A DNA stretch of 64,000 bases, taken from contig CAXXXD010000004.1 in NCBI GenBank assembly GCA_963663385.2, positions 1,120,001 to 1,184,000 on the forward strand, read 5' to 3'. Of the stretch, positions 1 to 64,000 are shown one piece after another. A program made the translations under genes and the position numbers. The notes beneath the pieces were generated by a model that was not told the DNA's origin, did no database searches, and was given only the letters and a program-made list of their open reading frames with translations. The stretch comes from Oceanispirochaeta sp. (GTDB lineage Bacteria; Spirochaetota; Spirochaetia; DSM-2461). Each line of letters starts with the position of its first letter. The stretch's first letter is position 1.

Positions 1-263
1 GGCGTCCGGGAGCGGTCCACAATCAGAAGGTCTCTGCTGCGGATCCCTTCATCCTCCATGGAGTCACCGTCCACCCTGACGGTGAAGGTAGCCGCCTGGT
101 TGCTGACGAGGTAGCTGTTGAAGTCCAGGATTTCCTCGCGGTAGTCTGCGGCAGGGGAGGGAAAGCCCGCCTTGATAAAATCGCCGTAGCAGGGTATGCC
201 TGGAAGGCACCCTTCGCTGCCGGAAGGAGGGCGGAAAGCCCGGGGAATGACACCTTTTGCCAT
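1..263 (-). CDS. umuD: UmuD/LexA-like S24 peptidase (DNA polymerase V subunit), 3' end outside window
   Basis: Manual translation from ATG 263 (frame missing from the ORF track): MAKGVIPRAF...IKAGFPSPAADYREEILDFNSYLVSNQAATFTVRVDGDSMEDEGIRSRDLLIVDRS; AGFPSPA cleavage region and GDSM Ser motif; no N-terminal HTH. Confidence 0.85.
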   Translation of the reverse strand, partial: MAKGVIPRAFRPPSGSEGCLPGIPCYGDFIKAGFPSPAADYREEILDFNSYLVSNQAATFTVRVDGDSMEDEGIRSRDLLIVDRSRT

Positions 264-332
264 TTGTATTCCTTCAGAGTGCCCTGAAGAGCTTATGCAG
301 TCAGAAACAGGGATATGCATCTGTACAATATT

Positions 333-356
333 TATACTATTCATATGTATAGTATA
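333..356. promoter_or_regulatory. 24-bp near-perfect palindrome upstream of umuD, candidate SOS/repressor operator
   Basis: TATACTATTCATATGTATAGTATA, one mismatched pair, 70 bp upstream of the umuD ATG. Confidence 0.45.
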
Positions 357-404
357 TTGCTATAAAGAGGAAATTGTCAATTTGAATGAGCCCCTAAACC
401 GCTA

Positions 405-1004
405 CTATTTGAAGCTGCTGAAGAGATCCTCCAGATCGACAGTGAATCCATCGAGAACCCGGGAACTGAGAATCCCTTTTTTATCCAGAATTTCTTCATC
501 ATCATAGCGGTTGTTCGTTCCCCGGCGGAAAGCCAGTATGGCCCGGGCATTCGGATCGACCACCCAGTACTCCCGTACGCCGGAGCGTTCGTAGAGGCGG
601 AATTTTTCATTCATATCTTTTTTTGATGTATAGGGGGAAAGAATCTCCACAATGAAATCGGGAGGCCCCATGCAGCCCTTGTCAATCAGTTTTTCCGGAT
701 CGCAGATAACCGAAAGATCAGGCTGTACAACCGTATCGATTTCATCTTCTTTCTGATCCGGTTCCGCAGGGATAAAAACATCGAAAGGAGCAATGTAGGC
801 TTCACAATCCCTTCCTTTCAGAAATGTTTTGAGTCGGGATCCGATTTCCAGTGCAATCCATTGATGAAAGCGCGAAGGAGCCGGGCTCATATTCCAGGCC
901 ACTCCGTCTATCAGCTCCCAGCGTTCATTTTCGTGCCAGGTCCGGTAGTCGGCGTATGTATAAATCCGGTCCTGTTTCCGCAAAGCTTCCCCCATCGTCT
1001 TCAT
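405..1004 (-). CDS. Uma2 family (DUF820) PD-(D/E)XK endonuclease
   Basis: RWELIDG, MSPAP, VQPDLSVICD, PDFIVEILSP, YERSGVREYWVVDP. Confidence 0.9.
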   Translation of the reverse strand: MKTMGEALRKQDRIYTYADYRTWHENERWELIDGVAWNMSPAPSRFHQWIALEIGSRLKTFLKGRDCEAYIAPFDVFIPAEPDQKEDEIDTVVQPDLSVICDPEKLIDKGCMGPPDFIVEILSPYTSKKDMNEKFRLYERSGVREYWVVDPNARAILAFRRGTNNRYDDEEILDKKGILSSRVLDGFTVDLEDLFSSFK

Positions 1005-1110
1005 ACCTCCAGTATATTGCTCTACACCGGATTAATACAGAAAAGTTTCATCTACTGCTTCAATTAATATTATTTCTCACGCCATACTCCGAGCATAGCC
1101 GTATTGATTC

Positions 1111-1127
1111 CAAGCGGAGCCGAGGGG
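1111..1127 (-). repeat. Short palindromic intergenic repeat (CCCCTCGRCYNCGCTYG family), copy 1
   Basis: Minus strand CCCCTCGGCTCCGCTTG immediately after the ppk2 stop. Confidence 0.5.
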
Positions 1128-1931
1128 TCAGTACCTGTCCGGCACAAATCTCTGATGTTCGATCGGGGGGCGGTCGTAGGTCCCTTCTGTCCGGGGAGGC
1201 AGAACGATATTCTCGGAAGGAACATCTCCGTAGGGGATCCGGGACAGAAGGTGGCTGATACAGTTAAGGCGGGCTTTTTTCTTGCTGTCCGCCGGAACTA
1301 CGTACCAGGGGGAATCATCTATATCGCAGTGTTTGAACATTTCATCCTTGGCCCTGGAGTAGTCCTCCCAGCGTTCCCGGGATTTCAAATCCATAGGGCT
1401 CAGCTTCCAGCGTTTGGTCGGGTCGTCTATACGGCTCCGGAAACGTTTCTCCTGCTCTTCATCGGAGACGGAAAACCAGTACTTTACCAGGATAATCCCG
1501 GAGCGGATCAGCATCTTTTCGAATTCGGGGCAGGAGCGGTAGAACTCTTCCCACTGATCAGGGGAGGTAAAACCCATAACCCTGTCGACGCCCACGCAGT
1601 TGTACCAGCTCCGGTCAAAAAGGACCATCTCTCCCGCAGCGGGGAGGTAGGGGACATAGCGCTGAAAGTACCACTGACTCTCCTCCCTCTCGGAGGGCTT
1701 TCCCAAAGCGGCTACATGGCAGACACGCGGATTCATGGATCCGGTGATCCTTTTAATGGCGCCGCCCTTACCGGCGGCATCCCTGCCTTCGAAAAGGACA
1801 ACGACTTTCAGCCTCCTGAATTTGATCCACTCCTGAAGCTTTACCAGTTCTATCTGCAGCCTGGCCAGTTCTTTTTCGTATTTCTTCCGGGATAGTTTCT
1901 TTGTTTCGCCTGAGGCATTGTTCCGGTCCAT
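1128..1931 (-). CDS. ppk2: Polyphosphate kinase 2
   Basis: FEGRDAAGKGG Walker A, FDRSWYN, KRWKLSPMD; start taken at ATG 1931 (ORF extends to 2039). Confidence 0.92.
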   Translation of the reverse strand: MDRNNASGETKKLSRKKYEKELARLQIELVKLQEWIKFRRLKVVVLFEGRDAAGKGGAIKRITGSMNPRVCHVAALGKPSEREESQWYFQRYVPYLPAAGEMVLFDRSWYNCVGVDRVMGFTSPDQWEEFYRSCPEFEKMLIRSGIILVKYWFSVSDEEQEKRFRSRIDDPTKRWKLSPMDLKSRERWEDYSRAKDEMFKHCDIDDSPWYVVPADSKKKARLNCISHLLSRIPYGDVPSENIVLPPRTEGTYDRPPIEHQRFVPDRY

Positions 1932-2054
1932 TTGCGGGGCTCCTTTAATACCATCATATACCATATTCTGCCTGGCCGCAGAGTTTTTAACTGCCTGTCT
2001 GCATTTCTCCGGGATTTCAGAAGCGGCCGGACTGTTCATTTTATTCAGTCGTTA

Positions 2055-2585
2055 TCAGGGGGGCGTAACCATATCCTCTTCCAGATAACGGTTCACCTCC
2101 TGTGAAGAGGCGGCGATGGGGCCGCTGACGAGGACAGGGGGCTCCTGTATCTTCTCGGCGTTCATCATGGTTGCCAGACGCTGAAGAGAGGCAAGGAGCA
2201 TATTTTTTTCCCAGTTTTCCAGCTTGTCGAATTCATCGACAAACTCCTCCTGCAGAAGGGAGGGATTGGTCTCAAGGATGGTTTCCGCCTTTTCTGTCAG
2301 GTAGATATTTACCTTCCGTTTATCCTTGTCGCTGCGGTGCCGGCGGGCAAAACCCTGCTGCTCCAGGCGGTCCAGTATGCTGGTTACAGTTGCCTGTGAA
2401 AGGCTTACCTGACGGGATATTTCGGATATGGGTTTATCCGCTGATTTCCGGATCTCTTTCAGAACAATAAGCTGGGGACCGGTCAGACCGTATCGCTTGG
2501 TCAGTTTTTTGGACTGCAGATCAATGGCTCGTATTATCTGTCTTAAGGTGGAGACTACCTCTTCCGCCGTTTCATGCTGATCCAT
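2055..2585 (-). CDS. MarR-family regulator, EctR/CosR-like (compatible-solute regulator)
   Basis: LRQIIRAIDLQSKKL..YGLTGPQL, SQATVTSILDRLE, DKRKV; divergent from proXVW. Confidence 0.8.
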   Translation of the reverse strand: MDQHETAEEVVSTLRQIIRAIDLQSKKLTKRYGLTGPQLIVLKEIRKSADKPISEISRQVSLSQATVTSILDRLEQQGFARRHRSDKDKRKVNIYLTEKAETILETNPSLLQEEFVDEFDKLENWEKNMLLASLQRLATMMNAEKIQEPPVLVSGPIAASSQEVNRYLEEDMVTPP

Positions 2586-2790
2586 TAAGACCTCTTTCTA
2601 TAGGAATTAGGAGTACAATATCACCTTTATCAATAAATTGTAAAGAATGCTAATGGTTATAATACTAAATATTTGTACTGGAACTTCTGTGAAGGCTTTA
2701 AGTGCTTTGAATGCCTCTTGGAATAGATTCTTTTGGCAATAATTCTTTGCTTTTAATGTTTTGATACAGTGATTTGATCCTGACAGGGGT

Positions 2791-2825
2791 TTGACATTAT
2801 TCGATATTGTCTTTAGAGTGCTAAA
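2791..2825 (+). promoter_or_regulatory. Sigma70-type promoter of proXVW with an inverted repeat over the -10 box
   Basis: TTGACA (2791-2796), 17 bp, TAGAGT (2814-2819); TTTAG-AGTG-CTAAA at 2812-2825. Confidence 0.6.
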
Positions 2826-2853
2826 TAAATATACTATTTTAAATGAGGTTAAT

Positions 2854-3804
2854 ATGCGGAAAATAACTCTATTTCTTATGATTGCAACAATATTTATTCC
2901 CCTCTCTCTGACTGCAGAAGGTCAGCAGGATAGCGGAGTCAAAACAATTGTGTTCGGGGATGTCTCCTGGGACAGTGTTCAGGTGCATAACCGGATAATG
3001 GGTTTTATTATTGAAAACGGTCTGGATGGGTATAAAGCGGATTATATAGCAGGCGATACTGTTCCTGTTATCAATGGGGTCATCCAGGGAGATATTGATG
3101 TGGATATGGAATCCTGGCATCAGAATGTTCCTGAAATCTACAAAAAAGGAATCGATTCCGGTAATATGGTCAATCTGGGAAAGAACCTTCCCGACGGTCC
3201 CCAGGGCTGGTGGGTTCCCCGCTATCTGGTGGAAGGCCCCGGTGCCCAGGCGCCTGATCTGAAATCTGTTGATGACCTTCATCAGTATGCTCACCTTTTT
3301 AAAGATCCTGAAGATCCCTCCAAAGGTGTTATCTATGCTGGTGTGGCCGGTTGGGGTCAGCTGACCACATCAGAAGAGTATTTTGATAAATACAATCTGC
3401 ATGATGATTTTAATATGGGTGTCGCCGGATCCGGAGCAGCTCTTGCGGGTACTATGGTGGGTGCTTATAAAAAGGGTGAGCCCTGGGTCGGTTACTACTG
3501 GGCTCCCACAGCGGTTATGGGAAAACTGGATATGGTCCGCCTGAAAGGAAGTGAGTATCCTGCGGCGGATATTGATATCCTTGTTAACAGCTCCATGCTG
3601 GAAGAAGCTCCCGAAGTTGTGGAGATTCTGAAGAGATATTCAACAACCGTAGAAGACAACAATGAGTTCCTGTCCGAGATGGATACAAATGGCTGGGATG
3701 CGGTACAGACTGCCGAATGGTTTCTGAAAAACAAGGAATCCGTCTGGACGCAGTGGGTTTCCTCCGATGTAGCCGCCAAAGTTAAATCTGCAGTCAAAGG
3801 ATAA
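2854..3804 (+). CDS. proX: Glycine betaine/proline ABC transporter substrate-binding protein
   Basis: Signal peptide, WDSVQVHN, DIDVDMESW, GEPWVGYYWAP; first gene of the operon with proV and proW. Confidence 0.85.
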   Translation: MRKITLFLMIATIFIPLSLTAEGQQDSGVKTIVFGDVSWDSVQVHNRIMGFIIENGLDGYKADYIAGDTVPVINGVIQGDIDVDMESWHQNVPEIYKKGIDSGNMVNLGKNLPDGPQGWWVPRYLVEGPGAQAPDLKSVDDLHQYAHLFKDPEDPSKGVIYAGVAGWGQLTTSEEYFDKYNLHDDFNMGVAGSGAALAGTMVGAYKKGEPWVGYYWAPTAVMGKLDMVRLKGSEYPAADIDILVNSSMLEEAPEVVEILKRYSTTVEDNNEFLSEMDTNGWDAVQTAEWFLKNKESVWTQWVSSDVAAKVKSAVKG

Positions 3805-3807
3805 TTC

Positions 3808-5070
3808 ATGCCAGAAAAGATCTTGGAAAATAGTCCCTCCGGGGACCTTCCCGAGGCTGAAGACAAGCCTCAGATTGTCATAAAGGATCTCTGGAAAATC
3901 TTTGGACGGGATCCGAAACGGATTCTGAAAAAGGAATTCAGGAATCTGGGAAAAGAGGAGATCCAGGAGAAAACCGGCTGTATTGTGGGTATGCGCAATA
4001 TCAATCTTAGCATCGAGAAGGGTCAGTTCTATATTCTTATGGGGCTGTCCGGCAGCGGCAAATCCACTCTGGTGAGGAATCTGATCCGTCTGGTGAATCC
4101 CACCAGCGGAACCATTACCGTAAACGGTGAAAATATCACGAAAATGAGCCATGAACAGCTCCTCCAGTTCCGCCGGAAGACCTTCGGCATGGTTTTTCAG
4201 CACTACGGCCTGTTGCCCCATCTTACTGTTCTGGATAATGCCGCCTATGGTTTGAAGGTCCGGGGTGTTCCCAGGGGCGAGCGTTATGCCAAAGCCATGC
4301 GAACCCTGGAGACAGTGGGGCTGAAGGGCTGGGAGGACTATTATCCAGGTTCGCTCTCCGGCGGTATGCAGCAGCGGGTCGGACTGGCCCGTGCTCTGGC
4401 AAATGAACCGGAAATCCTGCTGATGGATGAACCCTTCAGCGGTCTGGATCCTCTTATCCGCAGACAGATGCAGGACGAGCTGGTGGAACTGCAGGAGACC
4501 CTGCGGAAAACCATCATCTTTGTTACCCACGATCTGCATGAAGCCCTGAAACTGGGCGACCGAATCGCTATCATGCGGAACGGTGAGGTTGTTCAGGAAG
4601 GGACTCCCGAAGAGATTGTCACCCGGCCGGCGGATGATTATGTTCAGGAATTTGTCAGGGACGCATCTCCTGCCAAGGTTCTTACAGCAGGAACCATTAT
4701 GGAGGAACCTCAGGTGCTGCTGTATGAATGGGAAGGTCCAAAGACAGCCCTTACCCTTCTGCACTCCAACAAGAGAAAATCGGCTTTTGTTATAAATAAA
4801 AGCAGAAAACTGCTGGGAGTGGCTACAGATAAAAACCTTGAAAAACTGCTGAATACGGATAACCGCCCCAGGGGAATCCCCCTCGAGTATATCAAACAGG
4901 TTTCAACTGTAACAGAAGATACCATCCTGGAAGATCTGTTTCCTATTGTTTCCGAAAACCCCTATCCCATTCCAGTAGTGGATAAAGAGGGCCGTTTTAA
5001 AGGAAAGGTTACGACCGACCAGATTTTTGAATCCATTTCACCAGTTGAGGAAGGAGAGGATGATGATTGA
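3808..5070 (+). CDS. proV: Glycine betaine ABC transporter ATP-binding protein with CBS domains
   Basis: GLSGSGKST, LSGGMQQRVGLARAL, DEPFSGLDPLIRRQMQDEL, C-terminal CBS pair. Confidence 0.92.
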   Translation: MPEKILENSPSGDLPEAEDKPQIVIKDLWKIFGRDPKRILKKEFRNLGKEEIQEKTGCIVGMRNINLSIEKGQFYILMGLSGSGKSTLVRNLIRLVNPTSGTITVNGENITKMSHEQLLQFRRKTFGMVFQHYGLLPHLTVLDNAAYGLKVRGVPRGERYAKAMRTLETVGLKGWEDYYPGSLSGGMQQRVGLARALANEPEILLMDEPFSGLDPLIRRQMQDELVELQETLRKTIIFVTHDLHEALKLGDRIAIMRNGEVVQEGTPEEIVTRPADDYVQEFVRDASPAKVLTAGTIMEEPQVLLYEWEGPKTALTLLHSNKRKSAFVINKSRKLLGVATDKNLEKLLNTDNRPRGIPLEYIKQVSTVTEDTILEDLFPIVSENPYPIPVVDKEGRFKGKVTTDQIFESISPVEEGEDDD

Positions 5071-5908
5071 TTTTCCTGATATTGTAGGTATTCCTCTGGC
5101 AAAATGGGTTGATACCATTATGGATTGGCTGCTGACTCACCTGGATGGTTTTTTTGATGCCATCGGTTTTGTTATTCTGCAGGTTGTCAACGGATTTGAG
5201 GCGCTGTTTCTCCTTGTTCCCTGGTTTGTTATGATTCCTCTGGTCGGTCTGGCCGGCTGGAAGCTGATCGGGAGGTGGAAAACCGGTGCGGTTTTTATGA
5301 TTCTCATGTTTATGATAGGTACATTCGGATACTGGGAACTGGCGATGAGGACATTGAGTCTTGTTATTGCTTCGGTTTTCTTTTCTCTTCTGATCGGTAT
5401 CCCCACAGGGATTAATATGGCCAGAAACGACAGGACTGAAACAATTCTGAAGCCTATGCTGGATATGATGCAGACCATGCCCAGTTTTGTTTATCTGATC
5501 CCCGCCCTGATGTTCTTCGGAATGGGAAAAGTTCCGGCCATGTTCGCTACCATCATATATGCTGTCCCGCCGGTTATAAGACTGACCAATGTGGGGATAC
5601 GTACGGTTGATGTAGAGGCTGTCGAAGCTTCCAAGGCTTTCGGGGCCACACCCCGGCAGGTTCTGTTCGATGTACAGCTTCCCCTGGCGAAACCTTCCAT
5701 TATGGTGGGAATCAACCAGACAACCATGATGGCTCTGGCCATGGTGGTAATCGGTTCCATGATCGGCGCCAAAGGACTCGGTATGGAAGTGCTTCTGGCT
5801 ATCAGCCGGATTGAGGTGGGCCGCGGATTTGAGGCGGGGCTGTCCATTGTATTCCTGGCTATCATAATCGACCGGATTACCTTCTCTTTTTCAGAGCACA
5901 GCAAATAA
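5060..5908 (+). CDS. proW: Glycine betaine ABC transporter permease
   Basis: LDMMQTMPSFVYLIP, IRLTNVGIR, EASKAFGA (EAA motif), GINQTTMMAL. Confidence 0.92.
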   Translation: MMIDFPDIVGIPLAKWVDTIMDWLLTHLDGFFDAIGFVILQVVNGFEALFLLVPWFVMIPLVGLAGWKLIGRWKTGAVFMILMFMIGTFGYWELAMRTLSLVIASVFFSLLIGIPTGINMARNDRTETILKPMLDMMQTMPSFVYLIPALMFFGMGKVPAMFATIIYAVPPVIRLTNVGIRTVDVEAVEASKAFGATPRQVLFDVQLPLAKPSIMVGINQTTMMALAMVVIGSMIGAKGLGMEVLLAISRIEVGRGFEAGLSIVFLAIIIDRITFSFSEHSK

Positions 5909-5927
5909 TATAAGACTCCCTCTCCCC

Positions 5928-5944
5928 CCCCTCGGCTTCGCTTG
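5928..5944 (+). repeat. Short palindromic intergenic repeat, copy 2
   Basis: CCCCTCGGCTTCGCTTG inside a larger CCCTCTCCC...GGGAGAGGG hairpin after proW. Confidence 0.5.
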
Positions 5945-6021
5945 CCGCGGGAGAGGGCGGCATATTTCTCCCCTCCGGGGGAGGGAATGACAAAATCCGT
6001 CTTACTCACTACAATAGCCTG

Positions 6022-7383
6022 ATGCGCCTTTTATCACCCCGGCAGAATGACACGCTCAAACCTCTGGTTGTTATAGCCCTGCCGGTTATGATGACCAATA
6101 TGGTGGAAACCCTCTATAATCTGACGGACACCTGGTTTCTGGGACGTCTGGGGCCTGAAGAGCTGGCGGCTCCCTCCATCTCTTTTAATCTGGTAATGCT
6201 GATTATCCTTCTGGGGAATGGTCTGGCTTCGGCGGGGACGACCCTGATCGCCCGTTCTGTGGGGCAGAATAACAGGGAGAAGGTTGATTTTTACCTGGGG
6301 CAGATGACCATGTTTCTTCTGTTGAGTTCCCTTATCATGGGAGCAGTCGGTTATTTCTTTTCCGGAACCTTTCTCTCCCTGATTCATACACCGGAAAATA
6401 TGATCGGAATGACCCGGAACTACATCGAAATCATAAGTCTGGGCGTTCCCTTTATGTATGGTTTTTTTATCCTTCAGGCTGCCATGCAGGGGACGGGGAA
6501 TACCATGGTGGCTCTGCGGATACAGCTGACGGCCACAGCCGTGAATATTCCTCTGGATGCACTTCTTATATTCGGTTCTGGTCCGCTGCCGGGAATGGGG
6601 GTGGAAGGCGCAGCCATTGCAACGGTTGTATCCCGGGGGATTGCCTGTTTTTCCGGAATCATTATACTGGTCCGCGGGAACAGGGGAATGAAGCTGAAAA
6701 AGAAGAACCTTCCTTTTCGAAGGGATGCTGTTTCTCTTTTTCTCAGGCTGGGACTGCCCGCCGCATTGAGTCATGCCGGTTCCACACTGGGATTTACCGT
6801 AATGCATGGTATCGTCAATACATTCGGTACGGCGGTAATTGCGGCATTCGGGATTGTAAACAGGGTGCACTCAATCTTCTATATGCCTATTCAGGGCCTG
6901 GCTAAGGGCGTTACAACCGTAGTGGGCCAGTCTCTGGGAGCAAAAGAAGAGAGTCAGGCGGGAAAGGCTATTTCCACAGGAACCCTGCTGGCTTTTCTTC
7001 TAATAACCCCCGGAATGATTCTGACCTTTTTCTTCGGCGGGAATTTTATCCGTTTCTTTCTGGATTCCCCCGAAGCCATAGCAGAAGGAACAAGGCTTTT
7101 CCGGATAATATCGCCATCGGTGGTCATTTTTGCTATCTTTATGATATACGTAGGGGCCTTTCAGGGAGCCGGGGATACCCGTTCCATTATGATCATGCAC
7201 CTCGGGCGGCTCTGGGGTATCCGCCTGCCTGTAGCCTGGCTTCTGGCGGTCCGCCTGGATCAGGGGGCTCCGGGTGTCTGGTATGCCATGTTTATTTCCA
7301 ATATGCTGATTACCCTGATCGGGTATCTGCGTTATAAAAGCAATAACTGGGTGAATGCCCTGAAAGATGTAAAGGACGAATAG
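6022..7383 (+). CDS. MATE family efflux transporter
   Basis: About 12 TM segments, YNLTDTWFLGRLG, NIPLDALLIFG..GMGVEGAAIAT, QGAGDT. Confidence 0.9.
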   Translation: MRLLSPRQNDTLKPLVVIALPVMMTNMVETLYNLTDTWFLGRLGPEELAAPSISFNLVMLIILLGNGLASAGTTLIARSVGQNNREKVDFYLGQMTMFLLLSSLIMGAVGYFFSGTFLSLIHTPENMIGMTRNYIEIISLGVPFMYGFFILQAAMQGTGNTMVALRIQLTATAVNIPLDALLIFGSGPLPGMGVEGAAIATVVSRGIACFSGIIILVRGNRGMKLKKKNLPFRRDAVSLFLRLGLPAALSHAGSTLGFTVMHGIVNTFGTAVIAAFGIVNRVHSIFYMPIQGLAKGVTTVVGQSLGAKEESQAGKAISTGTLLAFLLITPGMILTFFFGGNFIRFFLDSPEAIAEGTRLFRIISPSVVIFAIFMIYVGAFQGAGDTRSIMIMHLGRLWGIRLPVAWLLAVRLDQGAPGVWYAMFISNMLITLIGYLRYKSNNWVNALKDVKDE

Positions 7384-7394
7384 GAACTGTATTT

Positions 7395-10300
7395 GTGAGA
7401 ATCCTCCCGGATGAAATATCAGAGAATAGAATATTCCAGTCTCATCTTCCCGAAGCCAGGGCTTTTACGCGTGAGAACCGGGTTTATAATCTGAAACAGA
7501 CCGATACGGAACTGAAGGGTTTTGTACTGGGGGGGGAGCCCATGCCTCATGAGGTCCTGCTCCGTTACAGACCGGAACCGGAGGGAAAGGGACAGTATCT
7601 GTGGCGTTGTGAGTGCGGCAGTGAAGACCCCTGTGTGCATCTGGCTTCTCTTATCCTCCGTTCCGCGGATCTGGGACTGGATAAGGAGCACTGGCTTTCC
7701 CTGCTGGAAAACCGGATCAGCAGCGCCGTGCCCGCAGCTTTTCCTGTTGACGACGGGGAAGGGCTCTCTCTTTTCTCAGGCGACCTTTTTTCCGGGGGCT
7801 CACAGGATCGGAAACAGAATACAGTTTCGGCGGCTGTTCGGGAAGCTCCTGCGGATCATAGTGATATTCCGCTCTTTATGAACCTGGGAGAGGACGATTT
7901 CCTTCTTCAGCAGGAAGCGCCCCGTTACGATCTGGTCTTTACCCTGACTGAATCTCCGGGAGAAGGAATCCTTGTCCGTCCGGCGCTGATACGGCTTCGT
8001 GAAGGCGTACGCAGCGGGGGAATCGCACGGTACAAAGCCTCCCGTCCGGTTTCACCCCCTGCGGGAGCAGCTCTTAAACTGCTTAATCTTCTGACAGAAG
8101 AGGAGAACGACTCTCTTCCTCTGGAGAAGTGCCTCCCCCTGGTATTGGAGCAGGGAGAGCTGTTTACCACGGCTAAAGACGGAGTCTCTGTTTTTCATGC
8201 GGATTCTGTGGAGGTGGTATTCCGTTTTCAGGAACTGCTGGGAGATGACCGCCCCCTGTATGCCCCCGAGTTCCGTTTTACGGGAGGGGCTCCGGAGGAT
8301 GAGACCCGGGACGGGCTTAAGGATACTTTTGTTCTGCGGGATTACAGGAAGCTGATTATACGCAGCGGCCGGGTGTTCTGTCTGGATCAGCGGGAAGGGC
8401 GTCTTATTGTATTGAAAGAGGATTCGAATACCTCTTTTTTTCTGAACCTTCTTCTTTCAAAAAGTCAGGGATTTCTGGCGGCGGATATCAGGGGAGTGCT
8501 CCGTCTGGCAAAGGACCTGAACAATCACTGCCTTATTCTGAATGAAAACTACCCGCCCGTTTCAATCCGGAGGGCCGAACCGGCCTGTGTGTTGAAGCTG
8601 CGGAGCCGCCAGGATAAAACAGAGCTCTTTTTCTTTTTCCGTTATGGCAGTACGGATATCGCCTACCAGAATCAGACATTCTGGCTTCCTCCGGAAGCCC
8701 CCGACAGCGCCGGGGTTCTTCTGATACAGAAACGGAACAGGGAGAGGGAATCCGAACTGGTTCAGGAGGTAGTGGAGCGTTTTACCGATTACCTTTCATT
8801 TGAAAAGGGGTACTATGCCCGTCTGGTTAATGAGAACAGGGAAGGGGACCTTCGTCTGGATCTCTCTCTGGAGGAATTCCTGGCCTGTTACGCGAAATCC
8901 CTCCATGAGGCGGGAGTGGAGCTTCAGCTTGAGGACCGGAAAATCAGCGGCGCCGGGGCTGTCCGTTTCAATGTCAAGGGAAAAACCGACTGGCTGGAAG
9001 TGGATGCCATGGTGGAAGACCCCGATACGGAGGAACTGCGGTCTCTCTTTTTTGATGATCATTTTCAGACGCTCGGTCTGATCAGTACGGGAAACTCCTA
9101 TATTAAACTGAAGGATGCCCAGTTACGGCAGCTTGAATACCTGCGCCGTCAGGGGATGAGCGATGACGGTCAGCTGGAAACCTCTTCTGCCAATTTTTCA
9201 CTGGTGGACCATATTTACGAACAGGTTATGGACCGGGAGGACTCTCCGGTAGAGGATGTTGTCTCCCGGGCCCGGGATCTCAGGCTTACATTTGAACAGG
9301 ATCTGCTCCCTCAGCCTGAAACGGTACAGGCGACCCTCAGGCCCTATCAGCTGACAGGGTATAACTGGCTGAGGAAACTGCATGATATGAACTGTATGGG
9401 GTGTCTGGCAGACGATATGGGGCTGGGGAAGACCCTTCAGACCCTGAGCCTGCTTCAGTCTCTCAAAGAGAAAGGGGGACTGAAAACCTCTCTGCTGGTG
9501 GCGCCTGTTGTAACCCTGGCGAACTGGGAGAGTGAAATCGCCAGGTTTACACCGGATCTGGGATTCTACCGCCATGCCGGATCAAACCGCCATGATTCTG
9601 CCGAACTTTTCAGGCAGTACGACCTGGTAATCGTCAGTTATCATACACTCCGGAATGATGTGGATATCTTTCTGGATATGGCTTTTGACTATATTATTCT
9701 GGATGAAGCACACTATATAAAAAATGCTTCCTCTGTGATTTTCAAGGCCATCAGGTCTCTTAAGAGCAGCCATCGTCTCTCCCTGACGGGGACCCCTATC
9801 GAAAACAATACCCTGGAACTCTGGTCGCAGTTCAACTTTCTCAGTCCCGGCCTGCTGGGATCTCAGAAGGAGTTTATAGAACGTTTTGCCCAGCCCATTG
9901 AAAAGAAAAATGATAAAGAAGCCCTCAGTATCCTGCGGGATACGGTTTCTCCCTTTATCCTGAGGCGGAAAAAAGAGGATGTGCTGGATGATCTGCCTCC
10001 CAAGGAAATTATTGTCCACTACAGTGAGATGACCGGTTCGCAGGCTGAACTCTACCATAAGTACCGGGATTACTACCGGGCCCGGGTTAAGGGGCTGCTG
10101 GATGAAAAGGGGCTGGCCGGTTCCTCCATGCAGATCTTTCAGTTTCTGCTGAAGCTGCGGCAGCTGGCCATCTATCCTCCCATGACCGGTCCGGAAGGGG
10201 CCGATGCCGGTTCCTGCAAGATGGATGCCCTTAAAGCTCTGCTGGAGGAAGTTCTGGAAGAGGATCATAAAATCCTGATATTCTCCCAGTTTCTGGGTTC

Positions 10301-10718
10301 TCTCACCGCCATGGGGGATTACTGCCGGGATCAGCATTGGGATTACTCCTTTATTACCGGGCAGACCGCAGACCGGGCGGAGGAAATCCGCCGCTTTCAG
10401 GAAGAAGAGGATATAAGGATATTCCTGTTAAGCCTTAAAGCCGGAGGAGTCGGTATCAATCTTACAGCGGCAGACTATGTTGTCCTTTTTGATCCATGGT
10501 GGAATCCTGCGGCAGAACGGCAGGCCATCGACCGGGCCCACCGGATGGGGCAGACTCGAAAAGTCATCTCCTACAAGATGATTGTCCGCGATACCATTGA
10601 AGAGAAAATACTGATGATGCAGGAAGAGAAAACGGCCCTTATGGAAGGGATCATCTCTGATGAACAGGGATTCTTCGGTACTTTGAAAGAGGATGAAATT
10701 GTCAATCTTTTTGAGTAG
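7395..10718 (+). CDS. SWIM zinc-finger / SNF2-family helicase
   Basis: CECGSEDPCVH (SWIM), LADDMGLGKT, DEAH, TGTPIEN, DPWWNPAAERQAIDRAHRMGQ. Confidence 0.92.
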   Translation: MRILPDEISENRIFQSHLPEARAFTRENRVYNLKQTDTELKGFVLGGEPMPHEVLLRYRPEPEGKGQYLWRCECGSEDPCVHLASLILRSADLGLDKEHWLSLLENRISSAVPAAFPVDDGEGLSLFSGDLFSGGSQDRKQNTVSAAVREAPADHSDIPLFMNLGEDDFLLQQEAPRYDLVFTLTESPGEGILVRPALIRLREGVRSGGIARYKASRPVSPPAGAALKLLNLLTEEENDSLPLEKCLPLVLEQGELFTTAKDGVSVFHADSVEVVFRFQELLGDDRPLYAPEFRFTGGAPEDETRDGLKDTFVLRDYRKLIIRSGRVFCLDQREGRLIVLKEDSNTSFFLNLLLSKSQGFLAADIRGVLRLAKDLNNHCLILNENYPPVSIRRAEPACVLKLRSRQDKTELFFFFRYGSTDIAYQNQTFWLPPEAPDSAGVLLIQKRNRERESELVQEVVERFTDYLSFEKGYYARLVNENREGDLRLDLSLEEFLACYAKSLHEAGVELQLEDRKISGAGAVRFNVKGKTDWLEVDAMVEDPDTEELRSLFFDDHFQTLGLISTGNSYIKLKDAQLRQLEYLRRQGMSDDGQLETSSANFSLVDHIYEQVMDREDSPVEDVVSRARDLRLTFEQDLLPQPETVQATLRPYQLTGYNWLRKLHDMNCMGCLADDMGLGKTLQTLSLLQSLKEKGGLKTSLLVAPVVTLANWESEIARFTPDLGFYRHAGSNRHDSAELFRQYDLVIVSYHTLRNDVDIFLDMAFDYIILDEAHYIKNASSVIFKAIRSLKSSHRLSLTGTPIENNTLELWSQFNFLSPGLLGSQKEFIERFAQPIEKKNDKEALSILRDTVSPFILRRKKEDVLDDLPPKEIIVHYSEMTGSQAELYHKYRDYYRARVKGLLDEKGLAGSSMQIFQFLLKLRQLAIYPPMTGPEGADAGSCKMDALKALLEEVLEEDHKILIFSQFLGSLTAMGDYCRDQHWDYSFITGQTADRAEEIRRFQEEEDIRIFLLSLKAGGVGINLTAADYVVLFDPWWNPAAERQAIDRAHRMGQTRKVISYKMIVRDTIEEKILMMQEEKTALMEGIISDEQGFFGTLKEDEIVNLFE

Positions 10719-11074
10719 ATGATTTTACTCAGCTTTTAAAAAGGGGAACCGGGAGGGATTCGTCGTTGGGACTGCAGCAAAGGCAGCCGGATCAGACTTC
10801 TCTATTAATTATACATAGGAGAAATTCAAAGTAAAAAGGAATGGTGGGGGCATGAATACTGCGCAGCTACTGCCAGAACTCGTCATCCGCTTTATATCCG
10901 ATCGGAAAGGAAGAACTCATTTTTCTGCTTGATCCGGAATCAGTATTAAGGGCTTTTTGAATCGGATCTATCTCCTGAAGCCGGGCAGTCAGGCATAAAC
11001 TCTTCAATAAAACTTTCAAAAATTGCTCTGATGTCTTTATTTGTCTTTTATAGTCCATTATTGTCCATTTGCTA

Positions 11075-11103
11075 TTGATGGTTTATTCGAAAAATGGTAA
11101 GTT
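11075..11103 (+). promoter_or_regulatory. Candidate sigma70 promoter giving a leaderless or near-leaderless mRNA for the RGPP ORF
   Basis: TTGATG, 17 bp, TAAGTT with extended TG; ATG 11112 lies 8 nt after the -10 box and has no SD. Confidence 0.4.
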
Positions 11104-11111
11104 CATCCTGT

Positions 11112-11468
11112 ATGAAGAGGTTCTGTCTGTTTTTTACAGTGCTATTATTCTCTCTCTCGCTGATTGGTGAAGATCTGTTCTTCTCCGGTCCGGTTTTTTT
11201 TGCCGGATCAACGGACGTTTTCCTTTCCACAGACAACTCTGAGCTTCCCTCCGGAAATACCGATGCGGTTGAGCTTCTGCTGGAAGAGGAGGAGGAAGAG
11301 AGCGAGGAAGAGGCGGAACTCCACCGCGCTGCGGGTCCGCAGGCTTTTCCCCCTGTAGAATATCAACCACTTCAAAGATACGGCTGCAGCCGACTCCGGT
11401 ACCTGCAGACTCTGTTTACTCCCTTTGAACAGAACCCCATTCTTTCTTTAAGAGGACCCCCCTGCTGA
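11112..11468 (+). CDS. Exported/membrane-targeted leader protein with acidic tract and C-terminal RGPP (candidate ribosome-arrest peptide)
   Basis: MKRFCLFFTVLLFSLSLIG signal-like N-terminus, LEEEEEESEEEAE tract, ends ILSLRGPPC-stop. Confidence 0.65.
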   Translation: MKRFCLFFTVLLFSLSLIGEDLFFSGPVFFAGSTDVFLSTDNSELPSGNTDAVELLLEEEEEESEEEAELHRAAGPQAFPPVEYQPLQRYGCSRLRYLQTLFTPFEQNPILSLRGPPC

Positions 11469-11509
11469 TTCCTTTCCTGACAGACTGATAAAAATAACGA
11501 AAAGGAATC
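11467..11509 (+). promoter_or_regulatory. Anti-SD stem occluding the RBS of the CBS gene
   Basis: GATTCCTTT (11467-11475) is the exact reverse complement of AAAGGAATC (11501-11509), which contains the AAGGA SD upstream of ATG 11514. Confidence 0.6.
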
Positions 11510-11513
11510 TTAA

Positions 11514-11972
11514 ATGAAAAATATATCTCTCGCCGAATTGCTGGATCAACGGGATATCCCTGTGTTCAATGAACAGGCCAGCCTGGAAGACCTTATTATG
11601 TATGACAGGGAACAGAGCTGCTGTTCTCACTACTATTTCACAAATAGGGAAGGGGTTCTGACCGGTATTCTCAGTAAACAGAAAATACTGGAGTTTTTAA
11701 GCTCCCTGTTCTTTCTGGTGGACAAAAACCAGGAAGACCGGCTGGCTGAGACCCTTGCCACAGTAAAAGTCCGTCCTCTTATGGATACTCATGTCCCTTC
11801 CCTGCGTTTAAATCAGAGCCTGCCCCAGGGAGTGGAAACCCTGCTCCTTTCCGGTTACAGCGCCCTGCCGGTTCTGGATGACAAACGGAGGCTGATAGGG
11901 GAGGTCTCCCGGGATTCCCTGCTGGGTATCATTCCCCTGAGACAGCGGGAGGTTCGTTATGCAGTTTCGTAA
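11514..11972 (+). CDS. CBS-domain protein
   Basis: GVLTGILS and ALPVLDDKRRLIGEVS CBS-type motifs. Confidence 0.75.
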   Translation: MKNISLAELLDQRDIPVFNEQASLEDLIMYDREQSCCSHYYFTNREGVLTGILSKQKILEFLSSLFFLVDKNQEDRLAETLATVKVRPLMDTHVPSLRLNQSLPQGVETLLLSGYSALPVLDDKRRLIGEVSRDSLLGIIPLRQREVRYAVS

Positions 11973-12855
11973 ATATCTGACCGAGGACTCTGTGTTCCTG
12001 GATCAGGATTTTTCCTCGGTAACGGAAGCACTGGATTTCCTCTCGCGGGAGTTTGCCCGCCGAACCGGTCTGGGGGAATCATTTGTGCGGAATCTGCTTC
12101 AGGAACGTGAGGATCTCAGTCCTACCTGGATTGGTTCAGGGACTATGCTGCCCCATAATCATCACCCTGAGGTTAAGGACCTGGTGATGATATTTATCCG
12201 CTGCCGGAAACCTTTTGCCCTGGATGACGGTAATGAGGTCCGTTATATATTTTCCATTCTTACGCCCGGTTCACAGGAGCAGCTCTATCTGGGCATTCTG
12301 CAGGGCATCGGTCAGCTTGTTCAGAACAGGTCCGACAGGATTGACAGCTGCCGTATCCCGGCCGACCTCTTTGACCTGCTGCAGGGGGAATCCTTTCTGA
12401 TGGGTGCTCCCATTACGGCATCGGATCTGGCCAAGGACTGGCCCCGCATCTACCGGGATGATCCGCTTTCCAAAGCGCTGGACCTTATGAAGAAGCATGA
12501 TGTATACCTTCTGCCGGTTTTTACCGGCGAAGGCGGAGTGCTGTGCGGCGTACTGGATCTGGTGGATCTTCTGAAAGCCGGATTCCCTGACTATGTTTTC
12601 AGTCTCTATGACTTTTCCATGATTAATGATTTTCAGCCCCTGAAATACTTCTGGAGAAATGAAGGAGCCCTGAAGGCCGGAGCTTATGCACGGGATCACA
12701 GACCCTATCTGATCCGGGAAGATGCTTCCTACCCGGAGGTCTTCTTCCTGATGATTAAAGGAGGCCGGAGGCATCTGCTGGTCATCAACAGCCTGGATGA
12801 GCTGGTCGGAATCATCCATCCCAAAGAAATAATTCATACGATGCTGAGGCCGTAA
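11959..12855 (+). CDS. PTS EIIA (Fru/Ntr-type) domain fused to a CBS pair
   Basis: EREDLSPTWIGSGTMLPH (EIIA His motif), then LLPVF..GVLCGVL and HLLVINSLDELVGII. Confidence 0.75.
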   Translation: MQFRKYLTEDSVFLDQDFSSVTEALDFLSREFARRTGLGESFVRNLLQEREDLSPTWIGSGTMLPHNHHPEVKDLVMIFIRCRKPFALDDGNEVRYIFSILTPGSQEQLYLGILQGIGQLVQNRSDRIDSCRIPADLFDLLQGESFLMGAPITASDLAKDWPRIYRDDPLSKALDLMKKHDVYLLPVFTGEGGVLCGVLDLVDLLKAGFPDYVFSLYDFSMINDFQPLKYFWRNEGALKAGAYARDHRPYLIREDASYPEVFFLMIKGGRRHLLVINSLDELVGIIHPKEIIHTMLRP

Positions 12856-14130
12856 ATGACAATACATATGATAATTGCCCTTTTGATTTTTATAGTGGTG
12901 TATGCCCTTTTTATTCTGGAAAAAGTGAATAAGGCTGTAGCGGTGCTTTTCGGTGCTTCCCTCTATCTGGCTTTTCACTTTATCCCCTTTCATGAAGCGG
13001 TGGAACATATAGATGTGAATGTCATCTTCCTTCTGATAGGAATGATGCTGATTGTGCGGATAAGCGAGCAGAGCGGTATTTTCGAATACGCCGCCATTCG
13101 CAGCGCCAAGCTTGTAAATGCGGATCCCATTCGGTTTCTTGCGGTGCTGTTTCTGATGACAGCTTTTTTCTCTGCCGTACTGGATAATGTAACAACAGTA
13201 CTGCTGATATCACCTGTGACTCTTCTGCTGACGACTCAGATGGAAATCCCCGCCCTGCCATTCGTTATTACCGAGATTATAGCTTCCAATGTGGGAGGGA
13301 CCGCGACCCTGATAGGTGATCCTCCCAATATAATGATCGGTTCGGCGGCAAAACTCAGTTTTATGGATTTTCTTCTCAATCTGGCTCCTGTGGTACTCGG
13401 TATTTCCTTTGTTATTCTCGGTTTTATGATTCTGATTTTCCGGAAGGATCTGCAGATAAGCGAACTGAACAGGCACCGGATCCTTGCGATGGATGAGAAA
13501 AAGATGATTCATAACCCTGCTCTGATGAAAAAATCCCTTATTGTGCTCTCATCGGTGGTTATAGGGTTTCTGGTTCACGGCTTTATAGAACTGGAACCCA
13601 GTATTATAGCCCTGGCGGGGGCCTGTGTACTGATTGTCTGGTCCGATGAAGATCTGGAGGACCTTCTCAAGAAGATCGAATGGGACACAATCCTGTTTTT
13701 TGTGGGCCTTTTCATTATGGTGGGTGTACTGGAATATGCCGGTATTATTGGAACCCTGGCAGACAGGATGATCGCCCTGACAGGAGGGAATCTTCAAAAG
13801 ACGAGCCTTGTTCTGCTCTTCTCTTCGGGGATCTTCTCGGGGATTCTGGACAATATTCCTCTTGTAGCGACTTTCATCCCCATCGTGAAGATTATCGGTC
13901 ATTCCGCCGGCAGGGGAGAGCTTGGTCCTGTCTGGTGGAGCCTGGCTCTGGGCTCCTGTCTGGGCGGAAACGGAACCCTGGTAGGAGCTTCGGCCAATGT
14001 GATCATGTTCGGTTTTGCCAAAAAGAATAATGTGGATCTCTCCTTTGGAGGGTATCTGAAATTCGGCATACCTATGACTATCCTGTCTCTGGGGCTCTCC
14101 TGGCTTTATATTCATTACAGGTATTACTGA
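12856..14130 (+). CDS. ArsB/NhaD (IT superfamily) permease
   Basis: LDNVTT, ASNVGGTATLIGDPPNIMIG, LDNIP, LGGNGTLVGASAN. Confidence 0.9.
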   Translation: MTIHMIIALLIFIVVYALFILEKVNKAVAVLFGASLYLAFHFIPFHEAVEHIDVNVIFLLIGMMLIVRISEQSGIFEYAAIRSAKLVNADPIRFLAVLFLMTAFFSAVLDNVTTVLLISPVTLLLTTQMEIPALPFVITEIIASNVGGTATLIGDPPNIMIGSAAKLSFMDFLLNLAPVVLGISFVILGFMILIFRKDLQISELNRHRILAMDEKKMIHNPALMKKSLIVLSSVVIGFLVHGFIELEPSIIALAGACVLIVWSDEDLEDLLKKIEWDTILFFVGLFIMVGVLEYAGIIGTLADRMIALTGGNLQKTSLVLLFSSGIFSGILDNIPLVATFIPIVKIIGHSAGRGELGPVWWSLALGSCLGGNGTLVGASANVIMFGFAKKNNVDLSFGGYLKFGIPMTILSLGLSWLYIHYRYY

Positions 14131-14162
14131 TCCTTCTCTTTTTTTCTCCCCATCCCACCGTT

Positions 14163-14184
14163 CCCCCTCGACTACGCTCGGGGG
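14163..14184 (+). repeat. Short palindromic intergenic repeat, copy 3
   Basis: CCCCCTCGACTACGCTCGGGGG after the permease stop. Confidence 0.6.
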
Positions 14185-14275
14185 ACGCTGGGAAAATAAA
14201 AATCTGCCGTTTGCTTTTTGCCGCCTTATCTCTTACCATTAATTAGATACATAATGATAAGCGAGGGGTATTTAA

Positions 14276-16111
14276 ATGATGAAACAGCGTTCTGTTCTGT
14301 TCAAAATAGCTGTCCCCAGTGTATCTTTCATTGTTGTTCTTATTGCGGCAGTCTGTTTTATAGCCTACCAGTCCACATTTGACAGTTTGTTTGTTGTCTA
14401 TAAAACCCAGCTGGACAGTACCAGCCGGGATATAAACAGGCAGCTGGATGATTTCTATACAGCCCAGCTGGATACGGCTGCTTCCATAGCCGGCAACACA
14501 CTTCTGGGAAAGGTGCTGGAGCAGAATGATCAGGATGCTCTTGATGAGTATCTGGGTTCTGTAACGGAGAGTCTTTCCGTATTTGAAACCATCCTGATCC
14601 TGGATACCTCCACAGGGCGTATTGCGGGGGATAATCAAAAGGGTTCTTTCCGTAATCTCAAGCTGGAGGAGGCGTTTCCCGAACTGACAGACACAGAGTA
14701 TAAAAGGGGAGAACAGTCTTTCAGCGCTCCCTTTGTCTCCACATCAACAGGTTGTCCGGTTGTGCTTGTCAAGCAGAGTCTGGGAGTAACAGGCGGTTAT
14801 GAGCTTTTCACAACATTCAATCTGGGAAGATTTACGGCAGGGACACTGGTTCATGCGGTTATCGGCATTACAGGATATCCCTTTGTCTGCAATCTGGAGG
14901 GGATTACAGTGGCACACCCCAATCCTGCCAATATTATGACCCTGAATCTAATGGATTTCGAGTTCGGCCGGACCATGATGAGTTCTCCCGACGGCACCCT
15001 TATCGAGTATCTGTGGGAAGGAAAGGACAAAATCCTCTCTATCGCCCGGAATGACAGTCTGGGACTGGTTACGGGAACCACAATGTATGTGGATGATATC
15101 AAACAGGCCGCATCGGCGGTAAGCCGAAATCTTGGCCTGACCGGTATCGGAGCTGTTCTGCTGCTGGCGGGCCTATTGATTTCTCTGTTTATGAAAGTCG
15201 TTACCCGGCCTTTAAAGCATGCTGTGGAAATATCCGAGTCTGTGGCGAAAGGGGATCTGACCGTGGAGTTTACGGTGACACAGAATGATGAGATCGGGCG
15301 GCTCCAGCAGTCTCAGAAAGATATGGTAAGAGCTTTGAATTCCATTATTGCAGAAGTCACAAACGGATCGGAGACAGTGGCTGCCGGCAGCCAGCAGATG
15401 AGCGCGTCAGCCGTTCAGGTTTCTCATGGAGCGAATACCCAGGCTGCCGGAGTGGAAGAGGTGGCCGCCTCAATAGAGCAGATTACAACAAATATACAGC
15501 AGACCGCTGAAAATGCAGGGCAGACAGAGCTTATCGCCAGGAATGTGGCCAGCAGCGCTGGTGAGAGCTGTAAGGCTGTGAATGAGGCCCTGGAAGCCGT
15601 CAGCCGCATTAACCAGGAAATTGCGGTCATTGGAGAGATTTCCCGGTCTACCAATATGCTGGCCCTGAATGCCGCCATCGAAGCAGCCCGGGCAGGTGAA
15701 TCAGGTAAGGGTTTTGCGGTTGTGGCAGCCGAAGTCAGGAAGCTGGCGGAAAAAAGCTCCCGTTCGGCAGATCTGATAATGGATCTGTCCCGGCATACGG
15801 TGGATTCCGCCCGGAGAGCCTCGGAAATGCTGAATTCTCTGATGCCGGAAATCAACAGGACCGCTTCTCTGGTACAGGACATCAGTCTGGCCAGCAGGGA
15901 ACAGCATATGGGTGTTGTTCAGATCAATCAGGCGGTTCAGCAGCAGGACCATATTATCCAGCAGAATGCCAGCGTATCCGAGGAGCTGACAGCAACGGCT
16001 GAAAATCTGGCCGGACAGGCCTCGGGTCTGCTGGAAGCTGTCCGGTACTTTCAGGTGGAGGAAAACCGGTATCTTCGGGAACAGCCGAAATCGGCTTTGA
16101 TTGACGGCTGA
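14276..16111 (+). CDS. Methyl-accepting chemotaxis protein (Cache-HAMP-MCP signal)
   Basis: Two TM segments, GYPF..VAHP Cache motif, HAMP (NDEIGRL), [26 protein letters not shown]. Confidence 0.93.
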
Positions 16112-16179
16112 TTAATATTGTGCCTTCCTGCTCATTATAGTTTACAATAGGCAGTATGATGAATCTTGCGTAAAGGAGA

Positions 16180-16851
16180 ATGAGTATGAAGGCATCCATT
16201 CAGGGGAATCCGTCTTTCAGCCATGTGCATATCGATCTGGATCCAGGTGAGAGCATTACCGCAGAAAGCGGCGCCATGCAGTCCATGGCAGCCCGGCTGG
16301 ATATGAAAGCCGTATCAAACGGCGGGTTTTTTTCCGCTCTGGGAAAGAAAATCTTCGGAGGCGAATCCTATTTTGTCAATCAGTTCACCAATAGGGGCAG
16401 CGCCCCCATGCGCGTTACCATCTCCCAGGATGTTCCCGGAGAAATCCGGGCGCTGAAACTGGACGGTACTCGGGATATCTGCCTTCAGAAAGGCTCCTAC
16501 CTGGCCCATTCGGGGGATATAAAACTCAAAGCATCCTGGGCCGGTTTTATCTCCTGGTTCTCAGGGGAGGGCCTTGTCAAACTGAAGGCATCAGGGAACG
16601 GTACCCTCTGGTTCGGCGCCTACGGCGGAATTATTGAAAGAAGAGTGGAGGGGAGTCTTAAAGTGGACGACGGCCACCTGGTTGCCTATGATCCCTCTCT
16701 GAAACTGAAAGTCGCCCTGGCGGGGGGATTGTTCTCCAGTTTCTTCGGAGGCGAGGGATTCGTTACGAAAGTCAGGGGCAGCGGTACGGTTTATATACAG
16801 ACCCGCAGTCTGAGGGGCCTGGCATCCTGGCTGAATCCCAAATTCCGGTAG
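16180..16851 (+). CDS. AIM24 / TIGR00266 family protein, paralogue 1
   Basis: LDPGESITAESGAM, GGESYFVN, VDDGHLVAYD, GGEGFV..GSGTVYIQTR. Confidence 0.85.
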   Translation: MSMKASIQGNPSFSHVHIDLDPGESITAESGAMQSMAARLDMKAVSNGGFFSALGKKIFGGESYFVNQFTNRGSAPMRVTISQDVPGEIRALKLDGTRDICLQKGSYLAHSGDIKLKASWAGFISWFSGEGLVKLKASGNGTLWFGAYGGIIERRVEGSLKVDDGHLVAYDPSLKLKVALAGGLFSSFFGGEGFVTKVRGSGTVYIQTRSLRGLASWLNPKFR

Positions 16852-16866
16852 AGAAAGGAGAGAATT

Positions 16867-17565
16867 ATGCAGATTGAAGTTATAAACCGCCCGGCCAATA
16901 CGGCAGCCAAAGTTCTTCTGGAACCTTCCGAAACCTTTACGGCCGAGGGGGGCGCCATGATTGCCATGTCCGGCGATATGAATCTGGTTACCAGCGTCAA
17001 CAAAAACGAAAAAAGCAAAGGCCGTAAGCTGCTGAAAGGCCTGGCCCGGACGCTGGGGGGAGAAGGGCTCTTTTTGAACCATTTTACAGCCGGCGTGAAC
17101 GGCGGGGATGTCTTTCTGGCCCCTTCCCTTCCCGGGGACCTTGCGGTTATCGAGCTGGACGGCAGCCGGGCCGTCAAAGTGCAGAACGGTTCATTCATGG
17201 CCTATGAAAACGGGGTGAATATGAATATCAGCTGGGAGGGATTCAAGAATGTTTTTTCCGGCGAAAACATGATCTGGCTGGAGATGTCCGGCAGGGGAAA
17301 GGTCCTGATAAATGCGTTCGGGATGATCTACCCGGTTAAAGTGGATGGTGAGTATATTGTGGATACCGGCAATATCGCCGCTTTTGATGAGACCCTGGAG
17401 TTTAAAATCTCCAAAGCGGGAAAGAGTCTTTTCTCCTCTATTATGGGAGGAGAAGGGCTGGTCTGCCGCTTTAAGGGTCGGGGAACCGTCTGGTGTCAGA
17501 CCCATGCAGACAGGGCTTTCGGTACAAAACTGACCCCTCTGCTCACCCCGAAACAGGATAACTAA
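16867..17565 (+). CDS. AIM24 / TIGR00266 family protein, paralogue 2
   Basis: AEGGAMIAM, GGEGLFLN, VDTGNIAAFD, GGEGLVCRFKGRGTVWCQT. Confidence 0.85.
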   Translation: MQIEVINRPANTAAKVLLEPSETFTAEGGAMIAMSGDMNLVTSVNKNEKSKGRKLLKGLARTLGGEGLFLNHFTAGVNGGDVFLAPSLPGDLAVIELDGSRAVKVQNGSFMAYENGVNMNISWEGFKNVFSGENMIWLEMSGRGKVLINAFGMIYPVKVDGEYIVDTGNIAAFDETLEFKISKAGKSLFSSIMGGEGLVCRFKGRGTVWCQTHADRAFGTKLTPLLTPKQDN

Positions 17566-17575
17566 GGAAGGAAAA

Positions 17576-18262
17576 ATGCAGGAAAATAGATCTGACTATA
17601 AATATGATATCGCCTCCGCACCGGATTTCGGGATGGTGAATATTACCGTGCCACAGGGAAAAACCCTCAAGGCCGAAGCTTCGGCCATGGCCTATATGGA
17701 TTCCACCCTTAAAATGAAAACAAAAATGAAGGGCGGCCTGAAAAGGGCCCTGACGGGGGAGAAGCTTTTTATTAATGAGTTTACAGCAGATGCCGGGGAT
17801 GCAGATATAGGTATAGCCCCGGGATGCCCCGGAGATATCGGCCACCTCTACCTGGAGAACGACACGGTTTTTCTGCAGAGTTCCTCCTACCTGGCTTCCT
17901 CTCCGGATCTGGAAACGGGAATCGATTTTCAGGGATTCAAGGGGTTCTTTTCGGGAGAGAAGATTTTTATGATCCGCTGCAGCGGGACGGGAGACCTCTG
18001 GTTCAATACATTCGGCGGGCTGATAGCCATAGATGTCCGGGATAACTATGTGGTGGACACCGGTTACATTGTGGGCTTTACGGAGGGCCTCAGCTACGAT
18101 GTTCGTCCCGTGGCCGGGATGAAGAGCCTGTTTTTTTCCGGAGAGGGGCTGGTCTGCCGCTTTTCGGGAGAAGGAACCGTCTGGATTCAGACCAGGCAGT
18201 CCCCCGCCTTTGTGAGCTGGGCGGACGCCTTCCGGCGGGTTGAGAAAAAGAAGAAGGATTAG
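17576..18262 (+). CDS. AIM24 / TIGR00266 family protein, paralogue 3
   Basis: AEASAMAYM, GEKLFINEF, VDTGYIVGF, SGEGLVCRFSGEGTVWIQTR. Confidence 0.85.
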   Translation: MQENRSDYKYDIASAPDFGMVNITVPQGKTLKAEASAMAYMDSTLKMKTKMKGGLKRALTGEKLFINEFTADAGDADIGIAPGCPGDIGHLYLENDTVFLQSSSYLASSPDLETGIDFQGFKGFFSGEKIFMIRCSGTGDLWFNTFGGLIAIDVRDNYVVDTGYIVGFTEGLSYDVRPVAGMKSLFFSGEGLVCRFSGEGTVWIQTRQSPAFVSWADAFRRVEKKKKD

Positions 18263-18354
18263 TCTGCCGTCAACCGCCGGTTACGACTCATAAAGTATTC
18301 CCATTGAACAGAACTCTGATGATACTGATGAAATTATAAGGAATTTCTGCTAGA

Positions 18355-18561
18355 ATGAAAGTTATGGATAAAACACAGTTACATCCCCAGTTTTTAATGA
18401 ATGAACAGGGTAAAAAAACTTCTGTCCTTCTTCCCGTTGAGGAGTTTTATGAACTTCTTGAAGATCTGGAAGATCTGGCTGTTTGTGCTGAGCGAAGAAA
18501 TGAGCCGACAATTCCCATGGAAGAGGTTATTAAAGAGTTAGGTCTTGAAGACCGTGTATAA
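18355..18561 (+). CDS. Small acidic antitoxin of a type II TA pair
   Basis: GKKTSVLLPVEEFYELLEDLED..EPTIPMEEVIKELGL; overlaps the downstream RelE gene. Confidence 0.75.
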   Translation: MKVMDKTQLHPQFLMNEQGKKTSVLLPVEEFYELLEDLEDLAVCAERRNEPTIPMEEVIKELGLEDRV

Positions 18562-18808
18562 AATTGAATTCAAAAAATCAGCCTTGAAAGAGTTGAAAAA
18601 GCTTCCCCGGAAGGAACAAATTTCAATTTTATCAGCGATTAAAAAACTGGCGGAGAATCCCATACCTGTGGGATACAAGAAAATGGTCGGGTCAGAATCC
18701 ACGTACAGAATCAGGGTTGGTAATTATAGAATCATTTACAATATCTACAAGAAAGAACTCTTTATAGAAATTATACGGGTCGGCCATAGAAAAGATATAT
18801 ATCGCTGA
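18554..18808 (+). CDS. RelE/ParE family toxin
   Basis: YKIEFKKSALKELKKL, YRIRVGNYRIIY, IRVGHRKDIYR; GTG start. Confidence 0.9.
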   Translation: MYKIEFKKSALKELKKLPRKEQISILSAIKKLAENPIPVGYKKMVGSESTYRIRVGNYRIIYNIYKKELFIEIIRVGHRKDIYR

Positions 18809-18910
18809 GTTTAAAAGCCTTTTTCATGTTAAGCGTTGGTTCGGCCTGCGGTTACTGCCGGAAAAACTTCTTCAACGTGAAATGTCATTCCGGCGAAAAA
18901 TAAAATCATG

Positions 18911-18969
18911 TCATAACAAGTATGTTGCTGCCGTTTCCCTTCGGTCACAGCAGAACAATGGTGTTATGA
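18911..18969 (+). other. Integron attC-like recombination site (59 bp)
   Basis: R'' TCATAAC, 6 nt, L'' GTTGCTGC (one extra base), variable stem-loop, L' GCAGAAC, 6 nt, R' GTTATGA. Confidence 0.7.
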
Positions 18970-18976
18970 TTTTATT

Positions 18977-19243
18977 CTATGCTAATATAACCTGCAGTAG
19001 AATAACCATTCCCATCACTAAAGCCATCATTATGAAAATAGCCCAAAATTGATTATTGAAACACTTTCTCTGAAAATAAGGATAAAGTGTCCAAATACAA
19101 AGAAAAAATAATGGTATTCCAAGTAAAGTAGTTGGAAGTAAGTTGTATCTTTCCCTCATGAAGCTAAAAAAAGGTTCTAAGTGAGAAATTAACTTATCAA
19201 TGTAGAATCTCTTTGTTAAAAATCTAGGTAAAAAATCACTCAT
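18977..19243 (-). CDS. Small two-TM protein, candidate Rhs immunity protein
   Basis: 88 aa, two hydrophobic helices, ATG overlaps the Rhs stop, AT-rich. Confidence 0.55.
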   Translation of the reverse strand: MSDFLPRFLTKRFYIDKLISHLEPFFSFMRERYNLLPTTLLGIPLFFLCIWTLYPYFQRKCFNNQFWAIFIMMALVMGMVILLQVILA

Positions 19244-20030
19244 TATCTGTTTCTTCTTGCTCTTGATCTTCTTCTGGCTCTGGTTCGTTAACCTGGCTCT
19301 TGCCAACAAGTGATCCAACTATACTTGCTACTTTTAAAATAAAACTTGATCTAACAGTTGAAGAAGTTCCAGACTTTGTTGATACAAATTGACCTCTACC
19401 TGGATTTATCTGCTTGTGAAATCTCATTGATCCTGTATTAAAAGAGGGAAGAGTTTTTTTCGCTATAACATCGGCAGCAAATGAACCCATACTGGCAGTC
19501 GTATCTGCCGATAACTCGCCTTCGATGATATCAGCACCTGCATTCAATAAAAGACTTGCACCATCAGCCATTAATGCTGCTGTTGCTGCTGTTCCCGCAC
19601 CAGGAAGATTCCCCGTTATGGCTAAGCCTACAGTTGAGTAATTTGCAACATCTCCTGCTATTGAAGAGGCACTGGCAGTATCTCTCAAAAACTCTACAGA
19701 AGCTCCTTTCCCAGCTTGAGTAAGATCTTCTTTAGCCTTCTCGTTACCACTTGCAGCTTTAATAATCGTAGCAGATGCACTTCTTGAATGATTTGCGTAT
19801 AGACCAACTAAATCTTTTATTGAAGGCATTGTCCACATCCCAGTGGGATCGATGAATTTTTGAGGATTGTTTGAAACATAGATAAACCAGTTTTGGCCAT
19901 CCCGAGCCGGGTCTTCAGATATGAATCTCCCGGTTCCGGCATCATACCACCTGGCATTGTAGTAGTATAACCCGGTGTCTTCATCGAGATCCTTTCCGGT
20001 ATACTTCAAATCAGGATAGTTTCGTATCAC
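19236..20030 (-). CDS. Orphan Rhs module: short RHS core end plus about 200-aa C-terminal toxin domain
   Basis: KYTGKDLDEDTGLYYYNARWYDAGTGRFISEDP..YVSNNPQKFIDPTG; no YD-repeat body; AT-rich tip. Confidence 0.85.
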   Translation of the reverse strand: MIRNYPDLKYTGKDLDEDTGLYYYNARWYDAGTGRFISEDPARDGQNWFIYVSNNPQKFIDPTGMWTMPSIKDLVGLYANHSRSASATIIKAASGNEKAKEDLTQAGKGASVEFLRDTASASSIAGDVANYSTVGLAITGNLPGAGTAATAALMADGASLLLNAGADIIEGELSADTTASMGSFAADVIAKKTLPSFNTGSMRFHKQINPGRGQFVSTKSGTSSTVRSSFILKVASIVGSLVGKSQVNEPEPEEDQEQEETDNE

Positions 20031-20766
20031 CCTGCTGTATCTCTTCTTTAAGTTTTTCCAGCTTCTCCCGCTTTACCGTACTGATATGGGTAAACTTCTG
20101 TTCCAGTCCCTTTGCCAGGGCTGCCAGGGCTTCCTCTTTTTTACTCTGGTGGTTCAGCACCTGGGCGTAGTGGTACCAGGCCTCCGGAAAGGCTGGGTTC
20201 GTCTCCATCAGTTCGTCAAAGAGGGGAATCGCCTTTTCCCAGTTCCCCATCCTGATATAGGTCGCCCCCAGGTTATCCATTATCCCTTTGGAGCTGTCGT
20301 TGTACTCCCGGGCCTCCAGGTTCAGTTCCAGCGCCCCGGCCAGATCCCCCTGTTCCAGCAGATAGAACCCCAGGTTGGTATAAAGGATGGTGGTGGTATA
20401 CCCCTCTTCTTTAAGATTCTTCAGGGCTTCCACGGCCTGGTCGACTTCCCCTCTGCTCCACTGCAGAAGGGAGTAGTAGATAATCGCTTCCTCATGGGAA
20501 AACTTCTTTTCCCGTATACCCAGGAGGGGCTTCAGTACGGCCTCCGCATCCTCTTCAAACCCTCTTGTTAAAAGGACATACCCGCAGGTCAGTTTGTTTT
20601 TGGGCTTCATCCCCGAACGGGCAGCCCCTTTAATCAGTTTGACAGCTTTGTCATACTGCTCTTTTTTAAGAGCCTGCAGCCCCCTGACAAATAGAAAGAA
20701 ATTCCAGTATTTAATAAGAAGAAGAGCAATCAGGACTGCAATAATAAGAATAGCCTTGGTGTTCAT
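20011..20766 (-). CDS. Membrane-anchored TPR protein
   Basis: N-terminal TM; TPR motifs YTNLGFYLLEQGD, DNLGATYIRMGNWEKA, EAWYHYAQVL. Confidence 0.8.
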   Translation of the reverse strand: MNTKAILIIAVLIALLLIKYWNFFLFVRGLQALKKEQYDKAVKLIKGAARSGMKPKNKLTCGYVLLTRGFEEDAEAVLKPLLGIREKKFSHEEAIIYYSLLQWSRGEVDQAVEALKNLKEEGYTTTILYTNLGFYLLEQGDLAGALELNLEAREYNDSSKGIMDNLGATYIRMGNWEKAIPLFDELMETNPAFPEAWYHYAQVLNHQSKKEEALAALAKGLEQKFTHISTVKREKLEKLKEEIQQGDTKLS

Positions 20767-20935
20767 GGGAGCCTCCCGTATGAATTACCCTTAAATTATC
20801 ACGGTTTTCCAATTCAATCCAGAAGGGAAAATATATGGATATTTAGTAAAGCAGCCTACTTCATAGTTAAGATCAGTAAAGAGTATTTCACCCCTCCTGA
20901 GGAGGGGCCGGGGGAGGTCCGGAGAGGGGTGATCT

Positions 20936-21352
20936 CTATTCCTGTTTTTCCAGAGGGATAAAATCAAAACTCTGGCGATAGCTGATATTCTCCGAAAGGA
21001 TCCAGTCCCTCTCTTTTCCCCGTATAAGGGTCATGATCAGGGTTTTATCCCCTTTATTCCCGGTAGAAAGGTATACGGTTACAGACTTCAGGGACTGCTT
21101 GTTAACGGTCATCTCCCGGGTTCCCCTGCAGTAGGGATCCAGGATTTCTGCTATTGTATTCTGTTCTTCAGGGCTTAAATCACCTAGAAAAGGGGCCATC
21201 TGAATCAGTCCGGAAAAATCCCTGTCTGCTGCAAGGTCCAGAATCCCGTTGACCGTTTTTTCCGGCGGGCCGACGGGGGAACAGGACGGCAGAAGCAGAA
21301 TAAGGCAGAGGAGAAATGTTGTTCTGTAAATGCGATATAAAACTCCGTTCAA
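20936..21352 (-). CDS. Hypothetical lipoprotein
   Basis: LLLPSC lipobox-like motif; start uncertain. Confidence 0.55.
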   Translation of the reverse strand: MNGVLYRIYRTTFLLCLILLLPSCSPVGPPEKTVNGILDLAADRDFSGLIQMAPFLGDLSPEEQNTIAEILDPYCRGTREMTVNKQSLKSVTVYLSTGNKGDKTLIMTLIRGKERDWILSENISYRQSFDFIPLEKQE

Positions 21353-21363
21353 AGGATTGCCTC

Positions 21364-21398
21364 AAAAAAATCCTGCACCGGAACCCCGATGCAGGATT
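21364..21398 (-). terminator. Probable intrinsic terminator
   Basis: AATCCTGCA...TGCAGGATT stem with a T-run on the minus strand after the 21425 gene. Confidence 0.6.
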
Positions 21399-21424
21399 GC
21401 TTAGTCAGTTGATCGTTACTTATA

Positions 21425-21814
21425 TCAGTTGTATTTTACAATAACACCGCTGATATGGGCTGTGGCGGGAGCGTACAGGCTGAATGTCAGGCCGTTCAGC
21501 AGAAGGTCGATAAAGGATGCTTCGTAGCGGATTTCCACATTTACAGCGGCATCGCCGGTGTATTTCTGAATCTCTCTCTGAATGGCGTCATAAATTTCCG
21601 TATCCATGGCGTCGGAGGTTGCGTTCAGAAAGTTGGAACCGCCGGAATTCCCCAGGAATTCGTTCACCTTAACGGCGATTTCAAACTCCCCGACCGTGTC
21701 GTATGAGGGAATTTCTCTTGTTACCTGAGCACCGGACAGCTGAAAGGTGGTACAGGATGTTAAGGCAACAGCTGCAATAACAAGCAGCATAATTACTTTT
21801 GTTACGTTTTTCAT
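21425..21814 (-). CDS. Hypothetical lipoprotein
   Basis: MKNVTKVIMLLVIAAVALTSC lipobox; GGAG SD. Confidence 0.65.
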   Translation of the reverse strand: MKNVTKVIMLLVIAAVALTSCTTFQLSGAQVTREIPSYDTVGEFEIAVKVNEFLGNSGGSNFLNATSDAMDTEIYDAIQREIQKYTGDAAVNVEIRYEASFIDLLLNGLTFSLYAPATAHISGVIVKYN

Positions 21815-21926
21815 TTTTCTCTCCATAAGAAATAGTTCTAATAATATACTCCAATTCTAAGATTTCTCCATTATAAATCAAGAGATTGAGTAAAAATAAA
21901 CAACTGATATATATTGTCTCGGCAGA

Positions 21927-22424
21927 TCAGGAGATAAAACGGCTGATTAATCTGACTATACCCGGCATAAACACAACTACCGTAATAAGACGGAGAGTGT
22001 GCATAAGGGCGACAATATGAGCCTGGGCGCCGTAAGCGTCAGAGATCAGCACAATATTGGCCAGGCCTCCGGGAGAAGCGCTGAACAGGGCTGTAATCAG
22101 ATCCATCCCCGTTACTCTGGAGATTATAAATCCCAGAATCAGGCTGAAAATCATAAGCCCGATGACCATCACAACGGCGGAAAAGAAGATGGACCCCAGT
22201 CCTTTTATGGTATTCATATTGAAATTCAGACCGATCGTGGCGCCGATAACAATCTGGAGAATCGTATTGGCCTGGGGAGGGACATAGCCGGCATCGCTGA
22301 TCAGATTATAGACAGCTGTAAATACCATGGCCCCGAAAAGGGCTCCCGCCGGTATCTTCAGTTTCATACCGATTATGCCGCCCAGTGTTCCAATCAGAAG
22401 GGTAGTGATGAATTTTCCTAACAT
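21927..22424 (-). CDS. Membrane AbrB-like (AbrB_trans) family protein
   Basis: KLKIPAGALFGAM, QIVIGATIG, TALFSASPGGL, VALMHTLRL. Confidence 0.8.
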   Translation of the reverse strand: MLGKFITTLLIGTLGGIIGMKLKIPAGALFGAMVFTAVYNLISDAGYVPPQANTILQIVIGATIGLNFNMNTIKGLGSIFFSAVVMVIGLMIFSLILGFIISRVTGMDLITALFSASPGGLANIVLISDAYGAQAHIVALMHTLRLITVVVFMPGIVRLISRFIS

Positions 22425-22486
22425 AAGAGCTCCTTATGGTATACAGTATACAATAAGATGGTCTGATACAATATGCTTCCCCGGGG

Positions 22487-22662
22487 TCAGGGCCGGAATC
22501 TCCGGTATTCCGCCGGTGTCATATGTAGGATTTTTTAAACAAATAATAAAATTGCACCGGACTCTCATATCCGCAGTTCCGGGTAATCTCTTTTATGGAG
22601 AGTTCGGTCATTTTCAGCTGGTACCAGGCGTGATCAATTCTGGCTTCGTTTATCATCTGTAT
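22487..22662 (-). pseudogene. AraC-family C-terminal HTH remnant (5' deleted, frameshifted)
   Basis: Manual translation IQMINEARIDHAWYQLKMTELSIKEITRNCGYESPVQFYYLFKKSY, then shifted frame MTPAEYRRFRP-stop. Confidence 0.7.
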
Positions 22663-23108
22663 GGCTGCCTTTGACGATCCGGAGTGGATCCATACCATGC
22701 TGGCCTGGCTGAGGGAGAGAAAACGGCACTATATCAACTCTCTGAAAGGCGCCCGATACGATATTTTGGAGCTGGGGGGCGGGGATGCATCCACAACTGT
22801 TATTTCTCCGGATATCTTCCGGAACTTTGTCGCCCCCTATGACAGCGTTCTGATTGCTGCCGCCAGAGATAAAACGCCGGGTCGGGGACAGGGTCTGCCT
22901 GATCGGCGGATTTGATCAGGGGACCTGTTTTTTACGGTCTACCCCGGCGGAAACGAGAACAGCCGTCCGGGATGCTTTTGACGCGGCCGGAGAGGGCGGC
23001 GGATTCATCCTCTCTCCGTCCGATCATTTTTTCGATGCCCAACCGGAACTGATTGCAGCTTTTGCCTATGAAGCCCGAAATTGCGTTTACCGGACAGCAG
23101 AGAAGTGA
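22661..23108 (+). pseudogene. URO-D / MtaA-CmuA family remnant (5' deleted, internal deletion with frameshift)
   Basis: GGGDASTTVISPDIFRNFVAPYD in one frame, IKRRVGDRVCLIGGFDQ..GGGFILSPSDH in another; the HxCG segment is missing. Confidence 0.7.
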
Positions 23109-23119
23109 GCTGAAAGCAA

Positions 23120-24358
23120 TCAGTTCGGGGGACAGGATGCCCGGAGCGTACGGTAGGCCGTCTGATACATATTGATCACCTTACCGGCAGGAATCTCTGC
23201 CAGGATATTGTGAATGGATGTGAATACGAACCCTCCGTCCTTCTTCAGGTAACGGCACACCTCTTCAACTTCCCGGCTGACCTCTTCCTCTGTACCAAAG
23301 GGGAGAGTCGACTGACTGTTAATCCCGCCGCCCCACAGGGCAATCCGGTTCCGGCACTTGTCTTTCCACTCTTTGTAGCTGTGTTCTCCGGCGCTCCACT
23401 GGACCGGATTCAGCACGTCAAACCCGCTGTCAATCAGATCGTCCAGGATATCATAAATGGCGCCGCAGGAATGGAGGAATGATTTCAGGCCGGGGGCGAG
23501 GCTGTGCACGGCATCATTCATCTTCCTGTAATAAGGAACATAAAGTTTTCTGAAATATTCGGGAGGCAGTATGGGGGCGTTCTGGGTTCCCTGATCATCA
23601 GAGTTGCTCATCATTATATCGATATAAGGGGCAATTTCAGGTAATAGGCGTTCCGCATTAATCAGAAAGTGCTTCATTTCCAGTTCATGGACCTCCTGAA
23701 CATACTCCGGCTCTGTCAGGCAGAGCATGGACCAGGATGCCATCCCGTTACGGTATTTCAGTCCCATGGACAATCCGTTGAACATCACGGCCCTGTCCGT
23801 TGATTCCCGCACTCTCCTGCAGTAGGCCGCAATGGACTTTACTCTTTCGTCTGTCAGCAGCTCCGCCTGCAGCTCCGCCCGTAGTTCTTTCAGGTCTTCT
23901 CTGGGAGGATCCTGAGTCATAAGGTCGAACGACTCATCCCCATCAGCATTATCAAATACATAGCTGGACGGAACCATTTTAAGATGCTGTTTTTCGCTGT
24001 CATACAAAATGGAGTCATCCTCCTGTATGCGAAAATCGTCAGGATTCTGCACAAGCGCGGGCAGTCTCCCGTTGAAATCGCAGGGAATCCATTTTTCCTT
24101 ATCCTGAAAAGCGTTGGTCCATTTGTCCTCGCATACGGAAACGACATCACAATTCAGGGCATCCAGAACATCCGTATCCGGCAGGGCCAGCATCTGGCAC
24201 ACATCATGGACTTTCGGACGCCGGGGGGGCAGTCCCAGTGATTCAACCAGTTCTGGGTAGGCAAAGCAGCTGATTCCTGTCGAAAGCATCCCTCCCATAT
24301 CTATGGCGTGTATTTCCTCAAAAGACAGCGCTTTCATTACCCGTTCTCTTCTTGTCAT
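23120..24358 (-). CDS. Uroporphyrinogen decarboxylase / MtaA-CmuA family protein
   Basis: MTRRERV, SDDQGTQ, FLHSCGAI, FDVLNPVQ, GGFVFTSIHNI. Confidence 0.85.
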   Translation of the reverse strand: MTRRERVMKALSFEEIHAIDMGGMLSTGISCFAYPELVESLGLPPRRPKVHDVCQMLALPDTDVLDALNCDVVSVCEDKWTNAFQDKEKWIPCDFNGRLPALVQNPDDFRIQEDDSILYDSEKQHLKMVPSSYVFDNADGDESFDLMTQDPPREDLKELRAELQAELLTDERVKSIAAYCRRVRESTDRAVMFNGLSMGLKYRNGMASWSMLCLTEPEYVQEVHELEMKHFLINAERLLPEIAPYIDIMMSNSDDQGTQNAPILPPEYFRKLYVPYYRKMNDAVHSLAPGLKSFLHSCGAIYDILDDLIDSGFDVLNPVQWSAGEHSYKEWKDKCRNRIALWGGGINSQSTLPFGTEEEVSREVEEVCRYLKKDGGFVFTSIHNILAEIPAGKVINMYQTAYRTLRASCPPN

Positions 24359-24446
24359 ACTATAACACTCCGGTTATCTTTATATTATCCTGTTCTGTTA
24401 TACTGTTCTTATTACAGGATAGCGAGTGATAAATAGGACAAGAAAT

Positions 24447-25352
24447 ATGCAAAAACGGCCACTGGGTGAATGGTATGAATTGAAAAGACGGTATAACGGT
24501 ACGGTATGTATGGGGAAATGGACTTTGTGGTTCCGTTCCGGTAATTATCTGGATTTCAAGGGATCGCGGAATCTGCAGCACCGCCACTCGTATTACGAGG
24601 TATGTCTTGTCCTGGGAGGGACGGGGACTTTCACTCATGGTGATCAGATTCACTCCCTTGAGACGGGGGATCTGTTTATCGCTGATCCCGGAGTTATACA
24701 TGAAATCATATCTTCCCGGCAGGACAGTTTGAAAATCCAGTTTCTGTCTTTCAATTTTGAGAAGGATGAACAAAAACAGACAGATGAAGACGAAACCGTT
24801 CAGGATCGCTGTATAGGGGAATTCCTGAAAAATCATGACCAATTGATACATGACTGTTCCGATCTTGAGCATATCTTCCGGTCTCTGAAGGTGATCTCCC
24901 TGGAAGATAACCCTGTGAAACGGCATATCCGGAATGAAACTATGACCAAAACCCTGATTATGGAAATAATCCTCTACAGTATCAATGAAATAGAAGAGCG
25001 GCATAAGGATGCCTCCGCGGATTCAAGGCTTCAGGCCGCTTTGATATATATGGAAGATAACGCTTTCAGGAAACTGTCGGTCGGGGAAGTGTCAGCCCAT
25101 GCTGCAATCAGTGCCAGAACCCTCCGGCGCTTGATGCATGGGTATTGCGGAATGACCGTTATACAGAAGTGTTTCCGGATCAGGATGGAAGCCGCTGCAA
25201 GGCACCTGCTGGCCAATCCGGATCAGACGGTTTCCGAAGTGAGTTATCAGTTCGGCTTTGAGAATCCTTCTGATTTCTGCAGGGGCTTTAAAAAAACAAT
25301 GCTCCTGTCACCCGGTAAATTCCGTGAAAACGAAGGCACTCTGTTCAGCTGA
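24447..25352 (+). CDS. AraC family regulator (cupin + HTH)
   Basis: HRHSYYEVC cupin, VSEVSYQFGFENPSDFCRGFKK..SPGKFR. Confidence 0.88.
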   Translation: MQKRPLGEWYELKRRYNGTVCMGKWTLWFRSGNYLDFKGSRNLQHRHSYYEVCLVLGGTGTFTHGDQIHSLETGDLFIADPGVIHEIISSRQDSLKIQFLSFNFEKDEQKQTDEDETVQDRCIGEFLKNHDQLIHDCSDLEHIFRSLKVISLEDNPVKRHIRNETMTKTLIMEIILYSINEIEERHKDASADSRLQAALIYMEDNAFRKLSVGEVSAHAAISARTLRRLMHGYCGMTVIQKCFRIRMEAAARHLLANPDQTVSEVSYQFGFENPSDFCRGFKKTMLLSPGKFRENEGTLFS

Positions 25353-25419
25353 ATGAACCGGTGCCATTTGCACCGACAGGCTTTTAAAATATTGGGGGCG
25401 TAACAGGGATCTGATGAAA

Positions 25420-27684
25420 TTACAGCATCTCTTTTACTTTGCTGAGTATAACATCTCTTCCAAAGGGCTTGTGAATGAAACCTGTTGAGTCTGATTCATT
25501 CACCTCTTTCATATTCTGATCGTTAAAATAGCCGGAAATGAAAAGGATCTTTATTTCAGGATTGATCCGTTTTATCGCATCGGCGCAGTCGGCTCCCGTC
25601 ATTTCAGGCATTACCATATCCATGATAATCAGATCAAACAGGTTCGGATTCTTTTTAAACTGAAAAAGCCCGTTTTTCCCATTATCAGCGATAACAACGT
25701 GATACCCCTCTTTTTCAAGGATATTTGCCAGCATCTTCTGCAATACCGGCTCATCATCCACAATCAGAATATTAACAGTTTTATCTGCAGGGCCGGCGGT
25801 ATTTTCTGTTTCAGTATTATCTCCGGTTTCTGTATACGTCGGGATCAGAAGGGTAAATGAGGTAGCTTCATTCTGTATGCTTTTTATCTCTACCGCTCCG
25901 TTCAAATGTACGATTGTACTATACACTCCTGCCAGATCCAGACTGCTCCCTTTTTTTATGGATTCGCTCTTGTAGAATGGTTCGAAAATATGGGGCATGT
26001 CTTCCAATGGAATCCCGGCTCCTGTATCGGATATCTCCAGGGCAATGTATTGTCCCGGACACAGCTCATAAAGGCTTTTCCGGCAGTAACTATCATCCAG
26101 TATCCGGTTTTCGGTTGTCAGATTTATACTGCCCCCCCCGGGCATGGAATGAGCAGATCTCATAACCAGGCTCTCTATGGCCTGCTGAAGGTCAGCCTGT
26201 ATTCCCCTGATCCGGAAGTCTTCCGCATCCAGACTGAAACCTGCTTTAACCCTTTGACCTATCCTGTCCCGTAGGCCGGCCATACTTTCCCTGATGGCCG
26301 AATGTACATCCACCGGGGCATCGGAACGGCTGTTTCTCCTGGAAAATCCGGCAAGCTTCTGTATCAGTTTAATAGCCTGTCCGGATGATTCCCGGATCAT
26401 TCCGGAATATTCCATGGCCTTTACATTGCCTCCCACTTCATCCCTGAGGAGTTCTGCTGCAGCCTGTAATCCGCCCAGTATGTTGTTGAAATCATGAGCA
26501 ATGCCTCCGGCAAGATTTTCAAGGGCTTCCATTTTATCTCTATGCATAAAGCGTATCTGTCTGGTGTTTTCCTCTGTCATATCCCGGAAGACAATAACGA
26601 TCCCTTCTATGGAACCGTCCTCCCCATGGATGGGAGCACCGGACTGATTGATGAGATGCTCTGTCCCGTTACCGGAAATAAGGATGGAGTGACTGACAGA
26701 GCGGCAGATCTGCCCTGTCTCCAGCACTTTGAGGATTATATTATCCTCTCTCTCCCGGCTTTCGGGGTTGATAATCTGCAGGATGCTGTCCAGCTCCCGG
26801 TCTTTTACAGCTTCCGCCTTCCACCCGGTCATTTTTTCCGCAATGGGGTTCATCTCTTTTATTAAACCATCGGGATTGACAACAATGACTCCGTCTCCTA
26901 TGGACCGCAGAGTCATCAACAGATTTTCCTGACTTTTTCTGAGCTCTTCTTCTGTTTTTTTGAGTTTGGTAATATCTGTTGCAATACCGATAAGAGCCTC
27001 TTCCCCGAAGATCTCTTTAGGACAGGGGGTTCTTGTTGTCTGCAGCCAGTGTATATTCCCATAGGTATCACGGATCCGTTCATGGGCCAGGTGGATGGTT
27101 TTGCCGGTTTCAAATACCTCCCTGTCATCCTGAAGCATCCGCTTCACATCCTTTCTTTCGGGTTGTACATCAGCCTGAAGAGAGCCGACAACTTCGTCAA
27201 CAGTAAGGCCCATCTGATCTGCCACAGCCTTGTTGACTTCCAGAAAGCGGCCCTCCCTGTTTTTGACGAAGATGAGAGAAGGGACCAGATCAAAAATCAG
27301 ACGCATATGCCTTGAATCATTCTGTATCTGGTAGGATCCCGAAGCGTAGGAATTCACTCTGCGCCTTATAAGATCCGGGTGGAAGGGGACGGTTATGTAA
27401 TCCCAGATATGGGAAGGCAGAGAATTCCCTTTCTTAAGCTCATCTTCTGAGCATACCATAAGGAGGGGGATATTTTTCTCCAGAGTGGATATATCAATAT
27501 CGGGAGAATCCGTTATAATAAGGGACGGATTGTTCTCGTCAATCATCCTGTAAACCGTACGGACATCCGGAGCATTTGAAAGGTGATAATTTTCCAGTAT
27601 TTTCACCAGTTTCTCATTATAGTCCGGATTCAGGAAATAAAGCAGAACTTCTGTTTTTGAAGTGTACGATGTAGTCATTCCCAT
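25420..27684 (-). CDS. Hybrid PAS-PAS histidine kinase / receiver protein with degenerate ATPase boxes
   Basis: PAS (IFVKNREGRF; IGDGVIVVN), AGGIAHDFNN H-box, ISDTGAGI, receiver ILIVDDE..MDMVMP..KP. Confidence 0.85.
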   Translation of the reverse strand: MGMTTSYTSKTEVLLYFLNPDYNEKLVKILENYHLSNAPDVRTVYRMIDENNPSLIITDSPDIDISTLEKNIPLLMVCSEDELKKGNSLPSHIWDYITVPFHPDLIRRRVNSYASGSYQIQNDSRHMRLIFDLVPSLIFVKNREGRFLEVNKAVADQMGLTVDEVVGSLQADVQPERKDVKRMLQDDREVFETGKTIHLAHERIRDTYGNIHWLQTTRTPCPKEIFGEEALIGIATDITKLKKTEEELRKSQENLLMTLRSIGDGVIVVNPDGLIKEMNPIAEKMTGWKAEAVKDRELDSILQIINPESREREDNIILKVLETGQICRSVSHSILISGNGTEHLINQSGAPIHGEDGSIEGIVIVFRDMTEENTRQIRFMHRDKMEALENLAGGIAHDFNNILGGLQAAAELLRDEVGGNVKAMEYSGMIRESSGQAIKLIQKLAGFSRRNSRSDAPVDVHSAIRESMAGLRDRIGQRVKAGFSLDAEDFRIRGIQADLQQAIESLVMRSAHSMPGGGSINLTTENRILDDSYCRKSLYELCPGQYIALEISDTGAGIPLEDMPHIFEPFYKSESIKKGSSLDLAGVYSTIVHLNGAVEIKSIQNEATSFTLLIPTYTETGDNTETENTAGPADKTVNILIVDDEPVLQKMLANILEKEGYHVVIADNGKNGLFQFKKNPNLFDLIIMDMVMPEMTGADCADAIKRINPEIKILFISGYFNDQNMKEVNESDSTGFIHKPFGRDVILSKVKEML

Positions 27685-27727
27685 ACTTAAAGCATAATAT
27701 CCCGTAAAGAAATATTCTCTTTAAATT

Positions 27728-28594
27728 TTATTTTTCTACACAGATAAGGCTCATCGTTTCAACTCCGAGGCTTGAAGCTACAGGTTCGCATTTTGCCATG
27801 AAAAGCAGGTAGACATCCTGTCTGTCCACATCGTTCAGGGATTCGTAATTTCCCTGTCCCTTCGAAATAACTGTATCGGCTTCATAAAAAATCCTGCGGA
27901 ATTCTTCGCTGGTTTCGCTTAATATGGTGCCGGGGCAGTTATTTCCGTTGTCGATTATCTCAACAATTTTGTCCAGGCCGGTCTCTGCCGCATCAAAGCG
28001 GGTTACATCGTTAATAATCGGTCCGCCCCTGACCCCATAGCGGATTATCAGATCGGGGAACTCCTTCAAAAGGTATTCGATAAAGATTTTATCAAAAACA
28101 ATCTCTCCGCAGTTATCTCCCAGATAAAGCAGGTCCTTTGAGCTGGCCAGCCTTTTCCTCAGTTTCCTGCTGTCATCCACAACAAGGGGTTTGTGTTCTA
28201 TGGAATCTATATTCTGCAGGAGGGTCTCTTTGCTGAAACGATGGTTTGATCCGAAATCAATCAGGTTTCCCGATATGGCCAGTTTCAGGGCTGCCGTAAA
28301 GCTGTCCTGTGACTGGTTGATAATCTTTTCAAGATCATCTGTCAAAGCCATTATCTCTCTGTTATAAAGGGATTTTATCTCCTTATAGGGGTCAGGATTT
28401 TCAGCCTTGTCGTATATTCTCTGATAAATATCCCGTCCCATCTGGGGCGGTTTCTGGTCCCAGGGAGAGTCATAAAGGTATTTGAGGACCTCTCTGGAAA
28501 CCGCTTCCGTTTCTTCTACAGACATATTCAGGAGCTTTGATACCTTAAGAACCTGTTCCAGCATGCATGGTATGCAGTCATTTGTAATAATCAT
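27728..28594 (-). CDS. DUF89 / ARMT1-like damage-control phosphatase
   Basis: DCIPC, DPYKEIK, GNLIDFG, DNCGEIVFD, IINDVT, SKGQGNYESL. Confidence 0.88.
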   Translation of the reverse strand: MIITNDCIPCMLEQVLKVSKLLNMSVEETEAVSREVLKYLYDSPWDQKPPQMGRDIYQRIYDKAENPDPYKEIKSLYNREIMALTDDLEKIINQSQDSFTAALKLAISGNLIDFGSNHRFSKETLLQNIDSIEHKPLVVDDSRKLRKRLASSKDLLYLGDNCGEIVFDKIFIEYLLKEFPDLIIRYGVRGGPIINDVTRFDAAETGLDKIVEIIDNGNNCPGTILSETSEEFRRIFYEADTVISKGQGNYESLNDVDRQDVYLLFMAKCEPVASSLGVETMSLICVEK

Positions 28595-28694
28595 ATGCCC
28601 ACTATATAGGATTTAATCCTGTTAATCAGCAGGTTCCTGAATAAAATTTATCCATCCATTTGATTAGATGGATAAAATCTTTTAAATTATAAAA

Positions 28695-29012
28695 ATGAAA
28701 CATACAAATCCCCTTGAAATAATAATAGAGAAAAACTTTACTGAATTGGAAATGGCCATCCATCCCAATGACGGGGAAGATCTGGATCTCTATACCCGAG
28801 AACAGTATATGATCTTCTATAGCGGTCAGTCTCTGGAAAAATTCAGGACGGGAGAGGGGCAGCTGGGTGAGGGTGAACTCCATCTGTTAAATGAATGCGC
28901 CATGGGGACGTTAAAGGTATCCGAATACCTCTGCGGAAGGCTGCAGTATTGCGAGAAAGCCATGCTGATCCGCGATGACAACAAACTCTTCCTAGCCTAC
29001 CGGGATGAATGA
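28695..29012 (+). CDS. Hypothetical protein
   Basis: 105-aa ORF filling an intergenic gap; no motif recognised. Confidence 0.5.
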   Translation: MKHTNPLEIIIEKNFTELEMAIHPNDGEDLDLYTREQYMIFYSGQSLEKFRTGEGQLGEGELHLLNECAMGTLKVSEYLCGRLQYCEKAMLIRDDNKLFLAYRDE

Positions 29013-29022
29013 AATAACTTGA

Positions 29023-29042
29023 CCCCTCGACCCCGCTCGGGG
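29023..29042 (+). repeat. Short palindromic intergenic repeat, copy 4
   Basis: CCCCTCGACCCCGCTCGGGG between convergent genes. Confidence 0.55.
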
Positions 29043-29071
29043 ATCTCGGGGGGGGGTAACCTTTTATCTTG

Positions 29072-29935
29072 TCAGCCTTTTACGGCACCCAGAGTCAGTC
29101 CTTTAACAAGGGATTTCTGGGTAACCCATCCGAGTATGACCGCAGGCAGAATGGCCACTGTTGATGATGCGGAGAGCTGTGCCACAAACATCCCCTGCTG
29201 TTCCCTGAACCGGGACATATAGACCGGCAGTGTCGCCGTTGAATTCCCGGTCAGGTTGAATCCCAGAAAGAACTCATTCCATACAAAAATCGCAACAAGA
29301 AGCCCAGATGAAATCAAACCTGTTCTTACCAGGGGCAGCGCTATGGAGACAAGCTGTCTGAATCTGGAACAGCCGTCAATTTCCGATGCTTCTATAATGG
29401 ATTTGGGAACATCGGAAAAGAAAGAGTGAAGCATCCAGACAACTATCGGTACATGAAAGCCTATGTAGGCTATCAGCAGCCCCAGAGGGGATTTTATCAG
29501 ATTGAATTTCTGATACCAGGTATAAAGGGGGATAATAACGGCTACCGGCGGAAGAAGGATCGTTGTAATAAACCATACATAGAACTTTTCCCCAGTATTT
29601 TTCTTTTTAAATTTGCCAAAAACCAGAACAAAAGAAGCCGGGACCGCCAGAAGCAGACAGAAAAGGGTGGTAAAGAATACCTGAAAGCAGGAATTTTTAA
29701 GATAACCAAACATATTTCTGTCGCTCAACACCATTTTAATGGTTTCCAGAGTCGGTTTAAATATCAGACTGGGACGGACCGCCTGATGTTCCGTTTTGAA
29801 AGATGTCAGAAACATATAAAGAATGGGAGAAAAATAGATTATGGCTATGGCAAAAATAACCAGAGTCAGAATGGTTAGCTTAATCCTTTTTTTCGTCCGG
29901 TGTTTTTTTTCTATATTGATTGTTGAATTTTCCAT
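29072..29935 (-). CDS. Carbohydrate (polyol) ABC permease, MalG/SmoG-type
   Basis: IIEASEIDGC EAA motif, FVWNEF, LVKGLTLGAVKG. Confidence 0.88.
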   Translation of the reverse strand: MENSTINIEKKHRTKKRIKLTILTLVIFAIAIIYFSPILYMFLTSFKTEHQAVRPSLIFKPTLETIKMVLSDRNMFGYLKNSCFQVFFTTLFCLLLAVPASFVLVFGKFKKKNTGEKFYVWFITTILLPPVAVIIPLYTWYQKFNLIKSPLGLLIAYIGFHVPIVVWMLHSFFSDVPKSIIEASEIDGCSRFRQLVSIALPLVRTGLISSGLLVAIFVWNEFFLGFNLTGNSTATLPVYMSRFREQQGMFVAQLSASSTVAILPAVILGWVTQKSLVKGLTLGAVKG

Positions 29936-29952
29936 CAGTAATCTCCCCCCTG

Positions 29953-30840
29953 TCACTCGTAGGTTGCACTGCGTTTCTTGATGATTCTGTAAAGAACATT
30001 TACGGCAATCAGAGTGATAATAACAGTCATGGTCGCAAGGGCTCCGGCACGGCCAACCTGGGAACCATTAAAAATCTCCATATAAACCGCATAGGGTAGG
30101 TTGTAGGAGCGTGTACCCGGTCCGCCCGCTGTGGTTACCAGGATCAAACCGATTTCCTTTACGATAAAAATCAACCCCAGCATGATGGCTACCATCATAT
30201 GCTGAGAGATCATGGGCAGTTTTATTTCGAAGGTCGCCCGGAACCAGCTGGCGCCGTCTACTCTCATACTGTCTTCCACATCCTGCGGAATCCCCTGAAG
30301 ACCAGCCAGGATAATCAGCACGAAAAAGGGAATCCACTGCCATGAGAACAGGAATATAATAACTCCCATGGGGCGGTAGCTCAGAAGGTCTACCGGTGTC
30401 AGCCCCAGGGCCTTTGTTATAACACCGTACCAGCCGAAGGTAGTATTCAGTATGGTTGTTTTCCAGATAACACCGCTTGCCGTAGACATAACGAAGAAGG
30501 GGCCCATAATAAGAGTCCTGGCAATGTTGATACCAGGCACATGGTGGTCCAGCAATATTGAAAAAAGAAAACCGGCAACAGCACAAATGACAAGCGTTGA
30601 GAGGGTGAGCACAATGGTTTGCCAGAAAATAGTGTAGAATTCCGGTATTTCTGAAAAATCCGAAATCTTCAGAAAATAGGCGTAGTTTTTTAATCCGTTG
30701 AATTTGATGCCCAGATCAGGACGTGATAAATTCCATTTCAGAGTTGAAAAGATAATTGTCAGCAGAAATGGTATCTGAGTCATGACTGCTACAACAATTA
30801 CCGCGGGTAATAGAAATAACCAGTCTCTTTCCTTTTTCAT
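29953..30840 (-). CDS. Carbohydrate (polyol) ABC permease, MalF/SmoF-type
   Basis: WQWIPFFVLIILAGLQ, DSMRVDGA, TAGGPG. Confidence 0.88.
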   Translation of the reverse strand: MKKERDWLFLLPAVIVVAVMTQIPFLLTIIFSTLKWNLSRPDLGIKFNGLKNYAYFLKISDFSEIPEFYTIFWQTIVLTLSTLVICAVAGFLFSILLDHHVPGINIARTLIMGPFFVMSTASGVIWKTTILNTTFGWYGVITKALGLTPVDLLSYRPMGVIIFLFSWQWIPFFVLIILAGLQGIPQDVEDSMRVDGASWFRATFEIKLPMISQHMMVAIMLGLIFIVKEIGLILVTTAGGPGTRSYNLPYAVYMEIFNGSQVGRAGALATMTVIITLIAVNVLYRIIKKRSATYE

Positions 30841-30938
30841 AAGGTATCCTTAAAAAAGTCGAAGTGTTTTAAAAAAGTATAATATATATTTATTTAATGT
30901 CCCGAATTATTTTGAAATCATTATGTTGTTATGAAATC

Positions 30939-30961
30939 CCGGGCAGCCTGAAGCTGCCCGG
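30939..30961 (-). terminator. Hairpin after the binding-protein gene (terminator or mRNA stabiliser)
   Basis: CCGGGCAGC-CTGAA-GCTGCCCGG. Confidence 0.5.
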
Positions 30962-30989
30962 AATAAAGATTTAAACTGAATTATGCCGA

Positions 30990-32363
30990 TTAACGGTAGT
31001 CACCATCAATGGCGACCTGGTTAAATACGTCTTCTGTTTTCTTAATGGCTTCGTCCAGTGTAATTTTGTCTACAACATAGTCAGCCAGGTACTGGGTCAT
31101 TTTGGTTCCCGCATCGGCGAATTCGGGAATGGCAATATACTGCAGGCCCACATAGGGAACAGGATCCATGGTGGGTTTGGTGAAATCGGTGGATTCCAGA
31201 GTCTTCAGTGTCATTTCTGCGTAAGGAGCCGATTTGTATGCATCCAGTTTATAGGTTGACGAACGGGAAGCGGGCGGTGTAAGAGATCCGGTTGCATCCA
31301 GCTCGGTTGTCAGCTTGATATATTCTTTGGACGTTGCCCACAGGATAAAATCAAATGCCGCTTTTTTCTTGTCATCGCTGCTGTTGGGGTTGATTCCCAT
31401 AGACCAGTTCCACAGCCATGCGGTGTTGGTTTTCATTTTCTGATGGGGAGGAAGAACGTATCCGACTTTACCGGCCACAGCAGAACCTTCCGATTCCAGA
31501 GGAGGTGCAATGGATGTGGCATCGTAGTAGATACCGCATTTCCCGGACTGCATCAGGGCGATACATTCGTTATAGGTATAGGAGAGGATATCTTCCTGGC
31601 CTGCTTCTCTCAGGATTTTCTTGTACATCTCCCAGGCTCCTCTCTGTTCGGGGGTATCAATTGTGGCATTCCAGTCCATATCGTAAAAACGTCCGCCGAA
31701 TGCATTAACCATTGTCACAAAAGGGGCGCCGCTCATGCCCCAACCGGGAGCGCCGCGCATTGTCATACCTACGATTCCGTTGGCAGGATCATGTATTTTC
31801 TTGGCCAGTTCGTAGATTTCGTCCCATGAGGGAGAATCAGGCATTGTGAGGCCTTTTGCAGCAAACAGTTCTTTGTTGTACATAATAAAGGAGCTTTCAC
31901 CGTAGAAGGGAAGAGCGTAGGAATCGCCGTCGAGAGACAGAGATCCAACCATCCCCTGGATCAGGTCAGCACGGTCATACCAGTTTGCTTTATCAGCGCT
32001 GAGCTTATCAAAATAGGGTTCCATGTTTTCGAGCCACCCGAACTTAGCCCAGTTGGTTGCTTCATAAGGGCCAATTACAAAAATATCATAAGTATCACCG
32101 CCGGTAGAGGCTTCGGTGGTGAGTTTTTGACGAAGGTCGTTTTCGGGGAGTACGGAGATCTGCACATCTACCCCTTCGGCAGAGTAGTTTTCTCTTGCAA
32201 TCTTTTCCAGGGCCTGATTAATCGGGTTGTTCGGCAGTGCAATGTTAACAACAGTCAGTCCGCCGCTGGTTTCTTCCTGTTGACCGCCGGCGAATACAAA
32301 AGTTCCTGATGCCAGTAATACCAGACATAGTAAAATTGACATTACCCTTAGATTCTTTTCCAT
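30990..32363 (-). CDS. Polyol ABC substrate-binding protein, SmoE/MtlE-like
   Basis: LPENDLRQK, ALPFYGESS, MRGAPGWG, WLWNWSM, PVPYVGLQYIAIPEF. Confidence 0.85.
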   Translation of the reverse strand: MEKNLRVMSILLCLVLLASGTFVFAGGQQEETSGGLTVVNIALPNNPINQALEKIARENYSAEGVDVQISVLPENDLRQKLTTEASTGGDTYDIFVIGPYEATNWAKFGWLENMEPYFDKLSADKANWYDRADLIQGMVGSLSLDGDSYALPFYGESSFIMYNKELFAAKGLTMPDSPSWDEIYELAKKIHDPANGIVGMTMRGAPGWGMSGAPFVTMVNAFGGRFYDMDWNATIDTPEQRGAWEMYKKILREAGQEDILSYTYNECIALMQSGKCGIYYDATSIAPPLESEGSAVAGKVGYVLPPHQKMKTNTAWLWNWSMGINPNSSDDKKKAAFDFILWATSKEYIKLTTELDATGSLTPPASRSSTYKLDAYKSAPYAEMTLKTLESTDFTKPTMDPVPYVGLQYIAIPEFADAGTKMTQYLADYVVDKITLDEAIKKTEDVFNQVAIDGDYR

Positions 32364-32462
32364 AGAATACTCCTTAATTGATTTACTTAAAACCCGGATT
32401 CCCGAGTATTGAGTCCAAAACAACTCCCAACGGATAAAGCATTTTTTTTGTTAATCCATTAC

Positions 32463-32474
32463 GTAAACGATTAC
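32463..32474. promoter_or_regulatory. LacI-type operator (GTAAACGATTAC)
   Basis: Identical copy at 33686-33697; variants at 33813-33824 and 34929-34940. Confidence 0.6.
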
Positions 32475-32576
32475 CTGTATTGTAAAATAATAGCATTGAA
32501 ATATTTTCCGGTCAATAAATAATATATTATCGATATTCTATAAACTGTTTGTAAATAATCTTTTATACTTTCCCTG

Positions 32577-33614
32577 TCAGGCCAGTTCAATCTGTATCTT
32601 TACAGTTCCGGCGGAAGGGTCGGATGCCTTTTCGTAGGCTTCTATGCTCCGGTCAAAAGGGTATACGGCTGATACCAGCGGATTGACATCAATATCGCCG
32701 GATGCAATCAGGCGTATGGACCGGTCGTATTTGTTGGCATACCGGAAAACTGATTCAATACGCAGTTCCCTGGACTGCAGTCCGGTGATACTGAACTGAG
32801 CCATATCATCCGCCGGGATGCCCACGAGAACAATACAACCGCCCGGAGCGGCAAATCGATGAAGGTTTCTGAAAAGGTCCGGACTGCCCGATGCTTCAAA
32901 TATCCGATCAACTCCCCAGTGGTCTGTTTCTTTCATAATCCTCTCGAGGGGATCTTCTTTTAAGGCATTAATCGGGATAATATTTTTATAATTTTCCGTA
33001 ATGGCAAGTTTCTTCTCATTTATGTCCGAAATAAAAACTCTGCTGCAACCCCCTGCCAGGGCAGATAACGCAGTTAATATTCCGATGGTCCCGCAGCCCG
33101 TTACCAGAGCCGTGTCTCCGGGCGTAATCCTGGCCTTATCGGCTGCCTGCATACCAATGGCAAGAGGTTCAACCATAGCCCCTTCGGCATAACTTACATT
33201 TTCGGGGAGTTTAAATGTTAATGAAGCCGGATGAACAACGCTTTCACACAGGCAGCCATGAACAGGAGGGGTTGCCCAGAATACAACATCAGGATCCAGG
33301 TTATACATCCCCAGAAGGGTTTCCCTGCTTCCCATTCCGGGAATCCCCGGTTCCATGCAAACCCTGTCTCCAGCCTTGAGATTTTTTACATTTTTTCCAA
33401 CTTCAGTTATAATCCCCGATGCCTCATGTCCCAGAACCATCGGCTCTTTAACAATATACTTTCCTATCCCTCCGTTGAGATAGTAGTGGACATCACTGCC
33501 GCAGATGCCCACATTCCTTATGCTTATTCTAACATCGTTGTCACCGCAGGTAGCGTATATATCCATATCCTTGATGGCCAGAGTTTTTGTTTTCTCCAAT
33601 ACCAGGGCTTTCAT
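32577..33614 (-). CDS. Zn-dependent polyol (xylitol/sorbitol-type) dehydrogenase
   Basis: [38 protein letters not shown]. Confidence 0.88.
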
Positions 33615-33672
33615 AAAGGGCTCCTTAATTATCTCAAGTATCAATAGAATTCTGATTTGTTTCACAGTATAG

Positions 33673-33697
33673 ATAAATCGATTGCGTAAACGATTAC
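33673..33697. promoter_or_regulatory. Tandem LacI-type operators in the divergent promoter
   Basis: ATAAATCGATTGC followed by GTAAACGATTAC. Confidence 0.6.
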
Positions 33698-33848
33698 TTA
33701 ATGGTATTACTGAATATTATATCTGTCAAATAAAAAATACTGCTTTCTACAGAAATAACCGGATAGTATAACTTGCTTGACGTTCGGGAAAGGCTGGTGT
33801 ATTCTGGGATAGTTAATCGATTACGTAATGTTACGAGGAGAATTTTCT

Positions 33849-34859
33849 ATGGGTGCCTCCATGAAGGATGTCGCAAGACTGGCCAATGTCTCTACTGCTA
33901 CTGTTTCCCATGTTATTAACAATACGAGGAACGTGAATCCGGAAACACGGGATAAGGTTATGAAGGCAATCAGGGATCTGCACTACAATGTAAATCCCGT
34001 AGCCAGAAATCTCAGAAGCGGGAGTTCCAGGGTAATCGGTTATGTGGTTTCCAATCTGGCAAACTACTTTTTTACAGACATTGCCCTCAGCATTGATTCC
34101 ATACTGAGTGAAAAAGGGTACCACCTGATCTATATCAATTCCAATGAAGATCCGGCCAAGGAAGAAGACAATATAAGAAGCCTGATAATGCAGAATGTGG
34201 ACGGCTTGATCATTGCTCCCGTAGGGCAGGACTGCAGTTATATGGAAAAGGTTATCGGGAATCGCTGTCCCTGTGTTTTCTTTGACAGGAAGCCGAACGG
34301 TTTTGCACGCGACTATATTTTATCTACCAATTTTGAGGGGGCCTTCGAAGGGACTGAACACCTTATAGAAAGAGGGCATACGCAGATCGGGTTTATAAAT
34401 TCCCGTGTGGATGAAACTATGCTGGAACGTATGAACGGGTACAAAGCCGCCCTTGAAAAACACGGGCTGCCTGTTCTGGATGATCTTATCTGTTCCGGAA
34501 CGGGACAGCCCATGAGTATGGGGGAGCTTAGAACCGGGGAGTCTTACCAGTACGCCAGGTACCTGTTTGAAGAGAAGAGAGTATCGGCTGTTTTCTGCGG
34601 CAACGCCCTGGCCGGAGTAGGCGCTATCAGTTATATAAAAGAAAAAGCGCTGGCCATTCCGGAAAAAGCCGGCGTTGTTACCTTTGACGATTCTTTCTGG
34701 CTTTCCATGTCGTCGCCGGCTGTCACAGCGGTTAATCAGAACAAATTTTCCATCGGGCAGCGTGCCGCCGGAACTCTTCTGGAAAGGATTGAAGGGGATA
34801 GCCGTCCCTATTCCGAATACCGGATTCCCACCAATCTTGTTGTAAGGGACTCCTGTTGA
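33849..34859 (+). CDS. LacI family transcriptional regulator
   Basis: MKDVARLANVSTATVSHVIN HTH, YNVNPVARNL hinge, sugar-binding domain. Confidence 0.92.
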   Translation: MGASMKDVARLANVSTATVSHVINNTRNVNPETRDKVMKAIRDLHYNVNPVARNLRSGSSRVIGYVVSNLANYFFTDIALSIDSILSEKGYHLIYINSNEDPAKEEDNIRSLIMQNVDGLIIAPVGQDCSYMEKVIGNRCPCVFFDRKPNGFARDYILSTNFEGAFEGTEHLIERGHTQIGFINSRVDETMLERMNGYKAALEKHGLPVLDDLICSGTGQPMSMGELRTGESYQYARYLFEEKRVSAVFCGNALAGVGAISYIKEKALAIPEKAGVVTFDDSFWLSMSSPAVTAVNQNKFSIGQRAAGTLLERIEGDSRPYSEYRIPTNLVVRDSC

Positions 34860-34972
34860 TGTTCAGGAATCATAAATCGATAATTGAATAAGAAAAAAGG
34901 AGGTGCAGACAGTCTGAAAATTTCTGCAGAATCGATTGCGTAGCGAAATTTGCATGAAATGTGAGGATTGTA

Positions 34973-35731
34973 ATGAGTACTCTTAATGGAAAAAACAAAA
35001 CGGCTTATGTTACCGGCGGTGCAAGGGGAATAGGTAAAGCTGTCGCTCTGGGCCTTGCCCGAAATGGTGTTGATGTGGCTATTGTCGATATCGACAGGGA
35101 TGCGGCAGCAGCTGTTGCAGCCGGGATAAAGGGGATGGGCCGCCGTTCCATGGCTATATCCTGTGATGTGACCGACCCGTCGGACGTAACAGCCATGGTC
35201 GGTAGTATCGTGTCGGAGTGGGGCCGCCTGGATATTGCTTTTAACAATGCCGGTATCTGTATCAATGTTCCGGCAGAGGATATGAGCTATGAACAGTGGA
35301 AAAAAGTTACGGATATCAATCTGAATGGTGTCTTTCTTACCTCACAGGCTGCCGGGCGGGTCATGATTAAACAGAAGGGCGGGGTTATTATAAACACCGC
35401 TTCCATGTCCGGTCATATTGTCAATGTACCCCAGCCCCAGTGTGCCTACAATGCGTCCAAAGCGGCTGTTATAATGCTGACAAAATCCCTGGCTGTGGAA
35501 TGGGCTCCCTATAATGTACGGGTTAACAGTTTAAGTCCCGGCTATATTGCTACTGAGATGACAAAAGCCGCCCCGGAAGAGTGGAAATCCCGCTGGGTGG
35601 ATCTGACTCCCGCCGGAAGAATGGGCAGTCCCGAAGAGCTGGTAGGCGCCATCCTTTATCTGGCTGATGATTCTTCATCCTATACAACCGGAATGGATCT
35701 TGTTGTGGACGGCGCATTTACCTGTATATAG
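34973..35731 (+). CDS. SDR oxidoreductase (arabitol/mannitol dehydrogenase-like)
   Basis: TGGARGIG, NNAG, ASMSGHIVNVPQPQCAYNASK, SPGYIAT. Confidence 0.85.
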   Translation: MSTLNGKNKTAYVTGGARGIGKAVALGLARNGVDVAIVDIDRDAAAAVAAGIKGMGRRSMAISCDVTDPSDVTAMVGSIVSEWGRLDIAFNNAGICINVPAEDMSYEQWKKVTDINLNGVFLTSQAAGRVMIKQKGGVIINTASMSGHIVNVPQPQCAYNASKAAVIMLTKSLAVEWAPYNVRVNSLSPGYIATEMTKAAPEEWKSRWVDLTPAGRMGSPEELVGAILYLADDSSSYTTGMDLVVDGAFTCI

Positions 35732-35745
35732 GAGAGAGGTGGAAT

Positions 35746-37293
35746 ATGCAGGAGTATATCCTGACTTATGATATAGGAACGACAGGAAACAAGTGCACTG
35801 TTTTTAACCGGAACGGTAAAAGCCTGGCTTCTGTAACGATACCCTATGAAACAGAGTACCTCAGGCCCGGCTGGGCGCAGCAGAATCCGGAGCATTACTG
35901 GGAAAGTGTCCTTCAGGGGACAAAGCAGCTAAGCCGGGAATTCCCTGAAATGGTAGAAGCTGTATCGTGTATAGGTCTAAGCGGCCATATGAACGGTATG
36001 CTCCCAGTGCGCAGGGACGGTACTCCTGCTTTTCCGGAGGTTATCCACTCGGATAACAGAAGCGCTTCCTTCTGTTCCCGAATCAGGGAACGAATCGATG
36101 ACAGGAGTTTTTATGAGATAACGGGAAACCGGATTGATGCTCACCTGTCTCTGCCAAAGATGCTGTGGTTCAAAGAGATTCACCCGAATCTGTATAAGAA
36201 GACCGCCTGGTTTCTCCAGAGCAAGGATTTCATTGCCGGAAGATTGACTGGTAATTACGGTTCCACAGACTATTCGGATGCCTCCCTGACCTGCGTGCTG
36301 GACCTGAACAGGAAGGTATGGTCCGAGAGGATTATGGAAGAGACCGGCCTTAACAGGGAAAAACTTCCCTGTCTGCTTCATTCTCATGACCCTGTGGGGA
36401 CATTGGACCCGGTGCTTGCCCGGGAACTGGGACTTAAGGGGGGAATCCCCGTATTTGCCGGGGGGGGGGATGCCTCCTGTTCGGCCAGGGGCGCCGGCAT
36501 CGGGGACTATACCACCGCACAGAACTATATAGGCAGCAGTTCCTGGATTTCCGTACTATCCCCCGAGCCTATGGTGGATGAGAAGAGGCGGGTCCAGAAT
36601 TTCTACGACCTGGACGGGGAGAATATTAATGTCTGCGGAACCGTACAGTGCGCCGGGATTGCTCTGGACTGGATGATGCAGGAAATAGCCGAACAGCGTG
36701 AAGGCGGGGGATTTAACTACAGAGAGGTCGAGGCTCTGGCTTCCTGTTCCCCACCCGGCGCATCGGGACTGTTTTTCATCCCTTATCTGATGGGGGAGAG
36801 AACCCCCCACTGGAAATCTTTCTTAAAAGGTGGTTTTGCGGGTCTCTCTCTCATTCATAAAAGAGAGGATCTTGTCCGGGCGGTGTTTGAAGGGATAGCC
36901 TATGCCCTTAAGGATGTTCTTAATGTGTTTATTGAGAATGGAACGGATGTGGAGGAACTGTCCCTGACCGGAGGCGGAGCCCTCTCTCCTTTCTGGAATC
37001 AGATGATGAGCAGTATTTACGGAAAACCTGTTAAAAAGCCTGACTCTCCCAAACAGGCCACCAGCCTGGGCGCTGCTATGGCGGCGGGAGTGGGCGCCGG
37101 GTTGTATGATTCCTATGAAGAGGCTGCGGGTATTGTCAATTTCAGTAACCCGATTATTCCGGAGAAAGAAACCGTAGCGTTGTATGACCGGGCATGGGAG
37201 ACATTTCACAGGCTTTATGCTCCCTACGAGGAGCTTTCCGGGATTTTAGCTGAATATCAGTTAGATGTTTACAAACACGGAGATCAGGAGTGA
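35746..37293 (+). CDS. FGGY carbohydrate kinase (xylulokinase-like)
   Basis: DIGTTGNK, GLSGHMNG, PKMLW, TDYSDAS, PYLMGERTP, RAVFEG, GGGA. Confidence 0.85.
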   Translation: MQEYILTYDIGTTGNKCTVFNRNGKSLASVTIPYETEYLRPGWAQQNPEHYWESVLQGTKQLSREFPEMVEAVSCIGLSGHMNGMLPVRRDGTPAFPEVIHSDNRSASFCSRIRERIDDRSFYEITGNRIDAHLSLPKMLWFKEIHPNLYKKTAWFLQSKDFIAGRLTGNYGSTDYSDASLTCVLDLNRKVWSERIMEETGLNREKLPCLLHSHDPVGTLDPVLARELGLKGGIPVFAGGGDASCSARGAGIGDYTTAQNYIGSSSWISVLSPEPMVDEKRRVQNFYDLDGENINVCGTVQCAGIALDWMMQEIAEQREGGGFNYREVEALASCSPPGASGLFFIPYLMGERTPHWKSFLKGGFAGLSLIHKREDLVRAVFEGIAYALKDVLNVFIENGTDVEELSLTGGGALSPFWNQMMSSIYGKPVKKPDSPKQATSLGAAMAAGVGAGLYDSYEEAAGIVNFSNPIIPEKETVALYDRAWETFHRLYAPYEELSGILAEYQLDVYKHGDQE

Positions 37294-37295
37294 AA

Positions 37296-38159
37296 ATGAG
37301 ACATGTCGGAATTTATTACGCCTATTGGACCCATGAGTGGGATGTGGATTTCTTTCCCTTTGTTAAAAAGGTAAAGGGGCTTGGGTTTGATCAGCTGGAA
37401 ATAAACGGGGGCGCCCTTGTTCTGATGGATGACAATCAGAAAGACCGTCTGAAAAATGAAGCCCTTGAACAGGATATAAGGCTGAGCTACGGCATTGGCC
37501 TGACCCCGGATCACGATGTTTCCTCTCTGGATGAATCAGTCAGAAAAAACGGAGTGGCCTTTATGAAGGATATGATCCGTTCCGTCGCTTATATGGGCGG
37601 CGGGATGATCGGGGGAACGGTCCATAGCTACTGGCCGGCGGTTAACCCGGAGGATCTGGATGAAAAAAGGCGGATACAGGACAGGAGTCTGGCCAGTATG
37701 CGGGAAATGATTCCCCTGGCGGAAGATTCCGGTGTTATTCTGAATGTAGAGGTGATAAACCGGTTTGAGCAGTTTTTGTTGAATACCTGCGCGGAAGCGG
37801 TAGAATATGTCCGGGAGATAGACAGTCCCAACTGTAAAATCCTTCTGGATACATTTCATATGAATATCGAAGAGGATTCCATAGGCGGCGCCATAAGGCA
37901 GGCAGGGGCCAATCTTGCCGCCCTTCATCTGGGGGAGACAAACAGAAAACCCCCGGGATGCGGAAGGATGCCCTGGGGAGAGATTAAAACGGCCCTGGAT
38001 GACATCCGTTTTGACGGTCCTCTGGTTATGGAACCTTTTATTCAGCCGGGGGGAACGGTCGGCAAAAATATCGGGATATGGAGAGAGATCATGCCCGGAG
38101 CCGATCTGGATAAAGAAGCAGCCAGGTCTGCCGAATTTGTAAAAAACACTTTGTGCTGA
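37296..38159 (+). CDS. Ketose 3-epimerase (D-psicose/D-tagatose 3-epimerase family)
   Basis: GIYYAYW, EVINRFE, DTFHMNIEE, HLGETNRK.PG.G.MPW, MEPF. Confidence 0.85.
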   Translation: MRHVGIYYAYWTHEWDVDFFPFVKKVKGLGFDQLEINGGALVLMDDNQKDRLKNEALEQDIRLSYGIGLTPDHDVSSLDESVRKNGVAFMKDMIRSVAYMGGGMIGGTVHSYWPAVNPEDLDEKRRIQDRSLASMREMIPLAEDSGVILNVEVINRFEQFLLNTCAEAVEYVREIDSPNCKILLDTFHMNIEEDSIGGAIRQAGANLAALHLGETNRKPPGCGRMPWGEIKTALDDIRFDGPLVMEPFIQPGGTVGKNIGIWREIMPGADLDKEAARSAEFVKNTLC

Positions 38160-38167
38160 AGCATGAT

Positions 38168-38203
38168 AAAAAAGGGGAATACGCAAGTATTCTGTCCCTT
38201 TTT
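38168..38203 (+). terminator. Probable intrinsic terminator
   Basis: AAAAAAGGGGAATAC-GCAA-GTATTC..CCCTTTTT hairpin. Confidence 0.5.
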
Positions 38204-38276
38204 CAGTCATAAAGCGACAGAGACTTTTCTATGAAAAGTGCTCGAAAGCATATAGAAACATATAGAGGAGAATTTT

Positions 38277-39215
38277 ATGATTATAAGCCTTGGTGAGGCT
38301 CTGATTGATTTTATCAGTCAGGAAAAATTGAATTTCAGCGGTTTTCCAGGGGGATCCCCTTTCAATACTTCTATTGCCGTTGCCCGTCAGGGGATACCCT
38401 GCCAGTTTCTGGGAAGAATGAGCCGGGATCTTTTTGGAAGACAACTGACACAGTATCTGAAAGACAATAAAGTAGGGACTGATCTGATTATTGAAACGGA
38501 TGATGCGACAACCCTCTCTTTTGTGCAGAAACAGGCTGACGGATCAGCTCAGTACGCCTTTTTTGCCAACGGTACAGCCGACCGGTTCTGGACGGAAGAG
38601 GATCTGAAGTCCATCGTTCTGCCGAAGGAGGCAAAGATACTGCACTTCGGTTCCATCTCCTTTTCCCAGGAGCCCTGCGGTACAGTTCTTTCCCGGTTCC
38701 TCCAGGAAAAAGCTTCTCATCTCCTGCTCTCCTTCGATCCCAATATCCGGCCGTCCCTTGTGCCGGACAGGGCTATCTATATGGAGCGGTTTCATAAAAT
38801 CTGCAAAATCTGCTCCGTCATCAAACTGAGCGATGAGGATCTGGAGTGGCTTTTCCCCGATAAAACGATAGAACAGGCACTGTCCCTTCTGATGGATGAG
38901 GGAATTGCTCTTATCGCCCTGACTGAAGGGAAAGCGGGGGCTCGTCTTATTACAAAGAAGCAGAGTATCGTTTCTCCCTTATACGACCTGCCAGTAGCTG
39001 ATACGGTCGGAGCAGGAGATACCTTTCATGGCGCCATTCTCACCTTTCTGCACCGGAAACAGATTTTCACACGTCAGGAGGTGGAAAATCTCAGTGAGTC
39101 CGATCTGAGGGAGCTGGGGGATTTCGCCAATAAGGCGGCCGGTATTAACTGCCACCGCTCAGGAGCGAATCCGCCGACAGACAGGGAGATGAACAGCGGG
39201 GAATTTGCCCTATAG
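38277..39215 (+). CDS. PfkB family carbohydrate kinase (fructokinase-like)
   Basis: GEALIDF, PGGSPFN, FDPNIRP, KLSDED, DTVGAGDTF. Confidence 0.88.
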   Translation: MIISLGEALIDFISQEKLNFSGFPGGSPFNTSIAVARQGIPCQFLGRMSRDLFGRQLTQYLKDNKVGTDLIIETDDATTLSFVQKQADGSAQYAFFANGTADRFWTEEDLKSIVLPKEAKILHFGSISFSQEPCGTVLSRFLQEKASHLLLSFDPNIRPSLVPDRAIYMERFHKICKICSVIKLSDEDLEWLFPDKTIEQALSLLMDEGIALIALTEGKAGARLITKKQSIVSPLYDLPVADTVGAGDTFHGAILTFLHRKQIFTRQEVENLSESDLRELGDFANKAAGINCHRSGANPPTDREMNSGEFAL

Positions 39216-39956
39216 GATCAGTTCTGTAAGGTCTCTGATCATCCGGGAAGGGGCGCATTTTTTTTCATCCCCTTTCCGGTATTTTCCCGATTGTATCAGT
39301 ATCCCCTTTAATCCCGCTTCTTCCGCTCCCCTGATATCAGTAGACCAGTCATCGCCGATGACGCGGATTTCTCCGTCAGTTTCGTTTCCGGAATTCAGGA
39401 GGGAGCAGGCGATTTTGAAGTAACCGCGGGAAGGTTTGCCCATTACAGGGATATCCGTTTCAGAAGCCCTTTCCAGCAGAGAAGCAAAGGAGCCGGTATC
39501 CAGGAAGCGCTTTCCTTCTTTCAGATAGAACAGAGAGCCCGATGCGCTTACCGCAGGGACCCCGTCCAGCAGGAACGTCAGGGCTTTCTGCAGGGAGTCA
39601 TAGGCCATATTATCCCTTTCAAAATCGGCCAGAACCATAAACTCCGGATTCCGGTCGGTCCACTCGGCCCGGATCTGTTCCTTCTCGAGGACGGAACCGA
39701 TTGTAAAGACCTTTGTGATGTTTTCTTTTTTCAGATACCCATTAATCGCGGAAAGGGGATTGATAATCCTGTGGGGGGGGATGTCCATCCCTGCTGATGC
39801 AAGGCGTTCGCTCTGAAGACGGGGAGGTTTTACCGAATTGGTCATGATCAGAAAGTCCCCGTTATTTTTCTGCAGGTCCCCGATAAAAAGGGGGGATGAG
39901 TTTATCGCATGGGAGCCGGCCAGCAGGGTGCCGTCCAGGTCTATAAGGTATTTCAT
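39210..39956 (-). CDS. HAD-IIA (NagD-like) hydrolase
   Basis: DLDGTL, MTN, GKPS, IGDDWSTDIRGA. Confidence 0.85.
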   Translation of the reverse strand: MKYLIDLDGTLLAGSHAINSSPLFIGDLQKNNGDFLIMTNSVKPPRLQSERLASAGMDIPPHRIINPLSAINGYLKKENITKVFTIGSVLEKEQIRAEWTDRNPEFMVLADFERDNMAYDSLQKALTFLLDGVPAVSASGSLFYLKEGKRFLDTGSFASLLERASETDIPVMGKPSRGYFKIACSLLNSGNETDGEIRVIGDDWSTDIRGAEEAGLKGILIQSGKYRKGDEKKCAPSRMIRDLTELIL

Positions 39957-40032
39957 GGTCTTATCATAAAGGAAAACAGGGGTTTTGAAAAATAGAATTC
40001 CAATTTGGGGCATATAGGGTTACTCTTAGGTC

Positions 40033-41667
40033 ATGAGTGATACCGATGTAGCAATCCTGCAGATAAAGAACAGGCTTAACCAGGAATTTGACCAGGCCAT
40101 TGAAGAGTGTCTTCTGGAAAAACTGCCTGTTAAACAGGCACTCGGCAAGGTCCTTCCCGTGCTCTGCCGGAATATAGGCGCCCAGGATGTTCTTATCAGA
40201 ACAATCGATGAAAATATGAAGCAGATCTCCTTAAAATCCGGAAACTTCAAACCCGAATGGTCTGCCATGGTCCCCAGGGAATTCCCTGAAAAGGAATTTG
40301 AACCTCAGGTATCCGATCTGGTGGAAGCCCGTCTTATTGTGGGTTCCCTGGATGTGGTGGATCAGGTAATCGGTGTATGCGGTTTTATTTTCAGAGAAAA
40401 AATGTCTCCGGAGGAACTGGCAATAAAGGCCCATCTGGTTGATACGGCGGCGGAGATGCTGGATAACTACCTGGAGGGAATCGCCTCCAATGCCCGTAAA
40501 CAGAGTATCACCATGTATTCCACGGAGGCCCTGCGGAACCGTATATTTGAAGCCGGGGCCGACAGGGCGGTAGCCCACCTCTGCGACGAATTGAAAATTG
40601 ATCAGTTTATTCTCCTTTACGGGGATATGGACAGCGCTGCCGGGGAAGATCTCCGTTACCGGTTTTATGTGCATGGCGTAATGGAGCATAACTCCATTGA
40701 TTCTCCCCAGCCCCGTTTCCTGGCTGCGCTGGATAACAAGGAGAAGGCTCTTGATGAAAAGGACCGTTCCTTTTCGGAGCTGCTCGGATCGGAGGGGGTA
40801 ATCGAAAAGGCTCTGCACAACGGTTTGAATCACAGCCTGATCGGCAAGCTCATACTGAAACCCCAGGGGGGAGGGCTCAATCCTGAAAGCATGGATATTA
40901 TCCGGATTTTCGCGGAGTGCCTCTGCCAGCGGCTTTTTGACTATAACCGGGAAAGACGCTACCTGGCCAGGTGCTTCTGCGCCGGGGATGTGCAGCGCCT
41001 TTTAAGTGAACCGGATTTTTACAATAAGTACCTCAGCCCCCGGGAGGAGGATATTGTTATACTCTATACGGATATTACCTCTTTTACGTCCATCTGTGAA
41101 AAAGTGCTTGGGAGCGCTTCTGAAATCGGAGATCTGGTTAACAGCTGGTCCCGGATGATCCTGGATATTCTCTACCGGCATGACGGGGTGTTCGACAAGA
41201 TGGTGGGGGACTGCGTTATCGGGCTGTTCGGTCCTCCCTTTTTCGAATCGGATATGGAAAAACGGGTCAGGGATGCCCTGTCGGCATCGGAAGAGATTGT
41301 ACGGGAGACCATTGCCCTGGGAAAGAGACTCGGACTGGAGGACAGGATCCGCGAGGCCGGCGCGGCGGATCACCTGACCACATCCAACGGGATTCACAGC
41401 GGGCCCACGTCTGTCGGATTCTTCGGCCCCAACGAAGACTATACGGGTTTCTCCTCAGCCATGAACCATGCCGCCCGGCTTCAGGGGCATGCCGCGGCGG
41501 GGGATGTGCTTATTACCGAGAGCGCCCTGGCCCATCTGGAAGGGGGGCCTCTGGGGTTCGCTCTGCCGGGAGGCGGTTCGGTTGATTTTGAAGGCCCCCG
41601 GATGATTGTGGTTAAAAATGTGAGCGAGCCTCTTGACTACTACCGCTGCGTGTTTAACAGAGAGTAG
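40033..41667 (+). CDS. Class III adenylate/guanylate cyclase with N-terminal cytoplasmic sensor region
   Basis: LYTDITSFT, DKMVGDCV, GIHSG, MNHAARLQ, VKN. Confidence 0.85.
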   Translation: MSDTDVAILQIKNRLNQEFDQAIEECLLEKLPVKQALGKVLPVLCRNIGAQDVLIRTIDENMKQISLKSGNFKPEWSAMVPREFPEKEFEPQVSDLVEARLIVGSLDVVDQVIGVCGFIFREKMSPEELAIKAHLVDTAAEMLDNYLEGIASNARKQSITMYSTEALRNRIFEAGADRAVAHLCDELKIDQFILLYGDMDSAAGEDLRYRFYVHGVMEHNSIDSPQPRFLAALDNKEKALDEKDRSFSELLGSEGVIEKALHNGLNHSLIGKLILKPQGGGLNPESMDIIRIFAECLCQRLFDYNRERRYLARCFCAGDVQRLLSEPDFYNKYLSPREEDIVILYTDITSFTSICEKVLGSASEIGDLVNSWSRMILDILYRHDGVFDKMVGDCVIGLFGPPFFESDMEKRVRDALSASEEIVRETIALGKRLGLEDRIREAGAADHLTTSNGIHSGPTSVGFFGPNEDYTGFSSAMNHAARLQGHAAAGDVLITESALAHLEGGPLGFALPGGGSVDFEGPRMIVVKNVSEPLDYYRCVFNRE

Positions 41668-42739
41668 ATTCCCTTTCGATCAGCTGCCCGTCTATCAGGT
41701 AGCGCTTGGGAGAGGATGAGGGATTCTTAAAGCGCAGGTTCATCAGATCCACAGCCATATGACCGATCTCCTCCCAGTCAACTTCAACAGAAGAGAGTGA
41801 CACCTTCAGATGCCTGGCGTAGCGTGTGTTTCCGAAACCGGCAATCTGCATGTCTTCGGGAATCCTGATCTCCCTGTCCAGCATATCCGTCATCATGTCG
41901 GCGGCCAGTGAATCGGATGTACAGAAAAGGGCATCCACTCCCTCCGAACGGATTGCCTCTATCTCCTTTATGTAAGATCGGCTGTCTCTGTCCAGGATCA
42001 GGGTGCTGCAGGGTTTATCTTCTTCGTTAGCCGCTTCCTTGAACCCTTTTATCAGCAGGGTATTGAGTACAGGGCTCTCCCTGTCCCAGCAGACGGCCGG
42101 ATGAAGGGCTCCGCTTTTTAAAAATATTTTTCCGATTCTGTAGCCGATTGAATAACTGTCAATTCCGACAAAATCATGTTCTATTTCAAGAGGGAAATTT
42201 GACAAATTCCGGTAGAGAATCTGAACCGGTATGCCCGCATCCTGAAAAAGACTTATCATTTCGTAATACTTTTCTCTGGGGATATCCGAGGCGGGGTAAA
42301 GGAAAATCCCTGCTACTTTCTGACGGATATACTTATGGCAGAAATCAAATGACTGCTGTATCCGTTCTTCTATGGAGCCAATCAGGGCTCCCGACCAGAT
42401 AAGGGTGTAATCCTGGGATTCGCAGGAGCGGGCAATCTGGGAATAAAGGGGTTCCAGCATCTCGTTACGGCCGATATCCGGCACGAGAAGGGCCATGAAG
42501 CGCTCTTCCTCATCTTCGGGAACATTCTTAACAAAAGTCCCCACGCCGACTTTCCGTTCAATAAGACCCTCATCCTGCAGTTCATTCAGGGCCTTGGCAA
42601 CGGTCGGGCGGGATATGCCGTACTCCTCCACAAGCATGAATTCCGTAGGCAGCTGCTCCCCTTTCTTATAGATACCGGTCTGTATCTTTTTAAAGAGATC
42701 ATTGTAAATTATTCGGTTCTTCGATTCTCTGCTGCTCAT
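41654..42739 (-). CDS. GntR HTH + LacI-type sensor regulator (AraR-like)
   Basis: GEQLPTE, ISRPTVAKAL, GVGTFV, IPEDMQIAGF, LIEREST. Confidence 0.85.
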   Translation of the reverse strand: MSSRESKNRIIYNDLFKKIQTGIYKKGEQLPTEFMLVEEYGISRPTVAKALNELQDEGLIERKVGVGTFVKNVPEDEEERFMALLVPDIGRNEMLEPLYSQIARSCESQDYTLIWSGALIGSIEERIQQSFDFCHKYIRQKVAGIFLYPASDIPREKYYEMISLFQDAGIPVQILYRNLSNFPLEIEHDFVGIDSYSIGYRIGKIFLKSGALHPAVCWDRESPVLNTLLIKGFKEAANEEDKPCSTLILDRDSRSYIKEIEAIRSEGVDALFCTSDSLAADMMTDMLDREIRIPEDMQIAGFGNTRYARHLKVSLSSVEVDWEEIGHMAVDLMNLRFKNPSSSPKRYLIDGQLIERESTLC

Positions 42740-42810
42740 AGATCAATTTGTACCTGGAAGCTTATCAATTAATTTGACAAATGAATAGACTCCTAATATC
42801 ATCACGTTAA

Positions 42811-44325
42811 ATGGATCCAATTCTTTCTCTATCAAACATCTCCCGTTCCTTTGCATCTGTACCGGTTTTAAAGGGTATCTCACTCCAGTTCCATCCCGGG
42901 GAAATTCACTCCATTGTGGGAGAAAACGGGGCAGGTAAGACAACGCTGGTACACATTATAAGCGGACTTCTGAAACCTGACAATGGAGAAATTCTTGTAT
43001 CCGGCCGGTACTGGTCCTCCCTATCCTATCAGACTGCTTTGAAAATGGGCATACTTATTGTCCGGCAGGATTTGATCATGCCCGAAGAGGCAACACTGTC
43101 CGAGTATATCTATATGGGGCGGGAACCGGGACGGTTCGGCCTGGTGGATTATCCGCAGATGGAGAACGCCACCAGTGAAATCCTCTCCCGTCTGCAGCTG
43201 GACCTCTCCCCCCATTCCAGGGTGGGGCAGCTGAATCTGGCGGAGAAGCGGCTTGTTGCTGTTGCCCGGGCGGTCTCGCTGTCTCCGAAGGTTCTGATAC
43301 TGGATGAAGCTACCAATTTTTTCTCTTCCGCGGAGGATGAAAAATTCACCAGGCTGATCAGGATCCTCCGGGACGAGGGAATGTGCGTTGTCCATATAAG
43401 CCATAAACTGGACGAGGTAATGCGCATATCAGACCGTATTACCATCCTGCGGGACGGAGAGCATGTTAAAACCCTTCCTACAGGTGAATTGACCCGTGAT
43501 GAAGTGATAACCTACATGGTCGGGAGGGAGCGTAACCATACCTATTACTGGATTCCCCACTACCCCTCGGGAGATAATATCCTTCATGTTGAGAATCTTA
43601 CATTCGGAAAACGTATCCGGGATATCAGTTTCAACCTGAGAGAGGGGGAGGTCCTGGGCCTGGCCGGGCTGGTCGGTTCCGGGAGGACCACAATCGGGCG
43701 TATCCTGTTCGGTCTGGACCATCCGGATCAGGGACGTATCCGGATAAGGGGAGAAGAACGGGTTATTGCAAAACCGGCGGATGCCATGGATGCGGGGATT
43801 GCCTATATTTCCGATGACAGGCATAAATTCGGAATTCTGGAGCAGCAGTCGCTGGGGTTTAACCTGACCATCAATATTCTGAAAAGGATGAGCCGTTTTT
43901 TTTATGTGGTAAAGAAGAAGGAACGCTCCGCCATATCCGATGCCATGGAAAAGTACGTTCTCAGGCGCTATCGGCCGGATCAGGTCCTGAAAACCCTGAG
44001 CGGCGGCACACAGCAGAAAGTTTCCTTTGCCCGGTGTACCTCCGAAATGCCGGATATCCTGATTGTGGATGAACCTACCAGGGAAATTGATCTGGAAGGT
44101 CAGAAGGAGATCTACAGGATTATCAATAACCTGGCCGCCCAGAAGGTAGGGGTCATCCTTATCTCTTCGGTGCTGGGGGATCTGATGAACAACTGCGACC
44201 GCATCCTGGTTCTCAAATCCGGAAAGATTGTCAGGGAGATGAGAAAAGCCGAGTTTAATGAGGAGATGATTATGCACTATGCTATCGATTCCCGGCTGTA
44301 TACGGCAGAGGGGGATTTTTCGTGA
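42811..44325 (+). CDS. Monosaccharide ABC ATP-binding protein (RbsA-type)
   Basis: GENGAGKT, GLVGSGRT, LSGGTQQKV, two NBD halves. Confidence 0.88.
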   Translation: MDPILSLSNISRSFASVPVLKGISLQFHPGEIHSIVGENGAGKTTLVHIISGLLKPDNGEILVSGRYWSSLSYQTALKMGILIVRQDLIMPEEATLSEYIYMGREPGRFGLVDYPQMENATSEILSRLQLDLSPHSRVGQLNLAEKRLVAVARAVSLSPKVLILDEATNFFSSAEDEKFTRLIRILRDEGMCVVHISHKLDEVMRISDRITILRDGEHVKTLPTGELTRDEVITYMVGRERNHTYYWIPHYPSGDNILHVENLTFGKRIRDISFNLREGEVLGLAGLVGSGRTTIGRILFGLDHPDQGRIRIRGEERVIAKPADAMDAGIAYISDDRHKFGILEQQSLGFNLTINILKRMSRFFYVVKKKERSAISDAMEKYVLRRYRPDQVLKTLSGGTQQKVSFARCTSEMPDILIVDEPTREIDLEGQKEIYRIINNLAAQKVGVILISSVLGDLMNNCDRILVLKSGKIVREMRKAEFNEEMIMHYAIDSRLYTAEGDFS

Positions 44326-45254
44326 ACAGACACCTTCCCCTCTGTCTTCTTATGCTCCTGCTGCCCGCTCTGATAGGGGCGGCCGGAAGAAAGGAGTTTG
44401 AGGGCCGGACATTTGCGGCTACCTATATGACCCTGAATAACTCGTTCTTTGTGGCTCTGGATGAGAGCATCCGTCAGGCCTGCGAAGAGAACGGGGACCG
44501 TCTTCTTTCCTATAATCCGGAATTTGATCAGGTTCGTCAGATGGATCAGGTGCAGGATATGATTGCCCAGGAAGTGGACGGTATATTTCTGAATCCTGTG
44601 GACTGGAAGGGGATCCGTCCGGTCCTTGAAGAGGCTGATCAGGCGGGTATTCCTGTTTTTGTGGTGGATGCTCCCGTTTATGACAGGGCCCTGGTGGTAT
44701 CGACCATTGCTTCCGACAACAGGATGGCCGGCCGTCTGATTGCCCTGGATCTTCTGGCCCGCAGAAAATCGGCAGACATTGTTCTGTTGGACCATCCCAC
44801 CAACAAGCCTTCCATCGACCGGCTGGAGGGGTTTCTGGAAACCCTGGAAAATCATCCGGAATTCAAGGTGGTGGCCGTCCACAGCGCTTTCGGGACACTG
44901 GAGGGGGCATTTCCCGCAATGGAAAATCTTCTGCAGTCTCATCCTGAACTGACTGTTGTCTTCGGGACGAACGATCCCACTTCCATCGGAGCCATTGCGG
45001 CGCTGGAGGCGGCCCAGAGGCTGGGTGATGTTCTGGTATACGGGATTGACGGATCCCCTGAAGGACAGGCTATGGTCCGGGAGTACAAGATGATGGCTAC
45101 AGCCGCCCAGTCTCCCAGGAGCATGGGGTATACGGCTGTCGAAACGGCCCTCGCCTGGCTGAGGGGAGAAGAGGTCGAAAAGGATATTTCCATTCCGGTT
45201 ACCCTGATAAACAGCGGGAATATCCACCTTTACCCCGAGGGGGAATGGCAGTGA
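44322..45254 (+). CDS. Monosaccharide ABC substrate-binding protein (RbsB-type)
   Basis: LNNSFF, ASDN, NDPTSIGA, GIDG, TAAQSP. Confidence 0.85.
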   Translation: MNRHLPLCLLMLLLPALIGAAGRKEFEGRTFAATYMTLNNSFFVALDESIRQACEENGDRLLSYNPEFDQVRQMDQVQDMIAQEVDGIFLNPVDWKGIRPVLEEADQAGIPVFVVDAPVYDRALVVSTIASDNRMAGRLIALDLLARRKSADIVLLDHPTNKPSIDRLEGFLETLENHPEFKVVAVHSAFGTLEGAFPAMENLLQSHPELTVVFGTNDPTSIGAIAALEAAQRLGDVLVYGIDGSPEGQAMVREYKMMATAAQSPRSMGYTAVETALAWLRGEEVEKDISIPVTLINSGNIHLYPEGEWQ

Positions 45255-45282
45255 TTTCATTGAAAATGCGGGAGGTTTCTCT

Positions 45283-46278
45283 TTGAAAATACTATGGCTG
45301 AATATGGCCGGCGATCCCCGGTCGATTAAGAGTCTGGGGAAGGATTTCGTTGAGGGGGCAAGGCGCTATGCGGCTACACTGGCCGGCCTTTTTTCTCTCT
45401 GTGTTGTAATGACCATTATGAGCCCGATTTTTCTGACATCCGGCAATCTGATGAATATTCTCCGTCAGGTTTCCACAAACGGCATGCTGGCCATGGCTAT
45501 GACCTTTGTTATATTGACCGGAGGGATCGATCTTTCCGTCGGTTCCGTTATGGCTGTAACAGGCACTTTTGCCGCCGGTCTGATATCCCAGTCGGGCTTT
45601 CCGGTCTGGGCTGCGGTTCTTCTGGCCCTTTTTCTGGGTTTTCTGTTTGGTTCCTTTAACGGATTTATCATAGCCAATACGGGTATTCCTCCCTTTATTG
45701 TAACCCTGGCAACCATGAATATTGCCAGGGGACTCGGCTATATCTATACGGGAGGTCTGCCGGTCCGGGCTGTTGAAGCAGCCTACAATAGAATTGGACT
45801 GGGGTATATGGGACCCGTCCCCAATCCGGTCTTCTACCTCTTTGTTTTCTACTTTATTTTCAATTTTCTTCTGAAGAGAACCACCTTCGGCCGCCATGTG
45901 TATGCCATCGGAGACAGTACGGACGCCGCCTTTTTTGCGGGAATCAAGGTGAACCGCATACGTTTTATGGTTTACGCCCTTTCCGGTCTGATTACGGCTT
46001 TTGCGGGGGTTGTCCTTTCGGCGCGCATGTACTCAGGACAGCCCACAGCCGGACAGGGGTTCGAACTGGATGCCATTGCCGCCTGTGTTCTGGGCGGTGT
46101 GAGTATGTCCGGCGGATCAGGACAGCTGGCCGGGACCCTCCTGGGGGCTATGATCATAGGTGTGTTAAACAACGGCCTGAACCTGCTGCATATCAATTCT
46201 TTCTGGCAGCTTGTCGTCAAAGGGCTGGTTATTCTGGTTGCCGTATATCTGGATGATCTGAAAAAGAAACGGGTTTAA
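45283..46278 (+). CDS. Monosaccharide ABC permease (RbsC-type)
   Basis: [40 protein letters not shown] start with GGAGG SD. Confidence 0.9.
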   Translation: MKILWLNMAGDPRSIKSLGKDFVEGARRYAATLAGLFSLCVVMTIMSPIFLTSGNLMNILRQVSTNGMLAMAMTFVILTGGIDLSVGSVMAVTGTFAAGLISQSGFPVWAAVLLALFLGFLFGSFNGFIIANTGIPPFIVTLATMNIARGLGYIYTGGLPVRAVEAAYNRIGLGYMGPVPNPVFYLFVFYFIFNFLLKRTTFGRHVYAIGDSTDAAFFAGIKVNRIRFMVYALSGLITAFAGVVLSARMYSGQPTAGQGFELDAIAACVLGGVSMSGGSGQLAGTLLGAMIIGVLNNGLNLLHINSFWQLVVKGLVILVAVYLDDLKKKRV

Positions 46279-46294
46279 AGAGCGGGGCCCTCTC

Positions 46295-46316
46295 CCCCCC
46301 CGGCTTCGCTCGGGGG
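46295..46316 (+). repeat. Short palindromic intergenic repeat, copy 5
   Basis: CCCCCCCGGCTTCGCTCGGGGG within a larger hairpin between convergent permeases. Confidence 0.55.
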
Positions 46317-46339
46317 CCAAGGGAGAAGGTCCGCCTGTG

Positions 46340-47296
46340 TCAGTGCCGCAGACGGGCGGTTCTGAACTTATCGATAATAACAGCGATGATAATGACAATA
46401 CCTCTTATAACCAGCTGCCAGAAGTAGGAAATGTTCATAATGGTAAGACCGTTGTTCAGAAAGGCTATAATCAGGGCTCCCAGCAGGGTTCCGAATATGC
46501 CTCCCAGTCCTCCGGTCATACTGGTTCCCCCCAGGATAACCGCCGCAATGGCATCCAGTTCATACCCCTGTCCCAAAAGGCCGTTGGCGCTGTAGAGACG
46601 GCTGGAGAGCATAACCCCCGCCAGTCCGGATAACAGACCGCTCAAACCGTAGACGACCAGCATAATCTGCCAGGTTTTAATCCCCGTCAGTTTTGCCGCT
46701 TCTTCATTTCCACCAACTGCATAGATCCTAACGCCCGTAACGGTACGTCTTAAAAGAAACCACATGGCCAGGATAACAATCAGGGCTATCACCGTCAGCC
46801 AGGGGAGGGGACCGAGGTATTCATTCCCCACCCAGGCGTAGTTCAGATCGTTATTGATAACGGTTGTCCCGTTGGCCAGAAGGTATGCCGCCCCGCGGAA
46901 GGCTGTCATGGAACCCAGGGTAACGATAAAGGGAGGGAGTCCTACAAAGGAGATCAGGGCTCCGTTTATCACACCGATGAACAGACCGAACACCAGCCCC
47001 AGGGGGATGGCCAGGGGGGACAGGGCCGGATGCAGGGATACCGCTACCGAGATGACTGCCGAAGAGGCCAGAATGGATCCCACCGAAAGGTCTATTCCTC
47101 CGGTCAGGATGACAAGGGTCATTCCTGATGCCAGCACGATATTGATAGAGGCCTGTCTCAGGACATTTGTCATATTATGAGTAGACAAAAAATTCTCATT
47201 CAGTAAGGAAAAAAGCAGGATAATCAGAATAAGGATCGGGAAAATCCCCATATTTTTCATAACATTGCTGTTGTTCAGCTTTTTGACGAGAGTCAT
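46340..47296 (-). CDS. Monosaccharide ABC permease (RbsC-type)
   Basis: [34 protein letters not shown]. Confidence 0.9.
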
Positions 47297-48831
47297 ACGC
47301 TCTGTCCTCCTTTTACAAAGTTATAGTCCGGAGCCTGAACTCCCGTAGCATAGGAGATAATATTCTCCTGGGTTATTTTTTCTTTATCCGCTATTTCTCC
47401 AACCATTTCGCCTTCCCGCATAACCAGTACGCGCTGGGCGATTCCGACAACTTCGGGCAGTTCGCTGGAGATGAATATGACTGCCACCCCCCGGGACGCC
47501 AGTTCTCCGATGATTCTGTAAATCTCGCTTTTGGCTCCCACATCGACCCCTCTGGTGGGTTCGTCCAGGATAAGGACCCGGGGATTGATCGCCAGCCAGC
47601 GGGCCAGCAGAACTTTCTGCTGATTCCCTCCCGACAGGGAGAGTACTTTAGCCGCCGGAGAGGCTACTTTTATATTCAGGTTAGAAATGGAATCCCTGGA
47701 AAACCGGGCATTGGTGCCTTTGGGCAGGATCCCTTTTGTGGACAGGGTCTGAAGAACATTCATTCCGATATTGTCGCTGACGCTCATATCCAGAAAGAGT
47801 CCCTGGGATTTCCGGTCTTCCGGGACATAACCTATACTATGCCTGATGGCATCTCCCGGTGAATTAATGGATATTTCCTCACCGTCAAGGTATATGGTCC
47901 CGCTTTGGGGGCGGTCTACTCCGAATATCATACGGGCCAGTTCGGTCCGTCCGGCTCCGACCAGACCGGCTACTCCTACAATTTCACCGGCTCCCACTTC
48001 AAACGATATATTTTCAACCAGTTTGCCATCCGAGAAATTCTCAACAATGAAAGTTCCCTTTCGGACATTGGTATTAATTTCATGTTTATAAAAATCATCC
48101 AGGGAGCGTCCTACCATCATGGAGACAATTCTTCCGGGATCTATTTCATCATGTTCCAGTGTCCCAATGTACTCACCGTCTCTCAGGACACTGACTCTGT
48201 CGGCAATCCGGGATACTTCGTTCATTCTGTGACTGATGTATATGACAGAGATTCCCTGGTTCCGCAGAGAGAGTACAACTTCAAAGAGTTTATCCGTTTC
48301 CCTGTCGCTCAGAGCGGCAGTGGGTTCATCCATTATCAGAACCCTGCTTTCATGGTTCAGGGCCCGGGCTATTTCTATCTGCTGCTGTTCGGCTATACTG
48401 AGGCTGCCTGCCGAGTCCCCCGGAGAGAAGGAGGCTCCCAGTTTTTCTAGAATAAGCGCTGATTTTTTCAGCATGGCAGGACGGTCTACCAGTCCCCTGC
48501 GGGATATTTCACTGCCCATAAAAATGTTTTCTGCCACCGTCAGGTTCGGGGCCACGCTTAATTCCTGATAAATCAGATTTACCCCGTGCCGGATAGCTTC
48601 AAGGGGATTGTTTATCTGCACTCTCTGACCGGATAGTTCAATATAACCCTCATCCGCCGAATAAACTCCTGCCAGAATCTTCATCAGAGTACTTTTTCCG
48701 GCGCCGTTTTCTCCCATCAATACATGGACTTCCCCTTTCCGGACTTCCAGGCTGACCCTGTTAAGGGCTCTGACTCCCGGAAACTCCTTGCTGAGTCCAT
48801 TCATCTTCAGGGTAATTTCCGTATTACTCAT
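47293..48831 (-). CDS. Monosaccharide ABC ATP-binding protein (RbsA-type)
   Basis: [40 protein letters not shown]. Confidence 0.92.
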
Positions 48832-48848
48832 ATATTAAAACCTCATAA

Positions 48849-49079
48849 AAAAGGGCTGTCAAAAAGTGACCTCTGTCACTCTCCCTGCGTTAATTTTCTC
48901 CACGGAACTGGTCACAAGCTTTGCTTGTTGCTCGTTCATGCAACCTGGTTTGCTCATGTACAGAAGTACATTCCGCAACCCTGGATGCTTGACCGGGCAG
49001 CCGGCTTGCCAGTGACCAGGTGGTTCAAAAATTGCCTTGGCAGATCAACAAATCTCGACTTTTTATAGGCAGCCCTTTT
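48849..49079. mobile_element. MITE-like non-coding palindromic element (about 230 bp)
   Basis: Terminal IRs AAAAGGGCTGTC-AAAAAG / CTTTTTATAGGCAGCCCTTTT; nested internal IRs (CTGGTCAC/GTGACCAG); central TGTACAGAAGTACA hairpin. Confidence 0.5.
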
Positions 49080-49091
49080 GTTTTTAGGGGA

Positions 49092-50054
49092 TTATTTACT
49101 GGTCCATCCCTGGAAGCTGTTTACATTTTCTTTTGTAATCAGCTCAACAGGAATCAGGATCAGATCTTCAGCAGGTTTATTACCCTGAATAATATCCCAA
49201 CCGATTTTTACAGCTGTTTCAGCCATGGTATAGGGGTCCTGAGCGGGAGTTGCTTCAAAGATGCTGTCTGCTTCTTTAAGAACCACTTCCGCATCGGGAG
49301 AACCGTCAACACCGACAATAAACATTTCATCCTGTCTTTTTGCCTGTTTGATAGCCAGCTCACAACCGATACCGGTGGGGTCATTGATCGCAAATACAGC
49401 ATCAACCGAATCAAAAGCTGTCAGGAGGTCTGTCATAACTCTCAAGCCCCCGTCACGGCTTCCGCCGGCATTCTGGTTTTCCGAAAGGATGTTGATTCCG
49501 GGGTATTTGGCAAATACCTCTTTCGCCCCGTTTACACGGTCGATTACAGCAGTTACAGGAGGTCCGTTAACGATAATAACGTTTCCGTTTTCTCCGATTT
49601 TATCGATAATGAACTCACCGGCCTGGACCCCGGCCTGATAGTTGTTGGACGTTACTGTAGCGTCAACACCGCCGTCGGCTCCGACATCTGCCGCAATAAC
49701 GATAACTCCGGCGTCCTTGGCTCTGCGTACGGCAGGAGCAATCCCGGCGGAATCCACTGCATTAAGAACGATGATCTGCACACCGTTGGCAATAAAGTTG
49801 TCAATCTGGTTAACCTGTTTGTTCAGGTCGTACTGGGCCGATTCGATATACACTTTTGCATCGTCTCCGCCAATAGCTTTGGCGGCGGCTTTGGCACCTT
49901 CTCCCATCTGGAAGAAAAAGGGGTTCCCGATGTCACCTAAAGTAACACCTACAGCCTTCAGTTTAACTGGTCCTTCAGCAGTTTCCTGCTGACCCGCAGC
50001 GAACGCGCCGAATGAAATTGCAGCAATCAGGAGAATTGTTAATATTCTTTTCAC
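49092..50054 (-). CDS. Monosaccharide/polyol ABC substrate-binding protein
   Basis: Signal peptide AAGQQE, GNPFF, INDPTGIG, GVDG, TPAQDP; GTG start with AGGAGG SD. Confidence 0.88.
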   Translation of the reverse strand: MKRILTILLIAAISFGAFAAGQQETAEGPVKLKAVGVTLGDIGNPFFFQMGEGAKAAAKAIGGDDAKVYIESAQYDLNKQVNQIDNFIANGVQIIVLNAVDSAGIAPAVRRAKDAGVIVIAADVGADGGVDATVTSNNYQAGVQAGEFIIDKIGENGNVIIVNGPPVTAVIDRVNGAKEVFAKYPGINILSENQNAGGSRDGGLRVMTDLLTAFDSVDAVFAINDPTGIGCELAIKQAKRQDEMFIVGVDGSPDAEVVLKEADSIFEATPAQDPYTMAETAVKIGWDIIQGNKPAEDLILIPVELITKENVNSFQGWTSK

Positions 50055-50350
50055 CTGTGCCTCCTTGTTTGATTTGATTTGTAAGGTTATTGTAAATTAG
50101 AATTTCCATTTGTCAACTTATAAATTTACAAATAATCAGCGCAAAGATAGCAAATAGTCGTTATATGTAAAGTTTATACTCTCTGTATCCCTTTTTAAGT
50201 CGTTAAGGGGAAAAGTTTTGTGTAAAATTTATTTCAGGGAAGCATCCTGTTGTAAAAAAATATGTTTGTAATGTAAATTAAATGACAAGGGGGCGAAGTT
50301 TCAGGCCTGAGCGGCTGATTCCTTCACCCCCGATAGGCGGAGCCTGTGTT

Positions 50351-51727
50351 TCAGGCTGTTGCTTTACTGGCTTTTTTTGACATTATCAGGGAAGCTTTCT
50401 GTATGTTGCGGCTGTTTATCCAGCTGCTCAGGGGGCCCATCACCAGGTAGGACACCGCCAAAGCCGTAAATATTCCTGTGAATCCATAGTAACGGGAACC
50501 CAGCATGGCAAGGGGGATATAGACCCCGAACATCTGCAGAAGGGTCAGCATGGCAGAGTGTACCGGTTTTTTCATAACATTCAGTGTGGTAACTGCAATC
50601 ATCATAATCCCCTGAAGACCGTAAGCCAAGGGAACAATTCTCAGATAGCGGAGAGCCACATTCACTACACCCGGATCATCATTGATCACTCTGATAAGGG
50701 GTTTTCCGGCTATCAGGAACAGCAGATAGATTCCCAGTCCATAGGCAAGGGAGAAGCTGTTGGAGATCTTTATTCCCCGCTTTACCCTGTTTTGAAAACC
50801 GGCGCCCCAGTTCTGACCGATAAATACGGGAATCACCGCAATCAGAGCATTAACGAGCATCAGGGCAAACATATCCAGTCTTGTGGCTACGCCGAAACCG
50901 GCTACCGCTTCCCGTCCATGAACCGCTATCAGGCCGGTGATTATTCCCGAACCGATGGGGATAATCATTTTAGACAGGATGTTGGGAATTCCCACATGAA
51001 GGAGTTCTTTCCAGACATTCAGAACCAGAGAGATCTTATGGTCTTTGAAAGAGATGACTTTTTCCCGGTGTATCAGGATATACCAGGCAACGCAGAAAGT
51101 GACTCCTCTGGACATTACAGTTGCCAGAGCGGCTCCGGAAACGCCCATTTCCGGGAAGGGGCCAATGCCGAAAATCAGGAGGGGGTCCAGTATCATATTC
51201 AGAACCGCCGCAATGAGCATGACCTGAGAGGGAGTCTTCGTATCGCCCATCCCCCGGATAGCCGAGTTGGCGGTCATGGGAATAACAACAAAGATAACCC
51301 CCCAGTACCAGATGCTCATATAATCCCGGATTACTTCCAGTGTTACCCTATCGGCTCCCAGAAGTGTAAAAATCGGTGTAATGGTAAGCTGACCGGCCAG
51401 GACGAAGAAGGCAACCGTCAGAAAGGAGAGGGCCAATCCCCAGGTAATAAGCCTAGTCTGTTTTTCCCGGTCCTGCCGTCCTGCCGCCCGGGATACGGCG
51501 GCTGTCATCCCGACACCCAGTCCATGGGCAATGCTGCCGATGATCATGACAACGGGAAAGGTAAAAGACAGGGCCGCCAGCTCCACCGTTCCCAGTTGTC
51601 CCACATAGTAGGTGTCCACCAGATTGAAGACCAGCATTCCGAGTATGCCGAGTGTCATGGGGGCGGTCAGTCTGGCCAGAACCGTTCCCTCTTTTTCGCT
51701 GGTTATCATTTTAGTATTTTTATTCAC
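50351..51727 (-). CDS. MATE family efflux transporter
   Basis: FNLVDTYYVGQLG, RGMGDTKTP, LDPLLIFG.GPFPEMGVSGAALAT. Confidence 0.9.
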   Translation of the reverse strand: MNKNTKMITSEKEGTVLARLTAPMTLGILGMLVFNLVDTYYVGQLGTVELAALSFTFPVVMIIGSIAHGLGVGMTAAVSRAAGRQDREKQTRLITWGLALSFLTVAFFVLAGQLTITPIFTLLGADRVTLEVIRDYMSIWYWGVIFVVIPMTANSAIRGMGDTKTPSQVMLIAAVLNMILDPLLIFGIGPFPEMGVSGAALATVMSRGVTFCVAWYILIHREKVISFKDHKISLVLNVWKELLHVGIPNILSKMIIPIGSGIITGLIAVHGREAVAGFGVATRLDMFALMLVNALIAVIPVFIGQNWGAGFQNRVKRGIKISNSFSLAYGLGIYLLFLIAGKPLIRVINDDPGVVNVALRYLRIVPLAYGLQGIMMIAVTTLNVMKKPVHSAMLTLLQMFGVYIPLAMLGSRYYGFTGIFTALAVSYLVMGPLSSWINSRNIQKASLIMSKKASKATA

Positions 51728-52215
51728 TTTTCATTTCTCCTGTGCTGTCTGCAGCAAACCTGTTCCTCTCCGTTGTGGGTGATGATATTTTCATACATGA
51801 TATGGAGATAATGCAGCGCTTCCTGCTCCTCTTCTTCACTCATCCCTTTACTGAGAATTCCCATGGAACTCTTCAATATTCTTCGAACCTCCGGTGCGAT
51901 GGTCCGTCCCTTTTCTGTCAGATAAAGGCGGTAGGAGCGTTTGTCCTCCGGGTGCTGTTCCGACCGGATATAGTCCTGTTCGCTCAGTTTGCGGATGGCC
52001 TTGGCTGTTGTGGCCTTATCAATGGCCAGCAGTTTGCTCAACTCTTTCTGGGTTACCCCTTCATTCCTTGCAATGTGATTAAAGAACAGGTACTGACCGC
52101 TGCCGAATCCGAAGGCGGTAAACTCCCTGTTCAGATGAATCTGGAGATGCCTGTAAATAGCGGAGATGTGATGCCCGAAGGATTTTTTTACGCATTTTCT
52201 CTTGTCACAAATCAT
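51724..52215 (-). CDS. MarR family regulator
   Basis: GVTQKELSKLLAIDKATTAKAIRKL, DKRSYRLYLTEKG. Confidence 0.88.
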   Translation of the reverse strand: MICDKRKCVKKSFGHHISAIYRHLQIHLNREFTAFGFGSGQYLFFNHIARNEGVTQKELSKLLAIDKATTAKAIRKLSEQDYIRSEQHPEDKRSYRLYLTEKGRTIAPEVRRILKSSMGILSKGMSEEEEQEALHYLHIMYENIITHNGEEQVCCRQHRRNEK

Positions 52216-52243
52216 TTTTCTACTCCCTTTCATCGCTCAAAAT

Positions 52244-52327
52244 TAGTATGCCATTGCAACTATCTATCTGAAATAATAGTAGGCTATTGCAACTAAGTCA
52301 AGAGAAAATAGTGTGTTATTGCAACTA
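52244..52327 (-). promoter_or_regulatory. Three tandem MarR-type operators overlapping the marR-MATE promoter
   Basis: TAGT-N5-ATTGCAACTA at 52244, 52277 and 52309; minus-strand TTGACT (52301-52296), 17 bp, TATTAT (52278-52273). Confidence 0.7.
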
Positions 52328-52405
52328 AATCACACCCGGTTCAATAGAAAAAAGTGCCGGGATGCTTCGAGAACTACGGGATGAACTTTAGTGATCCATA
52401 GATAC

Positions 52406-52434
52406 TTGACAAAAATATTTCTCCCCATTATGTT
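52406..52434 (+). promoter_or_regulatory. Sigma70 promoter of the rib operon
   Basis: TTGACA, 17 bp, TATGTT just upstream of the riboswitch. Confidence 0.65.
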
Positions 52435-52445
52435 GTGTTTAACAT

Positions 52446-52576
52446 GATTCTTCGGGGCAGGGTGAGCTTGTTAATAAGCAATTCCCTACCGGCGGTTAAA
52501 GCCCGCGAGCCTGTTGTAAACAGGTTGAACTGGTGAGATTCCAGTGCCGACAGTATAGTCTGGACGAGAGAAGAGT
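52446..52576 (+). ncRNA. FMN riboswitch (RFN element)
   Basis: GGGGCAGGGTGA..AATTCCCTACCGGCGGT..AGCCCGCGAG..CTGGTGAGATTCCAGTGCCGACAGTATAGTCTGGA.GAGAGAAG upstream of ribD. Confidence 0.95.
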
Positions 52577-52596
52577 AACGTATAAGTGGATTACCA

Positions 52597-52634
52597 TGCC
52601 CCGGACAGGTCCAATCTGTTCGGGGTATTTTTTT
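52597..52634 (+). terminator. Riboswitch expression-platform terminator
   Basis: TGCCCCGGACAGG...CTGTTCGGGGTA followed by a T-run. Confidence 0.7.
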
Positions 52635-52737
52635 GTTTGAAAGGATTTGGTGTCGCAGGGCATCAGATACTTTCTGATAGAAAATCCGCCCACCCGTCTT
52701 TTTTTCAATCACAGGCCCCGGAAAAGGGGCGTTATTC

Positions 52738-53844
52738 ATGCAAACAGATGAACTTTTTATGAGGAAAGCTCTGGATCGGGCCCGTCTGGGAGAGGGGAAG
52801 GTGCTTCCCAATCCCATGGTGGGGGCTCTGATTGTCCGGGACGGCAGAATCCTTGGACAGGGGCACCATGCCTGTTACGGCGGGATCCATGCCGAAGCGG
52901 CGGCCCTGCGGGACTGCCGGGAAGATCCGAAGGGGGCGACCCTCTATGTTACCCTTGAACCCTGCTGTCACAGGGGTGAGGGAAAACATAATCCGCCCTG
53001 TACGGATGCCATCCTGAAAGCGCAGATTTCCCGGGTTGTTATCAGCCGTCTGGATCCCAATCCCGCTGTTTCCGGCAGGGGCGCCGGTATTCTGAGGCAG
53101 AAAGGCGTTGAGGTTCACTGCGGGATTCTGGAAAAAGAGTCGGCCCGGCTGAACCGGGTGTATGAAACCCTGATCTGCACCGACAGACCGTACGTCCATC
53201 TGAAAGCGGCCCTGACTCTGGACGGATTTCTGGCTGCCGCCGACGGCAGTTCCAGATGGATCAGCGGGAGCGAATCCCGGGAGAAGGTGATGGCCTTCCG
53301 TTCCCGGTGCGACGGCATCCTGACCGGACGGGGCACCCTCTATGCGGATCTGCCGTCCCTGACGGTCCGTCATCCCGATAACAGCCACCGGAATGACCCG
53401 CAGCCTGCAAGGATTTTTCTCAGTACGAAAGGGCATATCCCCGGGGACTGGGAGAAGCCGGGCGGTCCTGTTCTTGTCTATCACGACAGGAGTGTTTCTC
53501 AGCCGGGTTGTCCGGAGTCTTTTCAATTCACCCCTGTCCCGGCAGGTGAAAACGGCCTTTCTCTTCCGGATGTCCTTTCCGACCTTCGCAGGCGGGGGAT
53601 ACGGCAGCTGCTGGTCGAGGGGGGATCCCGGGTGTACGGATCCTTTATCCGGAGCGGGCTCTGGGACAGACTGACCCTTTTCATCGCCCCTGTTCTTCTG
53701 GGCGAGGGAATCCCCTTTTCCGACGGACTGGATATCGGTTCCATAACTTCAAAACTGCATCTGAAAGACGTAAGCTCCGTCCCCAGCGGGGATGACATTA
53801 TGATCGACGGATACCGGGAGGCGCTGTCGTGTTTACCGGCCTGA
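52738..53844 (+). CDS. ribD: Riboflavin deaminase/reductase
   Basis: PNPMVGA, HAE, TLEPCCH..PPC, LVEGG. Confidence 0.95.
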   Translation: MQTDELFMRKALDRARLGEGKVLPNPMVGALIVRDGRILGQGHHACYGGIHAEAAALRDCREDPKGATLYVTLEPCCHRGEGKHNPPCTDAILKAQISRVVISRLDPNPAVSGRGAGILRQKGVEVHCGILEKESARLNRVYETLICTDRPYVHLKAALTLDGFLAAADGSSRWISGSESREKVMAFRSRCDGILTGRGTLYADLPSLTVRHPDNSHRNDPQPARIFLSTKGHIPGDWEKPGGPVLVYHDRSVSQPGCPESFQFTPVPAGENGLSLPDVLSDLRRRGIRQLLVEGGSRVYGSFIRSGLWDRLTLFIAPVLLGEGIPFSDGLDIGSITSKLHLKDVSSVPSGDDIMIDGYREALSCLPA

Positions 53845-54470
53845 TTCAATCTGTGGGTGTCATAAGGGGAACCCGGATAATCCCGGGCGGTTTTCTTCTG
53901 AATATACGCCACGGTTTCCCTGCCGCTCCGGAAAAAGGGGCCTCTGTTGCCGTAAACGGCGTCTGCCTGACCGTAACGGAGGACCGGCAGGGGATTTTCT
54001 CTGCGGAGTGTTACTGGGAAACCGCCCAGAAGACCAATCTGGACCGCCTGAAACCGGGAATGAATGTCAATCTGGAAATGTCGCTCCGGGCGGACGGGGC
54101 CCTGGACGGTCACCTTGTGCAGGGACATGTCTCTTCGGTTGTACAGGTGATACGGACGCTTAAACGGGGCAGGGGGCTGGAGCTGACGGTCTCTTATCCG
54201 CCGGAACACGCTGACGCTCTGATACCCGAAGGATCGGTTGCCCTGGACGGGGTAAGTCTGACTATAGCCGGTTTAGGGGCGGGGGAGCTGTCGGTTCAGC
54301 TGATAGGGGAAACCCTGGAGCAGACCACCCTGAAGGAGCGCCGCCCGGGGGACCTGGTCAATATGGAAACGGATTTTCTTCTGAGGCGGCGCCGCCTGCC
54401 CGGACGGAGTGAGAAGAACAAAGAGCAAACAATAACAATGGGCCGTCTGGCCGAATGGGGGTATGTATGA
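53829..54470 (+). CDS. ribE: Riboflavin synthase (alpha chain)
   Basis: MFTGLI, SVAVNGVCLT, GHLVQGHV, GSVALDGVSLT. Confidence 0.93.
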   Translation: MFTGLIQSVGVIRGTRIIPGGFLLNIRHGFPAAPEKGASVAVNGVCLTVTEDRQGIFSAECYWETAQKTNLDRLKPGMNVNLEMSLRADGALDGHLVQGHVSSVVQVIRTLKRGRGLELTVSYPPEHADALIPEGSVALDGVSLTIAGLGAGELSVQLIGETLEQTTLKERRPGDLVNMETDFLLRRRRLPGRSEKNKEQTITMGRLAEWGYV

Positions 54471-55699
54471 AAAAGACAAGACTGACTGTAGAAGAAGCGA
54501 TTGAGATTATAGGATCGGGGGGCATGATTATCATGACCGACGATGAAGACCGGGAAAATGAAGGGGATCTGGTAGGGGCGGCCCGTTTTGCCGATCCCGG
54601 TATGATCAATTTTATGGCTTCCCATGCGAAGGGACTGATCTGCTGCGCCATTGAAAAGAAGCTGTGCGAAAGGGCCGGTCTGGTTCCGCTTGATAGCAAT
54701 GACGGCCCGGATGCCATCCACGGGACGAAATTCTGCACGCCCATTGATGCGATCAGGGGCTGTGAAACAGGGATTTCCGCCTACGACCGGTCCACTACCC
54801 TCAAACGGCTGGTGGCGGCCGACTGTCACCCCGATGATTTTGCCCGGCCCGGCCATATGTTTCCCTGTATGGAAGCCGACGGCGGCCTTAAGGTACGTCA
54901 GGGGCATACGGAGGCTACGGTGGAACTCTGCCGTCAGGCCGGACTGGAAGGGGCCGCCGCCATTTGCGAAATTATGGACAACGACGGGACGATGGCCCGC
55001 TGGGACCGTCTGAACGAGATGGCCGCCGAGTGGAACCTGGGAATCCTGACCATTGAGGACCTGATGCTCTGGCTGGAAAAGAAGAAAAAAGAGGTGGAGA
55101 GCCTGCAGGATATACCTGTCAGACTCCCCACTGAGCGGGGGGATTTTCATATGGAATTCCTGACTCCCCGGGAGGGGGAACATAGTACGGGGGGGGATCA
55201 TATCTGTCTGGTCAGAAAGAGTGATTTTTTTGAAACCAATCCGGAGGGACCCCTTGTGCGAATCCATTCGGAGTGTCTGACGGGGGATCTTTTTGCTTCC
55301 AGCCGCTGTGACTGCGGAAAGCAGCTGGCGGTTTCTCAGCAGATGATCGAAGAAGAGGGCGAGGGCTACCTGATCTACCTCCGTCAGGAGGGCCGGGGAA
55401 TCGGGCTGAGAGCCAAAGCCGCCGCCTACCACCTGCAGGATGCCGGTCTGGATACTCTGGACGCCAATCTGAAACTGGGCTATGAGGCAGATGCCAGGAG
55501 CTACCGTTCCGCAGCGGCGTACCTGAAAGCGAAGGGGCTGAAAAATATCCGCCTTCTGACCAATAATCCCGATAAAATCCGCCAGCTGGAGAAAGAGGGC
55601 TTAAGGGTTACACGGGTTCCCCTGCTGATAGAAGCGGGGAAAGAGAACAGCCGCTATATAGAAACAAAACAGAACAGAATGGGCCATCTTTCGGCTTAA
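54467..55699 (+). CDS. ribBA: DHBP synthase / GTP cyclohydrolase II
   Basis: [46 protein letters not shown]. Confidence 0.95.
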
Positions 55700-55725
55700 T
55701 CAGAGATAAACAGGAGAATAAACGA

Positions 55726-56202
55726 ATGGACAATTTTAACAATGTAAAAGAAGGATACCTGAATGGAGAGGGGCTGAAGTTCACCCTGGTTGTGAGCCGG
55801 TTCAATGATCTGATTACCTCCCGGCTGGAAGAGGGCGCCATGGACTGCCTTGTCCGGCACGGAGTCAAAAAGGAGGATCTGAAGGTTATCCGGGTGCCCG
55901 GCGCTTTTGAAATCCCCCTGGCTGCGGCCTGGGCGGCAGATGAAAAGACCGATGGCGTTGTCTGTCTGGGCGCGGTTATCCGGGGAGGAACCCCTCACTT
56001 CGATTATGTTAGTGCAGAGGTTTCCAAAGGGGTGGCTTCGGTCTCCCTGGAGAAGAAACTGCCCATGGGATTCGGCGTACTGACCTGCGATACCATGGAA
56101 CAGGCTCTGGAAAGGGCCGGAGTCAAGGCGGGCAATAAGGGCTGGGAAGCCGCTGTTACCGCCCTGGAGATGGCGGCGCTGAGACGGGAAATGTCTGCCT
56201 GA
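55726..56202 (+). CDS. ribH: Lumazine synthase
   Basis: [31 protein letters not shown]. Confidence 0.95.
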
Positions 56203-56330
56203 GCCCGATAAGGATGGAATTCCGGTTTCCCGGAGTCTCTGCCGGTATTCACTGGCAGAGAGGCTGGCGTATACCTTATTATTTAAAGAAGAAAATCAGA
56301 TTTTTTACTAATAGATAAGGAGAAAACTGA

Positions 56331-56855
56331 ATGAAGAAAATAGTCTTAATGACTCTTGCCTGCAGTTTGCTGTTTCTGGCTTGTGAGGCCACTTCCAGCG
56401 GCTCCGGCAGCGGGGGAAAAATTTCCGGTACCGTATCGATTACGGCAAAGGTCAAAGTCGGCAGTTTTTCCGGAGACTACTGGTTTACCGACGACTATAC
56501 GGGAGAGGAAGATGTTGTGTACCGGGAGTTTTCTGCGGGTACTACCGGGTCTTTTGCTCCCCTGGAGTACGTGGAACCTGACGAGAAGGGACGCTACACC
56601 CTGGCTCTGCCTTCGGATGTGACCGATACGGGGGATGTGATTGCCTGGATCGATGCAAACGGGGACGGCCTGTTTGACCTGGGAACAGAGGCCGGGTATT
56701 TCCCCATTAAGGAGATAGACGGAACCCTATATGTAGTCTCCTTCGGCTATATGATATTCGGGGATACGGAGACGTACCTTGTGTCCTACGGTACCGGTCA
56801 AAATGACGATATCGAACTGGTAGGGTATTCGGGGTATAATTTTACCCTGGACTGA
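56331..56855 (+). CDS. Hypothetical lipoprotein
   Basis: MKKIVLMTLACSLLFLAC lipobox, DANGDG Ca-binding-like motif, AGGAG SD. Confidence 0.7.
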   Translation: MKKIVLMTLACSLLFLACEATSSGSGSGGKISGTVSITAKVKVGSFSGDYWFTDDYTGEEDVVYREFSAGTTGSFAPLEYVEPDEKGRYTLALPSDVTDTGDVIAWIDANGDGLFDLGTEAGYFPIKEIDGTLYVVSFGYMIFGDTETYLVSYGTGQNDDIELVGYSGYNFTLD

Positions 56856-56951
56856 CGCCTTAATTATTCTCTCCTCCGCCCTGGCAGGGGGGATTTGACT
56901 TCCGCTCCCTTTTCCATGTCATAATGACGAAACCGGAATAAGGGAGAAATT

Positions 56952-57305
56952 ATGAAGAGCCTCTACCATATTGTCGACAGATCAATTTACAAAAAAGCTT
57001 CAGAGACGGGATTCTTCAGTCCGGACAGCGTTGCCGGCTAAGGTTCTATCCATTGCTCCTATGCGGAACAGGTCTGCCGGATTGCCAACTGGCTTTATAA
57101 AGATGAAACCGATTTGATTTTGCTGGAAATAGACCGGGACAGGACCGGCTGTAAAGTGGCAGACGAAGATCTTTGTGAAATGAATGAGTTGTTTCCCCAT
57201 ATATACGGCAGTCTGCCGAACAGTGCGGTGATTGCCCGGCATGAATTCAAAGCCGGTTCCGACGGGATATTCAGACTGCCTGGTTCTGTCGGGGTATCCT
57301 GCTGA
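56952..57305 (+). pseudogene. DUF952 family gene with an in-frame stop
   Basis: MKSLYHI..PDSVAG*GSIHCS..LLEID..LFPHIYG; in-frame TAA at 57039-57041 where the family has EGFIH. Confidence 0.75.
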
Positions 57306-57631
57306 GTTGTTCTAAATTATTCTAACAGTTACAAAATAATCTCATTATTAGTTGATATCGGTTGAGCGGGTGATGTCTGCTTGATTTATCTATGGCAGGG
57401 GTAATCCTGTTTTTGCCGTGGGAAGGGAGGCTTTACTGCGGTTTTTTGGTTTTAGCTAACTAAAGTTAGTATATATTTTACTTTTAAGAAGAGGGGCTTT
57501 GGTATAAAATGAAACTGGTTTTACGGATGCGCTGATGGGTTTCAGTGATTCGTCGATTATTTATAGGTTATGTAGACATTGTTGCAGGGTATTTTGTTTT
57601 AATGGGAATTACCTTGTTCAAGAGATAATAA

Positions 57632-57638
57632 GTTATAT
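57632..57638 (+). other. Cassette 5' boundary G|TTATAT (attI-like or upstream core site)
   Basis: GTTATAT is the exact complement of the R'' ATATAAC closing the same cassette; no attC left arm found upstream. Confidence 0.55.
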
Positions 57639-57681
57639 TCGCAGAATGGTTTAATATTTATTTATTATAAATGGAGAAACA

Positions 57682-58554
57682 ATGTTAATGTCTTTAGAAT
57701 TAACAATTTTAGCTGATACAAATTCAAAAATTGGAGAAGAATATAAAACAAATGGAGTTTCTTATTTAATCGAAATATATAATGATGAAAATTCAATAGA
57801 AATACTTTTTGATACAGGGTATGATGGAAAGCAATTAATTAATATTGCTGGAAAACTCAATAAAGATTTATCAAAAGTTAATAATATAATCTTAAGTCAT
57901 GGCCATTTCGATCATACTAATGGACTCTCAACTGTTCTTCATTCAAATAAAAATAAGCCGAAAATTTACTGCAATGAAAATATTTTTTACAAAAAAATAC
58001 TAAATTATAATACTCCTGATGCACGGGATATTGGTATTACTGCAAATAATGAGATTAAATTCATACAGAACAATACAAACATTCAATATATTAAAGAGAA
58101 TATGGAAATATTTCCAGGAGTCTGGACCATATCAAATATTCCCAGAAATATTGAAACAAATACAATTTCAGGAAATTTAACGAATGTATATAGGGAAAAT
58201 CCTGATGGAGATTATATCACGGATCCTATAGATGAAGATTCATCTCTACTCATAGAGCTAAATAAAGAAGAATTATTTCTTATCATTGGTTGCGGGCATA
58301 GCGGTATTAAAAATACTATCAAACACATTAATGACAATTTCAACGGAAAAAAAATAATCGGGATTGTAGGAGGATTACAACTTCATGATAAAGATATTAA
58401 GCAAATTGAAGATGTATATTCGTACATTAATAAGTTAAATTTAGAATATTTCTGTCCTATTCATAGCACTGGAGAAACAGCAATTAGTTTATTTAAAGAA
58501 AATATGGGAAAAGAATTTATAAGTGGTGGGGTTGGAACTGTAATATCAATATAA
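57682..58554 (+). CDS. MBL-fold metallo-hydrolase (COG1237-like) carried as an integron gene cassette
   Basis: LFDTG, LSHGHFDHTNG, GCGHSG, CPIHSTG; very AT-rich; stop 7 nt before attC R''. Confidence 0.85.
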   Translation: MLMSLELTILADTNSKIGEEYKTNGVSYLIEIYNDENSIEILFDTGYDGKQLINIAGKLNKDLSKVNNIILSHGHFDHTNGLSTVLHSNKNKPKIYCNENIFYKKILNYNTPDARDIGITANNEIKFIQNNTNIQYIKENMEIFPGVWTISNIPRNIETNTISGNLTNVYRENPDGDYITDPIDEDSSLLIELNKEELFLIIGCGHSGIKNTIKHINDNFNGKKIIGIVGGLQLHDKDIKQIEDVYSYINKLNLEYFCPIHSTGETAISLFKENMGKEFISGGVGTVISI

Positions 58555-58567
58555 AATCGGAATATAA

Positions 58568-60556
58568 ATCGGGTAGCCGGAGGCTTTTAACCTCCAGCCC
58601 CCACACCACCCTGCATGCGGGTCCGCACAGGGCGGTTCACTCCATGGAGCAAACGAAACTATAATTTGATCATGTGTAGCCCTGGATTTTACACCAGAGG
58701 GCCTTAATATTGATCAATCCTTGCTCTTCCAACCATTTATTGGACATAGCGGCATTGGTTGCATAGCCTTTTGACAGATGCCAGTAGGACTTACTACTTG
58801 CTCCTGTCATAATGGCAAAATCTTTCGGAATACCCAGCTCCATCAGTTTCCTGACTTTTGTTCTGGGGTAACGCCACTGTTTCCAGTAGCACATACGGAT
58901 TCTTCTTCTCAGCCATTCATCAATTGATTGTAGAGGTCTGTAATATTGGGAAATACCATAATAGTTCATCCACCCCCGGATATACTCGTTAAGTTTCCGG
59001 AATCGATATTCCATTGATACCCCCCAAGACCGTCTTGTCAAATGCTTTAACTGATATTGAAACTCCCGAAAGGATGATTCAGTCCATCGGATTTTCTTAC
59101 CCTTGAAAGTGAATCCCAGAAAACTGCATTCGGAGATTTTACACACCTTGCTTTTCTTCTGGTTTACAACCAATTTTAACCTGCGACTGAGATAATCACT
59201 TATTTCAGTCAATATAGCTTTTCCATCACACAGGCGTTTTGATACAATTAATGCATCATCTGCGTAACGTGCAAAGCACAGGTTTCTCCGTTCCAACTCC
59301 TTATCGAAATTATCAAGAAGGATATTGGAAAGTAGAGGTGATAACGGGCCTCCTTGAGGAGTCCCGATTTCAGTAGGGATTTTAATCCCATCCTTGTCCA
59401 TAATACCGGCTCTCAGGTAGCGGCCAATCAATTTCAGGACTGATTTGTCCCGGACTTTCTTAGCCACACAATGCATCAGAATATCGTGATTTACCGTATC
59501 AAAGAACTTTTCCAAGTCCAGATCAACTGCATACTTGTATCCCGATTTAACATAGGTATTTACCTGTCGTACTGCTCCGTGAGCCGATCTTCCCGGCCTG
59601 AATCCAAAACTGCTTTCCGAAAAATCCGAATCGAATAGAGGATTCAAAACCTGTGAAATAGCCTGTTGGATAACCCTGTCTAAAATAGTGGGAATACCCA
59701 GCATTCGCATACCTCCGGATCTCTTGGGGATTTCCACCCTGAGCACCGGAGAGGGTACATAGTACCCCAAAAGCAAAGCTTGCTTGATTTTACTCCATCT
59801 TCTGCGTAGATATTCCGGAAATTTCTCAATAGTCATGCCATTGACTCCCGGACTGCCGCCATTGCGTTTGACCTGTTTCCAGGCCTTACGCATGTTTTCA
59901 GATGATAAAATCAAATCCATCATAGAATCGTTCAAGGCTGGTTTCTCCATAATTCGCCAAAAGTTATTTCGGCCAGTGCTAAAATTGTTCCTTTGAGAAC
60001 CATAAGGCTCCTCCTTGTGAAATGTTCAGGCCTTCACCGTGAACCGGACATTACTCCGGGCGTTGGTTACTATGCCTTCTGCTGACTTCTGCCTGCTAAT
60101 CAACGAGATTGCTCCCGTTGATGCTATACCGTGCTTTTAAACCTGTGACGACTTATTTGTACTCAAGATAATCTTGCTCATTTCCAGAGTGTCACCCTCT
60201 GAAAAGCCGGGGATTGGTTTTCCGGTTCCCTACCGGATTCTCAGTTTAAAAGAACACATCACCGCCCCGCAGACAGATCTCCCCGAATAAGACTGTACAC
60301 TGTCCCCGGACAACCCTGTGATTTACCCTATTCCATACCCACGGGGCATCGTCATCATTGGCTGACTCGCCTCTGGAACTGAGCCTTCTATCACATTCTT
60401 GTACATGGGCTCCCGGTTTTGCATTCCGGCTTCCTCCAGACATTCCCTCGCGGAAATGCCCTTGCCTTCAGCTAACAGTTGGTATAGCATGTTCACTATA
60501 CGTGGGCACCTGTAGAGGACTTTCACCTCATTAGCGTACAGCCATGTCGGGCGTAC
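58568..60556 (-). mobile_element. Group IIC (attC-targeting) intron
   Basis: 5' GTACGCCC; short DV GAACCGCCCTGTGCGGACCCGCATGCAGGGTGGTGT (CGC triad); DVI ending ACCCGAT; antisense insertion in attC R''. Confidence 0.9.
58670..59950 (-). CDS. ltrA: Group II intron reverse transcriptase/maturase, no endonuclease domain
   Basis: LGIPTILDRVIQQA, SFGFRPGRS, DLEKFFD, GTPQGGPLSP, RYADD, FLGF, IRGWMNYY. Confidence 0.95.
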   Translation of the reverse strand: MEKPALNDSMMDLILSSENMRKAWKQVKRNGGSPGVNGMTIEKFPEYLRRRWSKIKQALLLGYYVPSPVLRVEIPKRSGGMRMLGIPTILDRVIQQAISQVLNPLFDSDFSESSFGFRPGRSAHGAVRQVNTYVKSGYKYAVDLDLEKFFDTVNHDILMHCVAKKVRDKSVLKLIGRYLRAGIMDKDGIKIPTEIGTPQGGPLSPLLSNILLDNFDKELERRNLCFARYADDALIVSKRLCDGKAILTEISDYLSRRLKLVVNQKKSKVCKISECSFLGFTFKGKKIRWTESSFREFQYQLKHLTRRSWGVSMEYRFRKLNEYIRGWMNYYGISQYYRPLQSIDEWLRRRIRMCYWKQWRYPRTKVRKLMELGIPKDFAIMTGASSKSYWHLSKGYATNAAMSNKWLEEQGLINIKALWCKIQGYT

Positions 60557-60652
60557 CAATCAAATGCAACTGTCAACTTTTTTGTCATAGTTTTTGAGTG
60601 CTCAAAAACTACGCCAACCCTACGGGACAAAGTTGCAGCTGATTTGGGCGTT

Positions 60653-62443
60653 GAGACTGTAGAAAAAGTCACCTTTTCTACAGCTCTCAGCCAAAACATG
60701 GTAAAATTCTATAAAAGGGAGGTTTTCAATAATGGCCAGATATAAAGAGTATTCTTATACCCAGACAATGATGATCCCCGTAAGCTTTGAAAAACAGATT
60801 TTACCAGGAACATTCGAATATACATTATGCCATCTGATAGACAATCAAATAGATATGTCCGCATTTGAAAACCATTACGAAAATGATGAAACAGGAGCAC
60901 CGGCTTATGACCCAGCAATCCTTTTAAAAATAGTCCTTTACGCCTATTCAAAAGGCATAAACAGCAGCAGAAAAATTGAACAGTTATGCCGGGAGAATAT
61001 CGTCTGTATGGCACTGGCTGCCGATTCCAGACCCCACTTTACAACCATTGCCGATTTTATCTCTTCCCGTCATAAAGAGTGCCAAACCCTATTTACCATG
61101 ATACTCTCTGTTTGCTACACACAGGGACTGATCGGCAAAAACATGTTTGCCATTGACGGCTGCAAGATCTCCTCAAACTGTTCAAAGGAATGGAGCGGAA
61201 CCAAAGCGGAACTATTTGCCAAAACAAAGAAAATAGAGAAATCCGTAAACTATCTGATTGAAAAACACAAGAATACGGATGCCAGTTGGGAAGATAAAGA
61301 GCAGCGTAAAAAAGAAAAGAAAGCCATCAAAAAGCTAAAGGCTAAAACAGATAAAATCTACAAATGGCTGGATACCCATTATGACCGGTTCGGTAGTCAG
61401 GATCAGCCCATCAAAAGCAATATTGTGGATAACGAAAGCGCCAAAATGTCTACCGGACACGGTGTTATACAGGGTTACAACGGCATTGCCGCCGTAGATG
61501 ACAAACATCAGCTGATCATATTTGCCGACACCTACGGCGATGCAAACGAATCAGGACACCTTACAGAGATTCTGGAAGGAATTGATAAGAGCTGTAAAAA
61601 CTCCCATATAGATGATGAGATCTACAAGCATGTGACGGTCACAGCGGATACAGGATTCCATAATAAAAAGAACATGCAAATGATCAGCGAGAAGAAGATA
61701 GATGCCTATATCCCGGACAATCAGTTCAGGAAAAGGCATGTTGCCTTCCAGGATGCCGGAAAATACAAAAAGAAAGTCGCCAACTGGAAACCGGAAAAAG
61801 GAAAGCACTATTTTCGTCCGGAAGACTTTTATATGGATACGGCAAACAACCAACTGATCTGTCCTGCCGGACATGCCATGTGGCTGAAATCCCCCAACTT
61901 CAGAAGCAATGACGGTCGGTATACCGGAAAATCTTATCAAGGGCATATACGCAATTGTCGCGACTGTAAACTTCGTTCAAAATGTATAAGAAAGGAAACG
62001 ACAAAAGCCCGTCAGGTTGCCATACTAAAGGAAGTGCCGGAAAGAAAAGGGAGCAATCCCATGGCCGATATGAAGGAGAAAATTGATACGCCCTATGGAC
62101 GATCAGTTTATGCAAAACGGATGAGTACGGTAGAACCTGTATTCGGACATATTGCCGGAATGAAAAAGCTGAATCGCTTTACTTTACGGGGTACGGAAAA
62201 GGTCCGGACACAGTGGTTGTTGTACTGTATGGTGCATAATATCGGGAAAATCCAGCAGTATAGTGCGTAGGAATACGGAAAAGTGCTAAAGAATGGGTAT
62301 AGCGTTGGATAAAACCAATTGTAGTTGAATATAGCCGGTTTTAATCGGATTGAATATTGAAATTAATGAGATGATTGATTTTTCGGAATGAGTGCTTTCA
62401 AGGGAGCCTTGAAAAAACCCAGTTTGAGTTTTTCTACAGTCTC
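60653..62443 (+). mobile_element. IS1182-family insertion sequence (1791 bp)
   Basis: 19-bp IRs GAGACTGTAGAAAAAGTCA / TGAGTTTTTCTACAGTCTC (1 mismatch), GTT on both flanks. Confidence 0.9.
60732..62270 (+). CDS. IS1182 family DDE transposase
   Basis: GAPAYDP..YAY..SSRKIE, AIDG, QGYN, ADTGF, CPAG, Y.KR..VEPVFG. Confidence 0.9.
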   Translation: MARYKEYSYTQTMMIPVSFEKQILPGTFEYTLCHLIDNQIDMSAFENHYENDETGAPAYDPAILLKIVLYAYSKGINSSRKIEQLCRENIVCMALAADSRPHFTTIADFISSRHKECQTLFTMILSVCYTQGLIGKNMFAIDGCKISSNCSKEWSGTKAELFAKTKKIEKSVNYLIEKHKNTDASWEDKEQRKKEKKAIKKLKAKTDKIYKWLDTHYDRFGSQDQPIKSNIVDNESAKMSTGHGVIQGYNGIAAVDDKHQLIIFADTYGDANESGHLTEILEGIDKSCKNSHIDDEIYKHVTVTADTGFHNKKNMQMISEKKIDAYIPDNQFRKRHVAFQDAGKYKKKVANWKPEKGKHYFRPEDFYMDTANNQLICPAGHAMWLKSPNFRSNDGRYTGKSYQGHIRNCRDCKLRSKCIRKETTKARQVAILKEVPERKGSNPMADMKEKIDTPYGRSVYAKRMSTVEPVFGHIAGMKKLNRFTLRGTEKVRTQWLLYCMVHNIGKIQQYSA

Positions 62444-62452
62444 GTTATATTG

Positions 62453-62815
62453 TGGTGTGCCCCACTAAAAGTGGACAACTCTAACTATGCACTTAAAGCC
62501 ATTGCTTCCTCGAATTCCGCTGGACTCTGATAACCGATAGAAGAATGCTTTCGTTTACGGTTATAGAATACCTCGATATATTCGAAAATGCCAGCACGAG
62601 CTTGTTCACTGTTCTGATAATTGCTTGGGTAGATCAGTTCAACTTTAGATCTTGAAAAGAATGACTCCATAGGAGCATTATCCCAACAGTTTCCTTTTCG
62701 GCTCATACTCAAAGAACACCCCCATGATTGAGCAAAATCTATATATTTTTGTGATCGATATTGTACTCCTCTGTCAGAGTGTAGAATTGGACCTTCACCT
62801 TTTTTAATCTTTCTC
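62453..62815 (-). mobile_element. IS3-family right end with 3' part of the transposase (stop at 62485), interrupted by IS66
   Basis: HSDRGVQY, SMSRKGNCWDNAPMESFF, YIEVFYNRKRKHSSIGYQSP; IR GTCCACTTTTAGTGGGGCACACCA. Confidence 0.85.
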
Positions 62816-64000
62816 GTAAGCGGTAATTCTTCCCACATTGACAGCATTTTAGGACTGATGGATCAGATTGCAATATCTTCAGCAGTTAAGTTATAGGGAA
62901 GTAATTTTTCATAATCACTCTGTTTTTCACAGCAGGGCAATTCCCGGAAGATAAAGTACAAGTAAGCATAAACTGGAAGATTGTTCATCTTCGCAGATTC
63001 AACGAGACTGTACAGAATTGCCGATGATTCAGCACCTTTCGGGCTTCCGGCAAAAAGCCAGTTTTTTCTCCCGATTACGAAGGGTCTGATTGCATTTTCA
63101 GCGCTATTGTTCGAAGGAGTCAAAACAGGATTTTTCAGATATAGAACCAACTGCTCCCAGTTGCTCAATGTATACTTCATCGCCTTACCGAACTCTAAAG
63201 AAGGAGGTACTTGAGGATAAAGCTTCGTCAGTTTTTTCTGTAACTTATCTAGTATCGGTTCTGCTCTATTTTGTCGCTGTTTATGAAACCCTTTTAGCGA
63301 ATAATTATCCCGTAATGATTCCAGTTCAAACAGATCCTTTATCAGGTCGAGAATTTGCTTTGCTTCTGCATCTTTTTTCTTGGTTGATTCCCAATATTGG
63401 AAGAACTTTCTTCTGGCATGGGCCCAGCATAAGACATGCTTTATATCTCCATCAACTTTTTTTCGGGCAGTATGGTAGGCCTCAAAATCATCAGTTTGAA
63501 CCCAGCCAGAGTAATTTTCCAAGAAATCCAACGGAATTGCATGGGATCGGCCTTGCTCATACTGAAATATGACACATTTTTTATCGGGATCTCCTCTGAG
63601 AAAGACCCACATCCATGATTTATCTGAAGCTTTTCGTTTCGGTTCCTTTAGAACCTGAACTCTCGTCTCATCGGCATTAATAATGGAACCGGATTTAATG
63701 TTTTCTTTCAGCAAATCATATAGAGGCTTACATGCCGTTGCCGATTTTATCGTAAGATTGCTCAATGTCGCCCGGGGGATCGGTATGCCTATCTGGTTTA
63801 ACCGTTTTGATTGCCTGTAGAAAGGAAGAGCGAACTCAAACTTTTCGCTTATACTCCAAGCGAGCAGGCTTTCATCGGCAATACTGCCCGCGACCAGATG
63901 CTTTGCTCCTTCTGCGGTCTGTACAGCAGCTTCATCAAGAGTCGTCCCTTCACAATTCTTGCAGGAGTACTTTTTTCTACGTTCCTGAATAACAACGACT
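62816..64000 (-). mobile_element. IS66-family element (right end; continues beyond window)
   Basis: Terminal GTAAGCG at 62816, where IS3 coding similarity stops. Confidence 0.8.
62863..64000 (-). CDS. tnpC: IS66 transposase TnpC, 5' end outside window
   Basis: Frame open to the window edge: KYSCKNC..LPFYRQ..ADET..CWAHARRKF..NNSAENAIRPFVIGRKNWLF. Confidence 0.92.
   Translation of the reverse strand, partial: VVVIQERRKKYSCKNCEGTTLDEAAVQTAEGAKHLVAGSIADESLLAWSISEKFEFALPFYRQSKRLNQIGIPIPRATLSNLTIKSATACKPLYDLLKENIKSGSIINADETRVQVLKEPKRKASDKSWMWVFLRGDPDKKCVIFQYEQGRSHAIPLDFLENYSGWVQTDDFEAYHTARKKVDGDIKHVLCWAHARRKFFQYWESTKKKDAEAKQILDLIKDLFELESLRDNYSLKGFHKQRQNRAEPILDKLQKKLTKLYPQVPPSLEFGKAMKYTLSNWEQLVLYLKNPVLTPSNNSAENAIRPFVIGRKNWLFAGSPKGAESSAILYSLVESAKMNNLPVYAYLYFIFRELPCCEKQSDYEKLLPYNLTAEDIAI

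Follow-up and report, generated by a model that had tools for sequence, protein, structure and literature searches.

A conserved candidate RGPP arrest leader of a known kind precedes a CBS-protein and transporter operon in Oceanispirochaeta

Leader peptides that carry RAPP or RGPP are established upstream of diverse downstream genes (Fujiwara et al. 2025, PMC12992588). According to the available portions of that paper, RGPP gave the most stable arrest and 7/7 Streptomyces leaders tested stalled, and a RAPP-like motif alone does not guarantee stalling. The same portions list "CBS domain-containing protein" as the twelfth downstream class (266 RAPP versus 94 AAPP uORFs, 11-fold) and place "cation:proton antiporter" among the top 30 enriched classes, with rows for NhaD and SulP; the nature of the releasing force is posed there as an open question for RAPP/RGPP leaders of non-Sec genes. 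In the RQH family, reported with R, Q and H as first residues, the uDF_RQH_Enterobacterales RGPP leader was shown to open a stem that masks the SD and so to induce the gene behind it (Fujiwara et al. 2024, PMC10987492, available in part). CruR (DUF2946) of Bordetella pertussis is a RAPP leader that controls a non-Sec transport gene (PMC9426467, likewise available in part); CruR and two Streptomyces leaders have metal ligands matching their downstream genes, and copper is proposed to alter folding or pull in CruR (PMC12992588). We also drew on the LudP preprint (10.64898/2026.10.26.761930) and on 10.1101/2021.12.23.474019, both available in part.

The window analyzed here, a 64,000-nt stretch of an Oceanispirochaeta genome, holds a leader with the same layout as RQH, ApdA, ApdP and SecM (Table 1). 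We regard it as a candidate arrest-leader switch that is conserved and belongs to a known kind; its target class is already catalogued. By its anatomy it would work like SecM and the RQH leaders. It is not a Sec monitor by definition, with predicted targets that are CBS and ion-transport genes, whereas the RQH family is defined, in the text available, upstream of secA, secDF or yidC. Nor is it a CruR: the window leader and six homologs have no DUF2946 match, no Cys/His ligands are conserved, and an acidic patch is present instead. With the uORF peptides of Fujiwara et al. 2025, as described in the accessible part, it shares small size (<300 aa), RAPP/RGPP near the C-terminus, conservation of the motif in homologs, a same-strand downstream gene and a spacer of >30 residues (~97 here), and its start is predicted to be signal-like. 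Row 792 of the source data of that paper is identical to the leader of locus L037, a homolog of the window leader, and the window leader itself may be listed in further supplementary lists. The initial annotation had placed the examples it knew before secretion or metal genes, which is out of date since that study, and had proposed an undescribed circuit, which was overstated given the catalogued CBS and antiporter classes and the homolog in row 792. The main text of PMC12992588 does not mention CBS, antiporters, an SD stem, a leaderless start, an acidic patch or KAPP, and we found no spirochaete or CBS-linked member among the assayed peptides in its available portions. What our analysis adds, all from sequence comparison, is an apparently fixed acidic patch, a KAPP variant that purifying selection maintains, and a phased repeat shared with the antiporter operon of the host genome.

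Table 1. Features of the leader and its operon in the window (coordinates count from the first nucleotide of the window)
Feature	Position	Strand	Remarks
Four direct repeats, 10-bp spacing, TGTC/AGTC core; candidate transcription-factor site	11030..11069	+	phased in relatives
Inferred sigma-70-type promoter TTGATG-17-TAAGTT	11075..11103	+	start of transcription would fall on or beside the ATG
Leader ORF, candidate arrest peptide, 118 aa	11112..11468	+	ATG 11112-11114, TGA 11466-11468
Predicted Sec signal peptide: basic n-region, hydrophobic h-region	11112..11168	+	cleavage site by eye
Acidic patch EEEEEESEEEAE, residues 58-69	11283..11318	+	last acid 47 residues before the P-site Pro
RGPP motif	11451..11462	+	predicted P-site codon 11457-11459, A-site codon 11460-11462
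5′ arm (anti-SD) GATTCCTTT	11467..11475	+	overlaps the stop codon; exact reverse complement of the 3′ arm
3′ arm AAAGGAATC, containing AGGA, the CBS ribosome-binding site	11501..11509	+	AGGA 7 nt before ATG 11514
Small CBS-pair protein, 152 aa, predicted direct target	11514..11972	+	PF00571; weak CbpB similarity, far below cut-off
PTS-EIIA plus CBS protein, 298 aa	11959..12855	+	overlaps the end of the CBS gene; own GGGAGG site
CitMHS/ArsB/NhaD-superfamily transporter, 424 aa	12856..14130	+	starts directly after the preceding stop

The initial annotation had described a 118-aa ORF with a signal- or TM-like start, a poly-Glu run and RGPP one codon before the stop, and every one of these elements is present. 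The motif is encoded by AGA GGA CCC CCC, with a single Cys codon between it and the TGA, and an alternative in-frame ATG at 11094 would extend the peptide to 124 aa. The N-terminus MKRFCLFFTVLLFSLSLIG is basic and then hydrophobic (12-residue mean 2.63); hydrophobicity profiles, used here in place of a signal predictor, reach 2.3-2.8 at the start of 12/12 aligned leaders, with basic residues first. The peptide is probably exported and looks largely unstructured, and no Pfam or NCBIfam family matched it (Pfam was run on the window leader and six homologs). RGPP and RAPP are absent from the long ORFs of the host genome (0 observed versus 14.4 expected), and no other ATG-started small ORF in the genome combines a signal-like start with a RAPP-like motif at the C-terminus, so the motif exceeds chance. 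The 12 aligned leaders have 17-29% identity to that of the window, with only M1, one acidic (Glu) column and Pro-Pro invariant; no Cys or His column is conserved. Across relatives the Arg of the motif is written with 5 different codons and Pro with four, and dN/dS is 0.18-0.55 in the 6 measurable pairs of relatives, a seventh pair being saturated. At one close homolog (P0010, 75%) the end diverges after ILS and RGPP is gone by an apparent frameshift, through either assembly error or natural loss.

Relatives of the operon, which lie among spirochaetes, were sought in 61 genomes with the EIIA-CBS protein and in 38 genomes of the order with a CBS profile. Six of the seven close relatives (53-64% identity) have the leader, and the seventh, in genome G007, has neither leader nor CBS gene. 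Of 19 distant operons (24-29%) we extended 17, among which a motif scan detects a leader in 5 and none in 10, the other 2 being truncated at a contig end. The CBS profile gave 14 matches in 13/38 genomes with a leader directly upstream in 14/14, and 2 of these 14 leader-CBS units are followed by SulP. Scans of sequence collections added seven loci, six with a KAPP leader and one without leader and CBS gene; both close-group operons that lack the leader also lack the CBS gene. These counts, in which relatives are not independent samples, indicate that it is the small CBS gene that the leader accompanies, and not the transporter as such. Leader-linked operons also include a cation:proton antiporter-CBS gene, the CitMHS/ArsB-type transporter and SulP, and at L034 the leader precedes an HTH-type gene in place of CBS.

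Our 20-leader set holds 14 R[A/G]PP and 6 KAPP leaders and excludes L078, a KAPP locus with a deleted CBS gene and a broken transporter. All 20, which were found by synteny, keep the RGPP/RAPP motif (KAPP in those six). An alignment of 7 EIIA-CBS sequences recovered 12 loci, 6 of them already counted, and a genome-contig scan with a single CBS protein gave 281 pattern matches, none confirmed. A metagenome scan returned 8 loci, of which one (L065) is a true ortholog; the 7 weak ones were dropped, and the 3 inspected were unrelated genes with CBS-like matches. On a phylum sample of 401 genomes the CBS profile found, besides the host genome, only 2 weak matches, and the leader-linked CBS family looks narrow among the genomes searched. 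An atlas comparison gave no more than a lead, to unnamed Bacteroidota clusters (0.96) for which recognition fell short of the reliable level. Paralogous leader-CBS cassettes lie directly before SulP genes at L063 and L064, and SulP-like genes flank the operon at L033 and L037. At L103:1501-1860 (genome G008) a leader of the same design has a leaderless-type promoter and an acid centre that lies 53.6 residues ahead of its RAPP; the genes that follow it encode an ABC ATPase and permease and no ion transporter.

Downstream of the leader, the 424-aa transporter reaches the CitMHS and ArsB Pfam cut-offs, and no NCBIfam transporter model reaches its own (NhaD 65 versus 577 and 48.5 versus 80 bits), so the label "ion transporter" rests on family and context. 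The CBS / EIIA-CBS / ArsB-NhaD operon of the initial annotation stands for its CBS, EIIA-CBS and CitMHS/ArsB parts, whereas the NhaD assignment misses its cut-off. Only the CBS gene would be gated directly; EIIA-CBS has its own SD, so control of the whole operon is not automatic.

The perfect 9-base pairing proposed between 11467-11475 and 11501-11509, with the SD of the next gene in the 3′ arm, is exact. Taken alone, the window stem is not significant: its z-score is -0.12 for 11420-11540 and -1.8 for 11463-11530, where 11/200 shuffles are as good, and 6.1% of 164 background gene pairs in the genome pair as well. It is conservation across relatives that lifts stem and promoter above chance. 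At the 20 loci we paired the 24 nt from the A-site Pro codon with the 24 nt before the next start, and as background took 164 co-directional gene pairs of the host genome, with windows set from the stop codon and crude gene calls; duplexes of <=-9 kcal/mol occur at 17/20 leaders versus 9.1% of these background pairs. Mean pairing energy is -10.9 kcal/mol with a leader's own ribosome-binding site and -7.6 kcal/mol with swapped partners (0/100000 permutations), and the preference for the own partner recurs inside three clades (2/720, 50/40320 and 5/720). Duplexes are weak at two loci, and the gap from leader to next gene is 43-79 nt. Stems vary in sequence, length and register, and what is conserved is therefore partner-specific complementarity, not column-by-column covariation. 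Motif, signal-like start, leaderless promoter and own-partner stem all hold up across relatives, as the comparative checks proposed in the initial annotation for its arrest-leader and anti-SD reading required. Lack of conservation of RGPP and stem in orthologous loci had been named as grounds against its reading, and both are conserved.

A ribosome footprint spans -12 to +15 around the P-site codon. When this footprint was blocked and the cost of opening the SD recomputed, the cost fell by >1.5 kcal/mol in 15/20 loci (median 4.2), a count that used an L065 downstream start one base off (corrected for the duplex test). At the window it fell by 2.8, from 5.6 to 2.8 kcal/mol, and a second register retains -3.1 kcal/mol. 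There was little or no effect in 5/20 (L005, L034, L062, L063 and L065). The window leader is thus predicted to have the SecM-type arrangement of an SD-masking stem with its 5′ arm under the stalled ribosome.

In 20/20 leaders a TTG(A/C) -35 box is found 35-37 nt upstream of the start codon, versus 2.4% of all ATGs genome-wide; the start codon is the first in-frame ATG in 13/20, and in the other 7, including the window, it was chosen by an MKK/MRK-type signal start, which is partly circular. A consensus promoter scan of the window did not list the inferred leader promoter. From the spacing between -35 box and start codon we infer that the leader mRNA is leaderless, and this geometry, kept in 20/20 leaders, favors the initial annotation's suggestion to that effect.

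The direct repeats precede the -35 box, phased at ~-81/-71/-61/-51 in the window and several relatives; they are absent at Sphaerochaetaceae-type loci. A matrix built from 9 relatives, with this locus excluded, was run over the genome and ranked the site at C2:1470247 first (35.1), the leader promoter second (31.6) and the next site at 26.6. The top site lies directly before the genome's EIIA and antiporter-CBS genes, which share one operon with the leader in L031 and L037, and this suggests a shared ion-transport regulon for the repeat-bearing operons. The region G000:C2:1470200-1472420, outside the window, is apparently the other half of the operon that is intact in L031 and L037. BldC-family (HTH_17) sites are likewise AT-rich head-to-tail repeats, and the optimized BldC site, on its other strand, contains ATTGTCC at 10-bp spacing and resembles the window repeats (PMC5859096, available in part); OmpR-type regulators bind such repeats too. 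An HTH_17-EIIA gene at G000:C4:709686-710387, followed by a regulator-like and then an aminotransferase-like gene (names by eye), is a candidate binder of the repeats, and HTH_17-EIIA genes are also present in related operons; we infer that their products may bind the repeats. At L048:4670-4890 in G007 the phased repeats and promoter are kept and the leader and CBS gene lost, with a strong SD directly before EIIA-CBS, which makes this locus a natural unregulated control.

In the 14/14 synteny-found Arg-type leaders, the centre of the acidic patch lies 49.8-57.0 residues before the P-site Pro (mean 53.1 +/- 2.3) and the last acid 44-53 residues before it; 14 profile-found leaders show the same spacing, which is circular and was not counted. 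Averaged over 12 leaders, charge is close to zero over the 45 residues nearest the P site and reaches -0.62 per residue at a distance of 50-54. The position of the patch has an sd of 2.3 relative to the P site and 3.1 relative to the N-terminus, and the spacing may reflect plain homology. Acids vary in number and order (4-10 per 12 residues), and net charge at the patch is -1 in the SulP-linked L063 and L064 and 0 to -1 in 5/6 KAPP leaders. The poly-Glu run that the initial annotation took as a linker is present, but its fixed distance from the stall site suggests that it may be a sensing part. By eye, in the supplementary rows of PMC12992588 that were available, many unrelated CBS-linked and some SulP-linked RAPP leaders are Asp/Glu-rich ~40-50 residues before the motif, and Actinomycete-like antiporter-linked RAPP leaders are mostly without such a patch.

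Voltage has been reported to pull acidic stretches through SecYEG and thereby release SecM arrest (Ismail et al. 2015, as summarized in the accessible part of the review PMC6028853), and basic and uncharged stretches also gave some release. Those reporters, which are laboratory constructs, likewise carry an acidic run upstream of an arrest site in an exported chain. It takes some 45 residues to reach from the PTC to the membrane site (PMC12002286, PMC7886326, both available in part). In the literature open to our searches we found no natural voltage-sensing leader and no assay of a CBS-linked one.

We propose the following chain of events. Translation would begin at the very 5′ end of the mRNA or right beside it, as promoter spacing suggests, and the predicted signal peptide would engage Sec. 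The ribosome would then stall with Pro116 in the P site, a step that we consider highly probable by analogy with RAPP/RGPP peptides; the register is borrowed from ApdA, ApdP and CruR. Its footprint (~11445-11472) is predicted to break 6/9 stem pairs, so that the CBS gene is likely translated, with the next two genes coupled or protected from polarity. Stall and unmasking together, the core that most readings share, are in our judgment probable. At the stall, ~45 residues from ribosome centre to membrane site would put the Glu run in or just across SecY. A strong inside-negative potential would pull on it, the leader would be finished, the stem would re-form and the operon would stay quiet; a weak potential would prolong the stall and turn the ion-transport genes on. 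This last step is the least certain. The whole chain, in which RGPP arrest unmasks the CBS ribosome-binding site and the acidic patch makes release voltage-dependent, is the reading we favor over any single rival, although it is somewhat less likely than not.

The placement of the patch would let it feel the voltage pull on acidic residues near SecY. The nascent chain would then act as a voltmeter, the potential pulling on the Glu run through SecY setting the dwell at RGPP and depolarization leading to translation of ion-transport genes, with CBS, EIIA-CBS, ArsB/NhaD-type, cation:proton antiporter and SulP genes as targets; this reading is possible, if doubtful. If the patch had already passed the pore at the stall there would be no pull, which would count against the voltage step. 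If voltage is the input, the gene switch would read membrane potential directly and feed back on ion transport; with an inert patch, the locus would remain a well-supported example of the CBS-linked class already catalogued. In either case a family with patch, motif and stem offers a concrete and cheap test of the force that releases RAPP/RGPP leaders before non-Sec genes.

The same stall and SD switch could instead respond to general Sec export capacity, as in SecM, ApdA and ApdP, with the acidic run as a soluble linker. The architecture, with its ~97-residue spacer, is the one described by criteria ii-iv of the Sec-monitor definition in the text available, the patch is near neutral in 5/6 KAPP leaders, and the ABC transporter at L103 is preceded by a leader of the same design. 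Yet the leader operons contain no sec gene, and a soluble linker leaves unexplained why charge is concentrated between 45 and 64 residues from the P site in a poorly conserved stretch that is otherwise near neutral; we think this input rather unlikely. Less probable again is that the patch, in the same switch, serves as an extramembrane binding site for cations or protons (Mg, Na, K or pH) and so alters folding or pull. The precedent would be CruR and the two Streptomyces leaders, whose ligands match their downstream genes in the text available, and in the present operons ion transporters follow the leader, together with CBS and EIIA regulators; however, acids that vary between 4 and 10 per 12 residues give no fixed ligand geometry, and neither His nor Cys is conserved.

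A constitutive, unregulated stall, which would set a basal level, protect the mRNA or tether it to the membrane for synthesis of the transporter close to SecY, seems to us quite improbable. RGPP being the strongest core in the available data, the absence of predicted switching in 5/20 loci, the many operons without a leader and a separate transcription-factor site that could supply regulation all fit such a stall, but partner-specific SD stems kept with different sequences in three clades point to an off state. Finally, an ordinary small secreted protein with a coincidental motif and stem would be in keeping with the non-significant window stem and the motif loss in P0010, but is very improbable against a motif kept in 20/20 synteny-found leaders while the rest diverges, its absence from long ORFs and partner-specific stems.

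Returning to a voltage-dependent release, a KAPP motif together with a neutralized patch would amount to a retuned switch, in which a weakened stall is matched by a weakened pull. (F/S)NKAPP occurs at seven loci in two families (L050, L065, L074, L075, L078, L080 and L082). Simple decay of these leaders was rejected for now, with dN/dS of 0.18-0.25 in 4 pairs indicating purifying selection. Both leader losses of the close group sit beside KAPP lineages in a tree that covers the close group only (12 rows, mostly of the distant group, were lost to a narrow motif filter). As far as the available text goes, Arg is irreplaceable in ApcA, ApdA and ApdP (PMC12992588), and natural QAPP and HAPP peptides stall (PMC10987492), so a further stalling variant is plausible for KAPP; these leaders may stall weakly or be in early decay. 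The word KAPP is absent from the main texts of PMC12992588 and PMC10987492, and a literature search for it returned only unrelated-looking papers. The branch probes the rule that Arg cannot be replaced. CBS genes downstream of KAPP leaders look less constrained than the leaders.

Farther along the window, three tandem similar ~225-aa genes at 16180-18262, which resemble the TIGR00266/AIM24 type, have counterparts directly after the operon in L049. Inspection by eye also picked out two small overlapping genes resembling a RelB/RelE-type toxin-antitoxin pair at 18355-18808, and an ORF with an RHS-repeat-core-like motif at its start at 19236-20030 (- strand).

Follow-up and report, generated by a model that had tools for sequence, protein, structure and literature searches.

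The question raised by this locus is why one integron attC should carry two different mobile elements, one in each of its R boxes, and whether their meeting reflects a shared mechanism or chance. The window is the whole stretch of 64,000 nt that was analysed (G000:C4:1120001-1184000, G000 being the genome under study and C1-C4 its contigs). The doubly interrupted site within it is real and is an ordinary coincidence of two parasites; the best account as a whole, held at a probability of about 70%, is that two attC specialists hit one attC independently, namely a GTT-targeting insertion sequence (IS) of the IS1182 family and then a group IIC-attC intron.

The cassette concerned is the first behind a solo attI-like site (57610-57638, + strand) without an adjacent integrase gene. 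The GTTATAT at 57632, which the initial annotation had taken as the matching start of the cassette, is present and is more precisely the crossover of this attI-like site, with the exchange point between G and TT at 57632/57633. The 25-bp attI core is identical at four places in the genome (the window, C2:1687449, C3:727493 and C1:37709), identity ending after the crossover; one copy adjoins the genome's only integron integrase gene, an intact intI at C2:1687729-1688955 encoding 408 aa (TIGR02249 above cut-off), and three head arrays without intI. These three arrays are like CALIN elements in having no neighbouring intI, however each starts with a copy of the attI core matching that beside the one intact intI. 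The other three arrays of the genome open with a gene-less cassette, which in the window array stands second; the different first cassette of the window array suggests use of attI in trans, and its place ahead of the gene-less one suggests that this integration was recent. The cassette gene (57682-58554, + strand) encodes a 290-aa MBL-fold hydrolase (Pfam Lactamase_B) at 27% GC, in agreement with the AT-rich MBL-fold hydrolase first read from the sequence; its nearest structures are 7DCK, 3H3E (Tm1679) and 2P4Z. Identity as a class B metallo-beta-lactamase was considered and rejected (NF012229, 24 bits against a cut-off of 100). The C-terminal motifs of the hydrolase have Q and S in place of the H and C of the nearest structure, and judging from these motifs a metal ligand may have been lost.

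Beyond the IS, the second copy of GTT together with ATAT (62444-62450, + strand) forms the start of the next, gene-less cassette, which matches the gene-less cassettes heading the other three arrays and resumes at C4:1188325. The interruption is an IS3-family element (62451-64000, − strand; NF033516, NF033517) that lies a few bases into this cassette, is split by an IS66 and runs past the window; its other end is near C4:1188299-1188325, one copy was found, and its ends are approximate. Just upstream of the attI region a DUF952 gene (56953-57305) is interrupted by a stop codon, and at 52444-56202 there is an FMN riboswitch with four downstream ORFs, an ordinary arrangement; we take these ORFs to be the riboflavin genes ribD, ribE, ribBA and ribH.

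The intron and the IS flank 96 bases of attC core (60557-60652, + strand) comprising the last C of R'', L'', the variable stem, L' and the GTT of R', as delimited by the fold, by a covariance hit at 60557-60650 and by an intact allele at C1:30106-30211; the first six bases of R'' (ATATAA, 58562-58567, + strand) are separated from its last C by the intron. Removal of 58568-60556 and 60653-62446, as the initial annotation had proposed, indeed gives the right empty site, a 106-nt attC that ends in ATATAAC and GTTATAT, forms a hairpin and is identical to the uninterrupted allele at 99/106 positions; both element junctions are fixed by this allele. The second interval is thus sound as an excision, however the IS proper ends at 62443 and the interval takes in the second GTT copy. 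In four of the ten listed sequencing runs, all of them contigs, no junction bridging the entire intron or IS is seen, a neutral result because contigs can reveal presence but not absence. The bottom strand of the rebuilt site is predicted to fold at −25.7 kcal/mol, with an R box, an L box, an unpaired spacer and two bulges. Both expected extrahelical bases are found, at canonical positions 16 and 23 (60566 and 60573, + strand, placed by the fold), though on the bottom strand they are C and A instead of G and T. Function is described for A/C-type sites, attC-dfrA1 among them, with excision of a natural A/C site (PMC3053210), and a G-to-C change at the first bulge is described as causing only a 2.7-fold loss (PMC2727003). 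The R boxes are complementary as claimed and include the conserved AAC/GTT; the distal letters depart from strict RYYY/RRRY, and since the distal four bases of R' are part of the next cassette, the match of these four bases to R'' does not belong to the hydrolase cassette alone.

A covariance model distinct from that of IntegronFinder was built from 28 attC sites away from the IS, picked by our own scan and including four from this genome; it scores the intact allele at 38 bits and the interrupted site as it stands at 23 bits (E 0.013), the sole match in the window, contrary to the expectation that attC scans would miss the site. A genome-wide structural attC scan under loose rules was dropped due to too many false matches. 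In the predicted folds the R box is absent when the intron is present, and AAC/GTT is still paired when only the IS is there; because of this loss of the R box the cassette should be frozen by the intron, which fits what had been proposed from the sequence.

The intron (58568-60556, − strand) is 1989 nt long and lies at TTG/T on the attC bottom strand; it is matched by Rfam RF00029, RF01998 and RF02001, with domain V/VI at 58568-58637 plus pieces of domain I. Its junctions on the top strand read ATATAA-intron-CAATC, R'' being cut between AA and C. It encodes a 426-aa reverse transcriptase (RT)/maturase (58670-59950, − strand; TIGR04416 above cut-off) with an intact YADD, in which Pfam finds RVT_1 and GIIM only and no endonuclease domain; the protein is 50-52% identical to those of class 1 integron introns, which are among the closest plasmid proteins. 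The window intron differs at 2 positions from five C2 copies and at 9 from the C3 copy. Among the eight intact intron 5' ends in the genome CAA is next in every case, and six are at attC left arms, so inserted in R'' on the bottom strand and opposite to the cassettes; the remaining two are within IS66 and after a terminator-like hairpin. At the 3' end, AA precedes the intron in 12/14 cases. An identical copy at C2:97525-99513 is found behind a terminator-like hairpin, not an attC.

Introns that target attC are already known (PMC3001079, PMC4424553), and the target consensus published for the IIC-attC group is TTGT/T (PMC7923331), which all eight copies here lack, the target being TTG/T in 8/8; as the source gives the consensus for the majority, TTG/T is considered a variant and membership is not excluded by it. 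TTG/T lies one base nearer the hairpin, and EBS1 is shifted to match: CAAU (60357-60360, − strand), complementary to the 5' exon end ATTG, aligns with ACAA, the EBS1 of two introns in class 1 integrons that have TTGT at the end of the 5' exon. This matching shift confirms the intron boundary independently. Compared with IIC-attC introns such as S.ma.I2 and those of class 1 integrons, the class C RT without endonuclease, the insertion in R'' on the bottom strand and against the direction of the cassettes, and the off-target insertion after a terminator-like hairpin are the same (PMC3001079, PMC7923331), as are the first and last bases shared with the two class 1 integron introns; the difference is TTG/T with EBS1 CAAU in place of TTGT/T with ACAA. 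The intron is assigned to the known IIC-attC type with a one-base-shifted target.

The IS (60653-62443, + strand) has perfect 14-bp terminal inverted repeats between GTT direct repeats at 60650-60652 and 62444-62446, and an open frame for a 512-aa transposase (60732-62270, + strand) with the Pfam domains DUF772 and DDE_Tnp_1_6, assigned to the IS1182 family by NF033551 at 286 bits against a cut-off of 270. The position of the IS is the R' crossover, with GTT duplicated. Throughout the genome GTTAT is next to all eight right ends, and GTT stands before all six left ends in our own count, five of these at attC; together with the 6/8 intact intron 5' ends, this upholds the view of attC as a landing pad for both elements. 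A full copy of the IS at C3:287670-289460 lies between GTT repeats outside the arrays with no attC upstream, and an internally deleted, MITE-like IS of ~440 bp is found between GTT repeats at another attC (C1:26341-26778). The left end of the IS (window 60653-60688) folds onto an internal copy of its own repeat, likewise in L001 and L012; this predicted fold might protect the transposase against transcription that enters from outside. Records labelled Oceanispirochaeta and Spirochaetaceae contain transposase relatives with 73-92% identity, so that the host is probably a free-living spirochaete.

The specialisation of the IS is better seen in its wider group. Relatives were taken from genomes (12 loci), plasmids (3), metagenomes (the best 80 of 483) and a 401-genome phylum sample, and IS ends were located from element-internal letters only; the three plasmid records, found with the transposase at E 1e-40, are large replicons of marine bacteria. 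Both ends are present in 82 of the 117 sampled loci with at least 38% identity, a count that includes two loci of the genome under study and others with a genome in common; 72 are flanked by GTT on both sides, 4 by AAC on both sides and 6 otherwise. A strict test of attC geometry plus fold is passed by 34/83 IS flanks of at least 110 bases, against a background of ~1% (11/1084 other GTTs of the same flanks, 2/830 shuffles and 4/1000 host GTTs); either this test or the covariance model is passed by 37/67 flanks in L001-L096. The flanks that fail (49/83 in the strict test, 30/67 in both) include many that resemble variant attC by eye, and no attC hallmark is seen in about six related flanks (L005, L012, L020, L043, L089 and L093) and in one copy here (C3:287670). 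The flank letters also match attC, with a pyrimidine before GTT in 99% and A after it in 76%. Distant IS1182 elements (25-34% identity) have other flanks (CTAG or other repeats) and no match to the covariance model. A geometry-free test for the foot of a hairpin gave 37/61 against backgrounds of 99/500 and 46/357 and is a weak discriminator. The main result, which the initial annotation did not point to, is that this element is one of a broad group specialised on GTT at the attC crossover; it forms part of the best explanation and is considered as probable as that explanation.

Polarity looks constant within lineages of the IS and flips between them, and is not universal: all G401 copies examined are reversed, and reversed orientation appears on three separate branches (the G401 copies, L025/L028 and L100/L102). 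The IS tree has 109 rows, is midpoint-rooted and leaves out loci with <300 aligned residues; in it the GTT group stands apart from four outgroup rows at a support of only 0.73. On the basal branch the genomes have no intI match, and GTT or AAC stands beside hairpins to which the attC model gives no score. Some of these basal relatives (L100-L106, L109 and L124-L126) have long hairpins closed by TAAC/GTTA, with a bulge in the opposite arm. Among 401 genomes sampled from the class of G401, intI is found in 25/28 IS carriers and 128/373 non-carriers, from our own assignment of 46 matches in which kin are non-independent, G442 is in the background and one genome is unscored for the IS. In the same sample intI is present in 11/18 carriers of other IS1182; as these are also enriched in intI, part of the association is due to element-rich or better-assembled genomes. 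Within the phylum of the window (401-genome sample), detectable intI is present in only 4/18 IS carriers; the link between the IS and integrons is strong and incomplete.

It is unlikely, though not negligibly so, that the IS moves as a circle with a GTT junction which IntI, or the transposase by triplet matching, recombines with attC between G and TT, the apparent duplication being the crossover core and the orientation being inherited from the donor site. Such a circle yields exactly GTT-IS-GTT and would account for orientation that is fixed within lineages and flipped between the three reversed branches, for tandem copies with one common triplet (L007, L019, L032 and L092) and for the intI association; however, 14/18 carriers in the window's phylum are without detectable intI, related IS1182 are flanked on either side by CTAG, as expected from a staggered DDE cut, and the transposase is intact. 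The GTT flanks without attC hallmark noted above would suit a transposase that reads only about Y-GTT-A, with copies accumulating at attC since they do no harm there; this is considered rather improbable, as GTT is very common, yet attC is found at 5/6 left ends and, by automated tests, in 41-55% of related flanks against ~1% background, and each lineage keeps one polarity with respect to the hairpin.

The same end state would arise if the IS inserted at attI and a new cassette entering at that GTT pushed it behind an attC; here the IS would have occupied the solo attI until the hydrolase cassette came. In the other three arrays the gene-less cassette stands immediately after attI, and in the window it is this cassette that lies behind the IS; a few flanks without a hairpin might also be attI; nevertheless the IS is at 0/4 attI sites of the genome, and in L039 and L064, with the integrase gene just upstream, an attC lies between integrase and IS, making this route quite doubtful. 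Very improbable is a functional coupling of intron and IS, in which an outward promoter of the intron drives the transposase or one element recruits the other. Outward promoters are described on IIC-attC introns (PMC3001079), the transposase here faces that way, and there are both a weak promoter-like match at 60145-60172 and a second fused intron-IS remnant (C2:1652850-1653332); against this, doubles are not in excess, tblastn with the intron RT in related IS loci finds the window's own only, and the 17 promoter matches are barely above the 11.3 ± 3.4 of shuffles.

That independent hits suffice is indicated by the inventory of the four arrays, which by our own count, two weak sites and remnants included, holds ~27 attC, of which about 11 contain the intron and 7 the IS; 2 doubly hit attC are seen and 2.9 are expected under independence. 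The double hit, presented at first as remarkable, is thus no more frequent than about 2.9 by chance, and its reading as a special structure was rejected. The other of the two, besides the window site, is the fused remnant on C2, in which an intron 3' end runs into right-hand IS sequence; it was probably a doubly hit attC that has lost its middle by deletion. A different pair is found in Lysobacterales (L007:4441-5821), where an attC has a reversed IS at R' and an IS110-family element at the place of R''. As to order, 34-141 of ~1790 nt (2-8%) differ between IS copies, against 0-9 of 1989 nt (<0.5%) between intron copies; the greater divergence of the IS copies suggests that the IS came first, a comparison that dates the families and not this insertion.

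Under the preferred reading of two independent attC specialists, an ordinary cassette would have integrated at the solo attI, presumably through the genome's single IntI acting in trans. The IS probably followed: the DDE transposase of this IS1182 sub-group would recognise GTT at the base of the attC hairpin and cut with a 3-base stagger, giving the GTT duplication that is observed at this position. IntI is described as cutting between the G and TT of R' (PMC2727003), so that with GTT duplicated the IS, landing just downstream of this point, would lie inside the next cassette; in the upstream attC the AAC/GTT triplet would stay paired, GTTGAGA now serving as R', and the next cassette would formally be headed by the IS, with putative hitchhiking. 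The intron would have come later, entering TTG/T of the bottom strand by reverse splicing under the guidance of the hairpin and of EBS1 CAAU; the junction and pairing are observed, and the route is that of published work. By breaking the AAC triplet the intron is predicted from the fold to make the site unusable for IntI, and the hydrolase and next cassettes would be locked together with separate excision of the latter blocked. The meeting of the two hits would be accidental, both elements having overrun the genome.

To our knowledge, attC-targeting IS are known only from the RNA-guided IS1111 group. That group, IS1111-attC (ISKpn4 and ISPst6, of the IS110/IS1111 family), is described as specialised on attC (PMC11187229), and in excerpts of a 2025 integron paper only IS1111-type elements are cited as attC-targeting IS (PMC12444791). 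IS1111-attC elements have a DEDD transposase, sub-terminal repeats and a seekRNA, whereas the window IS has a DDE transposase, true terminal repeats and, at the crossover in R', a GTT repeat of 3 bp; an Rfam scan found no guide RNA in it. Within its own family, IS1272/TnSha1 and other IS1182 members are described as targeting DNA stem-loops, with IS1272 deleting part or all of the hairpin, making no duplication and having no sequence consensus (PMC5678879, PMC4923244); in contrast the window IS group leaves the hairpin whole and duplicates a fixed GTT, with constant polarity within lineages. As target habits vary within the IS1182 family, this departure from the IS1272 habit marks a variant. 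No paper on an attC-targeting IS1182 was found among the titles and abstracts covered, and entries of ISfinder or TnCentral may already record this habit.

For annotation, what looks like a 1.8-kb 'transposase cassette' in an array is often no cassette, and neighbouring cassettes are merged when an attC is split by an intron; the double hit itself shows only how arrays decay. The widespread IS1182 sub-family may tentatively be seen as a third, site-preserving attC parasite that inserts at the crossover triplet, rebuilds a usable R', heads and shuffles with the next cassette and has a polarity passed on within each lineage, perhaps via a circle junction that carries GTT; the basal branch would then mark an unrecognised cassette system with attC-like sites. 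If the targeting is true, it would provide a testable case of target choice by structure plus triplet and a marker for divergent cassette arrays, and a DDE transposase acting on the integrase's own crossover triplet with the site preserved would be a new route of integron parasitism.
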